Positions 1-64,000 are shown, numbered from the stretch's first letter. The stretch: DNA of 64,000 nucleotides from an uncultured Candidatus Binatia bacterium (GCA_965218305.1 OZ244617.1:2270061-2334060); one strand, 5' to 3'. Notes: generated from the letters alone by a model not told the origin. Program-made: numbers and translations.

Positions 1-135
1 AATCCACTTGTCGTCCATGTCGGGCATCTCCGCCTCGACGACGACTTCGAACCCCAGCTTCTCCACATAGAAGGCCTTGGCGGCCTGTTGGTCCCGCACG
101 GGAACGGACACGTTGGTGATCTTTTCGTGCGGCAC
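1..135 (-). CDS. VOC/glyoxalase family protein, 5' part (runs off window edge)
   Basis: Manual translation from GTG at 135: MPHEKITNVSVPVRDQQAAKAFYVEKLGFEV..., a typical VOC N-terminus; GAAAGGA RBS upstream. Confidence 0.8.
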   Translation of the reverse strand, partial: MPHEKITNVSVPVRDQQAAKAFYVEKLGFEVVVEAEMPDMDDKWI

Positions 136-189
136 GGCGATGATCCTTTCGTGGCGGGTTCAAGTCCTCCGAATCGTTCCCAGTGGCCC

Positions 190-263
190 GTAGGTCGGAT
201 TAGCGAAGCGTAATCCGACACACCACAACGCGTCGGGTTACGCCTTCGGCCAACCCGACCTAC
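190..263. repeat. Inverted pair of GTAG-type REP sequences (REPIN-like)
   Basis: GTAGGTCGGATTAGCGAAGCGTAATCCGAC ... GTCGGGTTACGCCTTCGGCCAACCCGACCTAC; same family recurs at 15328. Confidence 0.85.
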
Positions 264-341
264 GGGGAGAACGGGTACGCAGGTCCTCGCGACATCGAGG
301 ACCTCGGTTCACTGCGAGGATAGTGCTTGGGAAATTTTGCG

Positions 342-2282
342 TCAAGGAGACGCGGGATCGCTGACGGGCCGTGCGACCTTCACCCTCACCAGGTGGGCTA
401 CGATGGCGAAAATCACGGCCCCGGCGCCGAGGCTGAGGGTTACGGCACCCGGGAAGACCATCGTGAAACCGCCCGCCACCAGGAGCATGCGCTCCCAAAC
501 GGCGGTCTCCTTCGAGATCCAGCCCTCGAAGCCCGCGGCCAGGGCGAACAGCGCAAGCGCGGCCGTGCCCGTCGAGAACAGGATCTCGACGACGCTGCCG
601 TCCATGAGGAGGCCGGAATTGAAAATGAACATGAACGGCAGCACGAACGCACCGATGGCCAGCCGTATGCCGATGAGCCCCACGATCATGGGGTTGGCTC
701 CGGCCAGACCTCCGGCAAGGAACATGGCCGGCCCCGCCGGCGGGGACATGGGGGCGATGACGGCGAAGTAGACCGCGAACAGGTGCGCGGCCAGCGGGTC
801 CACGCCCAGGGACACGGTCACGGGAACGATCATGATCGCCGTGAGGATATAGGTGGCGGCCACCGACAACGGAGCGCCGAGCACCAGGGATGCGATCATG
901 GCGATCACCAGGGCCGGGAACAGGTAGCCCCCGGAGAAGAGCATTATCATGGAGCCGAACTTGCCGCCGAAGCCGGTGGCGTTGATCGCGGTGACCATGA
1001 TGGCGCCCGCGGCGATGGGCAACGCCACGATGATGGTGGTCCTGGCCCCGGTCTCCAGTCCCTTGAGCACGTTCTTGACGAAGTCCTTGCGCCCCTTCTT
1101 CCTCAGCGCCGTCACCGCCAGCAAGGTCGCCATGGCCACCAGGGCGGCCCGGATCGGCGTGTAGCCTTCCAGCAGGACCCAGACGATGACCACCAGCGGC
1201 GCGATGAAGTGGCCGTCCTCCTTGAGTACGTTCCACGCCGTACGCCGGCCCTCGGTGGGGGAGATGATCCCCATCTTCACGCTCTCCATGTGCACCTGCC
1301 AGAAGACCGTGAAGAAGTAGAGACAGGCGGGGATGAACGCCGCCACGATGATCTGCACGTAGGGGATGCCGCTGATGTCGCTCATCAGGAACACGGTGGA
1401 CGCCATCACCGGCGGCATGAACATCCCGCCCATGGAGGCCGACAACTCCACCGCCCCGGCGAACTCCGGCCGGAACCCGACGCGCTTCATCATCGGGATG
1501 GTGAAGGAGCCGCTGGTGGCGACGTTGGCGATCTGGCTGCCGGAGATGGTGCCGAAGAGGCCGCTCCCCACCACCGCCACTTTGGCCGGCCCCCCCCGGG
1601 CGCGTCCGGCCATGGCGTCGGCCAGATCCACGAAGAACGCGGCGCCGCCGCAGTGCAGCAGCAACTGGCCGAAGAGCACGAACAGGATGATATAGGTGGC
1701 GGAGATGTTCATCAGCGAGCCCCACAGGCCCTGGGGGCTCAGAAACAGCACGTCGATGACAAGGTCAAAGGTCAAGCCCGAGTGCCACCAGATCCCGCCG
1801 AGAAGATTGCCCCAGAACATGTAGAGCAGGAAGACCACGGTGACCAGCACCAGCGGCATCCTCGACACCCGCCGTACCCCTTCGAGCACCAGCAGGATCA
1901 GCAGGCTGCCGAAGACGAGGTCCAGCAGAGGGGGCTCGTCGATTTGGCTCAGCCACAGGGTGATGCGCTCCAGGTTGAGCATCATATGGACCCAGATGGC
2001 CAGCGACAGGACCGCCGGGACCACGTCCCACACCCCCACCCGGGTTTTCTTGGCCCCCGGCGCGTAGACGATGAAGGAGAAAGCCAGCAGCCACAGGAGG
2101 TGCGTCGCCCGGTGCTGAAACACGTTCAGCTTACCGACGCCCATGATGAAGACGTACAGGTGGTAGAGCGAGTACAGGATGGCGAAGCCGGTGACGAGCT
2201 TGCCGGTGACACCCGTGAACTCCCTGCGGCTGCCCTCGGCGTACTCCTCGTACACCCGGCCCAGTGCGGTCAGGAATGGCAT
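342..2282 (-). CDS. TRAP transporter fused 4TM/12TM permease (TAXI type)
   Basis: Highly hydrophobic; GGPAKVAVVGSGLFGTISGS and GGMFMPPVM motifs of DctM fusion proteins. Confidence 0.93.
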   Translation of the reverse strand: MPFLTALGRVYEEYAEGSRREFTGVTGKLVTGFAILYSLYHLYVFIMGVGKLNVFQHRATHLLWLLAFSFIVYAPGAKKTRVGVWDVVPAVLSLAIWVHMMLNLERITLWLSQIDEPPLLDLVFGSLLILLVLEGVRRVSRMPLVLVTVVFLLYMFWGNLLGGIWWHSGLTFDLVIDVLFLSPQGLWGSLMNISATYIILFVLFGQLLLHCGGAAFFVDLADAMAGRARGGPAKVAVVGSGLFGTISGSQIANVATSGSFTIPMMKRVGFRPEFAGAVELSASMGGMFMPPVMASTVFLMSDISGIPYVQIIVAAFIPACLYFFTVFWQVHMESVKMGIISPTEGRRTAWNVLKEDGHFIAPLVVIVWVLLEGYTPIRAALVAMATLLAVTALRKKGRKDFVKNVLKGLETGARTTIIVALPIAAGAIMVTAINATGFGGKFGSMIMLFSGGYLFPALVIAMIASLVLGAPLSVAATYILTAIMIVPVTVSLGVDPLAAHLFAVYFAVIAPMSPPAGPAMFLAGGLAGANPMIVGLIGIRLAIGAFVLPFMFIFNSGLLMDGSVVEILFSTGTAALALFALAAGFEGWISKETAVWERMLLVAGGFTMVFPGAVTLSLGAGAVIFAIVAHLVRVKVARPVSDPASP

Positions 2283-2340
2283 GAGTTGCAGGTCAGGTAT
2301 GGCAGGTTACGCGGCAAGGGTATGCCGCGCGACGAGGCGC

Positions 2341-2380
2341 CGGGCGCCGGCGCGGACGTCACGTCCCGCACCGGCGCCCG
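2341..2380 (-). terminator. GC-rich hairpin between TAXI receptor and permease (mRNA stabiliser or partial terminator)
   Basis: CGGGCGCCGGCGCGGACGT-C-ACGTCCCGCACCGGCGCCCG imperfect inverted repeat. Confidence 0.5.
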
Positions 2381-2394
2381 ACTCGTACGCGCCG

Positions 2395-3396
2395 CTACTT
2401 CATGGCGCCCACTTCGCGGAAATACTTCTTGGTGCCCTCGTGGAGATTCAGCGCATCCGACGCCTTGTCCAGGGCGACCGTGTTCTCTGCGGTCAGCGCC
2501 TTGAAGGACGTGTGCACGTTCACCAGGTAGTCCTTGCTGCCGAAGATGGCCTTGGTGAGGGTGTATGCCTGATCCACGGACAGGTCCGACCGGATGGCGA
2601 TGATGTCGGCCATGCGCACGGTATGCAGGGGCTCCTTGTTGACGAACTTGTAGCCGTATCCGAAGTCCCCCGGGCTGTCGAGCTTCACGTACTCGTACCC
2701 GAACTCCGCGCCGAGCTTGTCGATGGCGTCCTGGTCGAGGCCCACCCAAACCATCTTCCGGTTGTTGGTGAGATCGACGATCCGGGCGCTCGGCTGCCCC
2801 CACAGACCTCCCAGGCCCTCGATCTGGCCGTCCTGGAGCAGCTCCAGGGAGGGAGCGGAGTACTGATAGTGAATTTTCGCGCCCCAGGCTTCCATATCCT
2901 TGAAGTTGGTGCCGTGCACCTTGGCCACGTCGTCAAAGACCATGTAGGAGCCGCTTCCCTTGGGACCCACTGAAATACCGTCCTTGGCCTTGCGGGACAC
3001 GTAGTCGCCGAAAGTATTGAGGCCGGCCTTGGGGGTGGCCACGAACATGAAGAGGTCCGCGCCCCAAAACGCCAGCAGATTGAATTTGTACTTCTTCTTG
3101 AACGGCGCCTGGCCGCGCTGGGCGCTGACCGCCATGCGCGCCGAGGAGCCCACGGCCACATCCGCCTTGCCGGTGCCGATCAGCGCCAGACCCGCCGCGG
3201 GACTGGATGTCGGGACGGCGACGTTGGAGTTGGGGATGGCCCGCCGCAGGGCTTCGCCGATCCCTTCCGCCTTCACCTGGAGCGTTCCGCCCGCCGGCGA
3301 CCCCGCGACCGAGATGTTCCACGACTGTGCGAATGCATTCACGCCCAGCAGCACGACCGCCAGGACCAGACTCAAAGACAGGGCTTTTCGTTTCAT
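2395..3396 (-). CDS. TAXI family TRAP transporter solute-binding protein
   Basis: Signal peptide MKRKALSLSLV..., GSPAGGT, ISVGPKGSGS and LHEG motifs; GAGGAGG RBS before ATG 3396. Confidence 0.9.
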   Translation of the reverse strand: MKRKALSLSLVLAVVLLGVNAFAQSWNISVAGSPAGGTLQVKAEGIGEALRRAIPNSNVAVPTSSPAAGLALIGTGKADVAVGSSARMAVSAQRGQAPFKKKYKFNLLAFWGADLFMFVATPKAGLNTFGDYVSRKAKDGISVGPKGSGSYMVFDDVAKVHGTNFKDMEAWGAKIHYQYSAPSLELLQDGQIEGLGGLWGQPSARIVDLTNNRKMVWVGLDQDAIDKLGAEFGYEYVKLDSPGDFGYGYKFVNKEPLHTVRMADIIAIRSDLSVDQAYTLTKAIFGSKDYLVNVHTSFKALTAENTVALDKASDALNLHEGTKKYFREVGAMK

Positions 3397-3586
3397 TCGA
3401 ATACCTCCTCGTTTTTGTCGATTGGGCCTACTTATCGCATTTGCCATGCAACATCAACAACAAGTTGGGTTGGGGGGAGGACGGGCGGAACAGCAGACTG
3501 ATCCCCATCTTGACCTGGTTGGACAAATGGCTGTAGTTCAGTTATCAGACTGTAGCTCAACATCCATTCGTCAGGAGGACAATCAT

Positions 3587-4582
3587 ATGAGACGAACCCG
3601 TTTTCTGGCACGCTTCGGCGTGGTTGCCATCGTAGCGGCCGCACTGGCGCTGGGCGTATCGAACTCCGTTCCGGCAGCCGACAAGCTGGTCGACAAGATT
3701 CACTTCCTCATTCCCGGCGGCGCCGGCGGCGGCTGGGACGGTACCGCACGCGGAACCGGCGAGGCGCTGACCAAGTCCGGCATCGTCGGCTCGGCCTCGT
3801 ACGAGAACATGTCCGGCGGCGGCGGCGGCAAGGCCATCGGCTTCCTCATCGAGAACGCCGCCTCCAACCATGGCACGTTGATGGTCAACTCGACCCCCAT
3901 CGTCATTCGCTCGCTGGTGGGGCGTTTCCCCCACAACTTCCGCGATCTGACGATGGTCGCCGGCACCATCGGCGACTACGCGGCGATCATCACGGGCAAG
4001 AACAGCCCCTACAAGAACTTCTCGGACGTGGTTGCGGCCTACAAGAAGAATCCGCGCAAGGTATCGGTCGGGGGCGGTTCGGTACCGGGTGGAATGGACC
4101 ATCTGGTTGCCGCGTTGGCCTTCCAGGCAGCAGGCGCCGATCCGACCAAGGTCAAGTACATTCCCTATGATGCCGGCGGCAAGCTGAATGCAGCGATCCT
4201 GTCCGGCGAAGTGGCTGCAGGTTCAACCGGCTTCTCCGAGGCGGTAGGGCTCGCAAAGGCCGGGGAGATGCGCATTCTCGCGGTAACCTCCGCAAAGCGT
4301 GTCCCGGCGTTCAAGGACGCGCCGACCCTCAAGGAGCAGGGATACGACGCGACGTTCGTCAACTGGCGCGGCTTCTTCGCCGCTCCCGGATTGCCGAAGG
4401 ACAAGGCGGACATGTACCGCAAGGCCCTCGCCGCGATGTATGCCACCCCCGAGTGGAAGGCCGTACGCGACCGCAACGGCTGGGTCGACATTCACAATTC
4501 CGGGAAGGATTTCACCGCATTCCTGGAGAACCAGGAAAAGGTGATCAAGGCCCTGATGCAGAAGCTCGGTTTCCTGAAGTAG
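3587..4582 (+). CDS. tctC: Tripartite tricarboxylate transporter substrate-binding protein (Bug/TctC)
   Basis: PGGAGGGWDGTAR, ENMSGGGG, PTLKEQG, NWRGFF motifs; AGGAGG RBS. Confidence 0.93.
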   Translation: MRRTRFLARFGVVAIVAAALALGVSNSVPAADKLVDKIHFLIPGGAGGGWDGTARGTGEALTKSGIVGSASYENMSGGGGGKAIGFLIENAASNHGTLMVNSTPIVIRSLVGRFPHNFRDLTMVAGTIGDYAAIITGKNSPYKNFSDVVAAYKKNPRKVSVGGGSVPGGMDHLVAALAFQAAGADPTKVKYIPYDAGGKLNAAILSGEVAAGSTGFSEAVGLAKAGEMRILAVTSAKRVPAFKDAPTLKEQGYDATFVNWRGFFAAPGLPKDKADMYRKALAAMYATPEWKAVRDRNGWVDIHNSGKDFTAFLENQEKVIKALMQKLGFLK

Positions 4583-4593
4583 CGACCAACATC

Positions 4594-4623
4594 ATCCGGG
4601 GCGTCCGCCGGGGCGCCCCGGAT
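4594..4623 (+). terminator. 13-bp stem hairpin after tctC
   Basis: ATCCGGGGCGTCC-GCCG-GGGCGCCCCGGAT. Confidence 0.55.
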
Positions 4624-4662
4624 TGCCTTCCTGTTGCGTGAGGGACGGGCAGGAGCGGATTC

Positions 4663-5148
4663 GTGACCCTCGAACGCGCGATCGCCTTGATATTCGTCGC
4701 CGTCTGTCTGGTCTATGGATACACGGCCTTTGTGGTCATGGAGGCCGGGCTGCTTCCGTTCGAGCTCAACATGACCTTTCTGCCCAACGTACTACCCAAA
4801 TGGCTGAGCGTACTGGGCGTGGTGGTGGGGGTCGCCGTGCTCATCCAGAGCGGTCCTGCGGCCGATGGGGAAACCGACCCGGACGGCATCGAGTTCCGAA
4901 ACCTGGGTCAGTACAAGCTCGGTCAGGCAATCCTGCTGCTGATCCTCATGATCGCCTATGCGCTCTTGCTTCGACCCGTCGGCTTCCTCACCGCAACGAC
5001 ACTCTTCCTGGTCCTGGGAGCCGTGACTCTCGGCGAGCGGCGCTACGTCGTCCTCGTTCCGGTTTCCGTGCTCTCGGCGTTCCTGATCTGGTATCTGGTG
5101 CAGGAAGTGCTCGGCATCTTCCTGCGCCCCTGGCCCTGGTTCTTCTGA
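4663..5148 (+). CDS. tctB: Tripartite tricarboxylate transporter small permease
   Basis: About 4-5 TM segments, LGIFLRP C-terminus, located between tctC and tctA. Confidence 0.9.
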   Translation: MTLERAIALIFVAVCLVYGYTAFVVMEAGLLPFELNMTFLPNVLPKWLSVLGVVVGVAVLIQSGPAADGETDPDGIEFRNLGQYKLGQAILLLILMIAYALLLRPVGFLTATTLFLVLGAVTLGERRYVVLVPVSVLSAFLIWYLVQEVLGIFLRPWPWFF

Positions 5149-6674
5149 TGCTTGAAGGAATCCTCACCGGTCTGTCGACCGCCCTGAGTTTTCAGAACCT
5201 CTTCATGGTCATCGCCGGGTGCCTGATCGGTACCTTCATCGGCATGCTGCCGGGCCTCGGCCCCATGTCGATCATCGCCATCATGATCCCGATCGCCATA
5301 CAGATCGGCGATCCGGCGGCCGCGCTGATTCTGCTGGCGGGTGTGTACTACGGCGCCATCTTCGGCGGTTCCACCTCGTCCATCCTGATCAATGCGCCGG
5401 GCGTGGCCGGTACGGTCGCCACGGCGTTCGACGGTTATCCGCTGGCGCGCCAGGGACAGGCCGGGAAGGCTCTGACCATTGCCGCCATCGCCTCCTTCTC
5501 CGGGGGCACCATCGGCGCCATCCTGCTGATGGGGTTCGCACCCGGGCTAGCCACCGTCGCCCTGTTGTTCCATTCCGCGGAATATTTCGCGCTGATGGTC
5601 GTGGGGCTTTCGGCCATCGCCGCCTTCGCGGGCGAGGGCCAGGTTGCCAAGGCGCTGATGATGACGGTCCTCGGCGTGATGCTGGCCACCGTTGGCGAAA
5701 GCGCATTGTTCAACGCCCCGCGCTTTACCTTCGGCATTCTGGACCTGCAGAGCGGAATAAGCTTCATTACCCTGGCCATGGCGCTTTTCGCCTTGCCGGA
5801 GGCTTTGTATCTGGTCCTCAACCCCAAGCGTTCGGAACGAGACGGCGAGGACGGCGGCAGGATCTCAAACCTGCGGATCACGCGCAGCGAGGCCAAAGAG
5901 ATCGCTCCCGTTATCGGCCGCCAATCGCTCCAGGGCTTCTTCATCGGGGTGATGCCCGGCGCCGGAGCGACCATCGCATCGTTCCTTGGCTATGCCGTCG
6001 AACGCAACATCGCCAAGGGGGAGGATAGGGCCAAGTTCGGAAAGGGGTCGATCAAGGGTCTGGCCGCGCCGGAAACCGCCAACAACGCGGCCTGCACGGG
6101 TTCTTTCGTGCCGCTGCTGACACTGGGTATTCCCGGATCCGGGACCACCGCGATCCTGTTGGGCGCCTTGATCGCGCTGAACGTACAACCCGGCCCGCGC
6201 CTGATGGTCGACAATCCCTCCATCTTCTGGGCCGTGATCATCTCCATGTACATCGGCAACATCGTGCTGCTGGTCCTCAACCTGCCGCTGATCCCCTACA
6301 TCGCCAAGCTCCTGGAGATCCCTCGGACCTACCTCATCCCGTTCATCCTGTTCTTCACCATGATGGGCAGCTACATCGGCCAGAACAATGCCACCGAGCT
6401 GGTGATGCTCACCGGCATGGGAATCGCGGCCACGATCATGCGCATGGCGGGTTTCCCGCTGGCGCCGATGCTGATCGGGTTCATTCTCGGACCGCTGCTG
6501 GAGGACAACTTCGCCCGCGCCATGAATCTGACCGACGGCATCAGCTTCATGTGGGAACGGCCGATGACCGCGGGATTGCTGCTCTTTGCCATCGTCCTTA
6601 TCTTTCTGCCTTCCATCCGGGCAGGTCTCGCCATGTTTGGAGGAGGAGGAAAGGGTGCCTCCGAAGGTGCCTGA
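5148..6674 (+). CDS. tctA: Tripartite tricarboxylate transporter large permease
   Basis: GMLPGLG, YYGAIFGGSTSSILINAPG, APETANNA motifs; TGATG coupling to tctB. Confidence 0.95.
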   Translation: MLEGILTGLSTALSFQNLFMVIAGCLIGTFIGMLPGLGPMSIIAIMIPIAIQIGDPAAALILLAGVYYGAIFGGSTSSILINAPGVAGTVATAFDGYPLARQGQAGKALTIAAIASFSGGTIGAILLMGFAPGLATVALLFHSAEYFALMVVGLSAIAAFAGEGQVAKALMMTVLGVMLATVGESALFNAPRFTFGILDLQSGISFITLAMALFALPEALYLVLNPKRSERDGEDGGRISNLRITRSEAKEIAPVIGRQSLQGFFIGVMPGAGATIASFLGYAVERNIAKGEDRAKFGKGSIKGLAAPETANNAACTGSFVPLLTLGIPGSGTTAILLGALIALNVQPGPRLMVDNPSIFWAVIISMYIGNIVLLVLNLPLIPYIAKLLEIPRTYLIPFILFFTMMGSYIGQNNATELVMLTGMGIAATIMRMAGFPLAPMLIGFILGPLLEDNFARAMNLTDGISFMWERPMTAGLLLFAIVLIFLPSIRAGLAMFGGGGKGASEGA

Positions 6675-6740
6675 CGGCTCCGGTCACCACCTGGAGCCCG
6701 TCTCGAAAGCACGGTACCGGAAAGACCGCGAGGGGAATCC

Positions 6741-7928
6741 ATGAGCACTGAAACGGAACTGCCCAAGGTACGTGCAGAGCACATCGGCAGCCTGGTCCAC
6801 CCCGACCGGCTGCGGGACGTCTTCCTTCGGTACGACCGGGGCGAGGCGTCGGAAGAGGAGTTGCTTCGAGCCCAGGATGAAGCCATTCGGGAGGTCGTCC
6901 GAAAACAGGAAGCCATGGGGCTGCCGGTCGTGGGGGACGGTGAACTGCGGCGGCACAACTTCCAGGAGAGTTTCTCCGCTTGCGTCTCCGGCTTCGACGT
7001 TCCCCGGGAGGCCACCCGTTTCTACCGCCATGAGAACGTGAACAAGACGCCTCTCGAACGCGCCGAGCAGGACTTCGACGCCGCCGGGCCGGCAATCATC
7101 ACCCGGCGCAAGACCGTCGCAAGACTTCACCGCGTTCGCAATCTGCCGCTGGAAGAGTACCGGTTCGCAAGCGACGCGGCCACCCGGCCCGTCAAGCCCA
7201 CCCTCATCGGCCCGGACCGCATCGCGCAGCGGTTCAAATGGGAAGACTCCCGATCCGTGTACCCCGACGGCCTGGACGAATTCGTCGAGGACGTCGTGCG
7301 CATCGAGCGGAGCATGATCGCCGACCTGGTAGCATCGGGCTGCCGCTATATCCAGATCGACGCTCCCGGCTACACGGCGTACGTGGACCGGGTTTCGCTG
7401 GACCGGATGCGCTCACGCGGCGAGGACCCGGACGAGAACCTCGAGCGTTCCATCCGGGCGGACAATGCGCTGATCGACGGCTTCCCGGGGGTGACCTTCG
7501 GCATCCATCTCTGCCGGGGAAACGCCCGCACCCTCGATCCAGTGACGGGGGAGCTGGTGCCGCAGTGGCATCGCGAGGGACACTATGACGCCATCGCCGA
7601 ACGCCTCTTTACCGGCCTGCGGCACCATCGCTTCCTGTTGGAGTACGACAGTGACCGTGCGGGCTCCTTCGAGTCGCTCCGTTTCGTGCCCGCCGACAAG
7701 ACCGTAGTACTCGGGCTGGTCACGACCAAAAGCGCCCGCGTCGAAAGCGTTGACGGACTGAGGAACCGCGTGGACGAAGCGAGCCGGTACTGCCCGCTGG
7801 AACAACTGGCGTTGAGCCCGCAATGCGGCTTCGGGGGCCTCTACAGCGAACGCCTGAGCGAGGACGACCAGTGGCGCAAGCTCGACCGCATCGTTGAGAC
7901 GGCCTCGGCCATCTGGGGTAGCCCCTAA
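6741..7928 (+). CDS. Cobalamin-independent methionine synthase II family (MetE C-terminal-like) Zn enzyme
   Basis: RAEHIGSL, DGELRR, Zn ligands HLCRGN, LEYD, SPQCGF; single domain only. Confidence 0.88.
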   Translation: MSTETELPKVRAEHIGSLVHPDRLRDVFLRYDRGEASEEELLRAQDEAIREVVRKQEAMGLPVVGDGELRRHNFQESFSACVSGFDVPREATRFYRHENVNKTPLERAEQDFDAAGPAIITRRKTVARLHRVRNLPLEEYRFASDAATRPVKPTLIGPDRIAQRFKWEDSRSVYPDGLDEFVEDVVRIERSMIADLVASGCRYIQIDAPGYTAYVDRVSLDRMRSRGEDPDENLERSIRADNALIDGFPGVTFGIHLCRGNARTLDPVTGELVPQWHREGHYDAIAERLFTGLRHHRFLLEYDSDRAGSFESLRFVPADKTVVLGLVTTKSARVESVDGLRNRVDEASRYCPLEQLALSPQCGFGGLYSERLSEDDQWRKLDRIVETASAIWGSP

Positions 7929-7962
7929 GAGCCGGTATCGGCCGGCGGTGCTGTGCGAGCGC

Positions 7963-7987
7963 GGGCGGGTTTGAAACCCGCCCCTAC
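7963..7987 (-). repeat. GTAG-type REP, family B
   Basis: GGGCGGGTTTGAAACCCGCCCCTAC, identical to 10399-10423. Confidence 0.85.
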
Positions 7988-8047
7988 ATCGTCATGCGCC
8001 TTGCGGCTCAGGCTCCCGGCGGCCTGCCGCTACCGGCAACGCCCGAC

Positions 8048-8896
8048 CTACCGGCCCGGCGCAATGGCGGGCTGCCCGGCTTGCGGCCACGCGGTGGGCG
8101 CGCTCGCCTTGGACAACCGCTCTTCCAGCGGCAGGGTTTCGTCCCAGTGATAGGCGATGAAGCGCCGGCCGTTGATGCCGTTGGACGCCTCCGAGGCGAG
8201 CCACACCACCGGCTTCTCCATGATGGGCGGCTGAATGAGCTGATCCCGGTCGTAGGGGGCGTCCTGCGGTATCAGGTTGGTGTTGGCCGGCCCGCCCGGA
8301 ACCAGCACGTTCGCGGTGACTCCGGTGCCCTCCAACTCCTGGCACAGGGTGGCCATGAAGGCTTCGTGGCCCGCCTTGGACGGCCCGTAGGGTGAGCCCC
8401 ACGCCCGGTACATGGTATCCAGGCTGGTGGTGACGCCGATGATGCGGCCCCACCCCTTCTCGATCATGTGCCCCACCGCCGCGCGCACGGTGAAGAAGGG
8501 TCCGCTGCAGTTCACCGCATATACCCGCACCCAGGCCTCGGGCGAAACCTCCCAGCACTTCTCGCGGAACTCGGTCGTCAGGCCGACGTTGCGCGGGTTG
8601 GTGCCGGCATTGTTGACGAGAATGTCCAATCCGCCCAGGCTGGAAATGGCCGACTCCACCGCCCTCGCCGCGTCCTCCGGATCGGCCACGCTGGCCACGA
8701 CGGGAAGCACGCTGTCCTTGCCGTTGGCGGCCCGCACCTCGTCCGCGGTCTGGTTGAGCCACTCCTCCTTGATGTCCACCATGGCCACGCGCGCCCCGGC
8801 GGCCGTCAGGGCGAACGTCATGCGGCGGCCGAAGCCGATGGGGCTGCCGGCCCCGGTCACCAACGCCACTTTTCCTTCCAACGGTCTGTCAGCCAT
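8048..8896 (-). CDS. SDR family oxidoreductase
   Basis: TGAGSPIGFG, NNAG, YGPSK (YxxxK). Confidence 0.92.
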   Translation of the reverse strand: MADRPLEGKVALVTGAGSPIGFGRRMTFALTAAGARVAMVDIKEEWLNQTADEVRAANGKDSVLPVVASVADPEDAARAVESAISSLGGLDILVNNAGTNPRNVGLTTEFREKCWEVSPEAWVRVYAVNCSGPFFTVRAAVGHMIEKGWGRIIGVTTSLDTMYRAWGSPYGPSKAGHEAFMATLCQELEGTGVTANVLVPGGPANTNLIPQDAPYDRDQLIQPPIMEKPVVWLASEASNGINGRRFIAYHWDETLPLEERLSKASAPTAWPQAGQPAIAPGR

Positions 8897-9044
8897 TAGC
8901 GGTGCCTCCTCTTCGGTGAGCTGTCACGAATGAACCGTATGCGTCCTTGCGCATTCAGGACACTACAACAGGCTTCCCGAATCACGCAAGGTAAAGGCAC
9001 GCCACGTCTTCGGAACGGAGCACCGGTGGTATCCTTCGGTCGGT

Positions 9045-10247
9045 CTAGCGCGGCATTTCCACGCGCGCCTCCAGGAATGCGGGAGGCGCCGCGGCGCGGG
9101 TGCGCAGGGGTCGCGGGCCGCCCGCATCGAGCAGTCCACGCAAGAAGGCGTTCTGACGCTCCCTGGCGACCCGTAGTGGCACGTCCCGGATCATCACCGC
9201 GAAGAACGTTCGACCGAACTTGCGGGTATGCGCGACACCGGCCAGGGTCGATATCCGAAGCACGCGCACGGTTCCCGACTTGGCGACCACCGCTCCACGA
9301 TAGCGCGGCTCGGCCAGCCGGTCCTCCAAGGTGCCGCGGTCCACTCCGGCCACGGGGAGCACGTCGCGAAAGGACAGACCGCGGGCCTTGAGGGTCCTTT
9401 CCAGGGCACCGAACATCGCCACCGCGGCCCGTGGACTCAGTTGGTTCGTCCGGCCGTCCCCCGCGGCGTTGTCGATGACCATGGACGACCGGGGCACACC
9501 GGACACGCTTGCCCGAAGAATGCGCTGCACCGTTTCCGGACCGCCGATCAGGTACGAGAACTCGTGGAAGTTGTCGTTGGAGTGACTGTTGAAATCCTTG
9601 AGGTGGCGGAGCAGAGGCGGCGATGCGTGCACCACGAGGACACGCCGTGGGCGTGCCTCGCGGGCGGCGCCGCGCCCGAACCGGAGCTTGAAATCTTCCA
9701 ACAGCATATGTTTGCCGGGATAAAGAGCGCCGGTCACCACCGGCCAGCGTTCAGCGCCCAGGCGACCGGTCCAGGCGCGCTTGAGCCGGCGCCCTTCGGG
9801 GTCGGGAGTCCAGTCGAAGAAGAACGGTCCCTCGACCCGGATCACCCCGTTCACCCGGCGGATTCCCTCGTCCCGAATCCTCAACAGGACCAGAAATGCG
9901 TTCTCGAACAGGAAGTACGGATCACCTTCCGCCTGAACCACCAGTTCTCCGTGCAGGGTCCCGTCGGTTACGGGACCCGCGGTGAGAATCGTCGTCCGGA
10001 AACGGCGGTCCGGGCGAAGCCTTGAGAGAAAGGCCAGCGTCGTGGCCACTTTCGTGACCGAGGCGGGATGGTACGGGCGCGTCGCGTTCAACGCGGCCAG
10101 CACCGCTCCATTCTCCGCCTGCACGAAAACCCCGTGGTCGTCACCGACCCGTTTTCGCGCAAGGGATTGCAACGGAGGCTCGGCCGCGGACGCCGGCGCA
10201 GTCAAGAGATGAATGGCCAGTATTGTAAGCCCGAGCGTTCTATACAT
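9045..10247 (-). CDS. dacB: D-alanyl-D-alanine carboxypeptidase/endopeptidase, peptidase S13 (PBP4-like)
   Basis: Signal peptide, PASVTK (SxxK), GDP, AKSGT (KTG-like). Confidence 0.82.
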   Translation of the reverse strand: MYRTLGLTILAIHLLTAPASAAEPPLQSLARKRVGDDHGVFVQAENGAVLAALNATRPYHPASVTKVATTLAFLSRLRPDRRFRTTILTAGPVTDGTLHGELVVQAEGDPYFLFENAFLVLLRIRDEGIRRVNGVIRVEGPFFFDWTPDPEGRRLKRAWTGRLGAERWPVVTGALYPGKHMLLEDFKLRFGRGAAREARPRRVLVVHASPPLLRHLKDFNSHSNDNFHEFSYLIGGPETVQRILRASVSGVPRSSMVIDNAAGDGRTNQLSPRAAVAMFGALERTLKARGLSFRDVLPVAGVDRGTLEDRLAEPRYRGAVVAKSGTVRVLRISTLAGVAHTRKFGRTFFAVMIRDVPLRVARERQNAFLRGLLDAGGPRPLRTRAAAPPAFLEARVEMPR

Positions 10248-10398
10248 GGTGCCGAGAAAGAGTGTTGGAACGGCGTGACGCCAGCCCGAGGATAGCCACG
10301 CCCCGCGAAACTCACAAGACCCTGGGCAAATGGCTTCCTTGGGATCGGAACTTGTCGAGCCCTGGACTTTTCGACGTGGCTATCTGCCATGCGGGCAC

Positions 10399-10423
10399 GG
10401 GCGGGTTTGAAACCCGCCCCTAC
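10399..10423 (-). repeat. GTAG-type REP, family B
   Basis: GGGCGGGTTTGAAACCCGCCCCTAC. Confidence 0.85.
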
Positions 10424-10526
10424 GGCCGGAACGCCTTGCAGCCCCGGGTCGGAGCGAGTATTCAAGGATGCGAGCCCCGACGAACAGGAGCGGTGGAACG
10501 CAGGGCAGCATCAGGAGGACCACGGC

Positions 10527-11516
10527 ATGGGTGTTTTGATTGAAGGGAAATGGCATGAGGACGGGCAGGTGCAGACCGACGCCCGTGGAAGTTTCGTTCG
10601 CGACGATTCCATATTCCGCAACTGGATCACCCAAGACGGCGTTCCCGGGATCACCGGCGAAGGCGGCTTCGGCGCCGAGGCCGGGCGCTACCACTTGTTC
10701 GTTTCGCCGTCGTGTCCGTGGGCGCATCGGGCGATGATCCTGCGCAAGTTGAAACACCTGGAGGACGCGGTCTCCATGTCCAGCGCGGACCGGCCCAAGA
10801 CCGCGGGCTGGTCCTATTCCCAAGGCATCGACGACCTGGAGCCGGGCGACGACGGCGTCTTTCGGCTGCACCAAGTCTACACCATGGCCAAGCCGAGCTA
10901 TACCGGGAAGGTCACGGTCCCGACCCTGTGGGACCGCGAACGCCGCACCATCGTCAACAACGAATCGTCGGAAATCATCCGCATGTTCAACTCGGCCTTC
11001 GAGGGCCTGACGGACGACAGGTATGACTATTATCCGCCGGATCTTCGCGAGGAGATCGACCGCATCAACGACTTCGTCTACGAGCACGTGAACAACGGCG
11101 TCTACCGGGCCGGCTTCGCCAAGTCGCAGGGGGCCTACGAAGAAGCCGTGAAGAAGGTGTTCCACGGCCTCGATACCATGGAGGGATGGCTGGCCGAGCG
11201 CCGCTACCTTGCCGGCGACAGCGTTACCGAGGCCGACTGGCGGGCGTTCCCGACGCTGCTGCGCTTCGACCTGGTCTACCACGGCCACTTCAAGTGCAAC
11301 CTCCGGCGCGTCCAGGACTATCCTCATCTTGCCGGCTACCTCCGGGAACTCTACCAATGGCCGGAAGTGCGGGAGACCTGTGATCTCGACAAGATCAAGG
11401 CAGGCTACTACGGCAGCCAGTCCCACGTGAATCCCACCGGCATCGTGCCCGTAGGCCCGGCCATGGATCACCTGGAGGAGCCCCATGGCCGGGACGGACT
11501 GCAGGCCGTGGCATAG
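10527..11516 (+). CDS. yqjG: Glutathionyl-hydroquinone reductase (GST omega-like, YqjG family)
   Basis: CPWAHR, TVPTLWD, NNESSEI, NNGVYRAGFA, HFKCN, NPTGIVP motifs; GGAGG RBS. Confidence 0.93.
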   Translation: MGVLIEGKWHEDGQVQTDARGSFVRDDSIFRNWITQDGVPGITGEGGFGAEAGRYHLFVSPSCPWAHRAMILRKLKHLEDAVSMSSADRPKTAGWSYSQGIDDLEPGDDGVFRLHQVYTMAKPSYTGKVTVPTLWDRERRTIVNNESSEIIRMFNSAFEGLTDDRYDYYPPDLREEIDRINDFVYEHVNNGVYRAGFAKSQGAYEEAVKKVFHGLDTMEGWLAERRYLAGDSVTEADWRAFPTLLRFDLVYHGHFKCNLRRVQDYPHLAGYLRELYQWPEVRETCDLDKIKAGYYGSQSHVNPTGIVPVGPAMDHLEEPHGRDGLQAVA

Positions 11517-11643
11517 TGGGGTTGAGGAGACACGCGTTTGACCGGGGCGCCGGGAGCATCCATAAAGAGAGTTCGTCAACAATCCACGCAACCGTTTCCG
11601 AACGGCTGACAGACACCCTGTGAACGGAACAAGGAGACCAACC

Positions 11644-12363
11644 ATGAGCGAACGCGTATGGGATCGTTTTCTGACGGAACAGGACAAGGCTCACGTAGCG
11701 ATGAAGGCGTCCAGGCCCATCGGGTTCGGCAAGAAGCCCGCCCTGTTGCTCATCGACCTCTACCGGTGGGTTTTCGGTGACAAGCCCGAGCCCGTGCTGG
11801 AGGCCATCAAGGAATGGCCCGGAAGCTGCGGCATGGCCGGCTGGGACGCAATCCCTCACATCCAGAAGCTGCTGCAGACCGCGCGCGAGGTGGGGATCCC
11901 CGTCATTCACATCTCCGGGCTGCCCGGCGCCGGCGTGGATGAATGGTCCTTCCGGCGTGACAGTTCCTCAACCAACCTGTCGGCCGAAGCCCTGGAGCGG
12001 CGGCGGAACAAGTTCGACATCATCGACGAGGTCCAGCCGCTTCCCGGAGAAGCCGTGCTGCGCAAATTGTCACCGAGCGCTTTCTGGGGCACCCCCCTGA
12101 TAGCGCACCTCAACCAGTACGGCATCGATACCGTCATCGCCTGCGGTGAGAGCACCAGCGGCTGCGTGCGCGCCAGCGTGGTGGACGGCTGCACCTACCG
12201 GTTCCGCATGGTGGTGGCCGAGGAATGCGTCTTCGACCGGCACGAGGCCTGCCACGCCATCAACCTCTTCGACATGAACCAGAAGTACGCCGACGTGCTG
12301 CCGCTCGACGAGATCGTGCAGTATCTCCACGCGTGGCGGGCGGAGCGGCCGGCGGAGGCGTAG
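11644..12363 (+). CDS. Isochorismatase-family cysteine hydrolase (maleamate/N-carbamoylsarcosine amidase-like)
   Basis: LIDL, K...SAFWGT, GESTSGCVRAS giving the Asp-Lys-Cys triad. Confidence 0.9.
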   Translation: MSERVWDRFLTEQDKAHVAMKASRPIGFGKKPALLLIDLYRWVFGDKPEPVLEAIKEWPGSCGMAGWDAIPHIQKLLQTAREVGIPVIHISGLPGAGVDEWSFRRDSSSTNLSAEALERRRNKFDIIDEVQPLPGEAVLRKLSPSAFWGTPLIAHLNQYGIDTVIACGESTSGCVRASVVDGCTYRFRMVVAEECVFDRHEACHAINLFDMNQKYADVLPLDEIVQYLHAWRAERPAEA

Positions 12364-12459
12364 TTCACGCCGATGGACCATGCAGGGGCGCCCCGGACAG
12401 GCATCCCTGCCGCGACGTTCACCCTTCCCCTTTCCGGTCGCACCCCCCTCCCTCCTACC

Positions 12460-12488
12460 CGTCATCCCGGGCTTGACCCGGGATCCAG
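12460..12488 (+). repeat. CGTC-type palindromic repeat (family D)
   Basis: CGTCATCCCGGGCTTGACCCGGGATCCAG; related copies at 29028-29054, 29898-29924 and 51436-51454. Confidence 0.75.
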
Positions 12489-12528
12489 GAGGGGTGGAGC
12501 GGCGGAAACGGGTACGGCCGAAACGCCG

Positions 12529-13674
12529 TTAGCCGTTGGCCAGATTGCTGCGCCGACCGTTCTCGGGAAGCTTCACGCCACCGTCGCCCGCGGCTCTGCG
12601 CAGCCGGTCCCACTCATCCCTGAACCCAAAGGTGTGGCCGCGGAAATGCGGCATGACGTAGCGGGCGAACAGCTCCAGCGAGCGGCGGAGCTTGTGGCTC
12701 CGGGTCCATTCGTGGGTGGTGAGCATCAGGCCGCCGAAGCCGCCGGTCTCCTGCTGCATGCGCTCGATGTGGCGGATGGCGTCGTCCGGGGTGCCGATGA
12801 TCCAGTCCCGCCGGTCCGCGGCGGAACGGGGCGTGATCTCCAACGCCGGCTGGTCGGGATAGGACTCGTAGGGCCTCTTGAGGCCGATGGCGAAGAAGTA
12901 CTGCATGTCCCGGGCGATGCCCGCCTCCACGTCGGCCCAGGCCTGCTCGCGCGTCTCGGCCAGGTACACGCTCGTGGCGATACGCCAGTTGTCCCGGCTG
13001 GCGGTCTTGCCGTACCTGGCCGCTGCGGCCTCCACGGTCTTCCACTGCTCGGAGTGGGCCGGGTTGCGCCAGCGGTTCTTGCCTGCGGGGGACAGCAGCA
13101 TCATGTCGTACCTGCCGGCCAGCTCGAGGCTCCCGGAGGTTCCCGAGGACGCGATGGCCAGGGGCATGCGCGGCTGCTGATACGAACGAAGCTGAAGCCG
13201 CATGCCCTCGAAGCTCCAGAACTCGCCGTGGTGGTCGATGGGCTCGGGCGACTCCAGCAGCCGCACGATGACCTCCACCGACTCGTTCAGCATGGGATGG
13301 AGCCTCTCGTTGTCGAGGCCGAAGAGCTTCTTGTCGGTGACCAGCGCGCTCGGCCCCACGCCCAGGATGGCCCGCCCGCGCGTCAGGTGGTCGAGAAAGG
13401 CCATGCGTTCGGCCACATGGAACGGATGGTGGAACGGCGTGTTGATGACCGAGGTCCCCAGGCGTATGCGCTTGGCGTGGGCCGCGGCCTTGGCCAGCGC
13501 CAGCTCCGGCGCCGGCATGTTCTCCCAACCGCCCGAATGGTGCTCGCCGATGAAGAACTCGTCGAAGTCGAGCTCCTCGGCGTAGTGGATGAGCGAGATG
13601 TCCCGGTCAAATGCCAGCGCGGGATTCTCCGACGGGAGGTGAATCGGCATCATGAAAAAGGAAAACTTCATCAT
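12529..13674 (-). CDS. LLM-class flavin-dependent monooxygenase (limonene 1,2-monooxygenase-like)
   Basis: GEHHSGGWE, RLGTSV, HPFHVAER, LDHLTRGR, ELFARYVMPHF. Confidence 0.92.
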   Translation of the reverse strand: MMKFSFFMMPIHLPSENPALAFDRDISLIHYAEELDFDEFFIGEHHSGGWENMPAPELALAKAAAHAKRIRLGTSVINTPFHHPFHVAERMAFLDHLTRGRAILGVGPSALVTDKKLFGLDNERLHPMLNESVEVIVRLLESPEPIDHHGEFWSFEGMRLQLRSYQQPRMPLAIASSGTSGSLELAGRYDMMLLSPAGKNRWRNPAHSEQWKTVEAAAARYGKTASRDNWRIATSVYLAETREQAWADVEAGIARDMQYFFAIGLKRPYESYPDQPALEITPRSAADRRDWIIGTPDDAIRHIERMQQETGGFGGLMLTTHEWTRSHKLRRSLELFARYVMPHFRGHTFGFRDEWDRLRRAAGDGGVKLPENGRRSNLANG

Positions 13675-13687
13675 AGGACCTCATCCT

Positions 13688-13777
13688 GTAGCGGTTTCCT
13701 GACATGCGCGGGTTCGGAAACCGCCCCTACTTCTCGCGTGGTATGGGCCACGGAGGGCGACCGCCGGTCGCCCCTAC
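13688..13777. repeat. Cluster of degenerate GTAG-type REPs
   Basis: GTAGCGGTTTCC...GGAAACCGCCCCTAC (13688-13730) and GGGCGACCGCCGGTCGCCCCTAC (13755-13777). Confidence 0.7.
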
Positions 13778-13846
13778 GGTCGTAGCGCCTTGGCGACGGC
13801 AAAAAATTCCCGCATAGCCTCATGAACTTAAATACGCGATGGGACA

Positions 13847-15220
13847 CTAGGTCCCTTGGGCCGTGGCGAAGTAGCCGCCCGCGATGGCATCGTTCCATAG
13901 CTTGATGGCAGCCGGCGCAACGCCCTGGGGCAAGCCCTCATCGGCCTTCCAGAAGCTGTGCACTCCCGCGCCCAAGTGCGTCAGATGGGTCTTCGGGGCG
14001 GGCCGCATAGCGGCGAACGCGGGCAGGATCACTTCCTTGTACACCTCCGGGCTGTGGTCCCGGCTGTCCTTGGTGATGATGAACAGGAACGGCGGTATCG
14101 GCGGCGCCTCCGGCCCCGACAGCTCACGCGGATAGCCCAGGTAACGCTCGATGAGCGCCCGGGTCTCCTCGGCGTTCATGCCGAGGCGCCGGGCGCTGAC
14201 CTTCGCGCCCTCGGTCAGCGAGGCGGCGATGTCGTGCGTGATCACGTATTCCGCCTTGAACTGCGGCCGGGACCTGCCACGGTCCCAGTTGTCCAGGATC
14301 TCTTCCATCAGCATGGGCAGTTGCATCAACGCCCCGGGCCCCTGCTGTCCCAGGGCCTCCGGACCGGCGTAGCGCGCCAGATCGCGCCAGGTGCGGATGT
14401 ACAGCTCATTGAAGGGGTCGCTCCGGGCAGCATCTTCGGTGCTCACGCGCTCGAAACCGGCAATCTTGCCCATGGAGCCGCTCCAGTTGTCGCGCATGGC
14501 GCCCACGTGGCCGAACGGCGTGTGCTCGGTGGCCACCACCCCGGCGAAGTTGGGCACGCGCTGGGACAGCATGGAGACGAAGGGTCCCCCGGTGGAATGG
14601 CCTTCGCCGTAGATGGAGAACGTCCCCTCGGGCAGATGCCGGCGCATGGCCTCCTTCATGCCCTCTTCGAAGGCCACCGGCCAGGCCGCCATGCGGTAGT
14701 AGAAGTTCGTGCCGAGCCTGGCCCTGGCAACCGTCCGGGTGCCGTAACGCGGCCGCATGGAGACGTCCCGCGCGACCTCGTATTCGTCCCGCGCGATCGG
14801 CTCACCCTGTTTCCAGATGGGCGTCCGGACGCTGCCATCCGGGTGAATCGTATCCTCCGGCCAGTCCCGGCTCTGTTCCGGGAAATAGAACCGGCCGGGA
14901 AACGTCCCGCTCAGGACCTTGAAGCCGAATTTGCCCGCCGCCAGCGACGCCACCCGATCCATGGTCTTGTAGTCCCCCGAGCCGCCGTGGAGCAGGAAGA
15001 TTCCCACCTTCTTGCCGTCGGCGCCGGCGGGGATCCGGCTCTCGTCCCGCGGCTGGTAGACCACCATACCGATGTCCCAATCCATGCCCAGGGCCTGGAT
15101 CCGGATGATGTCTTCCTCGACGCGCACGGGGATGTCCGGCATGGCCAGCACCGCTTCGGAGTCGCGGATGATCTGTTCGCGCGATATCGTCGCGGGCAAT
15201 TCGGCTTGAGAAACGGTCAT
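13847..15220 (-). CDS. Uncharacterised protein, probable alpha/beta-hydrolase fold
   Basis: LLHGGSGD oxyanion-type motif, GHSTGG nucleophile elbow, C-terminal GVH; AAAGGA RBS. Confidence 0.65.
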   Translation of the reverse strand: MTVSQAELPATISREQIIRDSEAVLAMPDIPVRVEEDIIRIQALGMDWDIGMVVYQPRDESRIPAGADGKKVGIFLLHGGSGDYKTMDRVASLAAGKFGFKVLSGTFPGRFYFPEQSRDWPEDTIHPDGSVRTPIWKQGEPIARDEYEVARDVSMRPRYGTRTVARARLGTNFYYRMAAWPVAFEEGMKEAMRRHLPEGTFSIYGEGHSTGGPFVSMLSQRVPNFAGVVATEHTPFGHVGAMRDNWSGSMGKIAGFERVSTEDAARSDPFNELYIRTWRDLARYAGPEALGQQGPGALMQLPMLMEEILDNWDRGRSRPQFKAEYVITHDIAASLTEGAKVSARRLGMNAEETRALIERYLGYPRELSGPEAPPIPPFLFIITKDSRDHSPEVYKEVILPAFAAMRPAPKTHLTHLGAGVHSFWKADEGLPQGVAPAAIKLWNDAIAGGYFATAQGT

Positions 15221-15327
15221 GGGAATCCTTTCGTCCAGTCTACAGGCCTCTGTCTACTACAGACTCCGGCCGCCCGCCACACGCCCCGCGCGCACGGGGT
15301 GGAATGCACTTGTACGTCGAAAATCCT

Positions 15328-15393
15328 GTAGGTCGGATTAGCCGAAGGCGTAATCCGACATGGGGCGCGGCGTCGGATTACGCCTTCGGCTAA
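15328..15393. repeat. REP pair (family A); second copy is split by the IS and completed at 17461-17477
   Basis: GTAGGTCGGATTAGCCGAAGGCGTAATCCGAC, then GTCGGATTACGCCTTCGGCTAA | IS | CGGCTAATCCGACCTAC. Confidence 0.88.
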
Positions 15394-17453
15394 CCCATCT
15401 TTAACACGGGTTTTTAAAACTAGTTATTATTCGGTGGGTTAGCGGGGAATAATTTGGTGTGTGGCACTACATTTCGACAGTTTAAGGTATTCAAGCGATC
15501 AATTTGGTGACACCACCGGGGGCGGGGTCGAGATCGAGAGCGCTGTAGATCTTGAGTTGGCGTTGCTCGGCACGGGTGGCCTTGCGCACGTGCAGGGTGC
15601 GACCGTCCTTTCGGCGGAAGGAGGCGGTGACACGGTGCTGGCCTTCGAGGATACGGCGCAAAGTGGTCCAACTCGCGTTCTCTCCATGTTCGGCGAGGCG
15701 CCTGCGGATGGTCTGGACCAGTTGGTAGGCGATGACGGTGATGAACAGGTGTCCGTCGGAGCGGTTCTGCTTTTTGTGGAAGATGGGGCGGAGGCCGAGT
15801 TCGGACTTGAGAGAGCGGAACACGGCTTCCAGATCGGTGAGCATGGTGTAAGTGCGCCACAAGGTCTGTGGATCCCAGTCGTGGACATTGGAGCGCAGAC
15901 AGTAGACACCCGGATGGGTGAGCATGGAGCCGGCAAGGGGCTTGGGCTTCCAGGTGACGGCCACTGCCTTTCGGCTGTGGGGGTCGGCGACGACGTCCAC
16001 GGTGTAATGCTGCCCGGCGCCGCGGCAGCGCTCCTGGATCCGCCCGATCCGCTGCCAGACAGAGTCGAGCCCCTTGCGGGTGCGGGGCCGGGACAGCCCC
16101 TCGTGGAGCTTTCGCAACTCGCTCTCGAAGCGCTCGGCGAAGCGTCTGGCGATCCCTTCCTCCTTTTTGGCGCGCTCCTCGGAATAACAGTACAGCCGCA
16201 CCTCGCCTCGGTCCTCATCCACCTCCTTGTGCAGATGAACCTTGTGGTGCGACCGGGTCTCGATGGCGATGGACCGCTCGGGGTCGAAGCGGCGGGTGCG
16301 TTGGCGGCTGACCACCAGATAACGGTAGCCGTTGTCACGCAACCAGGCCACGTTGTCCTCGGTGGCAATCCCCGCATCCATCACCACCAGGGCGTCGCCG
16401 GGCGCGTGCAGGGCCTTGAGCATCGGCTCCAGCGTCTTGTCTTCGTCCGCCCTGCCGGCAAACACTTCGGAGCGGCGCACGAAACCCGAACCGTCCAGCA
16501 CCAGCCCCAGGGTCAGCAGCGCACAGTCGCTGCGCTGCTCTTTCGAGTGCCCGCGCTGGGCCTTGGGCTGGTCTTTGGCCTCGCCTTCGAAAAACGTGTT
16601 GGTAAGGTCGTACAGCGTCACCGTGTGACCCAGACCGAACAACTCCGTCACCTGCTCGAACAGGTGCTTCTCGATGGCCTCCCGATGAGCCATCAAAGCA
16701 TCCGACACACGGTAAAGACGCATCACGCTCATGGCCTCGAAGTCCACCTCCAGCAACTCCCCCAGCCCGCTGCGCTCACACAGCCAGCGCCAACTCGCCC
16801 TCTCCGACCCCGGCTGCCCCATCCGCCCGATGATCGACCCCACCGCCACCGCCCGTTGCCGGCCGTTGAACCCCAGCCCCTCCAGCAAACCCCTTAGACC
16901 CAGCCTCTCCATCGCCCACAGCCCCACATGCTCCACCCCCACCGTCCGCGGCCGCGCCAACTCCAGCGACTCCACGTCCACCGTTTGCAGATCCGGGCCT
17001 CCCGCCGCTACCTCAGGCCCCCGGTGCACCAGTTGCAGGGCTATCCGCTGCGCTTCCCGTTCAACCTCATCCGGACAGTCCAGCTCTACCAGCACCTCCT
17101 GGCGCTCCAGCAACTGCTCGATCCGACTGCACAACACCGCCCAATGCTCCGTTGCTACCGCAAACTCACTGCCGAGATTGAGCAGCGTGCGCTGCCGCAC
17201 CCGCTCCCCGCTACGCTCGGAACGCACGAGTCGGTAGGAGTGGTAGACCTTGCCGCCTTCGGCACTGCGCGTCCTGGTGCGCCGGATGAACATGGAGGGA
17301 GGATAGCAGAGGGGGAGAAGGAATGCAAGAGAATATTAACAAGTATGGCACTACATTGTGCCAGCCAAAACATCAACTCAATGAAATCAATACCTTAGCC
17401 CACTCCCCACCCCACAATTTACCGAAATCCCCCTCTCTTGTGTTAAAGATGGG
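15394..17453 (-). mobile_element. IS1634-family insertion sequence
   Basis: 14-bp terminal inverted repeats CCCATCTTTAACAC / GTGTTAAAGATGGG enclosing one DDE transposase. Confidence 0.9.
15491..17293 (-). CDS. IS1634-family DDE transposase
   Basis: RQRTLLNLG, LYDLTNTFFEG, RGHSKEQRSD, VMDAG, EAVFRSLKSELGLRPIFH motifs; 600 aa. Confidence 0.93.
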   Translation of the reverse strand: MFIRRTRTRSAEGGKVYHSYRLVRSERSGERVRQRTLLNLGSEFAVATEHWAVLCSRIEQLLERQEVLVELDCPDEVEREAQRIALQLVHRGPEVAAGGPDLQTVDVESLELARPRTVGVEHVGLWAMERLGLRGLLEGLGFNGRQRAVAVGSIIGRMGQPGSERASWRWLCERSGLGELLEVDFEAMSVMRLYRVSDALMAHREAIEKHLFEQVTELFGLGHTVTLYDLTNTFFEGEAKDQPKAQRGHSKEQRSDCALLTLGLVLDGSGFVRRSEVFAGRADEDKTLEPMLKALHAPGDALVVMDAGIATEDNVAWLRDNGYRYLVVSRQRTRRFDPERSIAIETRSHHKVHLHKEVDEDRGEVRLYCYSEERAKKEEGIARRFAERFESELRKLHEGLSRPRTRKGLDSVWQRIGRIQERCRGAGQHYTVDVVADPHSRKAVAVTWKPKPLAGSMLTHPGVYCLRSNVHDWDPQTLWRTYTMLTDLEAVFRSLKSELGLRPIFHKKQNRSDGHLFITVIAYQLVQTIRRRLAEHGENASWTTLRRILEGQHRVTASFRRKDGRTLHVRKATRAEQRQLKIYSALDLDPAPGGVTKLIA

Positions 17454-17586
17454 CTAACCCCGGCTAATCCGACCTACGCGACTACAGACGCCCGGCGCCC
17501 GCTACAGGCTCTCGGGGGTCGCCGAGCCTTGCCGACAACAACGAATCCTGCGCATATTGTCCACGAACGTCGGTCCCAGGACACTC

Positions 17587-19092
17587 ATGTTCCGCTTCTC
17601 CCCCAACCCCAACAGCGCCCATCGCATTCACTGGATCGATTGGGGTCAGGCCGCCTTTGATCGCGCGCGCTCCGAGAAAAAACCGGTGTTGCTCTGCCTG
17701 AGCGCGTTCTGGTGCGGCATCTGTCAGCGCATGGATGAGACCACCTTCTCCGACACCGAGACCATCGCGCTTTTGAACGCGTACTTCGTCCCGGTCCGTG
17801 TGGAGGACGCCCAGCGGCCGGACATCGACGTGCGCTACAACCGGAACGGCTGGCCCACCCTCGTGTTCCTGAGCGCCGAGGGCGACTACCTGGCGAGCGT
17901 CAACTACCTGTCGCCCCGTGACTTCAACGACGTCCTGGTGCGGGTCCACGTCGGTTACCCGGAGCGCGTACCCGCCGGGGCGTCGGCTCCTCCGGCCTCT
18001 CCCCCAACCGACACCCCCGAGCTTCGGCCGGGAACGGCGGACGAGATCGCCGGGATCGTCTGGAACCTCGCGGACCCCATGCACGGCGGCTACGAAGCGG
18101 ACCGAAAGTTTCCCCACTGCGAGGCCAACGAGTTCCTGTTGCGGCATCATGCGGGCACCGGCAACGCGCGTTACCTCAACCATGTGCGGCTCACCCTCTA
18201 CCGCATGCACCAGAGCAAGACCCATGACCCGGAAGGCGGTTTCTTTCGCTACTCATCGAAGCCGGACTGGAGCGAGCCTCACCACGAGAAACTCCTGTCC
18301 GACCACGCCGGCCTGCTGGACAACGCCCTGCACGTGTTCGAGCTTACCGGGGAATCCTTTTTCCGGGAGTTGGCGGAAGAGATCCTGGACTACCTGGACC
18401 GCGGGTTTCGCGACCCGGCCCAGCCGTACTTCCACGGCTGCCGCGACTACATCCGGATCACACCCGGCCGGGACACGCCCCCGGGCTCCGTGCTGCACAA
18501 GAACCGGGGCATGTTCTCCATCACCGATCCCTGGATGTACACCGACGCCAATGCCCGCACGGTTTCCGCCTGCCTGAGAGCCGCCGGAACCCTTGAGCGC
18601 GAGGACTGCAAGGAACGCGCTTTGGAGACGCTGCGGTTCCTGCTGGACCATTGCTGGGACGGTTCCCGCGGCATGGCCCACTACCTGGACGGCGCGCCCC
18701 GGTTGCGCGGACTCCTCACGGATCAGGTCCTCATGGGACGCGCCCTGACGGACGGGTTCGACGCCACCGGCGAACCGGCCCTCCTCGAACATGCCGAAGC
18801 ACTGGCGGGATTCATCCGGGCCAACTTGAGCAATCCGGCAGGCGGCTTCTTCGACATTGCCGAGAAAGGACCCGCATTCCTCAACTATCCCCTGACCCTG
18901 GTCACCGAAAACGGCGCCGCCGCGCGCTTCTTCCTGAAGCTGCACGACCTCACCGGGAAGCCGGAATACCACGACGCCGCCCTGTGGGCGCTCAAGTGCC
19001 ATCACGGAGACCTGACGGACCACGGGGTCCACGCGGCGGAGTACGGCACGGCGCTGGCCACCTACGGTGGAGCGGCAAAGTCCAATGAATGA
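17587..19092 (+). CDS. Thioredoxin-domain (DUF255/YyaL/SSP411-like) protein
   Basis: IHWIDW, WCGICQRMDETTF, VRVEDAQRPDID, GWPTLVFL, GGFFRYS...W..PH.EK. Confidence 0.88.
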   Translation: MFRFSPNPNSAHRIHWIDWGQAAFDRARSEKKPVLLCLSAFWCGICQRMDETTFSDTETIALLNAYFVPVRVEDAQRPDIDVRYNRNGWPTLVFLSAEGDYLASVNYLSPRDFNDVLVRVHVGYPERVPAGASAPPASPPTDTPELRPGTADEIAGIVWNLADPMHGGYEADRKFPHCEANEFLLRHHAGTGNARYLNHVRLTLYRMHQSKTHDPEGGFFRYSSKPDWSEPHHEKLLSDHAGLLDNALHVFELTGESFFRELAEEILDYLDRGFRDPAQPYFHGCRDYIRITPGRDTPPGSVLHKNRGMFSITDPWMYTDANARTVSACLRAAGTLEREDCKERALETLRFLLDHCWDGSRGMAHYLDGAPRLRGLLTDQVLMGRALTDGFDATGEPALLEHAEALAGFIRANLSNPAGGFFDIAEKGPAFLNYPLTLVTENGAAARFFLKLHDLTGKPEYHDAALWALKCHHGDLTDHGVHAAEYGTALATYGGAAKSNE

Positions 19093-19191
19093 AGGCCCGC
19101 CAACGTTGCCCTGTTCTCGGCGCTGCCGCTTTGCCATTGCCGCGGGAATGTGGGATCATTTGCCCGACTGTGTCCAGATGGAGGCCACCGC

Positions 19192-20472
19192 GTGAATCTG
19201 ACACTGGCGTACCACCCGGTGCGAACCCTTCGTTTCGGCGCTTCTACCCGACTCGACGGAACCACCCTCGACATCGACTCGGATCAGCTTCGCGGGTTGC
19301 TGCTCGAAGACGAGGCCCTCAGCGATGTAACCTTCGAGCTCGTCGCGCCCGGTGAGGACTGCCGGGCCGGACCGGTGTTCGACATCATCGAGCCCAGGGC
19401 CAAGGCGTCCGGATCGAGTCCCGACTTCCCGGGGATCCTGGGACCTCCCTTGACGGCGGGCATGGGCACCACCCACGTGCTGTCGGGCATGACGGTCACG
19501 GTCCTGGACGAGCACGCCGCGGGCGGATCCAGAGGCTCCATCGGCCGGGTCCTGGAGATGACGGGACCGGCGGCGGAGGGGTCGTCGTACTCCGGGCTGC
19601 ACCACCTCGTCGTCATCCCCCGCATGGCCCCGGACAAGGACGGCCCCGCCGCCCAGAGGGCCAAGCGGGTAGCCGGACTCAAGACCGCGGTCTATCTCGC
19701 TCAGGCGGCGGCTTCGCAGCCGCCCTCCGAAAGCCGCCCTCTCGGGCCTGTGAATCCCGGACCGCCGGGACGCCCGGATCTGCCCCGGGTGGCCTACGTG
19801 GGACAGATCTTCTCCCGCCAGCGGCAGGCCGAGCTGAACGAGCCGGTGCTCTACGGGCTGAACACCGCCGGGATGCTGCCGGTGCTGCTGCATCCGGACG
19901 AGTGGCTGGACGGCGCGGTGGTGACATCCTACTACACCTCCATGGGGGGCGCGGAGACCTACCTCTACCAGAACCATCCCATCATCACCGAGCTTTACCG
20001 GAGACACCACGCCGGCGAGCTGAACTTCGTCGGCACGGTGGCGAGCATTGCAGGGTCGGACAACGCGGACCGCGACCGGAACTGCCGCACCGCCGCCTCC
20101 CTGGTGCAATGGGCGCTGAATGCCGATGCCGCCGTGCTCACCAAGTACGGCGGCGGCGTGCCTCACGCCGATCTGGCGGAGACCGCGCGGCTGCTGGAGA
20201 CCCAGGGCATTCGCACGTCGGTCATGGTTTCGGACGTGTCGCGCGACCGCCGGGTGGAGTCGGCGTTGCTGTTCAACTTCCCGGAGGTGAACGCCATCGT
20301 CTACGGCGGGGGCAACGACACGCGGTGGCAAGTGCCACCGGCCGGACGGGTGATCGCCGCGACGCCGGCCATCGGCGAGTTGCTGGCCGGGGTCCGGGAA
20401 CTGGGGGCCATGAACGTGGCGGGCGTCACCAACCAGCAAGGCGCGTCGAGGCTGCGGGCGGTGGTCTACTGA
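19192..20472 (+). CDS. grdE: Glycine/sarcosine/betaine reductase component B alpha/beta proprotein (GrdE-like)
   Basis: DIIEPRAK, G.THVL, LHPDEWLDGAVV, YQNHPII.ELY, ELNFVG motifs; upstream of grdB-like gene. Confidence 0.8.
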   Translation: MNLTLAYHPVRTLRFGASTRLDGTTLDIDSDQLRGLLLEDEALSDVTFELVAPGEDCRAGPVFDIIEPRAKASGSSPDFPGILGPPLTAGMGTTHVLSGMTVTVLDEHAAGGSRGSIGRVLEMTGPAAEGSSYSGLHHLVVIPRMAPDKDGPAAQRAKRVAGLKTAVYLAQAAASQPPSESRPLGPVNPGPPGRPDLPRVAYVGQIFSRQRQAELNEPVLYGLNTAGMLPVLLHPDEWLDGAVVTSYYTSMGGAETYLYQNHPIITELYRRHHAGELNFVGTVASIAGSDNADRDRNCRTAASLVQWALNADAAVLTKYGGGVPHADLAETARLLETQGIRTSVMVSDVSRDRRVESALLFNFPEVNAIVYGGGNDTRWQVPPAGRVIAATPAIGELLAGVRELGAMNVAGVTNQQGASRLRAVVY

Positions 20473-20553
20473 CGAGGCCGTGCGAAGCCGTGGACACGCC
20501 ACCGCGCACGGAATGACAGGGCAACGAACATCTCGAACAGGGAGGCCGTAACC

Positions 20554-21840
20554 ATGAGGATCGTTCACTACCTCAACCAGTTCTTCGGGGGGATCGGCGG
20601 CGAGGAGCAGGCCGGGAGCGCGCTTCGGGAAACGGAAAGCGCCGTCGGTCCGGGCCGTCTTCTCGAGCAGACCCTCGCCGACGGGGCCACCGTCGTCAAG
20701 ACCTTGATCTGCGGCGACAACTACGCCGTAGAGCACCAGGAGGAGCTGACGGCCGCGGTCCTGGAACACGTCCGGAACGCCCGTGCGGACCTGTTCGTGG
20801 CCGGCCCGTGCTTTGACGCCGGCCGCTACGGCATGGCCGCCGGCGCCCTGTGCAGCGCGGTACAGAAGGAGATCGGCATCCCCGTCCTTACCGCCATGCA
20901 CGAGGAGAACCCGGGGGTAGACCTCTATCGGGAGGGCCTCTATATCGTCGACTCCGGGCGGAATGCGGCCAACATGAAACAGGTCGTCCAACGCATGGCC
21001 GGGCTGGCCCGGAAGCTGTCGGCCGAAGAGTCCATCGGCCTGCCGCGGGACGAGGGCTACCTGACCCGGGGGCTGATACGGGATCAGTTCGTGGACAAGT
21101 CCTCGGCCGAGCGGCTGGTGGACATGGTGCTGGCCAAGGTCCGGGAGCAGCCGTTCGACACCGAGATGCCGGTCACCTCCTTCCAGCCCGTGGCCAAGCC
21201 CAGGGGCGTGGACGACCTGTCCAAGGCCACCGTGATGCTCATCACCGACGGCGGCCTGGTTCCCAAGGGCAATCCGGACGCCATCGAAGGGATGGCGGCC
21301 ACCAAGTGGGGCGCCTACGACATCTCCAGTGCCGACGACCTCGCGGGCGAGGACTACGAGATCTCCCACGGCGGCTACGACCCCCGCTTCGTTCAGGCCG
21401 ACCCGGACCGCCTGGTGCCCCTCGACGCCCTGAGACAACTGGAGAGGGAAGGCGCGGTGGGCAAGATCCACGGGGAGTTCCTCTCCACCTCCGGCCTGTC
21501 CAACCCTCTTTCGAACACTCGCCGGCTGGGCCGGGAGATGGCGGAGAAGGTGAAGCGCGAGGGGGTCGACGCCGTCATCCTCACCTCCACGTGAGGCACC
21601 AGCACTCGCAGCGGCGCTGCGATCACCACCGAGCTCGAAAAAGCCGGCGTCCCCGTCGTGCAGATGACCTCCGCCCTTCCCATCGCCAAGATGGTGGGCT
21701 CCAACCGCGTCGTGCTGGGAGCCGGCATCGTCCACGTGACCGGAGACGCGAGCCTGCCGGCGGACGAGGAAAAGGCGCTAAGGCGCAAGCTGGTTCAGGA
21801 GGCGCTGGATTCGCTGAGGGCGGAAGGGGGTACCGGGTAG
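20554..21840 (+). CDS. grdB: Glycine/betaine/sarcosine reductase selenoprotein B (GrdB-like); UGA at 21592-21594 read as Sec
   Basis: MRIVHYLNQFFGGIGGEE, AGPCFDAGRYG, HGGYD, DAVILTST-UGA-GTSTRSG; the same frame continues to TAG 21840 with GrdB-like C-terminus (EKAGVPVVQM...VGSNRVV). Confidence 0.9.
21606..21622 (+). promoter_or_regulatory. Putative bacterial SECIS hairpin
   Basis: TCGCAGC-GGC-GCTGCGA perfect 7-bp stem starting 11 nt after the UGA, G in the loop. Confidence 0.75.
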
Positions 21841-22081
21841 GCGCCCGTGCAGGTATAAGGAAACGCTAAACGCTTCAGACCTCTTGTGCGGGCATGGCCC
21901 CGCATCGTCACCTTGTAGTTGATTCGTTAAACTGTTCGCTGAGCGTGTGAAGCCGTTCGACCGCCCGGCGACTCGACGCCGACGTAGCCGCCGGGCGGCA
22001 CACTGGCCGGGGGGCGCCCGTAACGAGCCGGTGTCAAGGGCGTCCAAGCTCGGACCGCGCCCGAAGGAAGGAGAGCGACCG

Positions 22082-23443
22082 ATGTTGAACAATCTCGAGG
22101 TCACCAACTTCAAGGCGTGGCGCAATCTGGAAATGCAATTCGGCAAGGTGACCGGCCTTTTTGGCACAAACAGTTCCGGTAAGAGCAGCGTGCTCCAGTT
22201 CCTGCTGCTGCTGAAGCAGACGAAGAATGCCACGGACCGGGGTCTCGTCCTGGACTTCGGTGGACCGAAAGAGCTGGTAAATCTGGGGACCTACCAAGCC
22301 ATTGTACATCGAGGCGACCAGGCAGCGGACATCGACTGGACGCTGGATTGGAAGCTCCCGGAGCCTCTCAAGGTCTACGACCCGAGTGGGCGTCGCAAGG
22401 ACGTACTCTTCACGGGAAACAGTCTGCAAGAGAGCTCTCGGGTAGGATTGAAGGGTTCACATCTGTCGGCGCGCCATGTGAAATACAGGTTTGCCGACTC
22501 CGTTTTCGCCATCGAGCCGAAGACGGAGAACTCCAGTGAGTTCGAGCTCAGGTCAGACGGTCCCCAATCGCTGAGATTCATTCGTAATCCAGGACGAGGC
22601 TGGGCATTGCCCGGGCCGGCCAAAACCCACCTTTTCCCCGACCAAGCTCGTACCTACTATCAAAACACCAGCTTTCTGAGCGACTTCGAAGCCGAGTACG
22701 AAGCTCTGATGGACAGGATATTCTATCTTGGCCCTCTCCGAGAGCATCCGCAGCGCGAGTACCGCTGGTCGGGGGCCAGGCCCGCTGACGTGGGGCCAAG
22801 CGGAGAACACACCGTCGATGCCATCCTGGCAGCTACCGCGCAAGACGAAATGCGGAATTTGGCGCCGCGCAAGCGATACATGAAATTTCAGGAAATGATC
22901 GCCCATTGGTTGGGCGAACTGCGCATGATCCATTCGTTCCAGATCAAGGAAATCGGGTCTGGGACAAACCTCTACCAGGCCTGCGTGCAAACGGATCAAA
23001 ACAGCCCCGAGACGATGTTGACGGACGTCGGTTTTGGCGTCTCCCAGGTTCTGCCTGTCCTGGTGCTCCTCTACTATGTGCCGGAGGGCTCCATCGTGTT
23101 GATGGAACAACCCGAGATTCACCTGCATCCATCCGTCCAAAGCGAACTGGCGGACGTGATGCTCGCTGTAGCCCAGCATCGCCAAGTGCAGATTATCGTG
23201 GAAAGCCACAGCGAGCATTTGCTGCGACGCTTTCAGCGACGCGCGGCCGAAGAAAGCGTGTCGTCGTCGGATTTGAAGCTCTATTTCGTTCGGACAAGCC
23301 GTGGTGCAGCCGAATTGAACGACCTCGAGCTCAATGAGTGGGGTGAGATAGAGAACTGGCCGGACAAATTCTTTGGAGATGAAATGGGCGAGATTGCCAC
23401 GATCAGCAAAATGTCCCTGGAACGACGGATCAAGGCCTCGTGA
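22082..23443 (+). CDS. ABC-type ATPase (AAA_15/AAA_21 with DUF3696-like tail)
   Basis: NFKAW, Walker A GTNSSGKS, YLGPLR, DVGFGVSQVLP signature, MEQPEIHLHP Walker B/D-loop, ESHSE H-loop, NWPDKFF tail; AAGGAAGGAG RBS. Confidence 0.9.
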   Translation: MLNNLEVTNFKAWRNLEMQFGKVTGLFGTNSSGKSSVLQFLLLLKQTKNATDRGLVLDFGGPKELVNLGTYQAIVHRGDQAADIDWTLDWKLPEPLKVYDPSGRRKDVLFTGNSLQESSRVGLKGSHLSARHVKYRFADSVFAIEPKTENSSEFELRSDGPQSLRFIRNPGRGWALPGPAKTHLFPDQARTYYQNTSFLSDFEAEYEALMDRIFYLGPLREHPQREYRWSGARPADVGPSGEHTVDAILAATAQDEMRNLAPRKRYMKFQEMIAHWLGELRMIHSFQIKEIGSGTNLYQACVQTDQNSPETMLTDVGFGVSQVLPVLVLLYYVPEGSIVLMEQPEIHLHPSVQSELADVMLAVAQHRQVQIIVESHSEHLLRRFQRRAAEESVSSSDLKLYFVRTSRGAAELNDLELNEWGEIENWPDKFFGDEMGEIATISKMSLERRIKAS

Positions 23444-23928
23444 TGAAGCCCTATGTCGTAGACACCAACGTTGCCATCGCGGCGAACGGAAGGAGCACAC
23501 ACGCGGACCTCCAATGCCAACTGGCGTGTGTAGAAAAACTGGAGGACGTTTGCGGTCAGCAAGTTGTTGTAGTTGACGACGGCGGTCTCATATTCGACGA
23601 ATACAAAGGAAGCCTAAACTTTGCAGGCGCCCCGGGAGTGGGCGACAAGTTCTTCAAGCATGTTTTCGATCATGGGTACGACAAAAACCGCGTGCGTCGA
23701 GTTTTGATTACGCCAAGCAGCGATGATCGCCGGGGCTTCGAGGAACTGCCGGAAAATGATCTGGATAAATCCGATCACAAGTTTCTTGCCACGGCGCTGG
23801 TCGCGGGGGCCGCTATCCTCAACGCAACAGACAGCGACTGGAGTGAGCAGGAAGCGCTGACGAAGCACTTGGAGGTGACGGTACGACAGCTTTGTCCACA
23901 GCATGCTTCAAAAATCGGCAGTTCGTAG
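23440..23928 (+). CDS. PIN-domain-like protein (putative ribonuclease)
   Basis: N-terminal VVDTNV, mid DEY, D.SD.KFLATA, ATDSDW acidic residues; GTGA overlap with ATPase stop. Confidence 0.7.
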   Translation: MMKPYVVDTNVAIAANGRSTHADLQCQLACVEKLEDVCGQQVVVVDDGGLIFDEYKGSLNFAGAPGVGDKFFKHVFDHGYDKNRVRRVLITPSSDDRRGFEELPENDLDKSDHKFLATALVAGAAILNATDSDWSEQEALTKHLEVTVRQLCPQHASKIGSS

Positions 23929-23955
23929 ATGATTGTGGTTTCAACGACAAGTCGC

Positions 23956-24603
23956 ATGCTCAAGTATCCGAGAACCCCCTACTGGCCGCAGTCGCCAGCG
24001 CGGGCCGCGGGCGACGAAACCCTTGCCGATCCAACTCGGTTCGCCGGCTCGCCGGTAGTCGTCACCGAAAAGCTCGACGGCGGCAACACGCTCCTGCACA
24101 TCGGCGAGGTGTACGGACGTAGCGTCTCCGCGCCCTCGATCGGTAAATGGATGGCCATGGTCAGAAAGCACCATGCGTGGAAGGTGTTGGAGCCGGACAT
24201 CTTTCTCTACGGCGAAGACATCTACGGCGTACACAGCATCGAGTACGACCCCGTGCCGGAGAACGAGACATTCTATGCCTTTGCGCTTCGTTTCGCGGAC
24301 GGGTCGTTCTCCTCGTTCCAGGCACTAGTGAAATACGCCCAGGAACACGAGACCCCGGTGGTTCCAGTGCTGTACGAGGGTGTGTTCCGGTCAGTGGACG
24401 AGATCCAGGATTTCGTGAGGCATGCTCACACGGAGCCATCCGCGCTTGGCGGCGCAAGAGAAGGCGTGGTCATACGGCTGGCACGGGAATTTCCGGCCAG
24501 CGACTTCCACCTCAACGTCTGCAAGAGCGTTCGCGAGGGCCATGTCCAGTCCGATGAACACTGGTCGAAGGGTTGGAAGGCCTGCCGCATTGCGCAAGCG
24601 TAG
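23956..24603 (+). CDS. ATP-dependent RNA ligase (Rnl2-like nucleotidyltransferase domain)
   Basis: KYPRTP, motif I TEKLDGGN, LYGE, FYAF, EGVVIR, KSV; alternative ATG at 23929 abuts the PIN stop. Confidence 0.85.
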   Translation: MLKYPRTPYWPQSPARAAGDETLADPTRFAGSPVVVTEKLDGGNTLLHIGEVYGRSVSAPSIGKWMAMVRKHHAWKVLEPDIFLYGEDIYGVHSIEYDPVPENETFYAFALRFADGSFSSFQALVKYAQEHETPVVPVLYEGVFRSVDEIQDFVRHAHTEPSALGGAREGVVIRLAREFPASDFHLNVCKSVREGHVQSDEHWSKGWKACRIAQA

Positions 24604-24670
24604 CCAGCGGGATGGCGGTGACGATCCATGGCGAACACGCCCCCACGGCCACTTCACGGGATAGTACGCA

Positions 24671-25849
24671 TCAGCCGCCGGCAGGCTCAAGCCGTGCGAT
24701 CACACCGTTCGGCTCATCGCTCAGCAGATAGATGTATCCGTCCGGCCCGACCCGCACGTCCCGGACGCGGCCGATGACCCCCTTGAGCATCCGCTCTTCG
24801 CGCACGACTCGCTCTCCATCGAGCTCGAGCCGCACCAGCAAACGGAACTTGAGCGCACCCACCAGCAGGTTGCCGCGCCAGCCGGGAAACCGGTCCCCAT
24901 CGTAGAACGCCATGCCTGAGGGCGCGATGGACGGCGTCCACTGGTGCAGCGGCTGGGCCATGCCCTGCTTATGGGTCCCTTCGCCGATCCGCGTGCCGGT
25001 GCCGTAGTTCCTGCCGTAGGTGATCACCGGCCAGCCATAGTTCACGCCGGCGCGGATGACGTTGACCTCGTCACCACCCTGGGGGCCGTGCTCGTGGGTC
25101 CAGAGCGCGCCGGTCCGGGGATTCAGCGCCGCGCCCTGCACGTTGCGGTTGCCAAGGGTGTAGATCTCGGGTCTCGCGCCCGCCACCGACCGGTAGGGGT
25201 TGTCCCGTGGTATGCCACCGTCCTCGGTGAGGCGGATGACGGAGCCGGCGTGGTCGCGAGGGTCCTGCGCGCGCGGCCCGTCGCCCCGATCCCCCAGGGT
25301 AAGGAACACCTGCCCCGTGCCGTCGAACACCACGCGCCCGCCGAAGTGACGGCCTCCCCACGACTTCGGCAACGCTCTGAACAGGATCTGCACTCCGGTA
25401 AGGCGGTAGCCGTCAAGCCGGCCCCGGGCAAGTTCGGTGCCGTGGCCGCCGGCGCCCTTGCCGGCATAGGCGAAGTAGACGAGGCGGTTCTGCGAGAACC
25501 GTGGATGCAGCACCACATCGTGCAACCCGCCCTGCCGCCTGGCTGAAAGGGCTTCGGGAAGGCCGGAGATGGGAGTGGGATCCAGCGTGCCATCAGCGGC
25601 GACGTAGCGGAGCCGGCCAGCCCGTTCGGTGACCAGCAACCGTCCGTCGGGCAGAAATGCCAGCGACCACGGGTGCTCGAGCCCGCGGGTCAGGATACGA
25701 ACCTGCACGCCGTGCCGCTCGGTCTGTTCGACCGTGTCCGCGGTGGTGGTGCCGGACCAGGAAAGGGTCAAGACGAGGGCGCATGCGGCGAGGCAGCGTA
25801 GCGGACGGCCAAACCGCGGCCGCCGACCGCTTATTCCAGCAACCGTCAT
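24671..25849 (-). CDS. PQQ-dependent aldose sugar dehydrogenase (YliI-like)
   Basis: LEHPWSLAFLPDG, HFGGR, GNRNVQG, EHGPQGGDE, NYGWP, SIAPSG. Confidence 0.93.
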   Translation of the reverse strand: MTVAGISGRRPRFGRPLRCLAACALVLTLSWSGTTTADTVEQTERHGVQVRILTRGLEHPWSLAFLPDGRLLVTERAGRLRYVAADGTLDPTPISGLPEALSARRQGGLHDVVLHPRFSQNRLVYFAYAGKGAGGHGTELARGRLDGYRLTGVQILFRALPKSWGGRHFGGRVVFDGTGQVFLTLGDRGDGPRAQDPRDHAGSVIRLTEDGGIPRDNPYRSVAGARPEIYTLGNRNVQGAALNPRTGALWTHEHGPQGGDEVNVIRAGVNYGWPVITYGRNYGTGTRIGEGTHKQGMAQPLHQWTPSIAPSGMAFYDGDRFPGWRGNLLVGALKFRLLVRLELDGERVVREERMLKGVIGRVRDVRVGPDGYIYLLSDEPNGVIARLEPAGG

Positions 25850-26012
25850 AGACACTATCCTCTGAGTCCATTGCTCGTCATCAGTTCATCCCGTAGCGGT
25901 TTTCCCGCACCGTTCCAGCATACATCATCGGGAGAGACGGGCAACAATGTCCGTTCTTCTATATTGGCAACTCCGCCTATGTCACACATCAAGTGTACCC
26001 ATCCAAGCAACT

Positions 26013-26045
26013 ATGCAAATATAATATATTGAGTTATATTTACAT
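26013..26045. promoter_or_regulatory. AT-rich inverted repeat (candidate operator) just before the ATPase start
   Basis: ATGCAAATATAA-N9-TTATATTTACAT, 11/12 match. Confidence 0.55.
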
Positions 26046-26047
26046 GG

Positions 26048-27223
26048 ATGATCGATCGCCACATCAAGCCGACACTGAACCGGCTCCTGGACACGAACCC
26101 GGCCGTTGTCTTGATCGGGCCACGTCAGGTCGGGAAGACAACCCTCGCCCGGGTCATCGCACACGAGCGCAATGCGGTCTATCTGGATCTGGAGCGGCCA
26201 AGTGACCTCGCCAAGGTGAGCGACATCGAAAGCTTCTGCGAGGAAACCGCCGACCACCTGCTCATCCTCGATGAGATACACCGTGTGCCGGGTTTGTTCG
26301 CTCCGTTGCGCAGCATCATCGATGAAAGCCGGCAGGCCGGCAAGAGAGCCGGGCTGTTCCTGCTGCTCGGCTCGGCCTCCATAGACCTACTGAAACAGTC
26401 GAGTGAGACCCTGGCCGGCCGCGTCGCCCACTGCGAACTGCATGCCCTCAATGCCAGAGAGCTGCCCGTGGGCGAGCTTCGCCGGCTCTGGTGCCGAGGC
26501 GGTTTTCCGGAAAGCTATCTCGCCCCTAGTGACGACCGAAGCCTGGAGTGGCGCCTGAATTTCATCCGCACCTACCTCGATCGTGACATGCCGCAGTTCG
26601 GGCCGCGTATTCCGGCTGAGACGTTACGCCGGTTCTGGACAATGCTTGCCCATAATCAGGGGCAGATCCACAACGCGGCAGCACTGGCACGGGGACTGGA
26701 CGTCAACGGCGTCACCATCGCAAGGTATCTGGACCTGATGGTCGATCTCCTGCTGGTCCGCCGACTGCCGCCGTGGACCAGCAACTTGGGAAGACGGCTG
26801 GTCAAGGCACCGAAGGTCTACGTGAGAGACAGCGGCGTCTGCCATGCACTGTTGGGCATCGAGACCATGGACGAACTGCTCGGGCATCCCGTCATCGGCG
26901 GCAGTTGGGAAGGGTACGCCATCGAGAACATCGTCAGCGCACTGCCGAGACGGGCATCGTACGGGTATTACCGCACCTCGGGCGGCGCCGAAATAGACTT
27001 GGTCATCGACCTCGGGGCCGGTGAGGTCTGGGCGGTAGAGATCAAGTGCAGCTCCGCGCCGACAGTCTCCAAAGGATTCCACAGTGCCTGCGAAGACCTG
27101 CGGCCGAACCGGAAGTTTGTCGTGCATGCCGGGAGAGAAAGCTTCCCGCTTGGCAAGGACATCCAGGCCGTGACGCTGCCAGCAATGGTGGACCGGCTGA
27201 CGAATTCAAAGGATTCGCACTAA
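26048..27223 (+). CDS. AAA_14 ATPase with DUF4143 C-terminal nuclease-like domain
   Basis: GPRQVGKTT, LDEIH, LGSAS, LAGR, RGGFPE, K.Y.RDSG, EIDLV...AVEIK. Confidence 0.92.
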   Translation: MIDRHIKPTLNRLLDTNPAVVLIGPRQVGKTTLARVIAHERNAVYLDLERPSDLAKVSDIESFCEETADHLLILDEIHRVPGLFAPLRSIIDESRQAGKRAGLFLLLGSASIDLLKQSSETLAGRVAHCELHALNARELPVGELRRLWCRGGFPESYLAPSDDRSLEWRLNFIRTYLDRDMPQFGPRIPAETLRRFWTMLAHNQGQIHNAAALARGLDVNGVTIARYLDLMVDLLLVRRLPPWTSNLGRRLVKAPKVYVRDSGVCHALLGIETMDELLGHPVIGGSWEGYAIENIVSALPRRASYGYYRTSGGAEIDLVIDLGAGEVWAVEIKCSSAPTVSKGFHSACEDLRPNRKFVVHAGRESFPLGKDIQAVTLPAMVDRLTNSKDSH

Positions 27224-27367
27224 ACCGGCTTCCTGACGTGTTTGATGAAGAATAGCGTGCAAGTCGCCTTGCAGAGACCGGTGATGACTCCGCGCCACAC
27301 GTTTGAGCGCATCGAGCGTTGCGGGCGGTATCCCGCTGATGCGTATCGAACTCATACCGTCCCCTGC

Positions 27368-28111
27368 TCACGGCATGACCATGCCGCCGTTGACGTGCAG
27401 GGTCGCTCCGGTGACGTAGTCGCTCTCGTCGTTGGCGAGAAAGAAGATGCCGTCGGCGATCTCCTCGGGCATGGCGGCGCGGCCCATGGGCAGGACGCCC
27501 GAGAGTTGGGCCCACTCGTCCGTGTCATACTTTCCCCGCACCCGCTCGGTTCCGGTGAGTCCGGGGGCGATGGTGTTTACCCGTATGCCGTGGGGCGCCA
27601 GTTCCGTGGCCAGCGACTTGGAGAAGGCGATGATGGCGGCCTTGGAGGCGGCATAGTGGGTCCGCTCCGCGCCCCCCGTCACCCCGAAGTTGGAGGCGGT
27701 GTTGACGATGGTCCCCTGCCCCGCCTGCTTCATGGGAGCGATGACCGCCTGGGAGCACAGGAACGTGGTCTTGAGGTTGAGATCGAGGCACTCTTTCCAC
27801 TGGGCCGGGGTGACGTCCTGGATGGCGTTCTTGTGGAACGTGCCGCCGGCGAGGTTCACCAGCACGTCGATGCGGCCGCAGGCGGACAGGATGCGCTCGA
27901 AGGCGGCCGTCACCTCCGATTTTTGCGTCAGGTCCGCCTGGATGAAGCGTCCTTCAACCTGCTTCGTCTCGAGCAGTGACGCGGTGGCGGCGCCCGCCTC
28001 CGCGTCCCGGTCGAGGATCATGGGCACGTAGCCCTCTTCGCTGAAACGCAGCACCGCGGCACGCCCGATGCCGCTGGCGCCACCGGTCACGACAACCACC
28101 TTGGTTTCCAT
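27368..28111 (-). CDS. SDR family oxidoreductase (FabG-like)
   Basis: TGGASGIG, YAASK, RVNTIAPG, VNGG. Confidence 0.92.
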   Translation of the reverse strand: METKVVVVTGGASGIGRAAVLRFSEEGYVPMILDRDAEAGAATASLLETKQVEGRFIQADLTQKSEVTAAFERILSACGRIDVLVNLAGGTFHKNAIQDVTPAQWKECLDLNLKTTFLCSQAVIAPMKQAGQGTIVNTASNFGVTGGAERTHYAASKAAIIAFSKSLATELAPHGIRVNTIAPGLTGTERVRGKYDTDEWAQLSGVLPMGRAAMPEEIADGIFFLANDESDYVTGATLHVNGGMVMP

Positions 28112-28162
28112 CACAATTCCTTCGTTCTCGATTGCATGCGGGGACCGCGCCATCCGGCGGCC

Positions 28163-28912
28163 CTACATCATGATCGCTCCGCCGTTGACCACCATAGTCT
28201 GCCCGGTGACGAACCGTGCCCGGTCGCTGGCGAGGAAGACCGCCGCCCTGGCCATGTCCCGCGGCTGGCCGATGCGCCCCAGCGGGATTCTGGCCGCGCT
28301 GGCATAAAGCTCCTCTTCGGTCCGGTGGCCCCGGGGCTGCGCGGTGTCCGACACCCCGGGACAGATGCAGTTCACGGCGATGCCCGCGGGCGCCAGCTCC
28401 CGTGCCAGGCTTTTGGTGAAGCCGATGATGCCGCCCTTGGAGGCCGCGTAGTGGGCGCCGTTCCCGGCCCCCTGAAGGCCCCGGCCGGAGGTGATGCTGA
28501 TGATGCGGCCGCTTCGCTGTTGCAGCATCCGCGGCGTCACCGCGCGGCTGCACAGGAAGGTCCCGAACAGATTGGTGCCGATGACCCGCTCCCATTCGCT
28601 CTCGGGCATGTCCTCCACCGTATTGGTGGGGTAGATGCCGGCGTTGTTGACCAGGATGTCGACCTTGCCGAAACGGTCGAGGCAGGCCTGCACCATGGCG
28701 TCAACGGAGTCCTCCTGTGACACGTCGGTGGCGTGGCAAAGGGCCGTGCCGCCATTGTCTTCGATCTTCCGCTGCACCGCCTTGGCATTGTCCTCACGCA
28801 ACTCCGCCACCATCACGGCGGCGCCCTCTTCGGCCATCGCCACGGCAATGGCCTCGCCGATTCCCTGGCCGCTCCCGGTCACGATGGCCGTCCGCCCTTC
28901 GAGTCTACGCAT
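28163..28912 (-). CDS. SDR family oxidoreductase (FabG-like)
   Basis: TGSGQGIG, NNAG, YAASK, VNGG. Confidence 0.93.
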   Translation of the reverse strand: MRRLEGRTAIVTGSGQGIGEAIAVAMAEEGAAVMVAELREDNAKAVQRKIEDNGGTALCHATDVSQEDSVDAMVQACLDRFGKVDILVNNAGIYPTNTVEDMPESEWERVIGTNLFGTFLCSRAVTPRMLQQRSGRIISITSGRGLQGAGNGAHYAASKGGIIGFTKSLARELAPAGIAVNCICPGVSDTAQPRGHRTEEELYASAARIPLGRIGQPRDMARAAVFLASDRARFVTGQTMVVNGGAIMM

Positions 28913-29027
28913 AGGAATGCTATTTAGGACCTTTCGGCAACGTTGGCAACACGGGCCGCGGAATCAGCGTGGCCATTCGAGGGCCACGTAAGGGAGACAA
29001 GAATGCGCTCGGATCAGCCCTTCCTCC

Positions 29028-29054
29028 GGCTCCCGGATCAAGTCCGGGATGACG
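29028..29054 (-). repeat. CGTC-type palindromic repeat (family D)
   Basis: GGCTCCCGGATCAAGTCCGGGATGACG. Confidence 0.75.
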
Positions 29055-29098
29055 GTTGGGGCGTTGGCAGACGTTTCCTTTGAGGAGAACCAGGAGAA

Positions 29099-29893
29099 AT
29101 GAACACGGCAGTCCCGCTCGACATCCGCAACGTCTCGTACGCGGCGGCGCACCACACGATTCTCGACTCCATCGACTGGACCGTCGGACAGGGCGAGCAT
29201 TGGGTGATCCTGGGACCCAACGGCTCGGGCAAGACCACTTTGCTGAAGATGGCCTGCGGCTATCTGTGGCCCAACCAGGGCGGGGCCGTCTACCGCAACG
29301 GCAGCCGGCGGGTGGATCTTCGGGAGTTGCGCAAGGGTATCGGCTGGGTCACGATGTCGTTGACCTCCCAGATCCCGGGCCGGGAAAGGGCGTTGCGGAC
29401 GGTGGTATCGGGGAAGTTCGCGCAGATCGGCCTGCTGGAGATGTCCACGGTCCGTCCCAGCGAAGAAGACTACGCACGGGCCGAGGCGATCATGGAGCGT
29501 ATGGGATGCCGCCGCCTGAAGGACCAGGCATTCGGCACGCTGTCCCAGGGCGAGCAGCAGAAGGTCCTGATCAGCCGGGCGCTGATGACCCGTCCCTACC
29601 TGATGTTCCTCGACGAACCGTGCGCCGGCCTGGACCCGGGCGCCAGGGAAGGCCTGCTGGCGGCGCTCCAGGAACTGGGCCGCACCAGCGACGCCACCGC
29701 GCTGGTCTATGTCACCCATCACATCGAGGAGATCCTGCCCGCCTTCGAAAAGATCCTGGTGCTCAAGGGCGGCCGGGTCTTCCGCTCGGGCGACACGTCC
29801 AAGGTCATCACCGAGAGCCTGCTGCAGGAGCTCTACGAGACCCCGCTGGCCTTGAGGCGAAGCGACGGCCGGTACTGGACGGTGGGGGCCTGA
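29099..29893 (+). CDS. ABC transporter ATP-binding protein (ModF/YlmA-like, orphan)
   Basis: GEHWVILGPNGSGKTT, LSQGE, LDEPCAGLD, VTHHIEE. Confidence 0.9.
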   Translation: MNTAVPLDIRNVSYAAAHHTILDSIDWTVGQGEHWVILGPNGSGKTTLLKMACGYLWPNQGGAVYRNGSRRVDLRELRKGIGWVTMSLTSQIPGRERALRTVVSGKFAQIGLLEMSTVRPSEEDYARAEAIMERMGCRRLKDQAFGTLSQGEQQKVLISRALMTRPYLMFLDEPCAGLDPGAREGLLAALQELGRTSDATALVYVTHHIEEILPAFEKILVLKGGRVFRSGDTSKVITESLLQELYETPLALRRSDGRYWTVGA

Positions 29894-29938
29894 ACAACGT
29901 CATTTCCGCATCCACGGAATGACGAAAGGGAGAAGGAC

Positions 29939-30712
29939 TTGAAGGTTGTCACGTGGAATCTGAACTCGATCCGTGCGCGGGAGGAGCGTTTGTTGAGCTG
30001 GCTGTCACGACAGGCCCCCGACGTGGTGTGTCTGCAGGAGACCAAGGTCACCGACGAGCAGTTTCCCTACGAGGCCGTGAAGGAGCAGGGCTATCACGCC
30101 GCTGCGCACGGTCAGAAGACCTACAACGGCGTGGCAATCCTGTCGCGAGAGCCCATCGAGGACATCCGGGTCGGATTCGGTGACGGCGTCGACGATCCGC
30201 AGGCCCGCTGTATCTGCGGCATGGTCCAGGGCATCCGGTTCGTATCGGTTTACGTCCCCAACGGGGACAAGGTCGAGTCGGACAAGTACGTCTACAAGCG
30301 GGAATGGCTGGAGCGTCTGTTCGTCTATCTGGACAAGACTCACGCGCCGGAAACGCCGCTGCTGATCTCGGGCGATTTCAACATCGCACCGGACGTGGCG
30401 GACGTGGCGGATCCGGACGCGTGGCGGGGCAGCGTGCTGTTCAATCCCGACATGACCGGCGTGATCACGCGGCTGCTGGACTGGGGCCTCCAGGACGTGG
30501 TCCGGAAGCACAATCCGGAGCCGGGGCTCTATTCGTGGTGGGACTACCGGCAGCTCGGGTTCCCGCGCAACCAGGGGCTGCGCATCGATCACATCCTGAC
30601 CACGCCGGAGCTGGCTTTGCGTACGACGTCCGCCGGCGTCGACAGAGATGAACGGAAAGGCTCGAAGCCGTCGGATCACGCGCCGGTGATGGCGGAGCTG
30701 GATTGGCCGTAG
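29939..30712 (+). CDS. xth: Exodeoxyribonuclease III
   Basis: TWNLNSIR, LQETK, YNGVAILS, YVPNG, GDFN, SWWDYR, RIDH, SDHAPV. Confidence 0.96.
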   Translation: MKVVTWNLNSIRAREERLLSWLSRQAPDVVCLQETKVTDEQFPYEAVKEQGYHAAAHGQKTYNGVAILSREPIEDIRVGFGDGVDDPQARCICGMVQGIRFVSVYVPNGDKVESDKYVYKREWLERLFVYLDKTHAPETPLLISGDFNIAPDVADVADPDAWRGSVLFNPDMTGVITRLLDWGLQDVVRKHNPEPGLYSWWDYRQLGFPRNQGLRIDHILTTPELALRTTSAGVDRDERKGSKPSDHAPVMAELDWP

Positions 30713-30785
30713 GGCTCGTCCGTTACGGTGCGATCTCGGGAGTTGTCTGAAGAAAGCTGATCTGACGGACCAAGCCTGGGAGCCT

Positions 30786-30813
30786 GTAGGGGCGACCGGC
30801 CGGTCGCCCCTAC
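30786..30813. repeat. Perfect 28-bp palindrome, GTAG-type REP (family C)
   Basis: GTAGGGGCGACCGG CCGGTCGCCCCTAC. Confidence 0.85.
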
Positions 30814-30891
30814 AACGTTTGCAGCAAAGACTCCTAACGAGGGCAGGACGCCCTCGCCCCCAGGAACCCGTGTCACGCGTTCAGCCGGTTA

Positions 30892-31401
30892 CTACTTACG
30901 CGGCACCGCCGCCCATGCCTCGATCTCGATGAGCATGTCCTGCAGGTCGATGCCCACGCCGCGTAGCAGGGTGGCGGGTCGAGGATGGGCTCGCAGATCG
31001 GGCTCGTGCTCCTCGAAGAACGCGTACATCGCGTCGCGCATGTCGAACACGTCCTCTCTTCGCGTGAGGAAGTAGCGCACCATGACGATGTGCTTGAGCT
31101 CGCCGCCCATCATCTCGAGATTGTCCTTGATGTCCTGCCAGGCCTGACGCGTCTGCTCCTTGATGCCGCCGACGACCTTGCCGCGGCCGGTCCGCTCCTC
31201 GTTGGGTTCCCGGCAGGGCGCGTCCTCGAACGGATCGCGTCCGGTGGAACCCGAAAGGAACAGAATATCCACGTCACCCCGGGTGCGGAAACCCGTGGCC
31301 CAGTTCATCCTCTCCTTGTGATAGTGCGGCCACAGCGTGCCCCAGTCGTATTCGGTTTTCTCGGCTTCCTGCCGTTTGACCGCTTCATCGTTGGTTGCCA
31401 T
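30892..31401 (-). CDS. RidA/YjgF/UK114 family protein (apparently lacking the RidA catalytic Arg)
   Basis: LFLSGSTG, EQTRQAW..IK..L, RPATLL, LIEIEAWA. Confidence 0.82.
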   Translation of the reverse strand: MATNDEAVKRQEAEKTEYDWGTLWPHYHKERMNWATGFRTRGDVDILFLSGSTGRDPFEDAPCREPNEERTGRGKVVGGIKEQTRQAWQDIKDNLEMMGGELKHIVMVRYFLTRREDVFDMRDAMYAFFEEHEPDLRAHPRPATLLRGVGIDLQDMLIEIEAWAAVPRK

Positions 31402-31468
31402 TGTGCATCGCCTCCTTGTGGTTTGAGTTGATACTTCAGAATTCGCGAAGCCGGGATGGGGCGGAGCC

Positions 31469-32071
31469 CTATCCCAGGCCGACGAAGGGAATAGTCTTGC
31501 CCTCGGTGCGCTCGATATAGCGCACGAACCGGTACTTGTACTCCGCCAGATCGACGCTGGGGCGCGGGATCTCGCGGTGCCAGAGGCTCTCCTCGACCTT
31601 GCACACCACGTAGTGGAGCCCCTCGCCGGTCACACCCGGCAGGCCGTGCTCCTTGAAGCCGTCGAGGTCGTCCACGGTCACGGCGTTTTCGATTCCCGAG
31701 GCCCGGGCGACGGCGGCGAGGTCGGTCTTGCCCGACGTTGCCGTAGGCTCGCTCATGGTGCTGCCGCTGTAGACCTCGTTGTCGAACACGAACACCGTCA
31801 GGTTGGACAGATTGAGGTTGCCCAGGGTCGGCAGATTGAACAGCGACAGCAGGACGCTGCCGTCCGATTCGAGCACGATGACGCGGCGGTGGGGCAGCGC
31901 CAGCGCCAGTCCCATGCCCACGCCCGTGGCGCACCCCATCATTCCCACCAGCAGGTTGCCCTCGTGCTGGGACAGGTGGAACCATTCGATGCGCTGCCCG
32001 CTCTGGGAGCTGAGCACCAGTTGATCGGTCATCAACGGCGCGATGAGCTCGAGACAGTCGCGCCGGATCAT
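31469..32071 (-). CDS. TPP-dependent decarboxylase beta subunit (ComE/phosphonopyruvate decarboxylase-like)
   Basis: GMMG...GMGLALA, ESDGSVLL...FDNEVY TPP-binding motif, TDLAAVA. Confidence 0.85.
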   Translation of the reverse strand: MIRRDCLELIAPLMTDQLVLSSQSGQRIEWFHLSQHEGNLLVGMMGCATGVGMGLALALPHRRVIVLESDGSVLLSLFNLPTLGNLNLSNLTVFVFDNEVYSGSTMSEPTATSGKTDLAAVARASGIENAVTVDDLDGFKEHGLPGVTGEGLHYVVCKVEESLWHREIPRPSVDLAEYKYRFVRYIERTEGKTIPFVGLG

Positions 32072-32574
32072 CGGGCGAACTCCCCGGAAAAGATCAATGC
32101 GGCCGGCGCCCGCATGGAATCGCTGACCCGCTGGGCGTCCCTGATGTGCCGCTCGAGGTTCTCAGCGTTCTCGATCACCCGGTATTCGAGGCCCAGCCCT
32201 TCGAGGGTGGGGATCATCCGCATGCCGATGGTCACGTAGAGGAAGCTGTTCCGTTGATCGGCAAAACTGCCCAGAAAGCCGATGAGCAGCAGGATCGGCA
32301 CGCCCATCTGCTTTCCCACGGTGAGCAGCGAGTAGGCGGACACGTAGGGCCCCGTGCTCTCCATGTAGCAGGCCACCCGCTTGCCGCCGAGGGCCGCGCC
32401 CGCGGCGATGGTGATGGCCTCCTGCTCGCTGGCCGTCGCCACCATCTGCACGGTGCCGTCCTCCCGCAGCAGCGGCAGGATCTGACTCAGGCGGCTCTCC
32501 GGCAGGTAGGTGATGAAATCGATGCCCGCCGCCTTCAAGCCGTGGACGATCTTCTTAGCCAATACTGGTTCCAT
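32068..32574 (-). CDS. TPP-dependent decarboxylase alpha subunit (ComD-like)
   Basis: LKAAGIDF..LPES, SEQEA..IAAGAALGG; ATGA overlap with beta subunit. Confidence 0.85.
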   Translation of the reverse strand: MEPVLAKKIVHGLKAAGIDFITYLPESRLSQILPLLREDGTVQMVATASEQEAITIAAGAALGGKRVACYMESTGPYVSAYSLLTVGKQMGVPILLLIGFLGSFADQRNSFLYVTIGMRMIPTLEGLGLEYRVIENAENLERHIRDAQRVSDSMRAPAALIFSGEFAR

Positions 32575-32595
32575 GAGAGTTTCCTGGTCCGACCG

Positions 32596-33870
32596 CTATC
32601 GGTTCCAATTGCAGATGGTCGCCGCGGACAGGGCATAGATCTTGGCCGCGCGCACGATCTCGTCGATGTCGATCTGCTCCGACCGGGTGGTAAAGCGGCC
32701 GCCGCCGAGGCCGAACTTGCAGGCGGGAATGCCCATCTCGTTGTAGATGTTGGTGTCGGTCCAGATGCTGGAGCGGAACGTGTTGGCCGGGGTGGTCTTC
32801 TCGCCGAAGAGCTCCTGGTGCGTCTCCTCGATGACCTCCACCACCGGCTCGATGCCCTTGGCCTCGTAGCCCATTTTCGACGTGTACATCTCGATGTCGT
32901 ACTCGTAGCCGGTGGCGTCCATGACCGCGCGCAACTGGCGCTGCACCTCGATGGGCCGAAGCGCGGGCGGGATGCGCACGTCCACGTACAGGGAGCAGAT
33001 GCCGGGGTAGTAGTTGGGCCGGTAGGGAGCGCCTCCCTGCACCGAGCCGATGTTGACCTTGGGAATGATCGGGCCGTTGGCCGACTGGTAGACGTGGTTG
33101 GCCTCGAACCCCTCGGCCCAGGCGTCCACCGCCTGCACCACCTTGGCCATCTTGAGCACCGCGCTGTTCTCCTCGGGCGGCTCTTGCGTCCGGGTGACGC
33201 CCCAGGCCGCGTGGGGATTGCCGAAGGTGTCGATCTTGAACTGGGCCACGCCGGCCTGGGTCCAGATAACGGACAACGCCGAGCGGTCCGCCACGATGGC
33301 GTAGTCGGACTGGACGCCGTAGGTCAGCAGGTGGCGGGTGCCGGTCCCCTCCCCGCGGTACAGTCCGGACTGGTACGGCCCGATGGGAGTGCGGGAGATC
33401 TCGCCCGCCACGGCCGCGAGGATCAGGTCTCCCTTGACGGCCACGCCGCTCTGCTTGAGCGCCTTGCCGGCCACCATGAAGGCCGCCAGACCCGACTTCA
33501 TGTTGGACGCCGCCAGCCCGAACACCTTACCGTCCCGGATGGCGCCGCGTAGCTCGCTCTGGGGCTCGAGCTCCCGGCACAGCATCAGGTCGTCTTCCTG
33601 TCCGGTGAAGCTCGTGTCCATGTGGCCGTTGATCATCAACGACACCCCGCCGCCGGTACCCTGGAGCACGCCCACCGCATTCACGCGGTTGGGGTCGATC
33701 TCCTGCCGGATGGGCTTGAGGCCGTTGCGTCGGTACCAGTCGAGAATGAACTCGCCGATCTCCTTCTCGGACCCGGTGGGGCTCAGGATGTCCACGAGGT
33801 CCCGGGTGAGCTCGGCCAGCTCCTGGCCGTCGATGTGCTGGAGGATTTGTTCCTTGGTGCTGTTGTCCAT
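32596..33870 (-). CDS. M20 (ArgE/DapE-like) metallopeptidase-fold protein with altered metal ligands
   Basis: SPTGSE, LMINGHMDT, SNMKSG, GDLILAAVAGEI, NIGSVQGG, GIPACKFG. Confidence 0.85.
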   Translation of the reverse strand: MDNSTKEQILQHIDGQELAELTRDLVDILSPTGSEKEIGEFILDWYRRNGLKPIRQEIDPNRVNAVGVLQGTGGGVSLMINGHMDTSFTGQEDDLMLCRELEPQSELRGAIRDGKVFGLAASNMKSGLAAFMVAGKALKQSGVAVKGDLILAAVAGEISRTPIGPYQSGLYRGEGTGTRHLLTYGVQSDYAIVADRSALSVIWTQAGVAQFKIDTFGNPHAAWGVTRTQEPPEENSAVLKMAKVVQAVDAWAEGFEANHVYQSANGPIIPKVNIGSVQGGAPYRPNYYPGICSLYVDVRIPPALRPIEVQRQLRAVMDATGYEYDIEMYTSKMGYEAKGIEPVVEVIEETHQELFGEKTTPANTFRSSIWTDTNIYNEMGIPACKFGLGGGRFTTRSEQIDIDEIVRAAKIYALSAATICNWNR

Positions 33871-33895
33871 ATTGTCGGGGTGTGTTGGCGGTTGC

Positions 33896-34072
33896 TTAAC
33901 TCTTCCGTTGCTTGTCGATCTTCATGATGGGCATGACCCCGGCGACGTCGACCTTGTAGAGATCCTGCAACAGCCGGTGGGTTTCCTCCGCCTGTTTCGC
34001 AATGGACTCGATTTCGTCCTCGCTGAGATTGAACCCGTACTCCTTGTCGATCTGTCGAATCTGATCCTTCAC
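33896..34072 (-). CDS. Small 58-aa acidic helical protein (GatC/AtzG-like)
   Basis: GGAGGA RBS, GTG start, MKDQIRQIDKEYGFNLSEDEIESIAKQAEE...; 25 bp upstream of the M20 gene. Confidence 0.65.
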   Translation of the reverse strand: MKDQIRQIDKEYGFNLSEDEIESIAKQAEETHRLLQDLYKVDVAGVMPIMKIDKQRKS

Positions 34073-34209
34073 GGCCGTTCCTCCGATCTGCGAACGTCTG
34101 TCAGGAGATTGCGTGTGGCACGAGTCGATGGCCCTCGAACCGCTCGTAACATGGAGGCTGGAGCGTGTCAACGCGGCTCCGGCCGCGGACGCGGGCTGCC
34201 TCGGCGGAT

Positions 34210-35307
34210 CTACAGATTCAGCAACTCCACGGCGTTCCCGCCCAGGATCCTGGCCTTCTGGCTGTCGGTGATGTCGGTTCTTGCCTCGATACCCGAAACC
34301 GTGTGCGGGTATTCCGAATCGAAATGCGGATAGTCCGTGGCCATGAAGATGCGGTCCTCGCCCAGCTCCCGGATGGGGGTCGCCAGGTCGCCCTCGTCGG
34401 CCTCGCAGGTGACGTAGCAGTTGCGCTTGATGTATTCCGACGGGGCCATGGACAGGTGGCCCGTGAGCTGCGAGAAATCCTTGGCCCATTCGTAGTCGTC
34501 GTCCATCCGGTGCATCCAGAACAGGATCCATTCCGCGCTGCACTCGAAGAACACCACCTTGAGACGCGGAAACTTCTCGAACACCCCGCCCAGCACCAAC
34601 GCGATGAGCGCCGCCGTGCAGTTCATCACACGACCCATGACGTGAGTCTTGTAGAAGTTGTCGAACCGGTCCGTCAGGTCGCCGTTGCTGTTGGGATGAC
34701 AGAAGAGCGGAACGCCGAGATCCTGAACCGTTTCATAGTACGGATAGAACACCGGATCATCCATGTTCCTCGAACCCACGTAGGGCACCAGATGGGTAGC
34801 CTTGAAACCCAGATCCTTGACGCAACGCGTCACCTCGTCCGGCATCGCCTCCGGGCAACCCGCCGGGGCCACGGCACACGGCAGGAACGTGTCCTCGTAG
34901 CCCTTGACGAGGTTCGCCACCCAGTCGTTGAACGCCCGCGCCACCGCCGCGCCCAGGCGGCCCTGGTTCTGGGTGGCGATGCTGATGCCGGTGGGAAAGA
35001 TGATCTCCTTGTCGATCCCTTCCTTGCCGATGTCCTCCAGCCGCCGCGCCATGTCGTAGCCGCCCACCTGCCGCTCGGCGATCTCCCCCGCGCGCCAGTT
35101 CACCTTCGGGTCGTAGATGTAGGGGTGCTTGTGGGTCGCAAGCCCCTGAGGGTTGAGCGGCTCGAGGGAGTGGATGAAGCGCGTCCCGTGGCTCCTGCCC
35201 TCGTCGTTGGCCTTCCTCGGCGTGAACTGCGCGAACGGCTCGCCGAGCTTGTATACCTCGTCCATGAAATAGCCTTCGCGCAAATGCGAATCGAGATCGA
35301 TGATCAT
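34210..35307 (-). CDS. Amidohydrolase_2 family metal-dependent hydrolase/decarboxylase
   Basis: IIDLDSH, LFCHP, GVFEKFPRLK, MATDYPHFD, ILGGNA. Confidence 0.92.
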   Translation of the reverse strand: MIIDLDSHLREGYFMDEVYKLGEPFAQFTPRKANDEGRSHGTRFIHSLEPLNPQGLATHKHPYIYDPKVNWRAGEIAERQVGGYDMARRLEDIGKEGIDKEIIFPTGISIATQNQGRLGAAVARAFNDWVANLVKGYEDTFLPCAVAPAGCPEAMPDEVTRCVKDLGFKATHLVPYVGSRNMDDPVFYPYYETVQDLGVPLFCHPNSNGDLTDRFDNFYKTHVMGRVMNCTAALIALVLGGVFEKFPRLKVVFFECSAEWILFWMHRMDDDYEWAKDFSQLTGHLSMAPSEYIKRNCYVTCEADEGDLATPIRELGEDRIFMATDYPHFDSEYPHTVSGIEARTDITDSQKARILGGNAVELLNL

Positions 35308-35406
35308 GGCTTTCCCTCCGTTTCAGCAATGGTCAGGGGCGCAGACTAACACTCGCGCGGAGGGCCAGCAAGGCGAAGGGCGCCGAGGGAGGGTACACTC
35401 CCAGGT

Positions 35407-35760
35407 TCAGGCTTGGGTCATGCGCATCGGTTGCAAGGTTCGGCTAAAAGGATTGAGCACCAGCCCCAGGATTTCCAGCGTAACGACGCCCAGCAGGGCG
35501 GCGTCATCTTCCTCCCCCAGGATGACCGGGCTGTGGGACTGGCCCTGAGGAAGAATCAGGTAACACTCGGACACGCCCCGCTCCACCGTGGCGCCGTCGG
35601 CCAGAACAAAGGTCATTTCCCGGCTTGGCCTCAGTCCCAGAGACTCCCAGACCGACTTGGGCAGCAGCGAGTACCTGGCCCCGCTGTCCACCAGAAACCG
35701 GACCGCCTGCTCCTGTCCTCCGGTGCCCCGAGCGACACCGTCAATATAGGTCACTCCCAT
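35407..35760 (-). CDS. Retropepsin-like (clan AA) aspartyl protease
   Basis: MGVTY..., FLVDSGA, LADG, LLGVVTLEILGL..NP. Confidence 0.85.
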   Translation of the reverse strand: MGVTYIDGVARGTGGQEQAVRFLVDSGARYSLLPKSVWESLGLRPSREMTFVLADGATVERGVSECYLILPQGQSHSPVILGEEDDAALLGVVTLEILGLVLNPFSRTLQPMRMTQA

Positions 35761-35999
35761 CTCTTCATCCTCCCGCACATTGGATTTTACAGTCTCGGCT
35801 TCCAGTAACGCAAATCCGAGGCCAACGCCGCCCTGCGCCCGAGGGCTAACCAAGCGTTCTCGGGGACGCACCCGGGGGATCATGACTGGACTCGTGCGAA
35901 CGTGTTCCCGACACGCGACACCGCTCGAAGTCTTGACATGGGGCCTCAGCTTCTAGTCAGATTATTAGCTAAGTCAGTCCATCTTAAGGAGACAAAGTC

Positions 36000-36062
36000 A
36001 TGCCCGTGGTCAACGTCCATCAAGCCAAGACTCAGCTTTCCCGCCTGTCGGGCGGCTCGTGA
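36000..36062 (+). pseudogene. Truncated Phd/YefM-type antitoxin (20 codons)
   Basis: TAAGGAG RBS, MPVVNVHQAKTQLSRL (Phd N-terminal signature) then SGGS-stop; TTGACA at 35933. Confidence 0.7.
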
Positions 36063-36338
36063 CCGAAGCCGAAGTACTGGCCTGGCTTACGCTCAGCGCA
36101 GCGGCGCGCCGTGACGGCCGTCCCCTCTGCGGCCCGTGGTCCACTGCTTCGTGCGGTGGACGAGTCCAAGAAGCCGTCGTGGCCTTGATCCGGCCCGCCG
36201 GCGCCCTCGAAATGAAGCGTTGCTTCACCGGCCCGCGATAGGGAAAGCCGCCTTCGGCGTGGGTCAGCGTGTACCGGCTGCACACGGTCAAACTCACGTC
36301 CAATCAACGTCGAAGGCCAACGCGCCGCGCCGCTCTCC

Positions 36339-36367
36339 TTGACACCCCGGAAGCCGGAGCCCACAAT
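36339..36367 (+). promoter_or_regulatory. Putative sigma70 promoter
   Basis: TTGACA-N17-CACAAT. Confidence 0.55.
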
Positions 36368-36428
36368 GGAACACGGTGCAATGCGACCCGGACCCTTCCG
36401 GGCAAAACGGGCGATCGAACCTTGACCC

Positions 36429-36575
36429 ATGATCGAACTACTGGTGACCTATCCGGGTCTCGTCTTCATCGGGCTGTCGCTGCTGGTGGTTCTCGATACG
36501 GTGAGCGGGAATCTGCCTCCGGCGGCGCTGGTTCCGTTTGCGCTCGGCACGGTGCTGGCGGTGATACTGCTGTGA
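36429..36575 (+). CDS. Small 48-aa two-TM membrane protein (below ORF-track cutoff)
   Basis: MIELLVTYPGLVFIGLSLLVVLDTVSGNLPPAALVPFALGTVLAVILL; downstream of the promoter-like motif. Confidence 0.55.
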   Translation: MIELLVTYPGLVFIGLSLLVVLDTVSGNLPPAALVPFALGTVLAVILL

Positions 36576-36644
36576 CACCGTTTGAACGGCCTGGAGACCA
36601 CCTTGGCGTCACCGGATGATACGAATGGCAGGACGGGAAAAACA

Positions 36645-37424
36645 ATGAGATCCCTGACGTGGGCGACCGGTGGAGCCGCCTTCCTGACGGCCTTCCTGGC
36701 GTGCGGGACCGGCTTCCCGCAAAGCGCTCCCACGGACCGGGACGGCCGCGCGTCCCCGATACTTCGTCAGGGCACGATTCATGAAGAGGATCTGTCCGGG
36801 ACCGCTCGGGCACCCGCGCCGACGGTGCCGGAAGCGGATCCCACGGGAAGCCCCGACACTTCGCCGGCACGCGAGTCGCGCGAGGGCACCCTGCCCGTGC
36901 CGGCAACACCGGCGAGACCCCCGACGACGAGCCTGGACGACAGGCTCGCGGGCAACCGCGGCGACTCCGCGGACCCGGACGGCTCGTACGAGTTGCCCCC
37001 CTTTGCGAGTTTCGACGGCACGACCTTGCCGCGGCGAAGAGCATCCGTGAAGCTGGTACAGCAGGGTCAGGACCTTCTCAGGACGAAGAACTACAAGGCT
37101 GCGCTGTCGCAGTTCGAGCGCGCCATCGGCCTTGACGTGACCAATCCCTACAGCCACTACTTCGTGGCTCGCGCGCACTATTTTCTCGACAACTACCGCC
37201 AATCCTTGAGCTTTCTCGATGTGGCGGAGCAGAAGCTGGCGGCCGATGGCCGATGGCTCGCGGAGATCCATGTCCTGCGGGCGCGCAACGCAACCGCCCT
37301 CGGTTTTCATGGACAGGCGGACATCAACTACATCCGGGCGCTCGCGCTCGATCCGCGTCACGGATTCGCGCTTGCTCGGCTCACCACCATCAAAACCCTC
37401 GCCCGAACGGACCGGAACCGGTAA
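36645..37424 (+). CDS. Exported TPR-repeat protein with Pro/Thr-rich N-terminal linker
   Basis: Signal-like N-terminus; TPR-like FERAIGLDVTNPYSHYFVARAH and YIRALALDP. Confidence 0.75.
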   Translation: MRSLTWATGGAAFLTAFLACGTGFPQSAPTDRDGRASPILRQGTIHEEDLSGTARAPAPTVPEADPTGSPDTSPARESREGTLPVPATPARPPTTSLDDRLAGNRGDSADPDGSYELPPFASFDGTTLPRRRASVKLVQQGQDLLRTKNYKAALSQFERAIGLDVTNPYSHYFVARAHYFLDNYRQSLSFLDVAEQKLAADGRWLAEIHVLRARNATALGFHGQADINYIRALALDPRHGFALARLTTIKTLARTDRNR

Positions 37425-37479
37425 AGGGGGACGGGCCCCCTGGTGTGGCGCCTTACGAACGTATTGGTGCGACAGCGAG

Positions 37480-38478
37480 CTAGGGGGCCCCGTCCGAGGC
37501 CGCCGGCAGCTTGTAGCTGAATGTCAGACGAACCGTCAGCGGGCCTGCGCTGACCGGTACGGGGCCGAACGGAGCGGACTCCCGGACGTTGCGGAGGGCC
37601 TCCACATCCAGGACGATGAAGCCGGACGACTTGGACAGCCGGACGTCGTCGATTCCCCCGCTTTCCTGCACGGCAAAGACAAGATCGACGATTCCCTGCT
37701 GACCGGTTCGCTTGGCGTAGTCCGGATATCTCGAGTTGCCGCTGATCTTCCTCTTGAGAGTCTCGACGTAGGCCCACTGCCGTGGACTATCCGACGGCGC
37801 GCGTGGCTCGGTCCGGGCCACCTGGACGGATGCCGGCGGCGGCTCCTCGGGCGATTTCACCTGGACCGGTACCGACGGCCGTTCCTCCGGCGGGGTTGCC
37901 TGGACCGGTGTCGACGGCCGTTCCTCCGGCGCCGGCTGACCGCTGGATCGTACCCGCGACCGGATTCGCTCCACCGCCTGGTCGATGGGCGAAAGGCTGT
38001 CCCGGGTTTTTGCCGGAGGCGTCCCTTGGGCCGGGGGTTCCGCCGGTCCCCTCGGTTTCCTGACCAGCCGCGTCAGCGTATCGATGCGCCGCTGTACCAT
38101 GGCGACGCCCCCCTGATGTCCCAGACGCGTGTAGACTCCCAGCACCCGGTAGTAGGCTTTCAAGGCATCCAGCGGCCGGCCCCGGAGGAGCTCGACCTCA
38201 CCCTTGTTGTGAAGCGCCAACGCCAGCGGCAGCCTGCCTTCCAGTCGCTCCGCCAGCGCCACCGCATCGTCGAGATGACTCAGTGCCTCCAGGTAACGCG
38301 CCGCTCGCGCGCTGCCCCGAGCCTCCACGATCTTTGCGTATGCCTGCTTTTCCGGGTCGGCGGCGTGCAAGGCGTCATGGCCGGCACGCGCGCGGTCGGC
38401 CGTGACGCCGCCGGCGAGCGCCAGCATCAGTGTGAGGCGCATCACGAGTCGCCCCCGTAACGGATGGTGCTGGATCAT
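37480..38478 (-). CDS. TonB-family C-terminal domain protein with N-terminal TPR-like region
   Basis: YPDYAKRTGQQGIV.L.F...G.I..V.L.KSSG..LD.EAL..V...PF TonB_C motif; Pro-rich linker. Confidence 0.8.
   Translation of the reverse strand: MIQHHPLRGRLVMRLTLMLALAGGVTADRARAGHDALHAADPEKQAYAKIVEARGSARAARYLEALSHLDDAVALAERLEGRLPLALALHNKGEVELLRGRPLDALKAYYRVLGVYTRLGHQGGVAMVQRRIDTLTRLVRKPRGPAEPPAQGTPPAKTRDSLSPIDQAVERIRSRVRSSGQPAPEERPSTPVQATPPEERPSVPVQVKSPEEPPPASVQVARTEPRAPSDSPRQWAYVETLKRKISGNSRYPDYAKRTGQQGIVDLVFAVQESGGIDDVRLSKSSGFIVLDVEALRNVRESAPFGPVPVSAGPLTVRLTFSYKLPAASDGAP
37821..37931 (-). repeat. About three copies of a 39-bp (13-aa) coding tandem repeat
   Basis: CCTGGAC units at 37821, 37860 and 37899; peptide PEERPS(T/V)PVQ. 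Confidence 0.8.
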
Positions 38479-38520
38479 ACCGTCTGCTTCTCAAGCATGC
38501 GGTGCCGCTACGCGGCCCCG

Positions 38521-39339
38521 CTAATGCTCTCCTCTCCCCAACGCTTCCGAACGTTCCGCGGCCCGTACCACGGCGTCCATGACGGTCGCGCGAAAAGCGC
38601 CCTGCTCCAAGGCGAAAACGCCCGCGGCGGTGGTTCCGGCTGGGGAGGTCACGGCATCCCGCAGCTCCGCGAGATGTTCCTTGGCTTCCTGGGCCATCAC
38701 CGTGGAGCCGTAGACCGTTTGAAGCGCCAGCTTCAGGGCCACGTCGCGGCTGAGGCCCATCTGCACGCCGCCCGCGGCAAGAGCCTCGATGAAGAGAAAG
38801 ACATAGGCCGGCCCGCTCCCGCTCAGGGCCGTCACCGCGTCGAGATGGTGCTCCTCCACGGAAACCGCGAGTCCGACGCTCGAAAAGATCTTGCCGACCC
38901 TTTCGAGGTCCTCATCCCTGGCCCACACGCCGCCCGCATAAGCGGACGCCGCCTGGCCCACCAGACAGGGCGTGTTGGGCATCACCCGCACCACGCGGGT
39001 CCCGTCCGGCAGCAAGCCCTCGAAGCGGCTCAGCGGCACCCCGGCCGCGATGGAGACCAGGAGCCTGCCCTCCAGCGGCGCCCCGGCGAGCTCACGCAGA
39101 ACGTCGTCCATGACCTGGGGTTTTACCGCCAGGACCACGATGTCCGACGCTTCCACAAGCCCGATGTTGTCCTGCATGAAACGGACGCCGGTCTCGTCGA
39201 CGAGAGCCTTTCCCAACGCCTCGACGGGATCGCTCGCGGCCAACTGGCTCCGGTCCACCAGGCCCGCCCCCAGAATCCCCTTGATGATGGCGCTGCCCAT
39301 TTTCCCGGCGCCGATGAAGCCAATCTTGTCGTCGAGCAT
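38521..39339 (-). CDS. proC: Pyrroline-5-carboxylate reductase
   Basis: IGFIGAGKMG, LAVKPQ, SIAAG, RVMPNTP, SGSGPAY, VTSPAGTT. Confidence 0.97.
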   Translation of the reverse strand: MLDDKIGFIGAGKMGSAIIKGILGAGLVDRSQLAASDPVEALGKALVDETGVRFMQDNIGLVEASDIVVLAVKPQVMDDVLRELAGAPLEGRLLVSIAAGVPLSRFEGLLPDGTRVVRVMPNTPCLVGQAASAYAGGVWARDEDLERVGKIFSSVGLAVSVEEHHLDAVTALSGSGPAYVFLFIEALAAGGVQMGLSRDVALKLALQTVYGSTVMAQEAKEHLAELRDAVTSPAGTTAAGVFALEQGAFRATVMDAVVRAAERSEALGRGEH

Positions 39340-39454
39340 GCAAGCCTCCTTGCGGGCCATGCGCGGACCGTCGCCAACCAACGCCGTTCAAACGTCTTCG
39401 CAAAAGCGCCGGCCGCGTCTCCGGGCAAAGCGCACACCGGGCGGAGGGATCCGC

Positions 39455-39853
39455 CTAGACGGTCTTGAGTTGTACGGTACCTTGCGCCACGCCGCGGATA
39501 TAACCCTCAAAACCCTGGGGTGAGAAGGTCCACGTAAGCCATAATGGCTCATCCTGGCTGTTGACGAACCCGTGGTTGGTCTTGGGAGGTATGAACACGA
39601 CGGATCCAGGCGCGATGTCCGCGGTTTCGTCACCCACCGTGGCGGTGCCGCGGCCACCGAACACGAAGATGATCTCTTCGAAATCGTCGTGCGAATGCAG
39701 GGGGATCTCGCTGTGAGGATCGACTTCCTGCAGGCCCATGGAAAAGTGGTGTGTCTCCGTGGTCCTCGGCCCGACACACGGGTAAAGGGTGCGCGGCGCC
39801 TGGCCGTCTATTCGCACCACTTCCGCTTCATCCTTGGAAAAGAAATACTTCAT
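39455..39853 (-). CDS. Cupin domain protein
   Basis: PLHSHDDFEEI and FIPPKTNHG cupin motifs. Confidence 0.88.
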   Translation of the reverse strand: MKYFFSKDEAEVVRIDGQAPRTLYPCVGPRTTETHHFSMGLQEVDPHSEIPLHSHDDFEEIIFVFGGRGTATVGDETADIAPGSVVFIPPKTNHGFVNSQDEPLWLTWTFSPQGFEGYIRGVAQGTVQLKTV

Positions 39854-39967
39854 GGCATCCCCCTTGGGTTCCGATCAGCGTAGTGTCCCGGACCAACGGC
39901 TGGGGAAGATGCTTGTGGCCCGGGACCTCGTGTCCTGTCCCACAAGTACGTGCCAGGATGCGGATTA

Positions 39968-40393
39968 CTAGTAGCTTTCCTCTTCCGTGTCCGTCGTCGT
40001 GAGCCGGCGAAATGTTCGATCTTCCTCGAAGTTCTTCGTCATGCGGGTCTCTTTCTCCAGCTCCTCCTGGCAACGCACGCACAAACGCGTGAACGGCATT
40101 ACCTTGAGCCGGCCGACGCCGATCTCCTCCCCGCATTCGTCGCAGATACCATACGAACCCTCGCCGAGCCGAAGCAGCGCGTCTTCGATGGCCATGAGCT
40201 TCGCTCGTTCGCGATCGTTCAGTATCATATTGATTTCACGATCCCGCTCGTCGCTGGCCAGGTCGTAAGTGTCGCGTCCTTCATCCTTGGGACTTTCCAC
40301 CTCATGCTTGAGCCGGTCCGGAATGTCCTCCAATAGCTGGCCCTTCATCCCTAGCAGGGTCTCCCGAAATCTCTTCAGAACATCTTTCCTCAT
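39968..40393 (-). CDS. dksA: DksA/TraR C4 zinc-finger RNA polymerase regulator
   Basis: DTYDLA (DxxDxA), YGICDECGEEI...RL...P..LCVRC. Confidence 0.9.
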   Translation of the reverse strand: MRKDVLKRFRETLLGMKGQLLEDIPDRLKHEVESPKDEGRDTYDLASDERDREINMILNDRERAKLMAIEDALLRLGEGSYGICDECGEEIGVGRLKVMPFTRLCVRCQEELEKETRMTKNFEEDRTFRRLTTTDTEEESY

Positions 40394-40497
40394 CGTTGTT
40401 TCTCCTGGAAGGGAATCAATTCACCACTATTTGAAGACGGAGTCAACCACGGACGCCGGAGCAAGCCCCTTCGGGCCATCCCGACTGAAGGACGGCA

Positions 40498-41169
40498 CTA
40501 AGACCCAAACTCAACGATATCAGCACCTTGTGGTGTCTTCAACTTGAACAACGACGGATCCAGCCCCACCCCGTGGGTGACATTGTCGAAGCGGAAGGTC
40601 CAACGGTTGCCCGCCGCATCCTCGATCAACACCTGTCTGATATCATGGCTGTCCGGGTCGACGGAGAGATGGATCTCACCGACACCGGTATTGACCTTTC
40701 TGGGGGTGAGCTTCAGCAGGTGAGCCTCGGCGGTAGAATCCATCAACTCGGCACGGAAATCGCGCTCCAGATCGCCGATGCCCAACAGGAAGGAAAGTGG
40801 AAGGTCGGAACGAAACACCAATCCGAGGGCCGTCTTGATGACCTGCCGTTCGGCCGGTTGATAGAAGTAGAGGTGGCGCCCGTCGGACAAAACGAACTGC
40901 CCGGCCGGTTCCTCGTAGCGCCACAACATCCTCGCCGGTTTGCTGAAGTAGACGCGGCCCGTGCCTTCGATGCGCCGGTTGAGGGTGCGGTACTCGGTGG
41001 TCTGCCGGAAGTCCGCCCGGTAGTCGCGCGCGGCATCGTAGCGCCGCTGCACTTCCCGGACGATGTCCCCGGCGTCTTGAGCGCCGGAATCCTGTATCGG
41101 CAGCAGGAGAATCGCCGCGCAAACGCCCGCAGCCACCCGCCCGAGCTTGCCTGAAACGCCGCGGCTCAT
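40498..41169 (-). CDS. lolA: Outer-membrane lipoprotein carrier
   Basis: ADFRQ, G..YFSKP..M.W.Y..P..Q..SDG; directly downstream of ftsK. Confidence 0.9.
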   Translation of the reverse strand: MSRGVSGKLGRVAAGVCAAILLLPIQDSGAQDAGDIVREVQRRYDAARDYRADFRQTTEYRTLNRRIEGTGRVYFSKPARMLWRYEEPAGQFVLSDGRHLYFYQPAERQVIKTALGLVFRSDLPLSFLLGIGDLERDFRAELMDSTAEAHLLKLTPRKVNTGVGEIHLSVDPDSHDIRQVLIEDAAGNRWTFRFDNVTHGVGLDPSLFKLKTPQGADIVEFGS

Positions 41170-41227
41170 GGCAGGGCGTCCCACACCGCCACGGCGGCCT
41201 CTGATGCCGTCGTCTTCATGGACCGCC

Positions 41228-43498
<2,271 letters not shown>

Positions 43499-43508
43499 GG
43501 GCGCCCGC

Positions 43509-45164
43509 CTACATCTCCATGATATACGGCACGATCACCGGCCTGCGGTGAAGCCTCTTCTCGAAGAACTTCCGCAGCGACCGCCGTATGCCTTCCTTGA
43601 GCTCGGCCGCGTCCGTGCGCATTTCGATGCCGCAACCGTCGACGTACGCCCGCAATGACTCCCGGGCGGTGCCGAGCACGTCGTCCTCTTCCTCCGAACG
43701 CATCAGCCCGCGGGCCATCAGATCCGGGCCCGCGGCAACCTCACCGGTTCGCTGGTGAACCGCCATCGCTACCACCACCAGCCCGTCCTCGCTCAGATGC
43801 CGGCGATCCCGTATGACGATATCCTCCACATCGCCGATGCCCTTGCCGTCGACGAAGACCTTGCCGGTGGCAACCGGTTCCACGCGCCATGCGTCCTGTT
43901 CCGTGAGCTCGATCACGTCGCCGTTCTCCATGAGAAAGCAGTTGTCGGCGGGGATGCCCACCGCGCACGCCAACTCGATATGCTTGCAGAGCTGACGGAA
44001 CTCGCCGTGCAGGGGTACGAAATAGCGCGGACGGGTGAGCTGAATCATGGTCTTCAACTCTTCCTGGCTGGCATGCCCCGACACGTGGATCTCCGGCGTG
44101 CGCTCGTAGCGGACATGGGCGCCCCGCCGGTAGAGGTGGTTGATGAGGTTGCTGATGGTCTTTTCGTTTCCGGGGATGAATCTCGCCGACAGCACGACCA
44201 CGTCGCCGGGCTGTATCCTGATGGACCGGTGCTCGTTGAAGGCCACGCGGTGGAGCACGGAAAGAGGCTCTCCCTGGCTTCCGGTGGTGAGGAAACAAAG
44301 CCGGTCGGCGCTGACGTCCTGCCAATCCTGGTTGTCCGTCATGACGTCAGGCGGCAATTGGAGGTAGCCAAGGTCGGAGGCGATAGCCGTGTTGTTGATG
44401 ATGCTCCGTCCGCTGAGGACCAGCTTGCGCCCGAAGTCGGCCGCCAGCTCCGCCACCTGCTGGATGCGCGGGATATGGGAGGCGAACGTCGCCACGAAGA
44501 TCCGTCCGGGACTCGCGCTGAAGATGCCCTGGAGGCCCTGTCCGACGGTACGCTCGGAAGGCGTGCTACCCGCGTGCTCGACGTTCGTGGAGTCCGACAG
44601 CAACAGCAGGACGCCCTTGTCGCCGTACGCCGCGAAGCGGTGAAAGTCGAAGCTCTCGCCGGCCATGGGCGTGTTGTCGATCTTGAAGTCGCCCGTGTGG
44701 ATGACGACGCCGATGGGCGTCTCGATGGCCAGGGCGATACAGTTGACCAGGCTGTGGGTGACGGGAATACCCTCGATCGTGAAGGGGCCCACGGAAAACC
44801 GCTCTCCCGGGATGATTTCCACGAGCTCGGTGGACTGTTCGAGCCTGTGCTCCCGCAACTTGTGGCGCAGGAACCCCAGGGTCAGGCGCGTGCCGTACAC
44901 CGGAACCTGGAAACGCTGCAGGATGTAGGGCAAGGCCCCGATGTGGTCCTCGTGGGCATGGGTCAGGATGATGGCCTGGGGCGTCTTCCCCTGTTCCTCC
45001 AGATAGCTGACATCCGGGATGACCAGGTCGATGCCCAGGAGCTCGGGGCTGGGGAACATGACGCCGCAGTCCACCGCGATCACGGAGTCACCCCACTCCA
45101 ACGCCAGCATGTTGGAGCCGAACTCTCCCAACCCTCCCAGGGGAACGATCCTCAAGGATTCCAT
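43509..45164 (-). CDS. rnj: Ribonuclease J
   Basis: PLGGLGEFGSN, THAHEDHIG, HTGDFK, TGSQGEP, HVSGHA, HGE. Confidence 0.97.
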   Translation of the reverse strand: MESLRIVPLGGLGEFGSNMLALEWGDSVIAVDCGVMFPSPELLGIDLVIPDVSYLEEQGKTPQAIILTHAHEDHIGALPYILQRFQVPVYGTRLTLGFLRHKLREHRLEQSTELVEIIPGERFSVGPFTIEGIPVTHSLVNCIALAIETPIGVVIHTGDFKIDNTPMAGESFDFHRFAAYGDKGVLLLLSDSTNVEHAGSTPSERTVGQGLQGIFSASPGRIFVATFASHIPRIQQVAELAADFGRKLVLSGRSIINNTAIASDLGYLQLPPDVMTDNQDWQDVSADRLCFLTTGSQGEPLSVLHRVAFNEHRSIRIQPGDVVVLSARFIPGNEKTISNLINHLYRRGAHVRYERTPEIHVSGHASQEELKTMIQLTRPRYFVPLHGEFRQLCKHIELACAVGIPADNCFLMENGDVIELTEQDAWRVEPVATGKVFVDGKGIGDVEDIVIRDRRHLSEDGLVVVAMAVHQRTGEVAAGPDLMARGLMRSEEEDDVLGTARESLRAYVDGCGIEMRTDAAELKEGIRRSLRKFFEKRLHRRPVIVPYIMEM

Positions 45165-45935
45165 CTAGGCCTCGCGTCCCGACACCGGCGGGAGCCCTTC
45201 CGCCTGCCAATCCCCGCGGCTTTGGCCGGGGGTGGTATGCGGCCGTGCCAGGCGTGAGTCGATGGCCTCGCGTACCCGGTGCATCTGCTGACGGCAACGG
45301 TCATCGGCGTCGTCCGGGAAAATCGCTTCGCCGACTATGATTTCCACTTCCCCGGGCTTGAGACGCCAGTCTCCCCGCCTCATCAGCGCGCCCGATCCGT
45401 TGAGGGTAACGGGCACGATGGGAACCGCCGCCTTCTCGGCCAGGCGAAATCCTCCGCGTTTGAACGGCAGCAGTCGTCCGTCCGTGCTGCGCGTCCCCTC
45501 CGGGAACACCACCACGGAGATCCCCTGAGCCAGCTTTTCGCACGCGCTGGCCATGGCGGCCGCCACATCCTTCGACCGGGCGCGTTTGACGATGATGTGC
45601 TTGGAAGCCCACAGGGCCCACCCGAAGAACGGGACACGAAGGAGCTCCCGCTTCGCCATCCAGCGCAACTGGAGCGGGGCCAGCGCCTGCACCAGCACCG
45701 GTATGTCGATGTTGCTCTGGTGATTGGCCATGAAGATGTAGGCCCGGGAGGGGTCCAGATGCCCGGTCCGGCGGATCCTCAACCGCACGCCGCCGGTCTT
45801 GAGAACGCACCACGACCAGAAGCGGAACAGCGGATAGACACGCTTGCCACGAGGGTCCACGAGCCCGAGTGCGATGATGGGAATGCTTTGAAGAATGCTT
45901 CCAAGGACGATCAGAACAAGCTTTAGCGTGTACAT
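45165..45935 (-). CDS. plsC: 1-acyl-sn-glycerol-3-phosphate acyltransferase
   Basis: NHQSNID (HxxxxD), FPEGTRS, PFKRG. Confidence 0.92.
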   Translation of the reverse strand: MYTLKLVLIVLGSILQSIPIIALGLVDPRGKRVYPLFRFWSWCVLKTGGVRLRIRRTGHLDPSRAYIFMANHQSNIDIPVLVQALAPLQLRWMAKRELLRVPFFGWALWASKHIIVKRARSKDVAAAMASACEKLAQGISVVVFPEGTRSTDGRLLPFKRGGFRLAEKAAVPIVPVTLNGSGALMRRGDWRLKPGEVEIIVGEAIFPDDADDRCRQQMHRVREAIDSRLARPHTTPGQSRGDWQAEGLPPVSGREA

Positions 45936-46083
45936 GCGGTTGAAGGAGCCGGTCGGCACCCTGGAGCTCAGGGTTGCTTCATTCTAGGGGAAATGCGCGC
46001 GGAATGCAATTTTGGCGGGCCGGCAGACGCGGCGAACGAGCACGAATGGCCTGGTGTCACCCGCGAATTAGCCGGACAGGACA

Positions 46084-47091
46084 CTAAAGCTTGATCTTCT
46101 CCGAGTAGAGCCCCTTGACGAAGCCGCCCTTCTGCAACCGCTTCAGGGCATCCAGCTCCATGAGACGGTGCGGCATGAGCTGCCTCGCGCGCGAGTCCGT
46201 GACGGAGACCGCATCGATCAGCGCCTGCACCCCTTCGGCTCCAGGCAACGGCAGCGGCTCCAGGCTGTGGGCCAGCGATCCGTAGGCGCTCGAAAGGGTC
46301 GTTCCCTCGGCCAGGGTCACGTATTTCTTCATGATCCGCATGCTGTCGGCGCGTTCGATCAGGAAATGTTGCACGCCGTTCAGATAGGCCATCAGGAAAC
46401 GCCGCAGCACGTTGGGCTTCCGTTGAGCGAAGGACCGCGTGGTGACCAGCAGGTCCGTGACGAGATGCACCTTGCCGACGTCGAGCACCTTGATGCCCGC
46501 CCGCCGTGCCTCCGCCGCCACCTGGGGCACCAGGGGCGCCCCCTGGACGATGTTGCGATAGATGGCGGCCGCCCGCTGGGGTGAGTAACCGATGGGCACC
46601 ATCTCCACGTCTTCCACCGGATCCAGCCCTGCCCGTCTCAGCAACACCCGCGCGATCAGGTCCGACTTTCTGCCGAGGCCCGACACCCCCACCTTCTTGC
46701 CCTTGAGCTGCGCCAGGTGATCGACGTACGAAGCCACCCCGAAACGGTAGCGCTCCACGCTCCCGTGGCCGCCGAAAAACACCAGGTCCGCGCCGTTGCT
46801 CACGGCCTCCAAGGCAGGCAGCATATCCCGGGAAGCCACCAGGATGTCCACGCCCAGGAGGGATTGCACGCCGCCGCCGGCGGCGCCCTCGATGTAGACG
46901 ACCTCGGCGTCGACACCGTACTTGGCAAACAGGTCCGTATCGCCGGCGATCCAGGTAATGACGGTTCCTACCCCAAAGCCGGCCAAGGCTACCCGAAGCC
47001 GCGCCTTGTCTTCGGATCCGGAAGCGGCAGAGACAACCAGCAATGCCGCGACCACCGCCGCTGCAAGCGAACTCAGGAATCTGACGAACAT
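46084..47091 (-). CDS. ABC transporter substrate-binding protein (SsuA/NMT1-like, orphan)
   Basis: Signal peptide, LFAKYGVD, LKGKKVGVS, RAGLDP..DV. Confidence 0.85.
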   Translation of the reverse strand: MFVRFLSSLAAAVVAALLVVSAASGSEDKARLRVALAGFGVGTVITWIAGDTDLFAKYGVDAEVVYIEGAAGGGVQSLLGVDILVASRDMLPALEAVSNGADLVFFGGHGSVERYRFGVASYVDHLAQLKGKKVGVSGLGRKSDLIARVLLRRAGLDPVEDVEMVPIGYSPQRAAAIYRNIVQGAPLVPQVAAEARRAGIKVLDVGKVHLVTDLLVTTRSFAQRKPNVLRRFLMAYLNGVQHFLIERADSMRIMKKYVTLAEGTTLSSAYGSLAHSLEPLPLPGAEGVQALIDAVSVTDSRARQLMPHRLMELDALKRLQKGGFVKGLYSEKIKL

Positions 47092-47229
47092 GATCCCCTC
47101 CCCGCGCCATGGACATGAGTGGGAAACACGGTCAACGCGCACCCTCAATCCTATAGCCAGGTTTCACCCGGGTCAATAACGCTGGTGGAAAAACCGGCAG
47201 ATTGGCACACGTCTTCGTGGGACACGACA

Positions 47230-48180
47230 CTAGGACCCTGACACCAGCGAGGCGAGCAGGTCGATGAACAGGGGATGGTCGTTCACCGCGGGCACCCGGT
47301 AGAACTGCATTCCCAGCGCCCGGGCCCGTTGGCGGGCCTCGACGTCGAGGTCGTAGAGCACCTCGACGTGATCGCAAACGAAGCCGATGGGCACCACGAT
47401 GACCGCCCCCTCCCCTTCCCTTGCGAAACTGTCGATGCGTTCACCCACGTCCGGCTCGAGCCACGGGTCGTCGGGGTTGCCGCTGCGGCTCTGGTAGGCC
47501 AGCGCCCATTGGGACCGTCCCAACCTCTCCGCCACCCTTTGCGACGCGTCCCGAAACTGGGCGGCGTACGGTGAGTCGTCGGCCATGGAACGAGGGATGC
47601 TGTGGGCGGTGAACACAAGAGGGGCATCCCGAAAAGCCGCCGGGATGCCGTCGATGGTCGCGGCTACACGGTCGGCCACGGCCTGGAGGAACAACGGATG
47701 GTGCGACCAGCCCCTCGCGTACTCCACCACCGGCGCGCCGGCTGCCGTGCGGGCAGCCTCCACGCTACTGATGTAGCGGCCCCAGGAAGCCTCGGTCTGG
47801 AACGTGGAGAGAATGATCCCCGACACACGCTGACAGCCGTCCGCGCGGAGCTCCGTCAGAGTCTCCTCCAGAAACGGGCGCCAGTTGCGCATGCCCACGT
47901 AGACCGGGACGGCGACGCCGGCCCGCGCGAGCCTCTGCCGCAAAGCCTCCGCCTGCCTGCGGGTGATCTCGTTCAGCGGCGAACGGCCGCCAATGAGCTC
48001 ATAGTGGTGCGCCACCTCTTCAAGACGCGACGGCGGTATACGCCGCCCCGCGGTGACGCCCTCGAGAAACGGCCGGATTTCGTCAGGGTTCTCGGGGCCG
48101 CCGAATGCAATCAGCAAAACCGCATCGAACCGCTGCTTCGTGCCCTGCCGCTTCCCCTCGGATGATGGAAGTTGAACCAT
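47230..48180 (-). CDS. hemH: Ferrochelatase
   Basis: LIAFGGP, YELIGGRSPL, FTAHSIP, YQSRSG...WLEPD, GFVCDHVEVLYDLD. Confidence 0.95.
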   Translation of the reverse strand: MVQLPSSEGKRQGTKQRFDAVLLIAFGGPENPDEIRPFLEGVTAGRRIPPSRLEEVAHHYELIGGRSPLNEITRRQAEALRQRLARAGVAVPVYVGMRNWRPFLEETLTELRADGCQRVSGIILSTFQTEASWGRYISSVEAARTAAGAPVVEYARGWSHHPLFLQAVADRVAATIDGIPAAFRDAPLVFTAHSIPRSMADDSPYAAQFRDASQRVAERLGRSQWALAYQSRSGNPDDPWLEPDVGERIDSFAREGEGAVIVVPIGFVCDHVEVLYDLDVEARQRARALGMQFYRVPAVNDHPLFIDLLASLVSGS

Positions 48181-48200
48181 GGAACTGATAGATTAAACAG

Positions 48201-49118
48201 GTGGTTACCACCCACATCCCGTTTCGTCGACCTTCCCCAGGACACCCAACGGTGTCCCTGATCCAGGGGCACTGTCACCAGCTCGTTGTGCTGTTGCTGG
48301 CTCTGCTCCTCATGGGGGGCAGCAGCCACGCGTTCGCCGCCGCCGGCCCACCGGGCCCGAACGAGAACAGAACCGCCCGGCAAAAGGACCGTGAGTTGGT
48401 CGATGCCGTGGCACGGGCTGCCGCCCTCTACGGACAGTTCAGATCCTCGGAAGCCTTGGTCGAGCTCAAGAAGGCGCTGGCACTGGCGCCCGACGACCCG
48501 GAGGTTCTCGTCTGGACCGCGCGGACCTACATCGACGTGGGCGACATGATCCCCGAGACCGTCTCCGAATGGCCGGAGAAACGCCAGGAGCAGTATCGCA
48601 CCGCCGAGCGTTACGCGCGCGCGGCGGTCAAGGCCGATCCCGGGTCCACGTGGCCTCATTTCTTCCTGGCCGTGGCATTGGGAAAGGCCGCCGAGTTTTC
48701 CAGCATCAAGCAACAGATAGCCATGGCCGGTGAGATCCGCGAGGCGACGGACAGGGCCATCTCCCTCGATCCGGACAACGGGTTCGCCTATCACGTTCTG
48801 GGAGTGTGGCACCGGCGCATGGCCGAGATCAACCAGGCGGAGCGGCTGCTGGCGCGGTTGTTCCTTCAGGGGTCCGTGCCGCCCGGGCGCATGAACGACT
48901 CCGTCCGCTACCTGAAGAAGGCCATCGAACACAACCCCGACATCATCAACCATCATCTGGAGCTGGCGAGGACCTACCAGGCCCTCGACAAGCCGGAACT
49001 GGCCCGCCAACACCTGAAGACGGTGGCCGAGCTACCGATCAGGTTCTCCGACGACGCGATACACAAGCGGGCGGCTGAGAAGTTGCTGCAGGAGATCAAC
49101 CGGAACGGCAGCGGCTGA
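48201..49118 (+). CDS. Exported TPR-repeat protein
   Basis: Hydrophobic signal; repeated KALALAPDD / AISLDPDN / KAIEHNPD helical units; start codon uncertain. Confidence 0.8.
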   Translation: MVTTHIPFRRPSPGHPTVSLIQGHCHQLVVLLLALLLMGGSSHAFAAAGPPGPNENRTARQKDRELVDAVARAAALYGQFRSSEALVELKKALALAPDDPEVLVWTARTYIDVGDMIPETVSEWPEKRQEQYRTAERYARAAVKADPGSTWPHFFLAVALGKAAEFSSIKQQIAMAGEIREATDRAISLDPDNGFAYHVLGVWHRRMAEINQAERLLARLFLQGSVPPGRMNDSVRYLKKAIEHNPDIINHHLELARTYQALDKPELARQHLKTVAELPIRFSDDAIHKRAAEKLLQEINRNGSG

Positions 49119-49141
49119 GAGACGCCCACCGCGCGGCAGGG

Positions 49142-49453
49142 CTACCACTCGATACGAACACACACCTCGTCCCCTCTTTCCTCCACGGGCAGCACCGTCA
49201 GCGGGTCGCCACCTCTGGGCAGCACGCATTCTCCGGTGTCGAGATCAAAGCAATAGCCGTGGTTGTCGCAACGGACCTTCCCCGCCACGATGGGACCGTT
49301 CATGAGATCCGCGCTCTCGTGCGGGCAATAGCGGGAGAACACGAAGTAGTCGTTGTCCACCCGCGTCAGCACGACGGCCCGCCCGCTCAACTCGACGGCC
49401 TTCCTTTGCCCGGGCTCCAGCTCACCGGTGCGCGCCACCGGAATATATGTCAC
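49142..49453 (-). CDS. Rieske [2Fe-2S] ferredoxin
   Basis: CPH...CDNHG.CFD..TG; GGAGG RBS before GTG. Confidence 0.9.
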   Translation of the reverse strand: MTYIPVARTGELEPGQRKAVELSGRAVVLTRVDNDYFVFSRYCPHESADLMNGPIVAGKVRCDNHGYCFDLDTGECVLPRGGDPLTVLPVEERGDEVCVRIEW

Positions 49454-49496
49454 TCCCACACGGCCTCCTGAAACGACACGGTTCTCGACAAAGCAA

Positions 49497-49521
49497 GGGC
49501 GGGCTTGAAACCCGCCCCTGC
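49497..49521 (-). repeat. Degenerate REP, family B
   Basis: GGGCGGGCTTGAAACCCGCCCCTGC. Confidence 0.7.
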
Positions 49522-49544
49522 AACTTGCCATGTATGGACCGCTG

Positions 49545-51245
49545 CTAAGCGGCGGCCGCGCGGCTTGGGACGTGGGCGGAGCCGCGCAACACCTGGCCCG
49601 GCAGATCTCCGCTCAAGCGGCCATCCTCGCAGATCACGCCGCCGTTCACGATGGTGTAGTGAATGCCGTCGGATCGCTGGATCAGCCGTTTGGTGCCGGC
49701 CGGGTAGTCCGCCGCCCACTCGGGTTCGTACGCCCGCACGGTCTCGGGGTTGAACAACGTCAGATCCGCCGCGTACCCGGGCCGGATCAGTCCCCTGCCC
49801 TCGAGTCCGTAGATGGAAGCGACGTGGAAGGTGAGCTTGTGGACCGCCTCTTCCACCGTCATCAGACCCCGCTCGCGCACCCACAGCCCCAGCAACGTCG
49901 TGCCGTAGCCGAAGTCGGCTCCGTACAACACATGGGCGCCGGCATCGGAAGTGCCCACCAGCACATGGGGGCTGCGCAGGATCTCTCCCATGGCCTGCGC
50001 ATCCCCACCCGTGTTGGCGTTCTGGAAGGTGGTCAACAGATCTTCGTCCAGCGACAGGTCGAGGAGGGCGTCCACGGGATGCTGGTTCCGCATGGCCGCC
50101 ATTTCCGCCACGCTCTTGCCCTCGTAGCGCTTGTTCTCTTCCTTGACGACCTTTTCCACCTGCACGATGTCCCAGCGCCGATGGAAATTGGTCATGCGCT
50201 CCGTCGCCAGATCCTCGCGCAGCTTCTCGCGCGTGGCCGGGTCGGCGAATGCCTGCGCGCGCACCTCCACCGGGAGGAACATGAGGTTTTTCCAGTTGGG
50301 AAACTCATCGAAGAGCTGGGCGTTCTGCAGGTTGAAGTGACGGACCAGGGGGACCGTCTGGGTGAGGCCGTAGGCACGGTAGCCGTCACGGAAAATCCGC
50401 GACACCGCGTCCAGTTGTTGCTGCCACAGCGTCGGCTCGGCCCAGCGATGGTGCACGCTCTGCCAGATGATCGGCCGCTGCGTCCGACGCGCGAGGTCGT
50501 AGTAGGCGTCGAAGTGCTCCATCTTGTTACGGCCGAGGATGGTCTCGATGATGCCGCTGTTGAGCTCACCGAGCACGTCGCACAGCGCGTAGAGCTCGTC
50601 GTCGTCCGCCAGCCGGCTGGCCACGGGCTTGCCGTCCTCCCGCATGTGCCGTTCGTTGCGGTTGGTGGAGAAACCCAGGGCGCCCGCATCCATGGCGTCC
50701 CGCACCAGGCCCTTCATCTTCTGCACTTCGCCGGCGGTGGCCGTGCGTTCCACCGATTCCTCTCCCATCACGTGCTGCCGCACCGCGATATGTCCCACCA
50801 GGCCGCCGGCATTGATGCCGAGCTTACCTTCCAGCGTGTCGAGATATTCGCCGTAGCTGTGCCAACCCCAGCTCACGCCCTTTTCCAGGGCGAAGCGGGG
50901 AATCGCCTCCACCCGCACGAAGCTCTTGACCAGGGCGTCCTCGCCGCCGTCCTTCACGGGCGCCAGGGCCAGGCCGCAGTTCCCCATGACGACGGAGGTG
51001 ATGCCGTGCTGCGGCTCGGAGGTGCCGTAGGGATCCCAGAGGAGCTGCGCATCCATGTGGGTGTGGTGGTCGATGAAGCCCGGAGACACCACCAGGCCGG
51101 CGGCGTCGATGGTGCGGCTCGCCGACCCCTTGAGACGACCCACCTCGGCGATCTTGCCGTCCTTCACACCGACATCCGCCATATGGGACGGCAGTCCGGA
51201 ACCGTCGGCAACGCGGCCGCCGCGTATCAGCAGATCATACTCCAT
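49545..51245 (-). CDS. N-acyl-D-amino-acid deacylase family amidohydrolase
   Basis: PGFIDHHTHMD, VMGNCG, SDAGAH, G.I.PGY.ADL, TIVNG. Confidence 0.92.
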   Translation of the reverse strand: MEYDLLIRGGRVADGSGLPSHMADVGVKDGKIAEVGRLKGSASRTIDAAGLVVSPGFIDHHTHMDAQLLWDPYGTSEPQHGITSVVMGNCGLALAPVKDGGEDALVKSFVRVEAIPRFALEKGVSWGWHSYGEYLDTLEGKLGINAGGLVGHIAVRQHVMGEESVERTATAGEVQKMKGLVRDAMDAGALGFSTNRNERHMREDGKPVASRLADDDELYALCDVLGELNSGIIETILGRNKMEHFDAYYDLARRTQRPIIWQSVHHRWAEPTLWQQQLDAVSRIFRDGYRAYGLTQTVPLVRHFNLQNAQLFDEFPNWKNLMFLPVEVRAQAFADPATREKLREDLATERMTNFHRRWDIVQVEKVVKEENKRYEGKSVAEMAAMRNQHPVDALLDLSLDEDLLTTFQNANTGGDAQAMGEILRSPHVLVGTSDAGAHVLYGADFGYGTTLLGLWVRERGLMTVEEAVHKLTFHVASIYGLEGRGLIRPGYAADLTLFNPETVRAYEPEWAADYPAGTKRLIQRSDGIHYTIVNGGVICEDGRLSGDLPGQVLRGSAHVPSRAAAA

Positions 51246-51529
51246 AGCCAAGTCCTCCTTCGTCGCAACGCATGGACATAAAACCGCGCGGAGCCGGCTT
51301 TCCCGGCAGCCCGCGACTCGCGCCAAGCAGCATATTGAATCGGGGCCGGTTGTGCAACACGTCTACCCTGAGCGAGCCGCCCTCCGTTCGATGCCTGCCA
51401 CCTCTCGCCGTATGCTCCTCGCCGCCCCGCCCCTCCTGGATCCCGGATCAAGTCGCCTCATTGCCCTTTTCGCATCAATCGGCCAAACTCCCCGACCTGG
51501 GGTTATCGGCACAACAAACAGGAGCAACC

Positions 51530-53746
51530 ATGGATCTCAAAGTCGTAGGGCATCCGGTTGGACGCGTGGAGGGTCCGGACAAGGTCTCGGGCAAGATGGC
51601 GTACACGGCTGACGTGCAGGTACCCGAGGCGCTTTGGGGAAAGTGTCTGCGCAGCACGCTGGCGCACGCCCGGTTGAAGCGCGTGGACGCGTCACGGGCG
51701 CGCCAGGTGCCGGGGGTCCGCGCGGTGCTGACGGGGGCGGACGTGCCGGATGTGCAGGTCGGGGTCAGTCTTCGGGACCTGCCGGTGCTGGCCCGGGACA
51801 AGGTGCGTTTCATCGGGGACAAGATCGCCGCGGTGGCAGCCGAAACCATGGACGCCGCCGAGGAGGCGCTGTCCTTGATCGAGGTGGAGTACGAGGAACT
51901 GCCCGCCGTGGCCGACATCCCGGAGGCGCTGGCGGCGGGAGCGCCGGTGATTCACGAAGAGCTCGACAGCTATCCCGGCGTGCCCGCGCGCCCGGACGGC
52001 CAGCCCAACGTCCTGTCGCTCAAGGAGCACGCCGCCGGCGACGTGGAGCAGGGCTTCGCGGACGCGGACGTCGTCGTCGAGCACACTTTTAGCACGCCGC
52101 AGGTCCACCAGGTCTACCTCGAGCCCCACGCCACGGTGGTGGCGGCCGGCGACGCCGCGCGCATCGATGTCTGGGCGTCGTGCAAGGCGCCGTTCCGGCT
52201 CAAGAAGATGCTGGCCGGGCAACTGGGGCTCGACGAAGAGAGCATCCACGTCCATGGCATCGCCCTGGGCGGCGACTTCGGCGGCAAGGGCTCCCAGATG
52301 GACGTGCCGGTCTGCTACTACCTGTCCAAGGCCGCCGGCCGTCCGGTGAAGATGGTGATGAACTACACCGAGGAGCTCATGGCCGGGGACCCCCGACACC
52401 CCGCGCTGATGCGGCTCAAGCTGGGGGCCAAACGGGATGGCAGGCTGGTGGCCCTGGACACCGACATCTACTTCGACAGCGGCGCCTACTCGGGCTTCAA
52501 GCCGTCGGAGATCGACGGCTCGTACGTCACCAACGCCTACCGGATTGCCAACTACGCGATCCGGACCTACAACGTCTACACCAACGGCGTGCCCGGCGGT
52601 TACATGAAGTCGCCGGGACAGCCCCAGGCGGTCTTCGCCATCGAGTCGCTGCTGGACATGCTGGCCCGGAAGCTGGACCTGGATCCGGTGGCGATACGGC
52701 TCGCGAACCTGTTGCAGGACGGCGACGTGCTGCCCAACAAGCGGGCGATGGAAAAGATCCGCTGCCGGGAGACCATCGACGCGGCCCTGGCGGCCGCGGG
52801 ATGGGACGGAGAGAAGCCGGGCCAGGACACCGGCAGGGGCATGGCCCTCGGCTTTCGGCACACCGGCGGCAGCGGCACCGTGAACCTGGAGCTTTCCTGC
52901 AAAGCCGACGGCGAGGTAACCGTCCTCACCGCCATACCCGATATCGGCACCGGCACCCACACGCTGCTGCGCCAGATCACGGCGGAGCTGCTGACCCTGC
53001 CGGCGGAACGGATCGCGGTCGCCCGGGGCGACACCGACACCTTCGATACCGATGCCGAGCCCGGCGGCAGCAAGATCACCGCCATGGTGGGGCGCGGCCT
53101 GGTGGAAGCGGTGGAGGAACTGCGGGACAGGATGACGGAAGCGGCGGCCCAGGCCCTCGGCTGCAAGCCGGACCAGGTGACCCTGGCGGACGGCCGCTTC
53201 AGCGCCGACGGCGCGGCCCTGGCGTTCGCCGACGTCGCCGGAAAGCTCATCGCCGAGGAGACCGTCCTGTCTGTGCGCAAGTCCTACCAGCCCCAGCGTT
53301 CTCCGGTGCCGGGGTTCTTCGTTCAGGTGGCGGAGGTGGCGGTGGACCGGGAGACCGGCACCGTGGAGGTCAAGAAGGTCGTCACCGCCCACGACGTCGG
53401 CACCATCATCAATCCCGTAACCCACCAGGGACAGATCGACGGCGGCTTCGTTCAAGGCCTGGGTTATGCGGTGATGGAGGAGATGGTCAAGGACGGCCCG
53501 CGGGTCACGACCCTCAATCTGGGCGACTACTGCGTTCCGTGCGTCAAGGACCTTCCGCCCCTGGAAACCGTGCTGGTGGAGGACCAGACCGGACCCGGGC
53601 CCTACAACGCCAAATCCATCGGGGAAAACAGCATCGTGCCCACGGCGCCCGCCATCGCCAATGCCGTGGAGGCGGCGGTGGGCGTGCGCATCGCCGATCT
53701 CCCGATCACCGCGGAGAAGGTCTACAACGCCTTGCGGGAAGGATGA
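51530..53746 (+). CDS. Xanthine dehydrogenase family molybdopterin-binding subunit (orphan)
   Basis: KVSG...YTAD, LEPH, GGDFGGKG, DVGTIINP, GQIDGG..QGLG, KSIGE, AIANA. Confidence 0.93.
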   Translation: MDLKVVGHPVGRVEGPDKVSGKMAYTADVQVPEALWGKCLRSTLAHARLKRVDASRARQVPGVRAVLTGADVPDVQVGVSLRDLPVLARDKVRFIGDKIAAVAAETMDAAEEALSLIEVEYEELPAVADIPEALAAGAPVIHEELDSYPGVPARPDGQPNVLSLKEHAAGDVEQGFADADVVVEHTFSTPQVHQVYLEPHATVVAAGDAARIDVWASCKAPFRLKKMLAGQLGLDEESIHVHGIALGGDFGGKGSQMDVPVCYYLSKAAGRPVKMVMNYTEELMAGDPRHPALMRLKLGAKRDGRLVALDTDIYFDSGAYSGFKPSEIDGSYVTNAYRIANYAIRTYNVYTNGVPGGYMKSPGQPQAVFAIESLLDMLARKLDLDPVAIRLANLLQDGDVLPNKRAMEKIRCRETIDAALAAAGWDGEKPGQDTGRGMALGFRHTGGSGTVNLELSCKADGEVTVLTAIPDIGTGTHTLLRQITAELLTLPAERIAVARGDTDTFDTDAEPGGSKITAMVGRGLVEAVEELRDRMTEAAAQALGCKPDQVTLADGRFSADGAALAFADVAGKLIAEETVLSVRKSYQPQRSPVPGFFVQVAEVAVDRETGTVEVKKVVTAHDVGTIINPVTHQGQIDGGFVQGLGYAVMEEMVKDGPRVTTLNLGDYCVPCVKDLPPLETVLVEDQTGPGPYNAKSIGENSIVPTAPAIANAVEAAVGVRIADLPITAEKVYNALREG

Positions 53747-53770
53747 CCCGGCCGCGCGGCCGGTCCCGGC

Positions 53771-54418
53771 CTACGACTTGGGCCACGCCTTGATCCGGGA
53801 TTCCGGGCGCAGCTTGCCTTTATCGTAGGTTTCCCAGTGGACGAAGTCGGCCACCGGACGACGCGGCTTCGCCTTGGGCCAGGCCCGCGCCCGACCCACG
53901 GGAACCACCCAGAGGAGCCGGAGAGCCCTCGGAACGTTGAACAGCTCCCGCAACTCCGGCTCCACCTCCCTGCGTACCGAGACCCAGACCGTGCCGAAGC
54001 CCATGCTCGCCGCCGCCAGCATCATGTGCTCCACCGCATTGGCCACGTTGGCCTGAAACAGCTTCTCCCGGTCGGCCGGCTGGCGCGTGGTGAGATACAC
54101 CCGTTTCGTGCGCGCATCCCCGCATGCCAGGATCAGCGCGCTCACGTCGCCCACGTAGTCTTTCTTGAGGCCCTTGTAGTGCACCGGATCTTCCAGCTTG
54201 CGCTGCGTCCACTCGTTGGCGTAGATCTGCCGGACTCGCTTCATCGTCGCCCGGTCCCGGGTCACCACGAACTCCCAGGGCTGGCTGTTGGCGCCCGAGG
54301 GGGCCAGCCGCGCGGCCTCGAACATGAGCTGAAGTTGCTCATCGGTTATCCGCCCGCTCTTGTAGACCCGCACGCTGCGCCGGGTCGCCATGACCTCCAG
54401 TAGTTTCTCTTCCTCCAC
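53771..54418 (-). CDS. Nitroreductase family protein
   Basis: RRSVRVY, APSGANSQPWEFVV, MMLAAASMGFGTVW. Confidence 0.92.
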   Translation of the reverse strand: MEEEKLLEVMATRRSVRVYKSGRITDEQLQLMFEAARLAPSGANSQPWEFVVTRDRATMKRVRQIYANEWTQRKLEDPVHYKGLKKDYVGDVSALILACGDARTKRVYLTTRQPADREKLFQANVANAVEHMMLAAASMGFGTVWVSVRREVEPELRELFNVPRALRLLWVVPVGRARAWPKAKPRRPVADFVHWETYDKGKLRPESRIKAWPKS

Positions 54419-54504
54419 GGTATTCTCCTTGCAGCCGGTGACCTTCGACCTGTCCGCCCAAGATGGCATCCTTTTCCACCCTGTGGTAGTTCTCGGGCAG
54501 GCAA

Positions 54505-55356
54505 ATGGTCAACGTCGTCGGAATCGTCGCAAAGTATGGGGAAGAGAAGGCCGAGACGCTCATGAGGACCACCATACCGTGGCTGGAGGGCCGCGGAATG
54601 GAGGTGCTGGTGGAGGCCGAGTTCGGCACCACCGGCGGCCGGGTCGCGCACAAGACGGAAATGGCCGAACGGGCCGACCTCGTCATCGTCCTGGGGGGAG
54701 ACGGCACGCTCCTGAGCATCGCCCGTCTCGTGGAACGCCCCGAAGTACCCATCGTCGGCGTGAATCTGGGAGGTCTGGGCTTCATCACCGAGATAGCCGC
54801 GGACGAGCTCGAGGAGGTTCTCACCAGCACGATTTCGGAGAACTACACGATCGAAAAGCGCATGACCCTGAGCGTGAGCATCTCCGGCAAGGACGGCGAG
54901 CGGAAGCTGAGGATACTGAACGACGCGGTCATCACCAAGGGAGCCCGATCCAGGATCATCGACCTGGAAACCTACGTGGGCAGCGATTACCTGTGCACCT
55001 ACAGGGCCGACGGCCTGATCATCTCCACGCCCACGGGATCGACGGCCTACTCGCTGGCGGCCGGCGGCCCGATTCTCCATCCCGCCATGGGAGCCATCAT
55101 CCTCTGCCCCATCTGCCCGCACACGCTTACCACCAACCGGCCCATCGTCATCGCCAGCGACGCCAGGATCCGGTCCACGTTGAGGTCCGCCGGGGACACG
55201 GTGGTGCTGATCCCGGACGGCCAGGAGGGGATTCTGCTGAACAACGGCGACCGGGTAGAGGTGCGTCGCCACAAGTCACCGGTTTCACTGGTGAGGATAC
55301 CGACCCGATCCTACTTCGACGTGCTGCGCAACAAACTCAAGTGGGGTGAGCGGTAG
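54505..55356 (+). CDS. nadK: NAD kinase
   Basis: GGDGT, NLGGLGF, LND, DGLIISTPTGSTAYSLAAGGP. Confidence 0.96.
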   Translation: MVNVVGIVAKYGEEKAETLMRTTIPWLEGRGMEVLVEAEFGTTGGRVAHKTEMAERADLVIVLGGDGTLLSIARLVERPEVPIVGVNLGGLGFITEIAADELEEVLTSTISENYTIEKRMTLSVSISGKDGERKLRILNDAVITKGARSRIIDLETYVGSDYLCTYRADGLIISTPTGSTAYSLAAGGPILHPAMGAIILCPICPHTLTTNRPIVIASDARIRSTLRSAGDTVVLIPDGQEGILLNNGDRVEVRRHKSPVSLVRIPTRSYFDVLRNKLKWGER

Positions 55357-55363
55357 AACATCG

Positions 55364-57070
55364 ATGCTGCAACAGCTCCGGATCAACAACGTTGCCGTGA
55401 TCGATCACGCCGAGCTGGAGTTGGGGCCTGGCCTGAACGTCCTCACGGGAGAAACCGGCGCCGGCAAGACCATCGTCCTCTCCGCCCTGGGCCTCATCCT
55501 GGGCACCCGCAGCTCGTCCGACCTCATTCGCGAAGGAGAAAACGAGGCCACCGTAGAGGCCCTGTTCTCGGACCTGCCGGCGGCCACCCGTGACGCTCTG
55601 GCGGCGGCCGGCTGCGACGCCGACGAGGAGCTGGTGCTGAAGCGGGTCGTGACCCGCGGAGGCCGGAACCGGATCTATCTGAACGGCAGCCTGAGCGCGC
55701 GCTCCGTCTTGTCAAACGTGGGCGCCGGTCTCATCCACATCTACGGGCAGCACGAGCAGCACACCCTGCTCCGCACCGAGAGCCACCTGGGGCTGCTGGA
55801 CGCGCACGGAGGTCTTGAAGAGAAGGTCGCAGCCATGAAGCGGCAGTTCCGCGAATTCGCGGCCGCGTGGAAGCGGGTGTGCGAGCTCAGGGAGAAACTG
55901 GCGGACAAGACCCGGGAGGAAGCCTTTCTGCGCGCGCAACTGGAGGAGATCGAGGACGCGGGACTCGATCCGGAGGAGGAAGAGACGCTGCTGCACAGAC
56001 GGGAGATCTTCGCCCATTCCGAGAAGCTCTACCAAACCTGCAAGGAAGGCGAGCTGCTCCTTTACGAAGGGGACAACGCCGTCGCCGGCGAGCTGGGCCG
56101 GTACATCCCGCGCCTCCGGGACATGGCGGAGATCGACCGGACGCTGGCGGAAGCCGTGACGCTCCTGGAAGGGTCGGCCGCGCAACTGGACGAGGCCACG
56201 GCGTTGATCCGCCAATACTCCGACCGGCTGCACTTCGATCCGGGGGAGATGGAGCGCATCGAGGAGCGGCTGGCCGAGATCCATCGACTGAAGCGGAAGT
56301 ACCGGGCGTCCGTGGAGGAGATCCTGGCCCTGGCCGAGACGGCCAGAGAAGAGCTTGCGGTGCTGGAGACCGGCGAGGAAGAGCTCCCGGTGCTGACGAG
56401 GCAATTCGAGGCGGCGCGTGATTCGGCTTGGAAGATGGCCGAGGAGCTGTCCCGGGCTCGCAAGCGCGCCGCCAAGACCCTGAAGAGCCGGATGGAACGG
56501 GAGGTTCGCGATATCGGACTTTCCCATACCACGTTCGAGGTGCGGTTCCACGAACGCGACCCGGCCCGGGACGACCCCCCCTTCGTCATGGGCGGCGCCC
56601 GGATCGGCGAGGACGGCATCGACGACGCTGAATTCTACTTCTCTCCGAACCCCGGAGAGTCCGTCAGGCCCTTGGCCAGGATCGCCTCCGGCGGCGAGCT
56701 CTCACGACTCATGCTGGCGATCAAATCGCTGGTCTTGAGCCAAAGCGGGATTCCCACCCTGCTGTTCGACGAGGTCGACGCCGGCATCGGCGGCAGGGTG
56801 GCCGAGATGGTGGGCAAGAAACTCGCCGCCGTGGCCGGGGCCCATCAGGTGCTCTGCGTTACGCATCTGGCACCCATTGCCGCCCTGGCGGAGTCCCACT
56901 ACGTGGTGGAGAAAGAGGTGCAGGCAGGCAGGACCTTCACCACGGCGCGAAAGCTTGACGAAACGGAGCGTGTGCGCGAACTCGCCCGCATGCTGGGCGG
57001 CGCCGAGGTCACCGCGCAGGCGGAACGCCACGCGGCCGAGATGCTCAAGAGCCACAGCGTCGGAAGATAG
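55364..57070 (+). CDS. recN: DNA repair protein RecN
   Basis: LTGETGAGKT, IYGQHE, NPGE...IASGGELSR, FDEVDAGIGG, CVTHL. Confidence 0.97.
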   Translation: MLQQLRINNVAVIDHAELELGPGLNVLTGETGAGKTIVLSALGLILGTRSSSDLIREGENEATVEALFSDLPAATRDALAAAGCDADEELVLKRVVTRGGRNRIYLNGSLSARSVLSNVGAGLIHIYGQHEQHTLLRTESHLGLLDAHGGLEEKVAAMKRQFREFAAAWKRVCELREKLADKTREEAFLRAQLEEIEDAGLDPEEEETLLHRREIFAHSEKLYQTCKEGELLLYEGDNAVAGELGRYIPRLRDMAEIDRTLAEAVTLLEGSAAQLDEATALIRQYSDRLHFDPGEMERIEERLAEIHRLKRKYRASVEEILALAETAREELAVLETGEEELPVLTRQFEAARDSAWKMAEELSRARKRAAKTLKSRMEREVRDIGLSHTTFEVRFHERDPARDDPPFVMGGARIGEDGIDDAEFYFSPNPGESVRPLARIASGGELSRLMLAIKSLVLSQSGIPTLLFDEVDAGIGGRVAEMVGKKLAAVAGAHQVLCVTHLAPIAALAESHYVVEKEVQAGRTFTTARKLDETERVRELARMLGGAEVTAQAERHAAEMLKSHSVGR

Positions 57071-57080
57071 CGCCCTGCAC

Positions 57081-57110
57081 TTGCCTCCCGGCCGGTCGAT
57101 CCGGTATGCT
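57081..57110 (+). promoter_or_regulatory. Putative sigma70 promoter for tRNA-Ala
   Basis: TTGCCT-N18-TATGCT, 60 nt upstream of the tRNA. Confidence 0.4.
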
Positions 57111-57170
57111 TGATCTCGATCAGGCGGTACGTTTCTTCACGAATCCGCCACCGCTTCGATTGCAGAGTGT

Positions 57171-57246
<76 letters not shown>

Positions 57247-57263
57247 CCTCGTCCGGAGGCAGC

Positions 57264-58724
57264 GTGTCCCAACTTCGAGCAGCGGATCGAGGAGTCTTCG
57301 CAGACTACGACCTGGATCCGGCCTACTACGATGAGATGTTCGCTCCGGACGGGAGCCCGCGGGACGCATCCAGCCGCCTCAACGCGGCCCTGGCGGAACT
57401 CGAACCCGAGGACCTCGCAAAGCTGCAAGACGGCGTCTATCGACACTTTCTGCACGAAGGCATCACCTTCACCGTCCTCGACGCCGACAAGGCCACCGAA
57501 CAGATCATTCCCATCGACTGTGTGCCTCGGCTCCTGACCGCGGCCGAGTGGGATCACGTCGAGCGCGGCCTCAAGCAACGCCTGGCCGCACTCAACCTGT
57601 TCCTCAAGGACATCTATCACGACGGCCGGTGCCTGCGGGACGGGGTGGTACCCATCGACCTGGTGCTGGGCTGCCCGCAATACCGCATGGAAATGCGCGG
57701 CCTGAAGGTCCCGCACGACGTCTACGTGGCCGTGTGCGGCACCGACATCGTGCGCACCCACGACGGTTTCGCCGTGCTCGAGGACAATCTGCGGGTCCCC
57801 TCCGGCGTCTCCTACATGCTCGCCTGCCGCAACGCCATCAAGGACGCGTTCCCGAGGCTGTACCGGGCGCATCGGGTACGCGAGGTGGCCGACTACGCCG
57901 AACGTCTCTACTCCACGCTCGCGTCTCTCCGGCCCTCATTGCAGGACCCGCATGTAGCGATATTGACGCCCGGCATGCACAACTCCGCGTACTACGAACA
58001 CGCCTTTCTCGCCGGCGAAATGGGCATCGAGCTGGTGGAGGGACAGGACCTGGTCTTGCGTGACGGGGCGTTGCACACGCTCACGACCGCGGGCCCGCGC
58101 CGTGTCGACGTGCTCTACCGGCGCATCGACGATGATTTTCTCGATCCGGTCATGTTCCGGAGCGAATCCGTCCTGGGAGCGGCCGGACTCTTCCACGCCT
58201 ACCGGGCGGGCAACCTCGTACTCGCCAACGCGCCGGGCACCGGCGTGGCGGATGACAAGAGCCTCTACTCCTACGTACCCCGCATCATTCGTTATTTTCT
58301 GGGTGAAGAACCGATACTGGGCAACGTCGAGACTCATCTTTGCCGGGAGCCGGACGGGCTGGCCTACACCCTGGAGCATCTCGACGAGCTGGTGGTCAAG
58401 GAAGTCGGCGGAGCCGGCGGCTACGGAATGCTGGTAGGCCCCCATGCATCCGCCGGCGAGCGCGCCCGGTACGCCGAACGGTTGCGCGCCGATCCGGCCA
58501 ACTTCATCTCGCAGCCGGTATTGGCCCTGTCCCGCGCCCCGTGCTTCATCGACGGCGCCATCGAGCCGCGCCACGTGGACCTTCGCCCCTTCGTGCTTCA
58601 GGGACGCGACGAGCAGCACGTGGTACCGGGCGGGCTGTGCCGCGTCGCGCTCCGGCGCGGCAGTCTGGTGGTCAATTCGAGCCAGGGCGGGGGCTGCAAG
58701 GACCTATGGATCCTGGAAGATTGA
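57264..58724 (+). CDS. Circularly permuted type 2 ATP-grasp protein
   Basis: YDEMF, GITFTV, LEDNLRVPSGVSY, YRRIDDDFLDP, GVADDK, VNSSQGGGCKD; GGAGG RBS. Confidence 0.93.
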   Translation: MSQLRAADRGVFADYDLDPAYYDEMFAPDGSPRDASSRLNAALAELEPEDLAKLQDGVYRHFLHEGITFTVLDADKATEQIIPIDCVPRLLTAAEWDHVERGLKQRLAALNLFLKDIYHDGRCLRDGVVPIDLVLGCPQYRMEMRGLKVPHDVYVAVCGTDIVRTHDGFAVLEDNLRVPSGVSYMLACRNAIKDAFPRLYRAHRVREVADYAERLYSTLASLRPSLQDPHVAILTPGMHNSAYYEHAFLAGEMGIELVEGQDLVLRDGALHTLTTAGPRRVDVLYRRIDDDFLDPVMFRSESVLGAAGLFHAYRAGNLVLANAPGTGVADDKSLYSYVPRIIRYFLGEEPILGNVETHLCREPDGLAYTLEHLDELVVKEVGGAGGYGMLVGPHASAGERARYAERLRADPANFISQPVLALSRAPCFIDGAIEPRHVDLRPFVLQGRDEQHVVPGGLCRVALRRGSLVVNSSQGGGCKDLWILED

Positions 58725-58731
58725 GGGGCGG

Positions 58732-59712
58732 ATGATGTTGGCACGGGTAGCCGCGGAGTTCTATTGGCTGGGCCGCCATGTCGAACGCATCGAGCACACG
58801 GCGCGTCTTCTCCGATTCCAGCTCACCCGCCTCGCCGACTGTCCGGCGGATGAGCTGACCCTTGGCTGGCAAGCGGTGTACCAGATCCTCGGACAGCCCC
58901 CGGTGGGAACAACGGCGAGCGGCGACGAAGCCGAAACCATCGTCATACCGGACGCCTACACCCTCGCCGGCGAACTGGTGGAAGAGCGATCGAATCCGGA
59001 CTCCCTGCTCGCGTGCTGGGAGTCGGGGCGCGAGAACGGCCAGCGTGTGCGCGCGCAGTTGCCGCTGCCCGTGTGGACGTGCCTCAACCAGGGTTTCCTG
59101 TGGATACGGGACAGCAACTTCAGCGCGGCCTGGGCCGAGGCGCCGTCCGCCCTGGTGAACCAGGCCATCGACCGGCTACGGCTGTTGGCAGGGGTTGTCG
59201 AAGCCGTCATGCCGCGGGACGACACGTGGCGGTTTCTCGAGCTGGGCCGCTTCACCGAAAGGGTCCAGCATCAGGCGGCGCTGCTTGCCTCCTGGGTCGA
59301 ATTCAGCCTCGATGACCGGGACGGCAGCGGGCTCTCGTGGGCCGATCTACTACGGGTGTGCGGCGCCTACGAGGTCTACTGCCGCCGCCACTCGACCGAC
59401 GTCGAAAGGACGGATGCCCTCGGCCTGCTTACCCAGGATCCGGAGATCCCGCGCTCGTTGCGCTTCTCCATCCAGCGCATCGAAGAGCTGCTGGCGGGCA
59501 TCGACCCGGTGGGCGCCCGTTACCCCCTGGCCCTACCGCACCGGATGGCGCTTCGCCTGACCGCCGCCGTCGAGATGGAACCCGCGGGCCTTTCGGCGGG
59601 AACGGAGGCGGGTGACTTTTTTCACCGGGTGGAGAACGACGCTCGGATGCTTCACCACGCGACCATGGCCGCCTTTGTAACTCATACTTTCGCCGAGGGG
59701 CTTGCGACGTGA
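58732..59712 (+). CDS. Alpha-E domain protein
   Basis: MLARVA..YWLGRHVER, FLELGRFTER, PRSLRF (duplicated ER motifs). Confidence 0.9.
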   Translation: MMLARVAAEFYWLGRHVERIEHTARLLRFQLTRLADCPADELTLGWQAVYQILGQPPVGTTASGDEAETIVIPDAYTLAGELVEERSNPDSLLACWESGRENGQRVRAQLPLPVWTCLNQGFLWIRDSNFSAAWAEAPSALVNQAIDRLRLLAGVVEAVMPRDDTWRFLELGRFTERVQHQAALLASWVEFSLDDRDGSGLSWADLLRVCGAYEVYCRRHSTDVERTDALGLLTQDPEIPRSLRFSIQRIEELLAGIDPVGARYPLALPHRMALRLTAAVEMEPAGLSAGTEAGDFFHRVENDARMLHHATMAAFVTHTFAEGLAT

Positions 59713-60623
59713 TCGTCACCTACACCATCGAGCACCGGATGCATTTCAGATACCCCGCGCCGGCCCGGGACTCGGTGATGACGCTGTACGTGTGTCCGAT
59801 CCGCGACCGTACGCAACTGCTCCGGGAGTTCTCCGTTCTCACCGATCCGGATGGCCCGCTGTTCGACTTCATCGACCCCTTCGGCAACACCGGGCATTTC
59901 CTGGACCGCCCCCATGACCACGAGCTTTTCGCCGTCACCGCCCGGTCCGTTGTGGAGGTGGGGCCGCTGGCGCCGACACCCGAGCGGCTGGACCCCGGAG
60001 CCTCGGAAGAGCTGCAGCCCGCGCTGGAGACCGTCGAGCTTTGGCCGATGGTGCAACCCAGCCGCTTCGTCGGTTGGACGCCGGCTCTGGAGAGGTTCGT
60101 AGCGACGCACGATATCGTGGCGGGGGATGATCCCCTGGTGAGCACCAGGGAACTCTGCACTAGGCTTCACCAGGTGTTCGAGTATGCTCGGGGGGAAACT
60201 CGCGTTGATTCGCCCATCGACAGGATCCTCGAGACCGGCCGGGGCGTTTGCCAGGACTACGCTCACGTGATGGCCGCCATCCTGCGCGGCTGGGGGATCC
60301 CGTGCCGTTACGTGTCGGGCTACCTCGGGCCTCCCGCGGGAGGAGTGGCGCCATGCGAGAGCCACGCCTGGGTGGAATGCTGGTTTCCCGGCATCGGCTG
60401 GATCGGGTTCGACCCCACCAACGACACCGAAGGAGATGAACGTCACATCCGGGTCGCGGTCGGGCGGGACTACGCCGATGTCCCTCCGACCCGCGGCGTC
60501 TTTCGCGGGGCCGCCGGTTCGACTCTCGAAACCGAGGTGCTCATCGAGCGGAACGCCGACGCGATTTCGCCCGCGGCAGGACCTCCGCACGGAAAGCCGG
60601 ACCCTACCCTCTCATCAACTTGA
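59709..60623 (+). CDS. Transglutaminase-like protein
   Basis: D.FGN, GVCQDYAH, RYVSGY, HAWVE, FDPTN, GRDYADVPP. Confidence 0.93.
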   Translation: MIVTYTIEHRMHFRYPAPARDSVMTLYVCPIRDRTQLLREFSVLTDPDGPLFDFIDPFGNTGHFLDRPHDHELFAVTARSVVEVGPLAPTPERLDPGASEELQPALETVELWPMVQPSRFVGWTPALERFVATHDIVAGDDPLVSTRELCTRLHQVFEYARGETRVDSPIDRILETGRGVCQDYAHVMAAILRGWGIPCRYVSGYLGPPAGGVAPCESHAWVECWFPGIGWIGFDPTNDTEGDERHIRVAVGRDYADVPPTRGVFRGAAGSTLETEVLIERNADAISPAAGPPHGKPDPTLSST

Positions 60624-61878
60624 GCCGCTCACCTTCCCAACCGGGGAACATCGCGCCATCCCTGGAACGGTCGATATGCAGATGCTCACCGGCCACCTCG
60701 GCGAAGACGGAACGAAAATCCGTCGTCACGGGCAAATCCCGCCCGTCTTCGAGCGCATCCCTCACCAGCCGCTCCGGCACGGTACCGTGTACCCTGCCGC
60801 CGTCCACCCGGTTGCCCAGCACGAACAGACAGGATCCGCGGCCATGGTCGGTCCCCAGCGAACCGTTCTGATGTACCGTGCGGCCGAACTCGGTCATGGT
60901 CAACAGCACCACGTCGTCCTGGTACGTGCCCAGATCGGCCCAGAAAGCCGCCATTGCCAGGGACAAGTCCGTGGCCCGGTTCGAAAAAGAGCCAGTCGCC
61001 GTCCCTTGCCTCACGTGGGTATCCCAACCGGGAGTCTCGGTAAAGGCCACCTCGAGCCCCACCTCCGATTTGATGAGCATGGCCACCTGCCGCATTCTGC
61101 GACCCAGTGCCGACTCGGGATAGTTCGCCCCGTCCGCGGGCTGGTATTCTCTCCAATTCGCCTTTCTCAACACTTCGACGGCCTCGAAGCTTTCCTTTCC
61201 GACCCGCCGGACCAGCCGTTTCCCGCTTCCGGCATACATGGACGCGAACCCGGCCCGAAGCCTTTCGGAAGCCTGCAAATCGGCCGGCACCCGAATGCCG
61301 AAGGATTGCAGGTCATCCACGGCGATCGCGGGCCGGTCACCGTACAAAGACCGTGGCAGCTTGTCCGCGAGCGCCACCGATCGAGCCGGAGACCCCCCGC
61401 GTCCGAGCAACCCCGCGGCCCGGTTGAGCCATCCCGACGCCGTGCCCTTCACACCCGGTGTGCCCGTCTCCATATAGTCCTGCGCATCGAAATGCGATCG
61501 TGTCTTGTAGGTCGAGCCCACGCCGTGCACGACCGCCAGGCGTCCTTCCCCGTAGAGGGGCGCCAACGCCGCAAACGCAGGATGCAAGGCGAAACGTCCG
61601 TCCAGATCCGTCAACCCGTTCTCCGTATCCCTCAGGCTCATGAACAGGTTGGGACGCGCCTCGGCCAGCGCCGGATCGTCGATCGGCGTCACCGCCATCA
61701 AGCCGTCCATGGCGCCGCGCTGAAAAATTGTCACCAGCACCCTTCGGCGGCCGTGGGAAAGGGGGTCGCCCGCCGCACGGGCGGCGCGCCACAGGAACGG
61801 CGGGATACCGCCCAACGACAGCGACAACAACGTCAGGCCGCTACCCTTCACGAAGGCTCTTCGGGTCCATTCCATCAT
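60604..61878 (-). CDS. DUF1501 protein (Tat-exported)
   Basis: TRRAFVK twin-arginine signal, RGAMDGL, RSHFDAQ, GWDTH, TEFGRT, GTDHG. Confidence 0.9.
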   Translation of the reverse strand: MMEWTRRAFVKGSGLTLLSLSLGGIPPFLWRAARAAGDPLSHGRRRVLVTIFQRGAMDGLMAVTPIDDPALAEARPNLFMSLRDTENGLTDLDGRFALHPAFAALAPLYGEGRLAVVHGVGSTYKTRSHFDAQDYMETGTPGVKGTASGWLNRAAGLLGRGGSPARSVALADKLPRSLYGDRPAIAVDDLQSFGIRVPADLQASERLRAGFASMYAGSGKRLVRRVGKESFEAVEVLRKANWREYQPADGANYPESALGRRMRQVAMLIKSEVGLEVAFTETPGWDTHVRQGTATGSFSNRATDLSLAMAAFWADLGTYQDDVVLLTMTEFGRTVHQNGSLGTDHGRGSCLFVLGNRVDGGRVHGTVPERLVRDALEDGRDLPVTTDFRSVFAEVAGEHLHIDRSRDGAMFPGWEGERLKLMRG

Positions 61879-61899
61879 CGTGCTTACTCGGACAGGCTC

Positions 61900-63615
61900 C
61901 TACCGGTACTGAAACTCCGGCGACGCCAACAGCATGCTGACCACCTGCATATCCTTGCGTTCGGCATCCCGGGGGATCGTTTTCCTGGCCTCCGCGGCAA
62001 CCTCACGGGTATCCCGCGCGGGCAACAGCAATGGGCCGTAAATCGCCAGCGCTTCATCCGTCGTCATCGCGTCGCGGCGCGTTCTCCTCGGCAAACGCTT
62101 CAGGGAGACGCCCTTGATGCCGCCCGTGGCCAGCGCCACGCCAAAATTCATACGGGCGATGAGGGCGCCCGAGTTGATCCATGACTCGGCATAGTCGGGA
62201 TGACCCGTGGGCGGCGTATAGCCGTAAAGAGGCTCGCCCATGCGGTCCAACCAGCGCATCGTCGGTCGTGGATTCCTCACCTTGGCGTCCAGGGCGCGGA
62301 GAGATCTGACCACCAACTCGAACGGCGATTTTATCTTGCCGCGGCTCCTGGCCTCGGCCCAGAACGCGCGCGATTGCGCCAAGGTGGCCATCACCGCGGT
62401 GAGATCCCCGGCGGTTTCGGCAAAGGTTTCGGCCATGCGTCCCACCAGCGCATCCGGCGGATGGTCGCTCACGAACCGGCGCGCCAACTTCGTCGAAACG
62501 AAGCGCGCCGTGGACGGATGCTCCGACAGCATATCCAGAATCCGCTCGCCCTCCTCCACGCCCCCGCCGGGCGGAAAGGCCCGGCCCAACACCACCTTGG
62601 CCCGCGTGTCGTGCCAGCGTCTCCGGAACAGAAATTCCCCTTCACGAACGAGGTTCCTGTTTCCCCTCGCGATTCGCTGCGCGATTCTCTCGCGCCGGTC
62701 ACCGCGGGGCATGACGCCCCATCCGGTCAAGATGCGCGCCACCTCGGTGACGTCCCTCTGCGTGTATCCGCCATCCACGCCGAGAGTGTGCAGCTCCATC
62801 AACTCCCGGGCATAGTTTTCGTTCAAACCGAATTTGCGGCCGGGCCTGGCCTGAACGGCGGTCATTCCACCCTCACCCTGGGGCACGCCCCGTGCGGAGC
62901 GGTTCCTGCGCGGCGGCGCCATGCGCGACCGCACATTGTCCAGGTAGTACAGCATGGCCGGATGCTTGGCGGTGGCGCCCAGGAGGGTGCGGAACTTGCC
63001 CAGCACGTGAGGGCGAATGGCGTCGCGTTCATAGGAAAGCACCCGGCTCCGGGCGCCGCGATTGCGCGTGGTCACGTTGAAATGATTGAACCAGAAGTTC
63101 GTCAGCACCTCCGCGAGCTGGTTCTCACTGTAGACCGCCCGCGCCAGTTTCTGCCCCCGAAGCTCCCGGTTGAAGAGCCGGTAATAGCGGCGCAAACCGT
63201 GCTTCCTGCGATACTCCGCCATTTTCCTCTTCATCGCCTCGCGAGATGTGCTTGCCGGGTCAAGCACCCCCTCGGCCTGCATCCGCCTCCGAAGTCGTCC
63301 ATTCGGAACGTAGACTCTATCGATCTCCGCCTGGGTCATGGTCAGCGCGGGAAATGCCTTCAGGCGTCCGTCGAGCTCGGGGTCCGGCGATTGGCCTGTC
63401 AACTGCTGCGCCAACCACTGCTCCGGCCCCAGCCTGGCCACCTTCTCCACCTCACCCGGCCGCGGGCCGAAGGCGAAGCGTTCCAGCAGATAGGCGGCAG
63501 CCTGCTCATGGCTCAACCCCTCCTCCCGATAGGGCAGATTCAACTCGACGGCATGAACCGCGCCCGCAAACAGGGCCATGAAGACGGACAGAACGATCCC
63601 AAGACGCCACCTCAT
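61900..63615 (-). CDS. DUF1800 protein
   Basis: RFAFGPRPG, FWFNHF, AMLYYLDN, NENYARELMELHTLG, SPEFQYR; GGAGG RBS before ATG 63615. Confidence 0.92.
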   Translation of the reverse strand: MRWRLGIVLSVFMALFAGAVHAVELNLPYREEGLSHEQAAAYLLERFAFGPRPGEVEKVARLGPEQWLAQQLTGQSPDPELDGRLKAFPALTMTQAEIDRVYVPNGRLRRRMQAEGVLDPASTSREAMKRKMAEYRRKHGLRRYYRLFNRELRGQKLARAVYSENQLAEVLTNFWFNHFNVTTRNRGARSRVLSYERDAIRPHVLGKFRTLLGATAKHPAMLYYLDNVRSRMAPPRRNRSARGVPQGEGGMTAVQARPGRKFGLNENYARELMELHTLGVDGGYTQRDVTEVARILTGWGVMPRGDRRERIAQRIARGNRNLVREGEFLFRRRWHDTRAKVVLGRAFPPGGGVEEGERILDMLSEHPSTARFVSTKLARRFVSDHPPDALVGRMAETFAETAGDLTAVMATLAQSRAFWAEARSRGKIKSPFELVVRSLRALDAKVRNPRPTMRWLDRMGEPLYGYTPPTGHPDYAESWINSGALIARMNFGVALATGGIKGVSLKRLPRRTRRDAMTTDEALAIYGPLLLPARDTREVAAEARKTIPRDAERKDMQVVSMLLASPEFQYR

Positions 63616-63801
63616 CGCGAACCTCCGACGAGCCCGATGGCGCAAATCGCTAGTCGAGTACCTGACAGGTAATTCAATTCTCTCAAAGATACGCAATCTG
63701 TGAGTTTCGTTACCATAGGTGATAGGTGTTATGCGAAAACAAGCAACTCTGCTATCTAGTGGGCTGTCCCAATTCGGAGCAAAAGTTCAAGGAGAAGCAT
63801 C

Positions 63802-64000
63802 ATGACGCTTGCGGATGTACAGAAACTGATATCGGACAATGACGTGCGGCGTGTCGACCTCCTCGTCACCGACCTGATTGGACGTTGGCAACACTTCTCG
63901 ATACCCCCTTCCAACGTGAAGGAAAGTCTTGTGGAACGCGGCCAGGGCTTCGACGGCTCCAGCCTGCGGGGCTTCCAGTCCATCGACCAGTCCGACATGC
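63802..64000 (+). CDS. glnA: Glutamine synthetase type I, 5' part (runs off window)
   Basis: AAGGAG RBS; MTLADVQKLI...VDLLVTDLIGRWQHFSIP...GFDGSSLRGFQSIDQSDM. Confidence 0.92.
   Translation, partial: MTLADVQKLISDNDVRRVDLLVTDLIGRWQHFSIPPSNVKESLVERGQGFDGSSLRGFQSIDQSDM

Follow-up and report, generated by a model that had tools for sequence, protein, structure and literature searches.

By sequence comparison, the gene that we call grdB' is a genuine GrdB-family selenoprotein gene that lies outside the characterised members of its family. Its in-frame TGA almost certainly encodes selenocysteine (Sec), and serines occupy both cysteine positions of the family's UxxCxxC motif. Across the homologues compared, the resulting UxxSxxS motif is a fixed, clade-defining character that was reached stepwise and is neither a private oddity nor a sign of decay. 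Our preferred reading, held with reasonable confidence, is that grdB' encodes an intact Sec-containing selenoprotein B of a Grd-type reductase, which pairs with a GrdE-like subunit and feeds GrdA and GrdC, whose missing CxxC thiols are dispensable or provided in trans, and whose substrate is probably neither glycine nor sarcosine. The gene belongs to a 64,000-nucleotide stretch (the window; GCA_965218305.1 OZ244617.1:2270061-2334060) from an uncultured Candidatus Binatia bacterium, in which the following features are relevant:

17587..19092, + strand: DUF255/thioredoxin-like protein of about 501 aa (PF03190 Thioredox_DsbH, E=5.6e-22)
19150..20472, + strand: GrdE/GrdI-like subunit (PF09338, 247.7 bits); start uncertain, either GTG 19150 or a GTG 14 codons further in
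20540..20545, + strand: Shine-Dalgarno-like GGGAGG, 8 nt 5' of the grdB' ATG, read from the sequence
20554..21840, + strand: GrdB-family selenoprotein B gene (grdB'), 428 codons with Sec347, stop TAG at 21838-21840
21592..21594, + strand: UGA at the family's Sec column, almost certainly read as selenocysteine (U347)
21607..21621, + strand: SECIS-type hairpin CGCAGC / GGC loop / GCUGCG, extended here by one T-A pair to 21606-21622

The open reading frames at 20554-21594 and 21658-21840 share one frame and, with TGA read as U, give 428 residues containing a single TGA. The first-pass annotation had proposed just this, a frame split by TGA at the GrdB Sec site. Around Sec the product reads ...GVDAVILTST-U-GTSTRSGAAITTELEK... 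(also given as VILTST-U-GTSTRSGAAI). TIGR01918, the model for selenoprotein B of the GrdB, GrdF, GrdH and PrdB type, matches residues 2-424 of 428 at 484.1 bits (cut-off 65.45). This alignment takes in part of the 81 residues after the TGA and upholds the idea of a grdB-family gene read through UGA; PF07355 matches residues 1-346 (446.5 bits). The product stays below the equivalog cut-offs for GrdB (TIGR01917, 443 versus 602.2), sarcosine GrdF (NF040794, 475.6 versus 800) and betaine GrdH (NF040795, 444 versus 775), the last of which a clostridial GrdH clears at 848.7 bits. Instead of UxxCxxC it carries U-G-T-S-T-R-S, and direct reading of the codons confirmed that Sec+3 and Sec+6 are both serine, each encoded by AGC (21601-21603 and 21610-21612). 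Searching the PDB by sequence returned no hits at E up to 0.01. Foldseek comparison of an AF2 model (pLDDT 90) with the PDB yielded weak matches of the two-Rossmann-domain type to generic two-domain alpha/beta proteins (periplasmic binding proteins, GT-B; TM about 0.2), which we set aside as uninformative on function.

The genome carrying the window (4.25 Mb, 64.5% G+C, 97% completeness) holds all four components of the Sec machinery for which a check had been advised. selA, selB and selD cluster at C1:3639771-3644070, selD itself containing a TGA, and tRNA-Sec scores 73 bits with anticodon tca. Other TGA genes in the genome are GrdA and two GrdB paralogues, with one TGA each. Aligning homologues at the Sec site, also advised at the outset, showed that each of the 151 GrdB-family loci tallied has TGA in this column. 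Within 41 genomes representing the window's own genome, genus and order, orthologues of at least 65% identity were recovered from 33, and all 36 rows contain exactly one TGA; the peptide STUGTSTRSGAAI surrounds it in 30 of 30 fetched loci.

If the TGA were instead a true stop, grdB' would make a 346-residue protein, decaying or naturally truncated, and the downstream frame would be a remnant. Excerpts of PMC6778437 describe a homologue without UxxCxxC as a likely pseudogene, which speaks for such a reading. So do the best 120 database proteins, all of which stop at or before the TGA with a maximum query cover of 81%. Gene callers truncate proteins at UGA codons, however, and these records end there because the callers do so at every UGA. 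In 75 clade loci, the 75 codons that follow the TGA show nucleotide diversities of.141/.062/.457 at codon positions 1/2/3, matching the pattern of the 75 codons before it (.154/.084/.491), and none of the 75 loci has a stop in the downstream stretch. The post-UGA part is also more conserved than the N-terminal remainder, with a mean majority frequency of.865 versus.80. This codon-position pattern, the lack of stops and the high conservation indicate that the downstream frame is translated; decay, which the first-pass annotation had suggested looking for, has left no sign there, and purifying selection is evident. The family HMM, moreover, aligns on to residue 424, and the hairpin described below covaries. 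The true-stop reading is already contradicted by these conservation data, and we give it almost no credence.

Contigs assembled from the RNA libraries of one study span the whole grdE'-grdB' pair. Contigs from two of its runs (21179-21827 and 21436-21719) bridge the TGA, and no change at the TGA occurs among the rows listed. Being assembled contigs, they give no information on strand or transcript ends and may include DNA carry-over. A second RNA study contributed patchy, low-depth contigs, and among the pieces listed none spans the whole TGA-hairpin region.

Both MFE and centroid folds place a perfect 7-bp stem after the UGA, pairing 21606-21612 with 21616-21622 around a GGC loop and beginning 11 nt downstream. 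The fold is as the first-pass annotation described, but its seventh pair is variable: the outer T-A pair has T at column 21 in 52 of 68 distinct clade rows, and the conserved core comprises 6 bp (21607-21612 with 21616-21621) starting 12 nt after the UGA. The hairpin is short, with a 3-nt loop on its 6 bp, which counts against it, and we rejected fold stability as evidence for a SECIS. The 76-nt stretch folds at shuffle level (z = 0.04; 100 of 200 shuffles fold as well), so that the case rests on conservation and covariation. Both were assessed in 105 distinct 63-nt stretches from the Ser-Ser clade, the paralogue clades of related genomes and three more distant loci. The six stem pairs (columns 22-27 with 31-36) are standard in 630 of 630 cells, and RNAalifold independently predicts the same six. 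Two of them have changed on both sides in double compensatory fashion, pair 25-33 occurring as AU (83), UA (19), GC (2) or UG (1) and pair 24-34 as CG (99), UA (5) or UG (1). The covariation score was reached by none of 500 shuffles, and sliding the 3' partner collapses the pairing. Together, these results uphold the hairpin as a conserved SECIS-type element.

The first-pass annotation had also pointed out that the second Ser codon is part of the stem, such that RNA and protein constraints overlap. The alignment agrees: AGC sits in the 5' arm, and column 25 of the covarying pair 25-33 is the first base of the Sec+6 codon (AGC Ser, UGC Cys, GGC Gly). Opposite it, column 33 is a synonymous position, the third of an Ala codon, and changes in step to U, A and C, so that AGC(Ser)..GCU in some sequences corresponds to UGC(Cys)..GCA in others. 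Third-codon sites within the stem are frozen in 67-68 of 68 distinct Ser-Ser clade rows, against flanking third-codon diversities of.39-.67 at columns 12, 15, 21, 42, 45 and 48; columns 18 and 39 are at.06 and.19. The loop is GGN, with G28 and G29 invariant and C, T or A as the third base. Small apical loops with a guanosine are common to bacterial SECIS elements according to excerpts of PMC1088965. Judged by sequence, the hairpin is a well-supported predicted SECIS.

How widespread is UxxSxxS? A scan of one genome per species recovered 79 loci, 76 of which encode U-G-T-S-T-R-S-G (61-99% identity). The Ser-Ser loci are labelled as Binatia, SAR202/Dehalococcoidia, Chloroflexota, 'delta proteobacterium' and a small number of other groups. 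The motif is not confined to the window gene; an entire clade shares it, and its sister clades have other mixes of C, S and G. Among 123 distinct read-through proteins, the residues at +3/+6 are S/S in 75, C/C in 23, C/S in 17, S/C in 4, G/S in 2, and S/G and C/G in 1 each; across the 75 S/S proteins, the two serines are invariant down to 61% identity. A quick FastTree phylogeny, rooted at the midpoint and built from a sample centred on relatives of the window genome, places all S/S rows on one side of a branch with support 100. Their sisters are the S/C and S/G rows (support 92), followed by C/C rows, among them bona fide GrdB and GrdH from clostridia, and the seven states require only six changes on this tree. 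Three states coexist in the window genome itself: S/S in the window, C/C at C1:3557894-3559156 and C/S at C1:1683198-1684499. Excerpts of PMC13188914 and PMC6778437, citing Wagner et al. 1999, present UxxCxxC as a conserved motif of GrdB, GrdF and GrdH. The string UxxSxxS had no occurrence in the literature searched, and none of the literature matches listed joined a Grd term with Binatia, Binatota or SAR202. A selenoprotein B without CxxC does have a reported precedent in FarB of fluoroacetate reductase (excerpts of PMC10838667).

In 74 of 79 loci, the gene immediately preceding grdB' is GrdE-like. In glycine and sarcosine reductases this partner is a proprotein, and cleavage at an Asn-Cys site gives its pyruvoyl group. 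The window copy scores 175.6 against GrdG (NF040793, cut-off 780) and 142.3 against FarE (NF053623, cut-off 675). Our reference for the pyruvoyl site was a bona fide GrdE (locus L193) from a classic trxB-trxA-grdE-grdA-grdB-grdC-grdD operon, the GrdB of which passes TIGR01917 at 731 bits. Its segment ..SGN-C245-VSA-C249.. matches the position of the pyruvoyl peptide mapped in C. difficile (aa 242-266; excerpts of PMC9908766). It replaced the partner at the clostridial locus L136, where the GrdB-family gene is GrdH by NCBIfam and the partner is consequently GrdI. In alignment A4, the window partner has no Cys at the C245 and C249 columns, nor do the other three GrdE-like proteins of the genome, and the conserved Cys columns of 62 partner orthologues all lie away from the pyruvoyl site. 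This lack of pyruvoyl cysteines suggests an enzyme of the GrdI/FarE 'no Schiff base' type; FarE, like GrdI, is without them in excerpts of PMC10838667. The first-pass annotation spoke of a different chemistry or substrate. Such a difference may exist, and the sub-threshold GrdB, GrdF and GrdH scores and the pyruvoyl-less partner lend it indirect support.

An ordinary protein B of the betaine type (or for glycine or sarcosine), in which Cys-to-Ser reflects neutral drift and both substrate and mechanism are unchanged, would also have some of these properties. GrdI of betaine reductase likewise lacks the pyruvoyl cysteines (excerpts of PMC10838667), some JGI records label truncated clade members 'betaine reductase' or 'glycine reductase', and both GrdA and GrdC are found in the genome. 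We nevertheless regard this explanation as unlikely. The protein is far under the GrdH (444/775), GrdF (475.6/800) and GrdB (443/602) cut-offs, the first of which a clostridial GrdH passes (848.7). The serine pair, invariant in 75 distinct proteins that diverge to 61% identity and form one clade with support 100, is not drift. The clade further possesses an invariant cysteine of its own, Cys86, and a DUF255 neighbour that occurs at none of three non-clade loci.

GrdA and GrdC bear on how the Ser-Ser protein B would be connected. GrdA, a selenoprotein present as a single copy in the genome, is encoded with its TGA beside GrdC (495.5 bits) at C1:3.864 Mb, 1.57 Mb from the grdE'-grdB' pair. In three genomes from sister families (G025, G029 and G036), the pair is immediately preceded by grdC and grdA; G025 is a one-contig genome in which the clade member, with grdC-grdA adjoining, is the only GrdB-family match. 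Within 4 kb of clade loci, grdA and grdC are each found at 6 of 76, and one Chloroflexota locus has grdA/grdC downstream of the pair. GrdA is present in 11 of 11 clade-bearing genomes tested, and this, together with the grdC-grdA linkage, favours a protein-B role over a stand-alone enzyme. GrdD (NF040747) had no match in the 97%-complete genome; the textbook route that ends in acetyl phosphate is thus incomplete, which makes the end product uncertain. An 871-aa reading frame containing GrdC was considered as a GrdD-GrdC fusion and rejected: no NCBIfam model matches its first 394 residues at E up to 1e-20, and this part overlaps a real amidohydrolase gene on the opposite strand. It is most likely a spurious extension.

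The same gene arrangement raises another scenario, in which E' and B' constitute a self-contained reductase resembling PrdA/PrdB that works without GrdA or GrdC and draws its thiols from the DUF255 protein. The pair does adjoin DUF255 and is far from grdC-grdA in this genome, DUF255 linkage (48 of 76 loci) surpasses that of grdA (6 of 76), and GrdD is missing. Against this stand the contiguous grdC-grdA-grdE'-grdB' order in sister lineages, the retention of GrdA and GrdC in G025 beside its only GrdB-family match, and a PrdB model score of only 83.6 versus a cut-off of 300. We judge a self-contained enzyme improbable and keep to a protein B that feeds GrdA and GrdC.

The DUF255 protein combines an N-terminal Trx fold bearing WC43-G-I-C46 with an alpha/alpha-barrel-like part, and 19 of 19 orthologues retain both C43 and C46 (alignment A5). 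At 48 of 76 clade loci, or 41 of the 51 with full flanks, a homologue with 42-94% identity is found no more than 4 kb from the pair, in 25 cases co-directional upstream, in 18 divergent and in 5 downstream. The other 10 of the 51 fully flanked loci, two of them from the same genus, have no such gene in their 4-kb flanks, nor do any of the 3 non-clade loci. The genome has only the window copy and one 31%-identical paralogue. Since the gene holds the place that trxA/trxB have in the classic operon, we propose from this linkage that its product is a candidate dedicated thiol reductant.

A second candidate lies within the protein itself. The clade-specific Cys86 occurs in 'AGPCF', for which other clades have 'GPAF'. 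All 65 distinct orthologues have it, as do 11 of 11 clade rows in alignment A3, against 0 of 11 others. In the AF2 model (pLDDT 90, pTM.59), Cys86 and Sec347 are each at a strand-to-helix turn, in one of the two alpha/beta domains. A locus with U-G-T-S-T-R-G (L133), which has neither Cys after Sec, is also without Cys86; Cys86 is therefore no general substitute for the missing cysteines.

We propose the following sequence of events. SelB and Sec-tRNA(Sec), directed by the GC-rich hairpin 12 nt past the UGA at 21592-21594, would insert Sec347 and allow the last 81 residues to be made. Paired with the GrdE/GrdI-like subunit, the full-length product would constitute a substrate-specific 'protein B'. 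GrdI and FarE suggest by analogy that this complex would bind its substrate without a Schiff base, the partner having no pyruvoyl-forming cysteine. Protein B may then pass a carboxymethyl-type group to GrdA and on to GrdC, as the grdC-grdA-grdE'-grdB' operons of sister lineages suggest. The protective or resolving role of the Sec-flanking thiols would either be unnecessary for this substrate or be supplied in trans, speculatively by the CxxC of the DUF255 protein or by Cys86. The substrate is probably a compound other than glycine or sarcosine, and the Ser-Ser enzyme probably differs from its relatives either in its substrate or in the way it is recycled. A more specific version, which we put forward tentatively and think less likely to be right than wrong, envisages a distinct Grd-type selenoenzyme with Sec but no vicinal thiols, recycled in trans by DUF255, acting on a substrate that is not glycine, sarcosine or betaine and producing no acetyl phosphate, GrdD being missing.

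To our knowledge, the functions of Sec and its neighbouring CxxC have yet to be settled for selenoprotein B, for which a structure is likewise lacking. A large clade that keeps Sec with both cysteines replaced, stepwise across sister clades (C/C, S/C, S/G, S/S), offers natural variants for testing what the cysteines do. Grd-type selenoenzymes seem to be common beyond fermentative anaerobes, and records that end at UGA imply that selenium use and the Grd pathway are under-counted in these phyla. The recurrent linkage to DUF255 suggests a first role, open to testing, for this widespread domain of unknown function. Were the specific version above true, DUF255 would receive its first assigned function, recycling of Sec in trans, and the Ser-Ser enzyme would have a wide distribution among uncultured bacteria (Binatia, SAR202) of soils, groundwater, marine habitats and sponges.

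Among known systems, the grdB' product is close to GrdB, GrdF and GrdH, selenoprotein B of glycine, sarcosine and betaine reductases, of Peptoclostridium acidaminophilum, Acetoanaerobium sticklandii and Clostridioides difficile. It belongs to the same fold family and aligns end to end (TIGR01918, PF07355), and the Sec columns coincide within ..LTST-U-G... An in-frame SECIS hairpin is likewise formed from the R-x-G-A-x codons, a PF09338 partner adjoins, and GrdA and GrdC are in the genome. It differs in having UxxSxxS rather than UxxCxxC and Cys86 in 'AGPCF' rather than 'GPAF', in a partner that has neither pyruvoyl-site cysteine, and in a genome where no GrdD was found. The classic operon carries trxA/trxB; the window pair has neither of these beside it but a DUF255 gene, and the clade's hosts are uncultured Binatia, SAR202 and similar bacteria rather than amino-acid-fermenting Firmicutes. 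PrdB is distantly homologous across the C-terminal half, Sec region included (TIGR04483, 83.6 bits, far short of the cut-off at 300), but only half as large, and PrdA is made as a pyruvoyl proprotein. GrdI/GrdH betaine reductase resembles the window pair in that the partner is not a pyruvoyl proprotein and the likely substrate class is X-CH2-COO-, bound without a Schiff base; GrdH, in contrast, keeps UxxCxxC (L136, L137), and the window protein reaches 444 of 775 bits. Fluoroacetate reductase of Cloacibacillus porcorum has neither likeness in partner score (142.3 for the window partner versus the FarE cut-off of 675) nor a radical-SAM (farC) or MFS antiporter (farA) gene in common with the scanned neighbours of the window pair. 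Its FarB, which we compared by description only, is nonetheless reported as a GrdB-like selenoprotein without CxxC whose partner lacks pyruvoyl cysteines, and FarE/FarB is predicted in excerpts of PMC10838667 to feed GrdA and protein C, as we propose for the Ser-Ser enzyme.

The grdE'-grdB' pair and the upstream gene for a DUF255 thioredoxin-like protein are flanked in the window by genes of other kinds.

15491-17293, - strand: 600-aa ORF matching the DDE_Tnp_1 transposase domain (E=2.2e-10)
21947-24603, + strand: three ORFs immediately 3' of grdB'
within 21947-24603, + strand: AAA_15/AAA_21/DUF3696 ATPase with weak PtuA/MADS3-like matches
within 21947-24603, + strand: 162-aa ORF with no family assigned
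within 21947-24603, + strand: RNA-ligase-domain protein

Because the transposase ORF lies a short way upstream of the DUF255 gene, an insertion sequence has probably broken up the region upstream of the module here; an AT-rich junction lies beside the transposase ORF, at ~17330-17400. Downstream of grdB', the ATPase recurs at 9 loci and the RNA-ligase protein at 12 loci in other genomes of the same genus. Together with the 162-aa ORF, they look like a defence-type module with no relation to the reductase.

In genomes beyond the genus, genes for Rieske/ring-hydroxylating oxygenase subunits (7-8 loci) or for [2Fe-2S] and FAD subunits of the xanthine dehydrogenase family (13-14 loci) often come after the pair, and a gene for an SBP_bac_5 solute-binding protein sometimes comes before it (10 loci). 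Such neighbours may be clues to where the substrate comes from. One contig, labelled Dehalococcoidia (L106), carries two grdB' copies of the UxxSxxS type on opposite strands, the second reading GAAVT after the motif.

L119, 5913-7698, - strand: neighbour gene
L113, 7276-7839, + strand: neighbour gene
L129, 8079-8948, + strand: neighbour gene
L106, 4001-5281, + strand: first grdB' copy
L106, around 5521-5583, - strand: second grdB' copy

Further in-frame TGA codons occur in the window's own genome. One lies inside selD (C1:3639771-3640697), so selenophosphate synthetase itself contains Sec. Another single TGA interrupts C1:1969914-1970300, which matches TIGR01918 weakly (27.6 bits over model positions 280-406) and is possibly another short PrdB-like selenoprotein; similar small matches were found in six related genomes.

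None of the genome's four GrdE-like proteins, the window protein included, has Cys at either pyruvoyl-site column, and one (L027) has no adjoining GrdB-family gene.

L026, C1:3556628-3557863: GrdE-like, pyruvoyl-site columns without Cys
L028, C1:1684544-1685812: GrdE-like, pyruvoyl-site columns without Cys
L027, C1:3779825-3781006: GrdE-like, pyruvoyl-site columns without Cys

Across the whole genome (97% complete), GrdD (NF040747, protein C alpha) gave no matches, although the genes for GrdC and GrdA are neighbours at C1:3864254-3866240. The step that yields acetyl phosphate in the textbook pathway may be absent here or be carried out another way.
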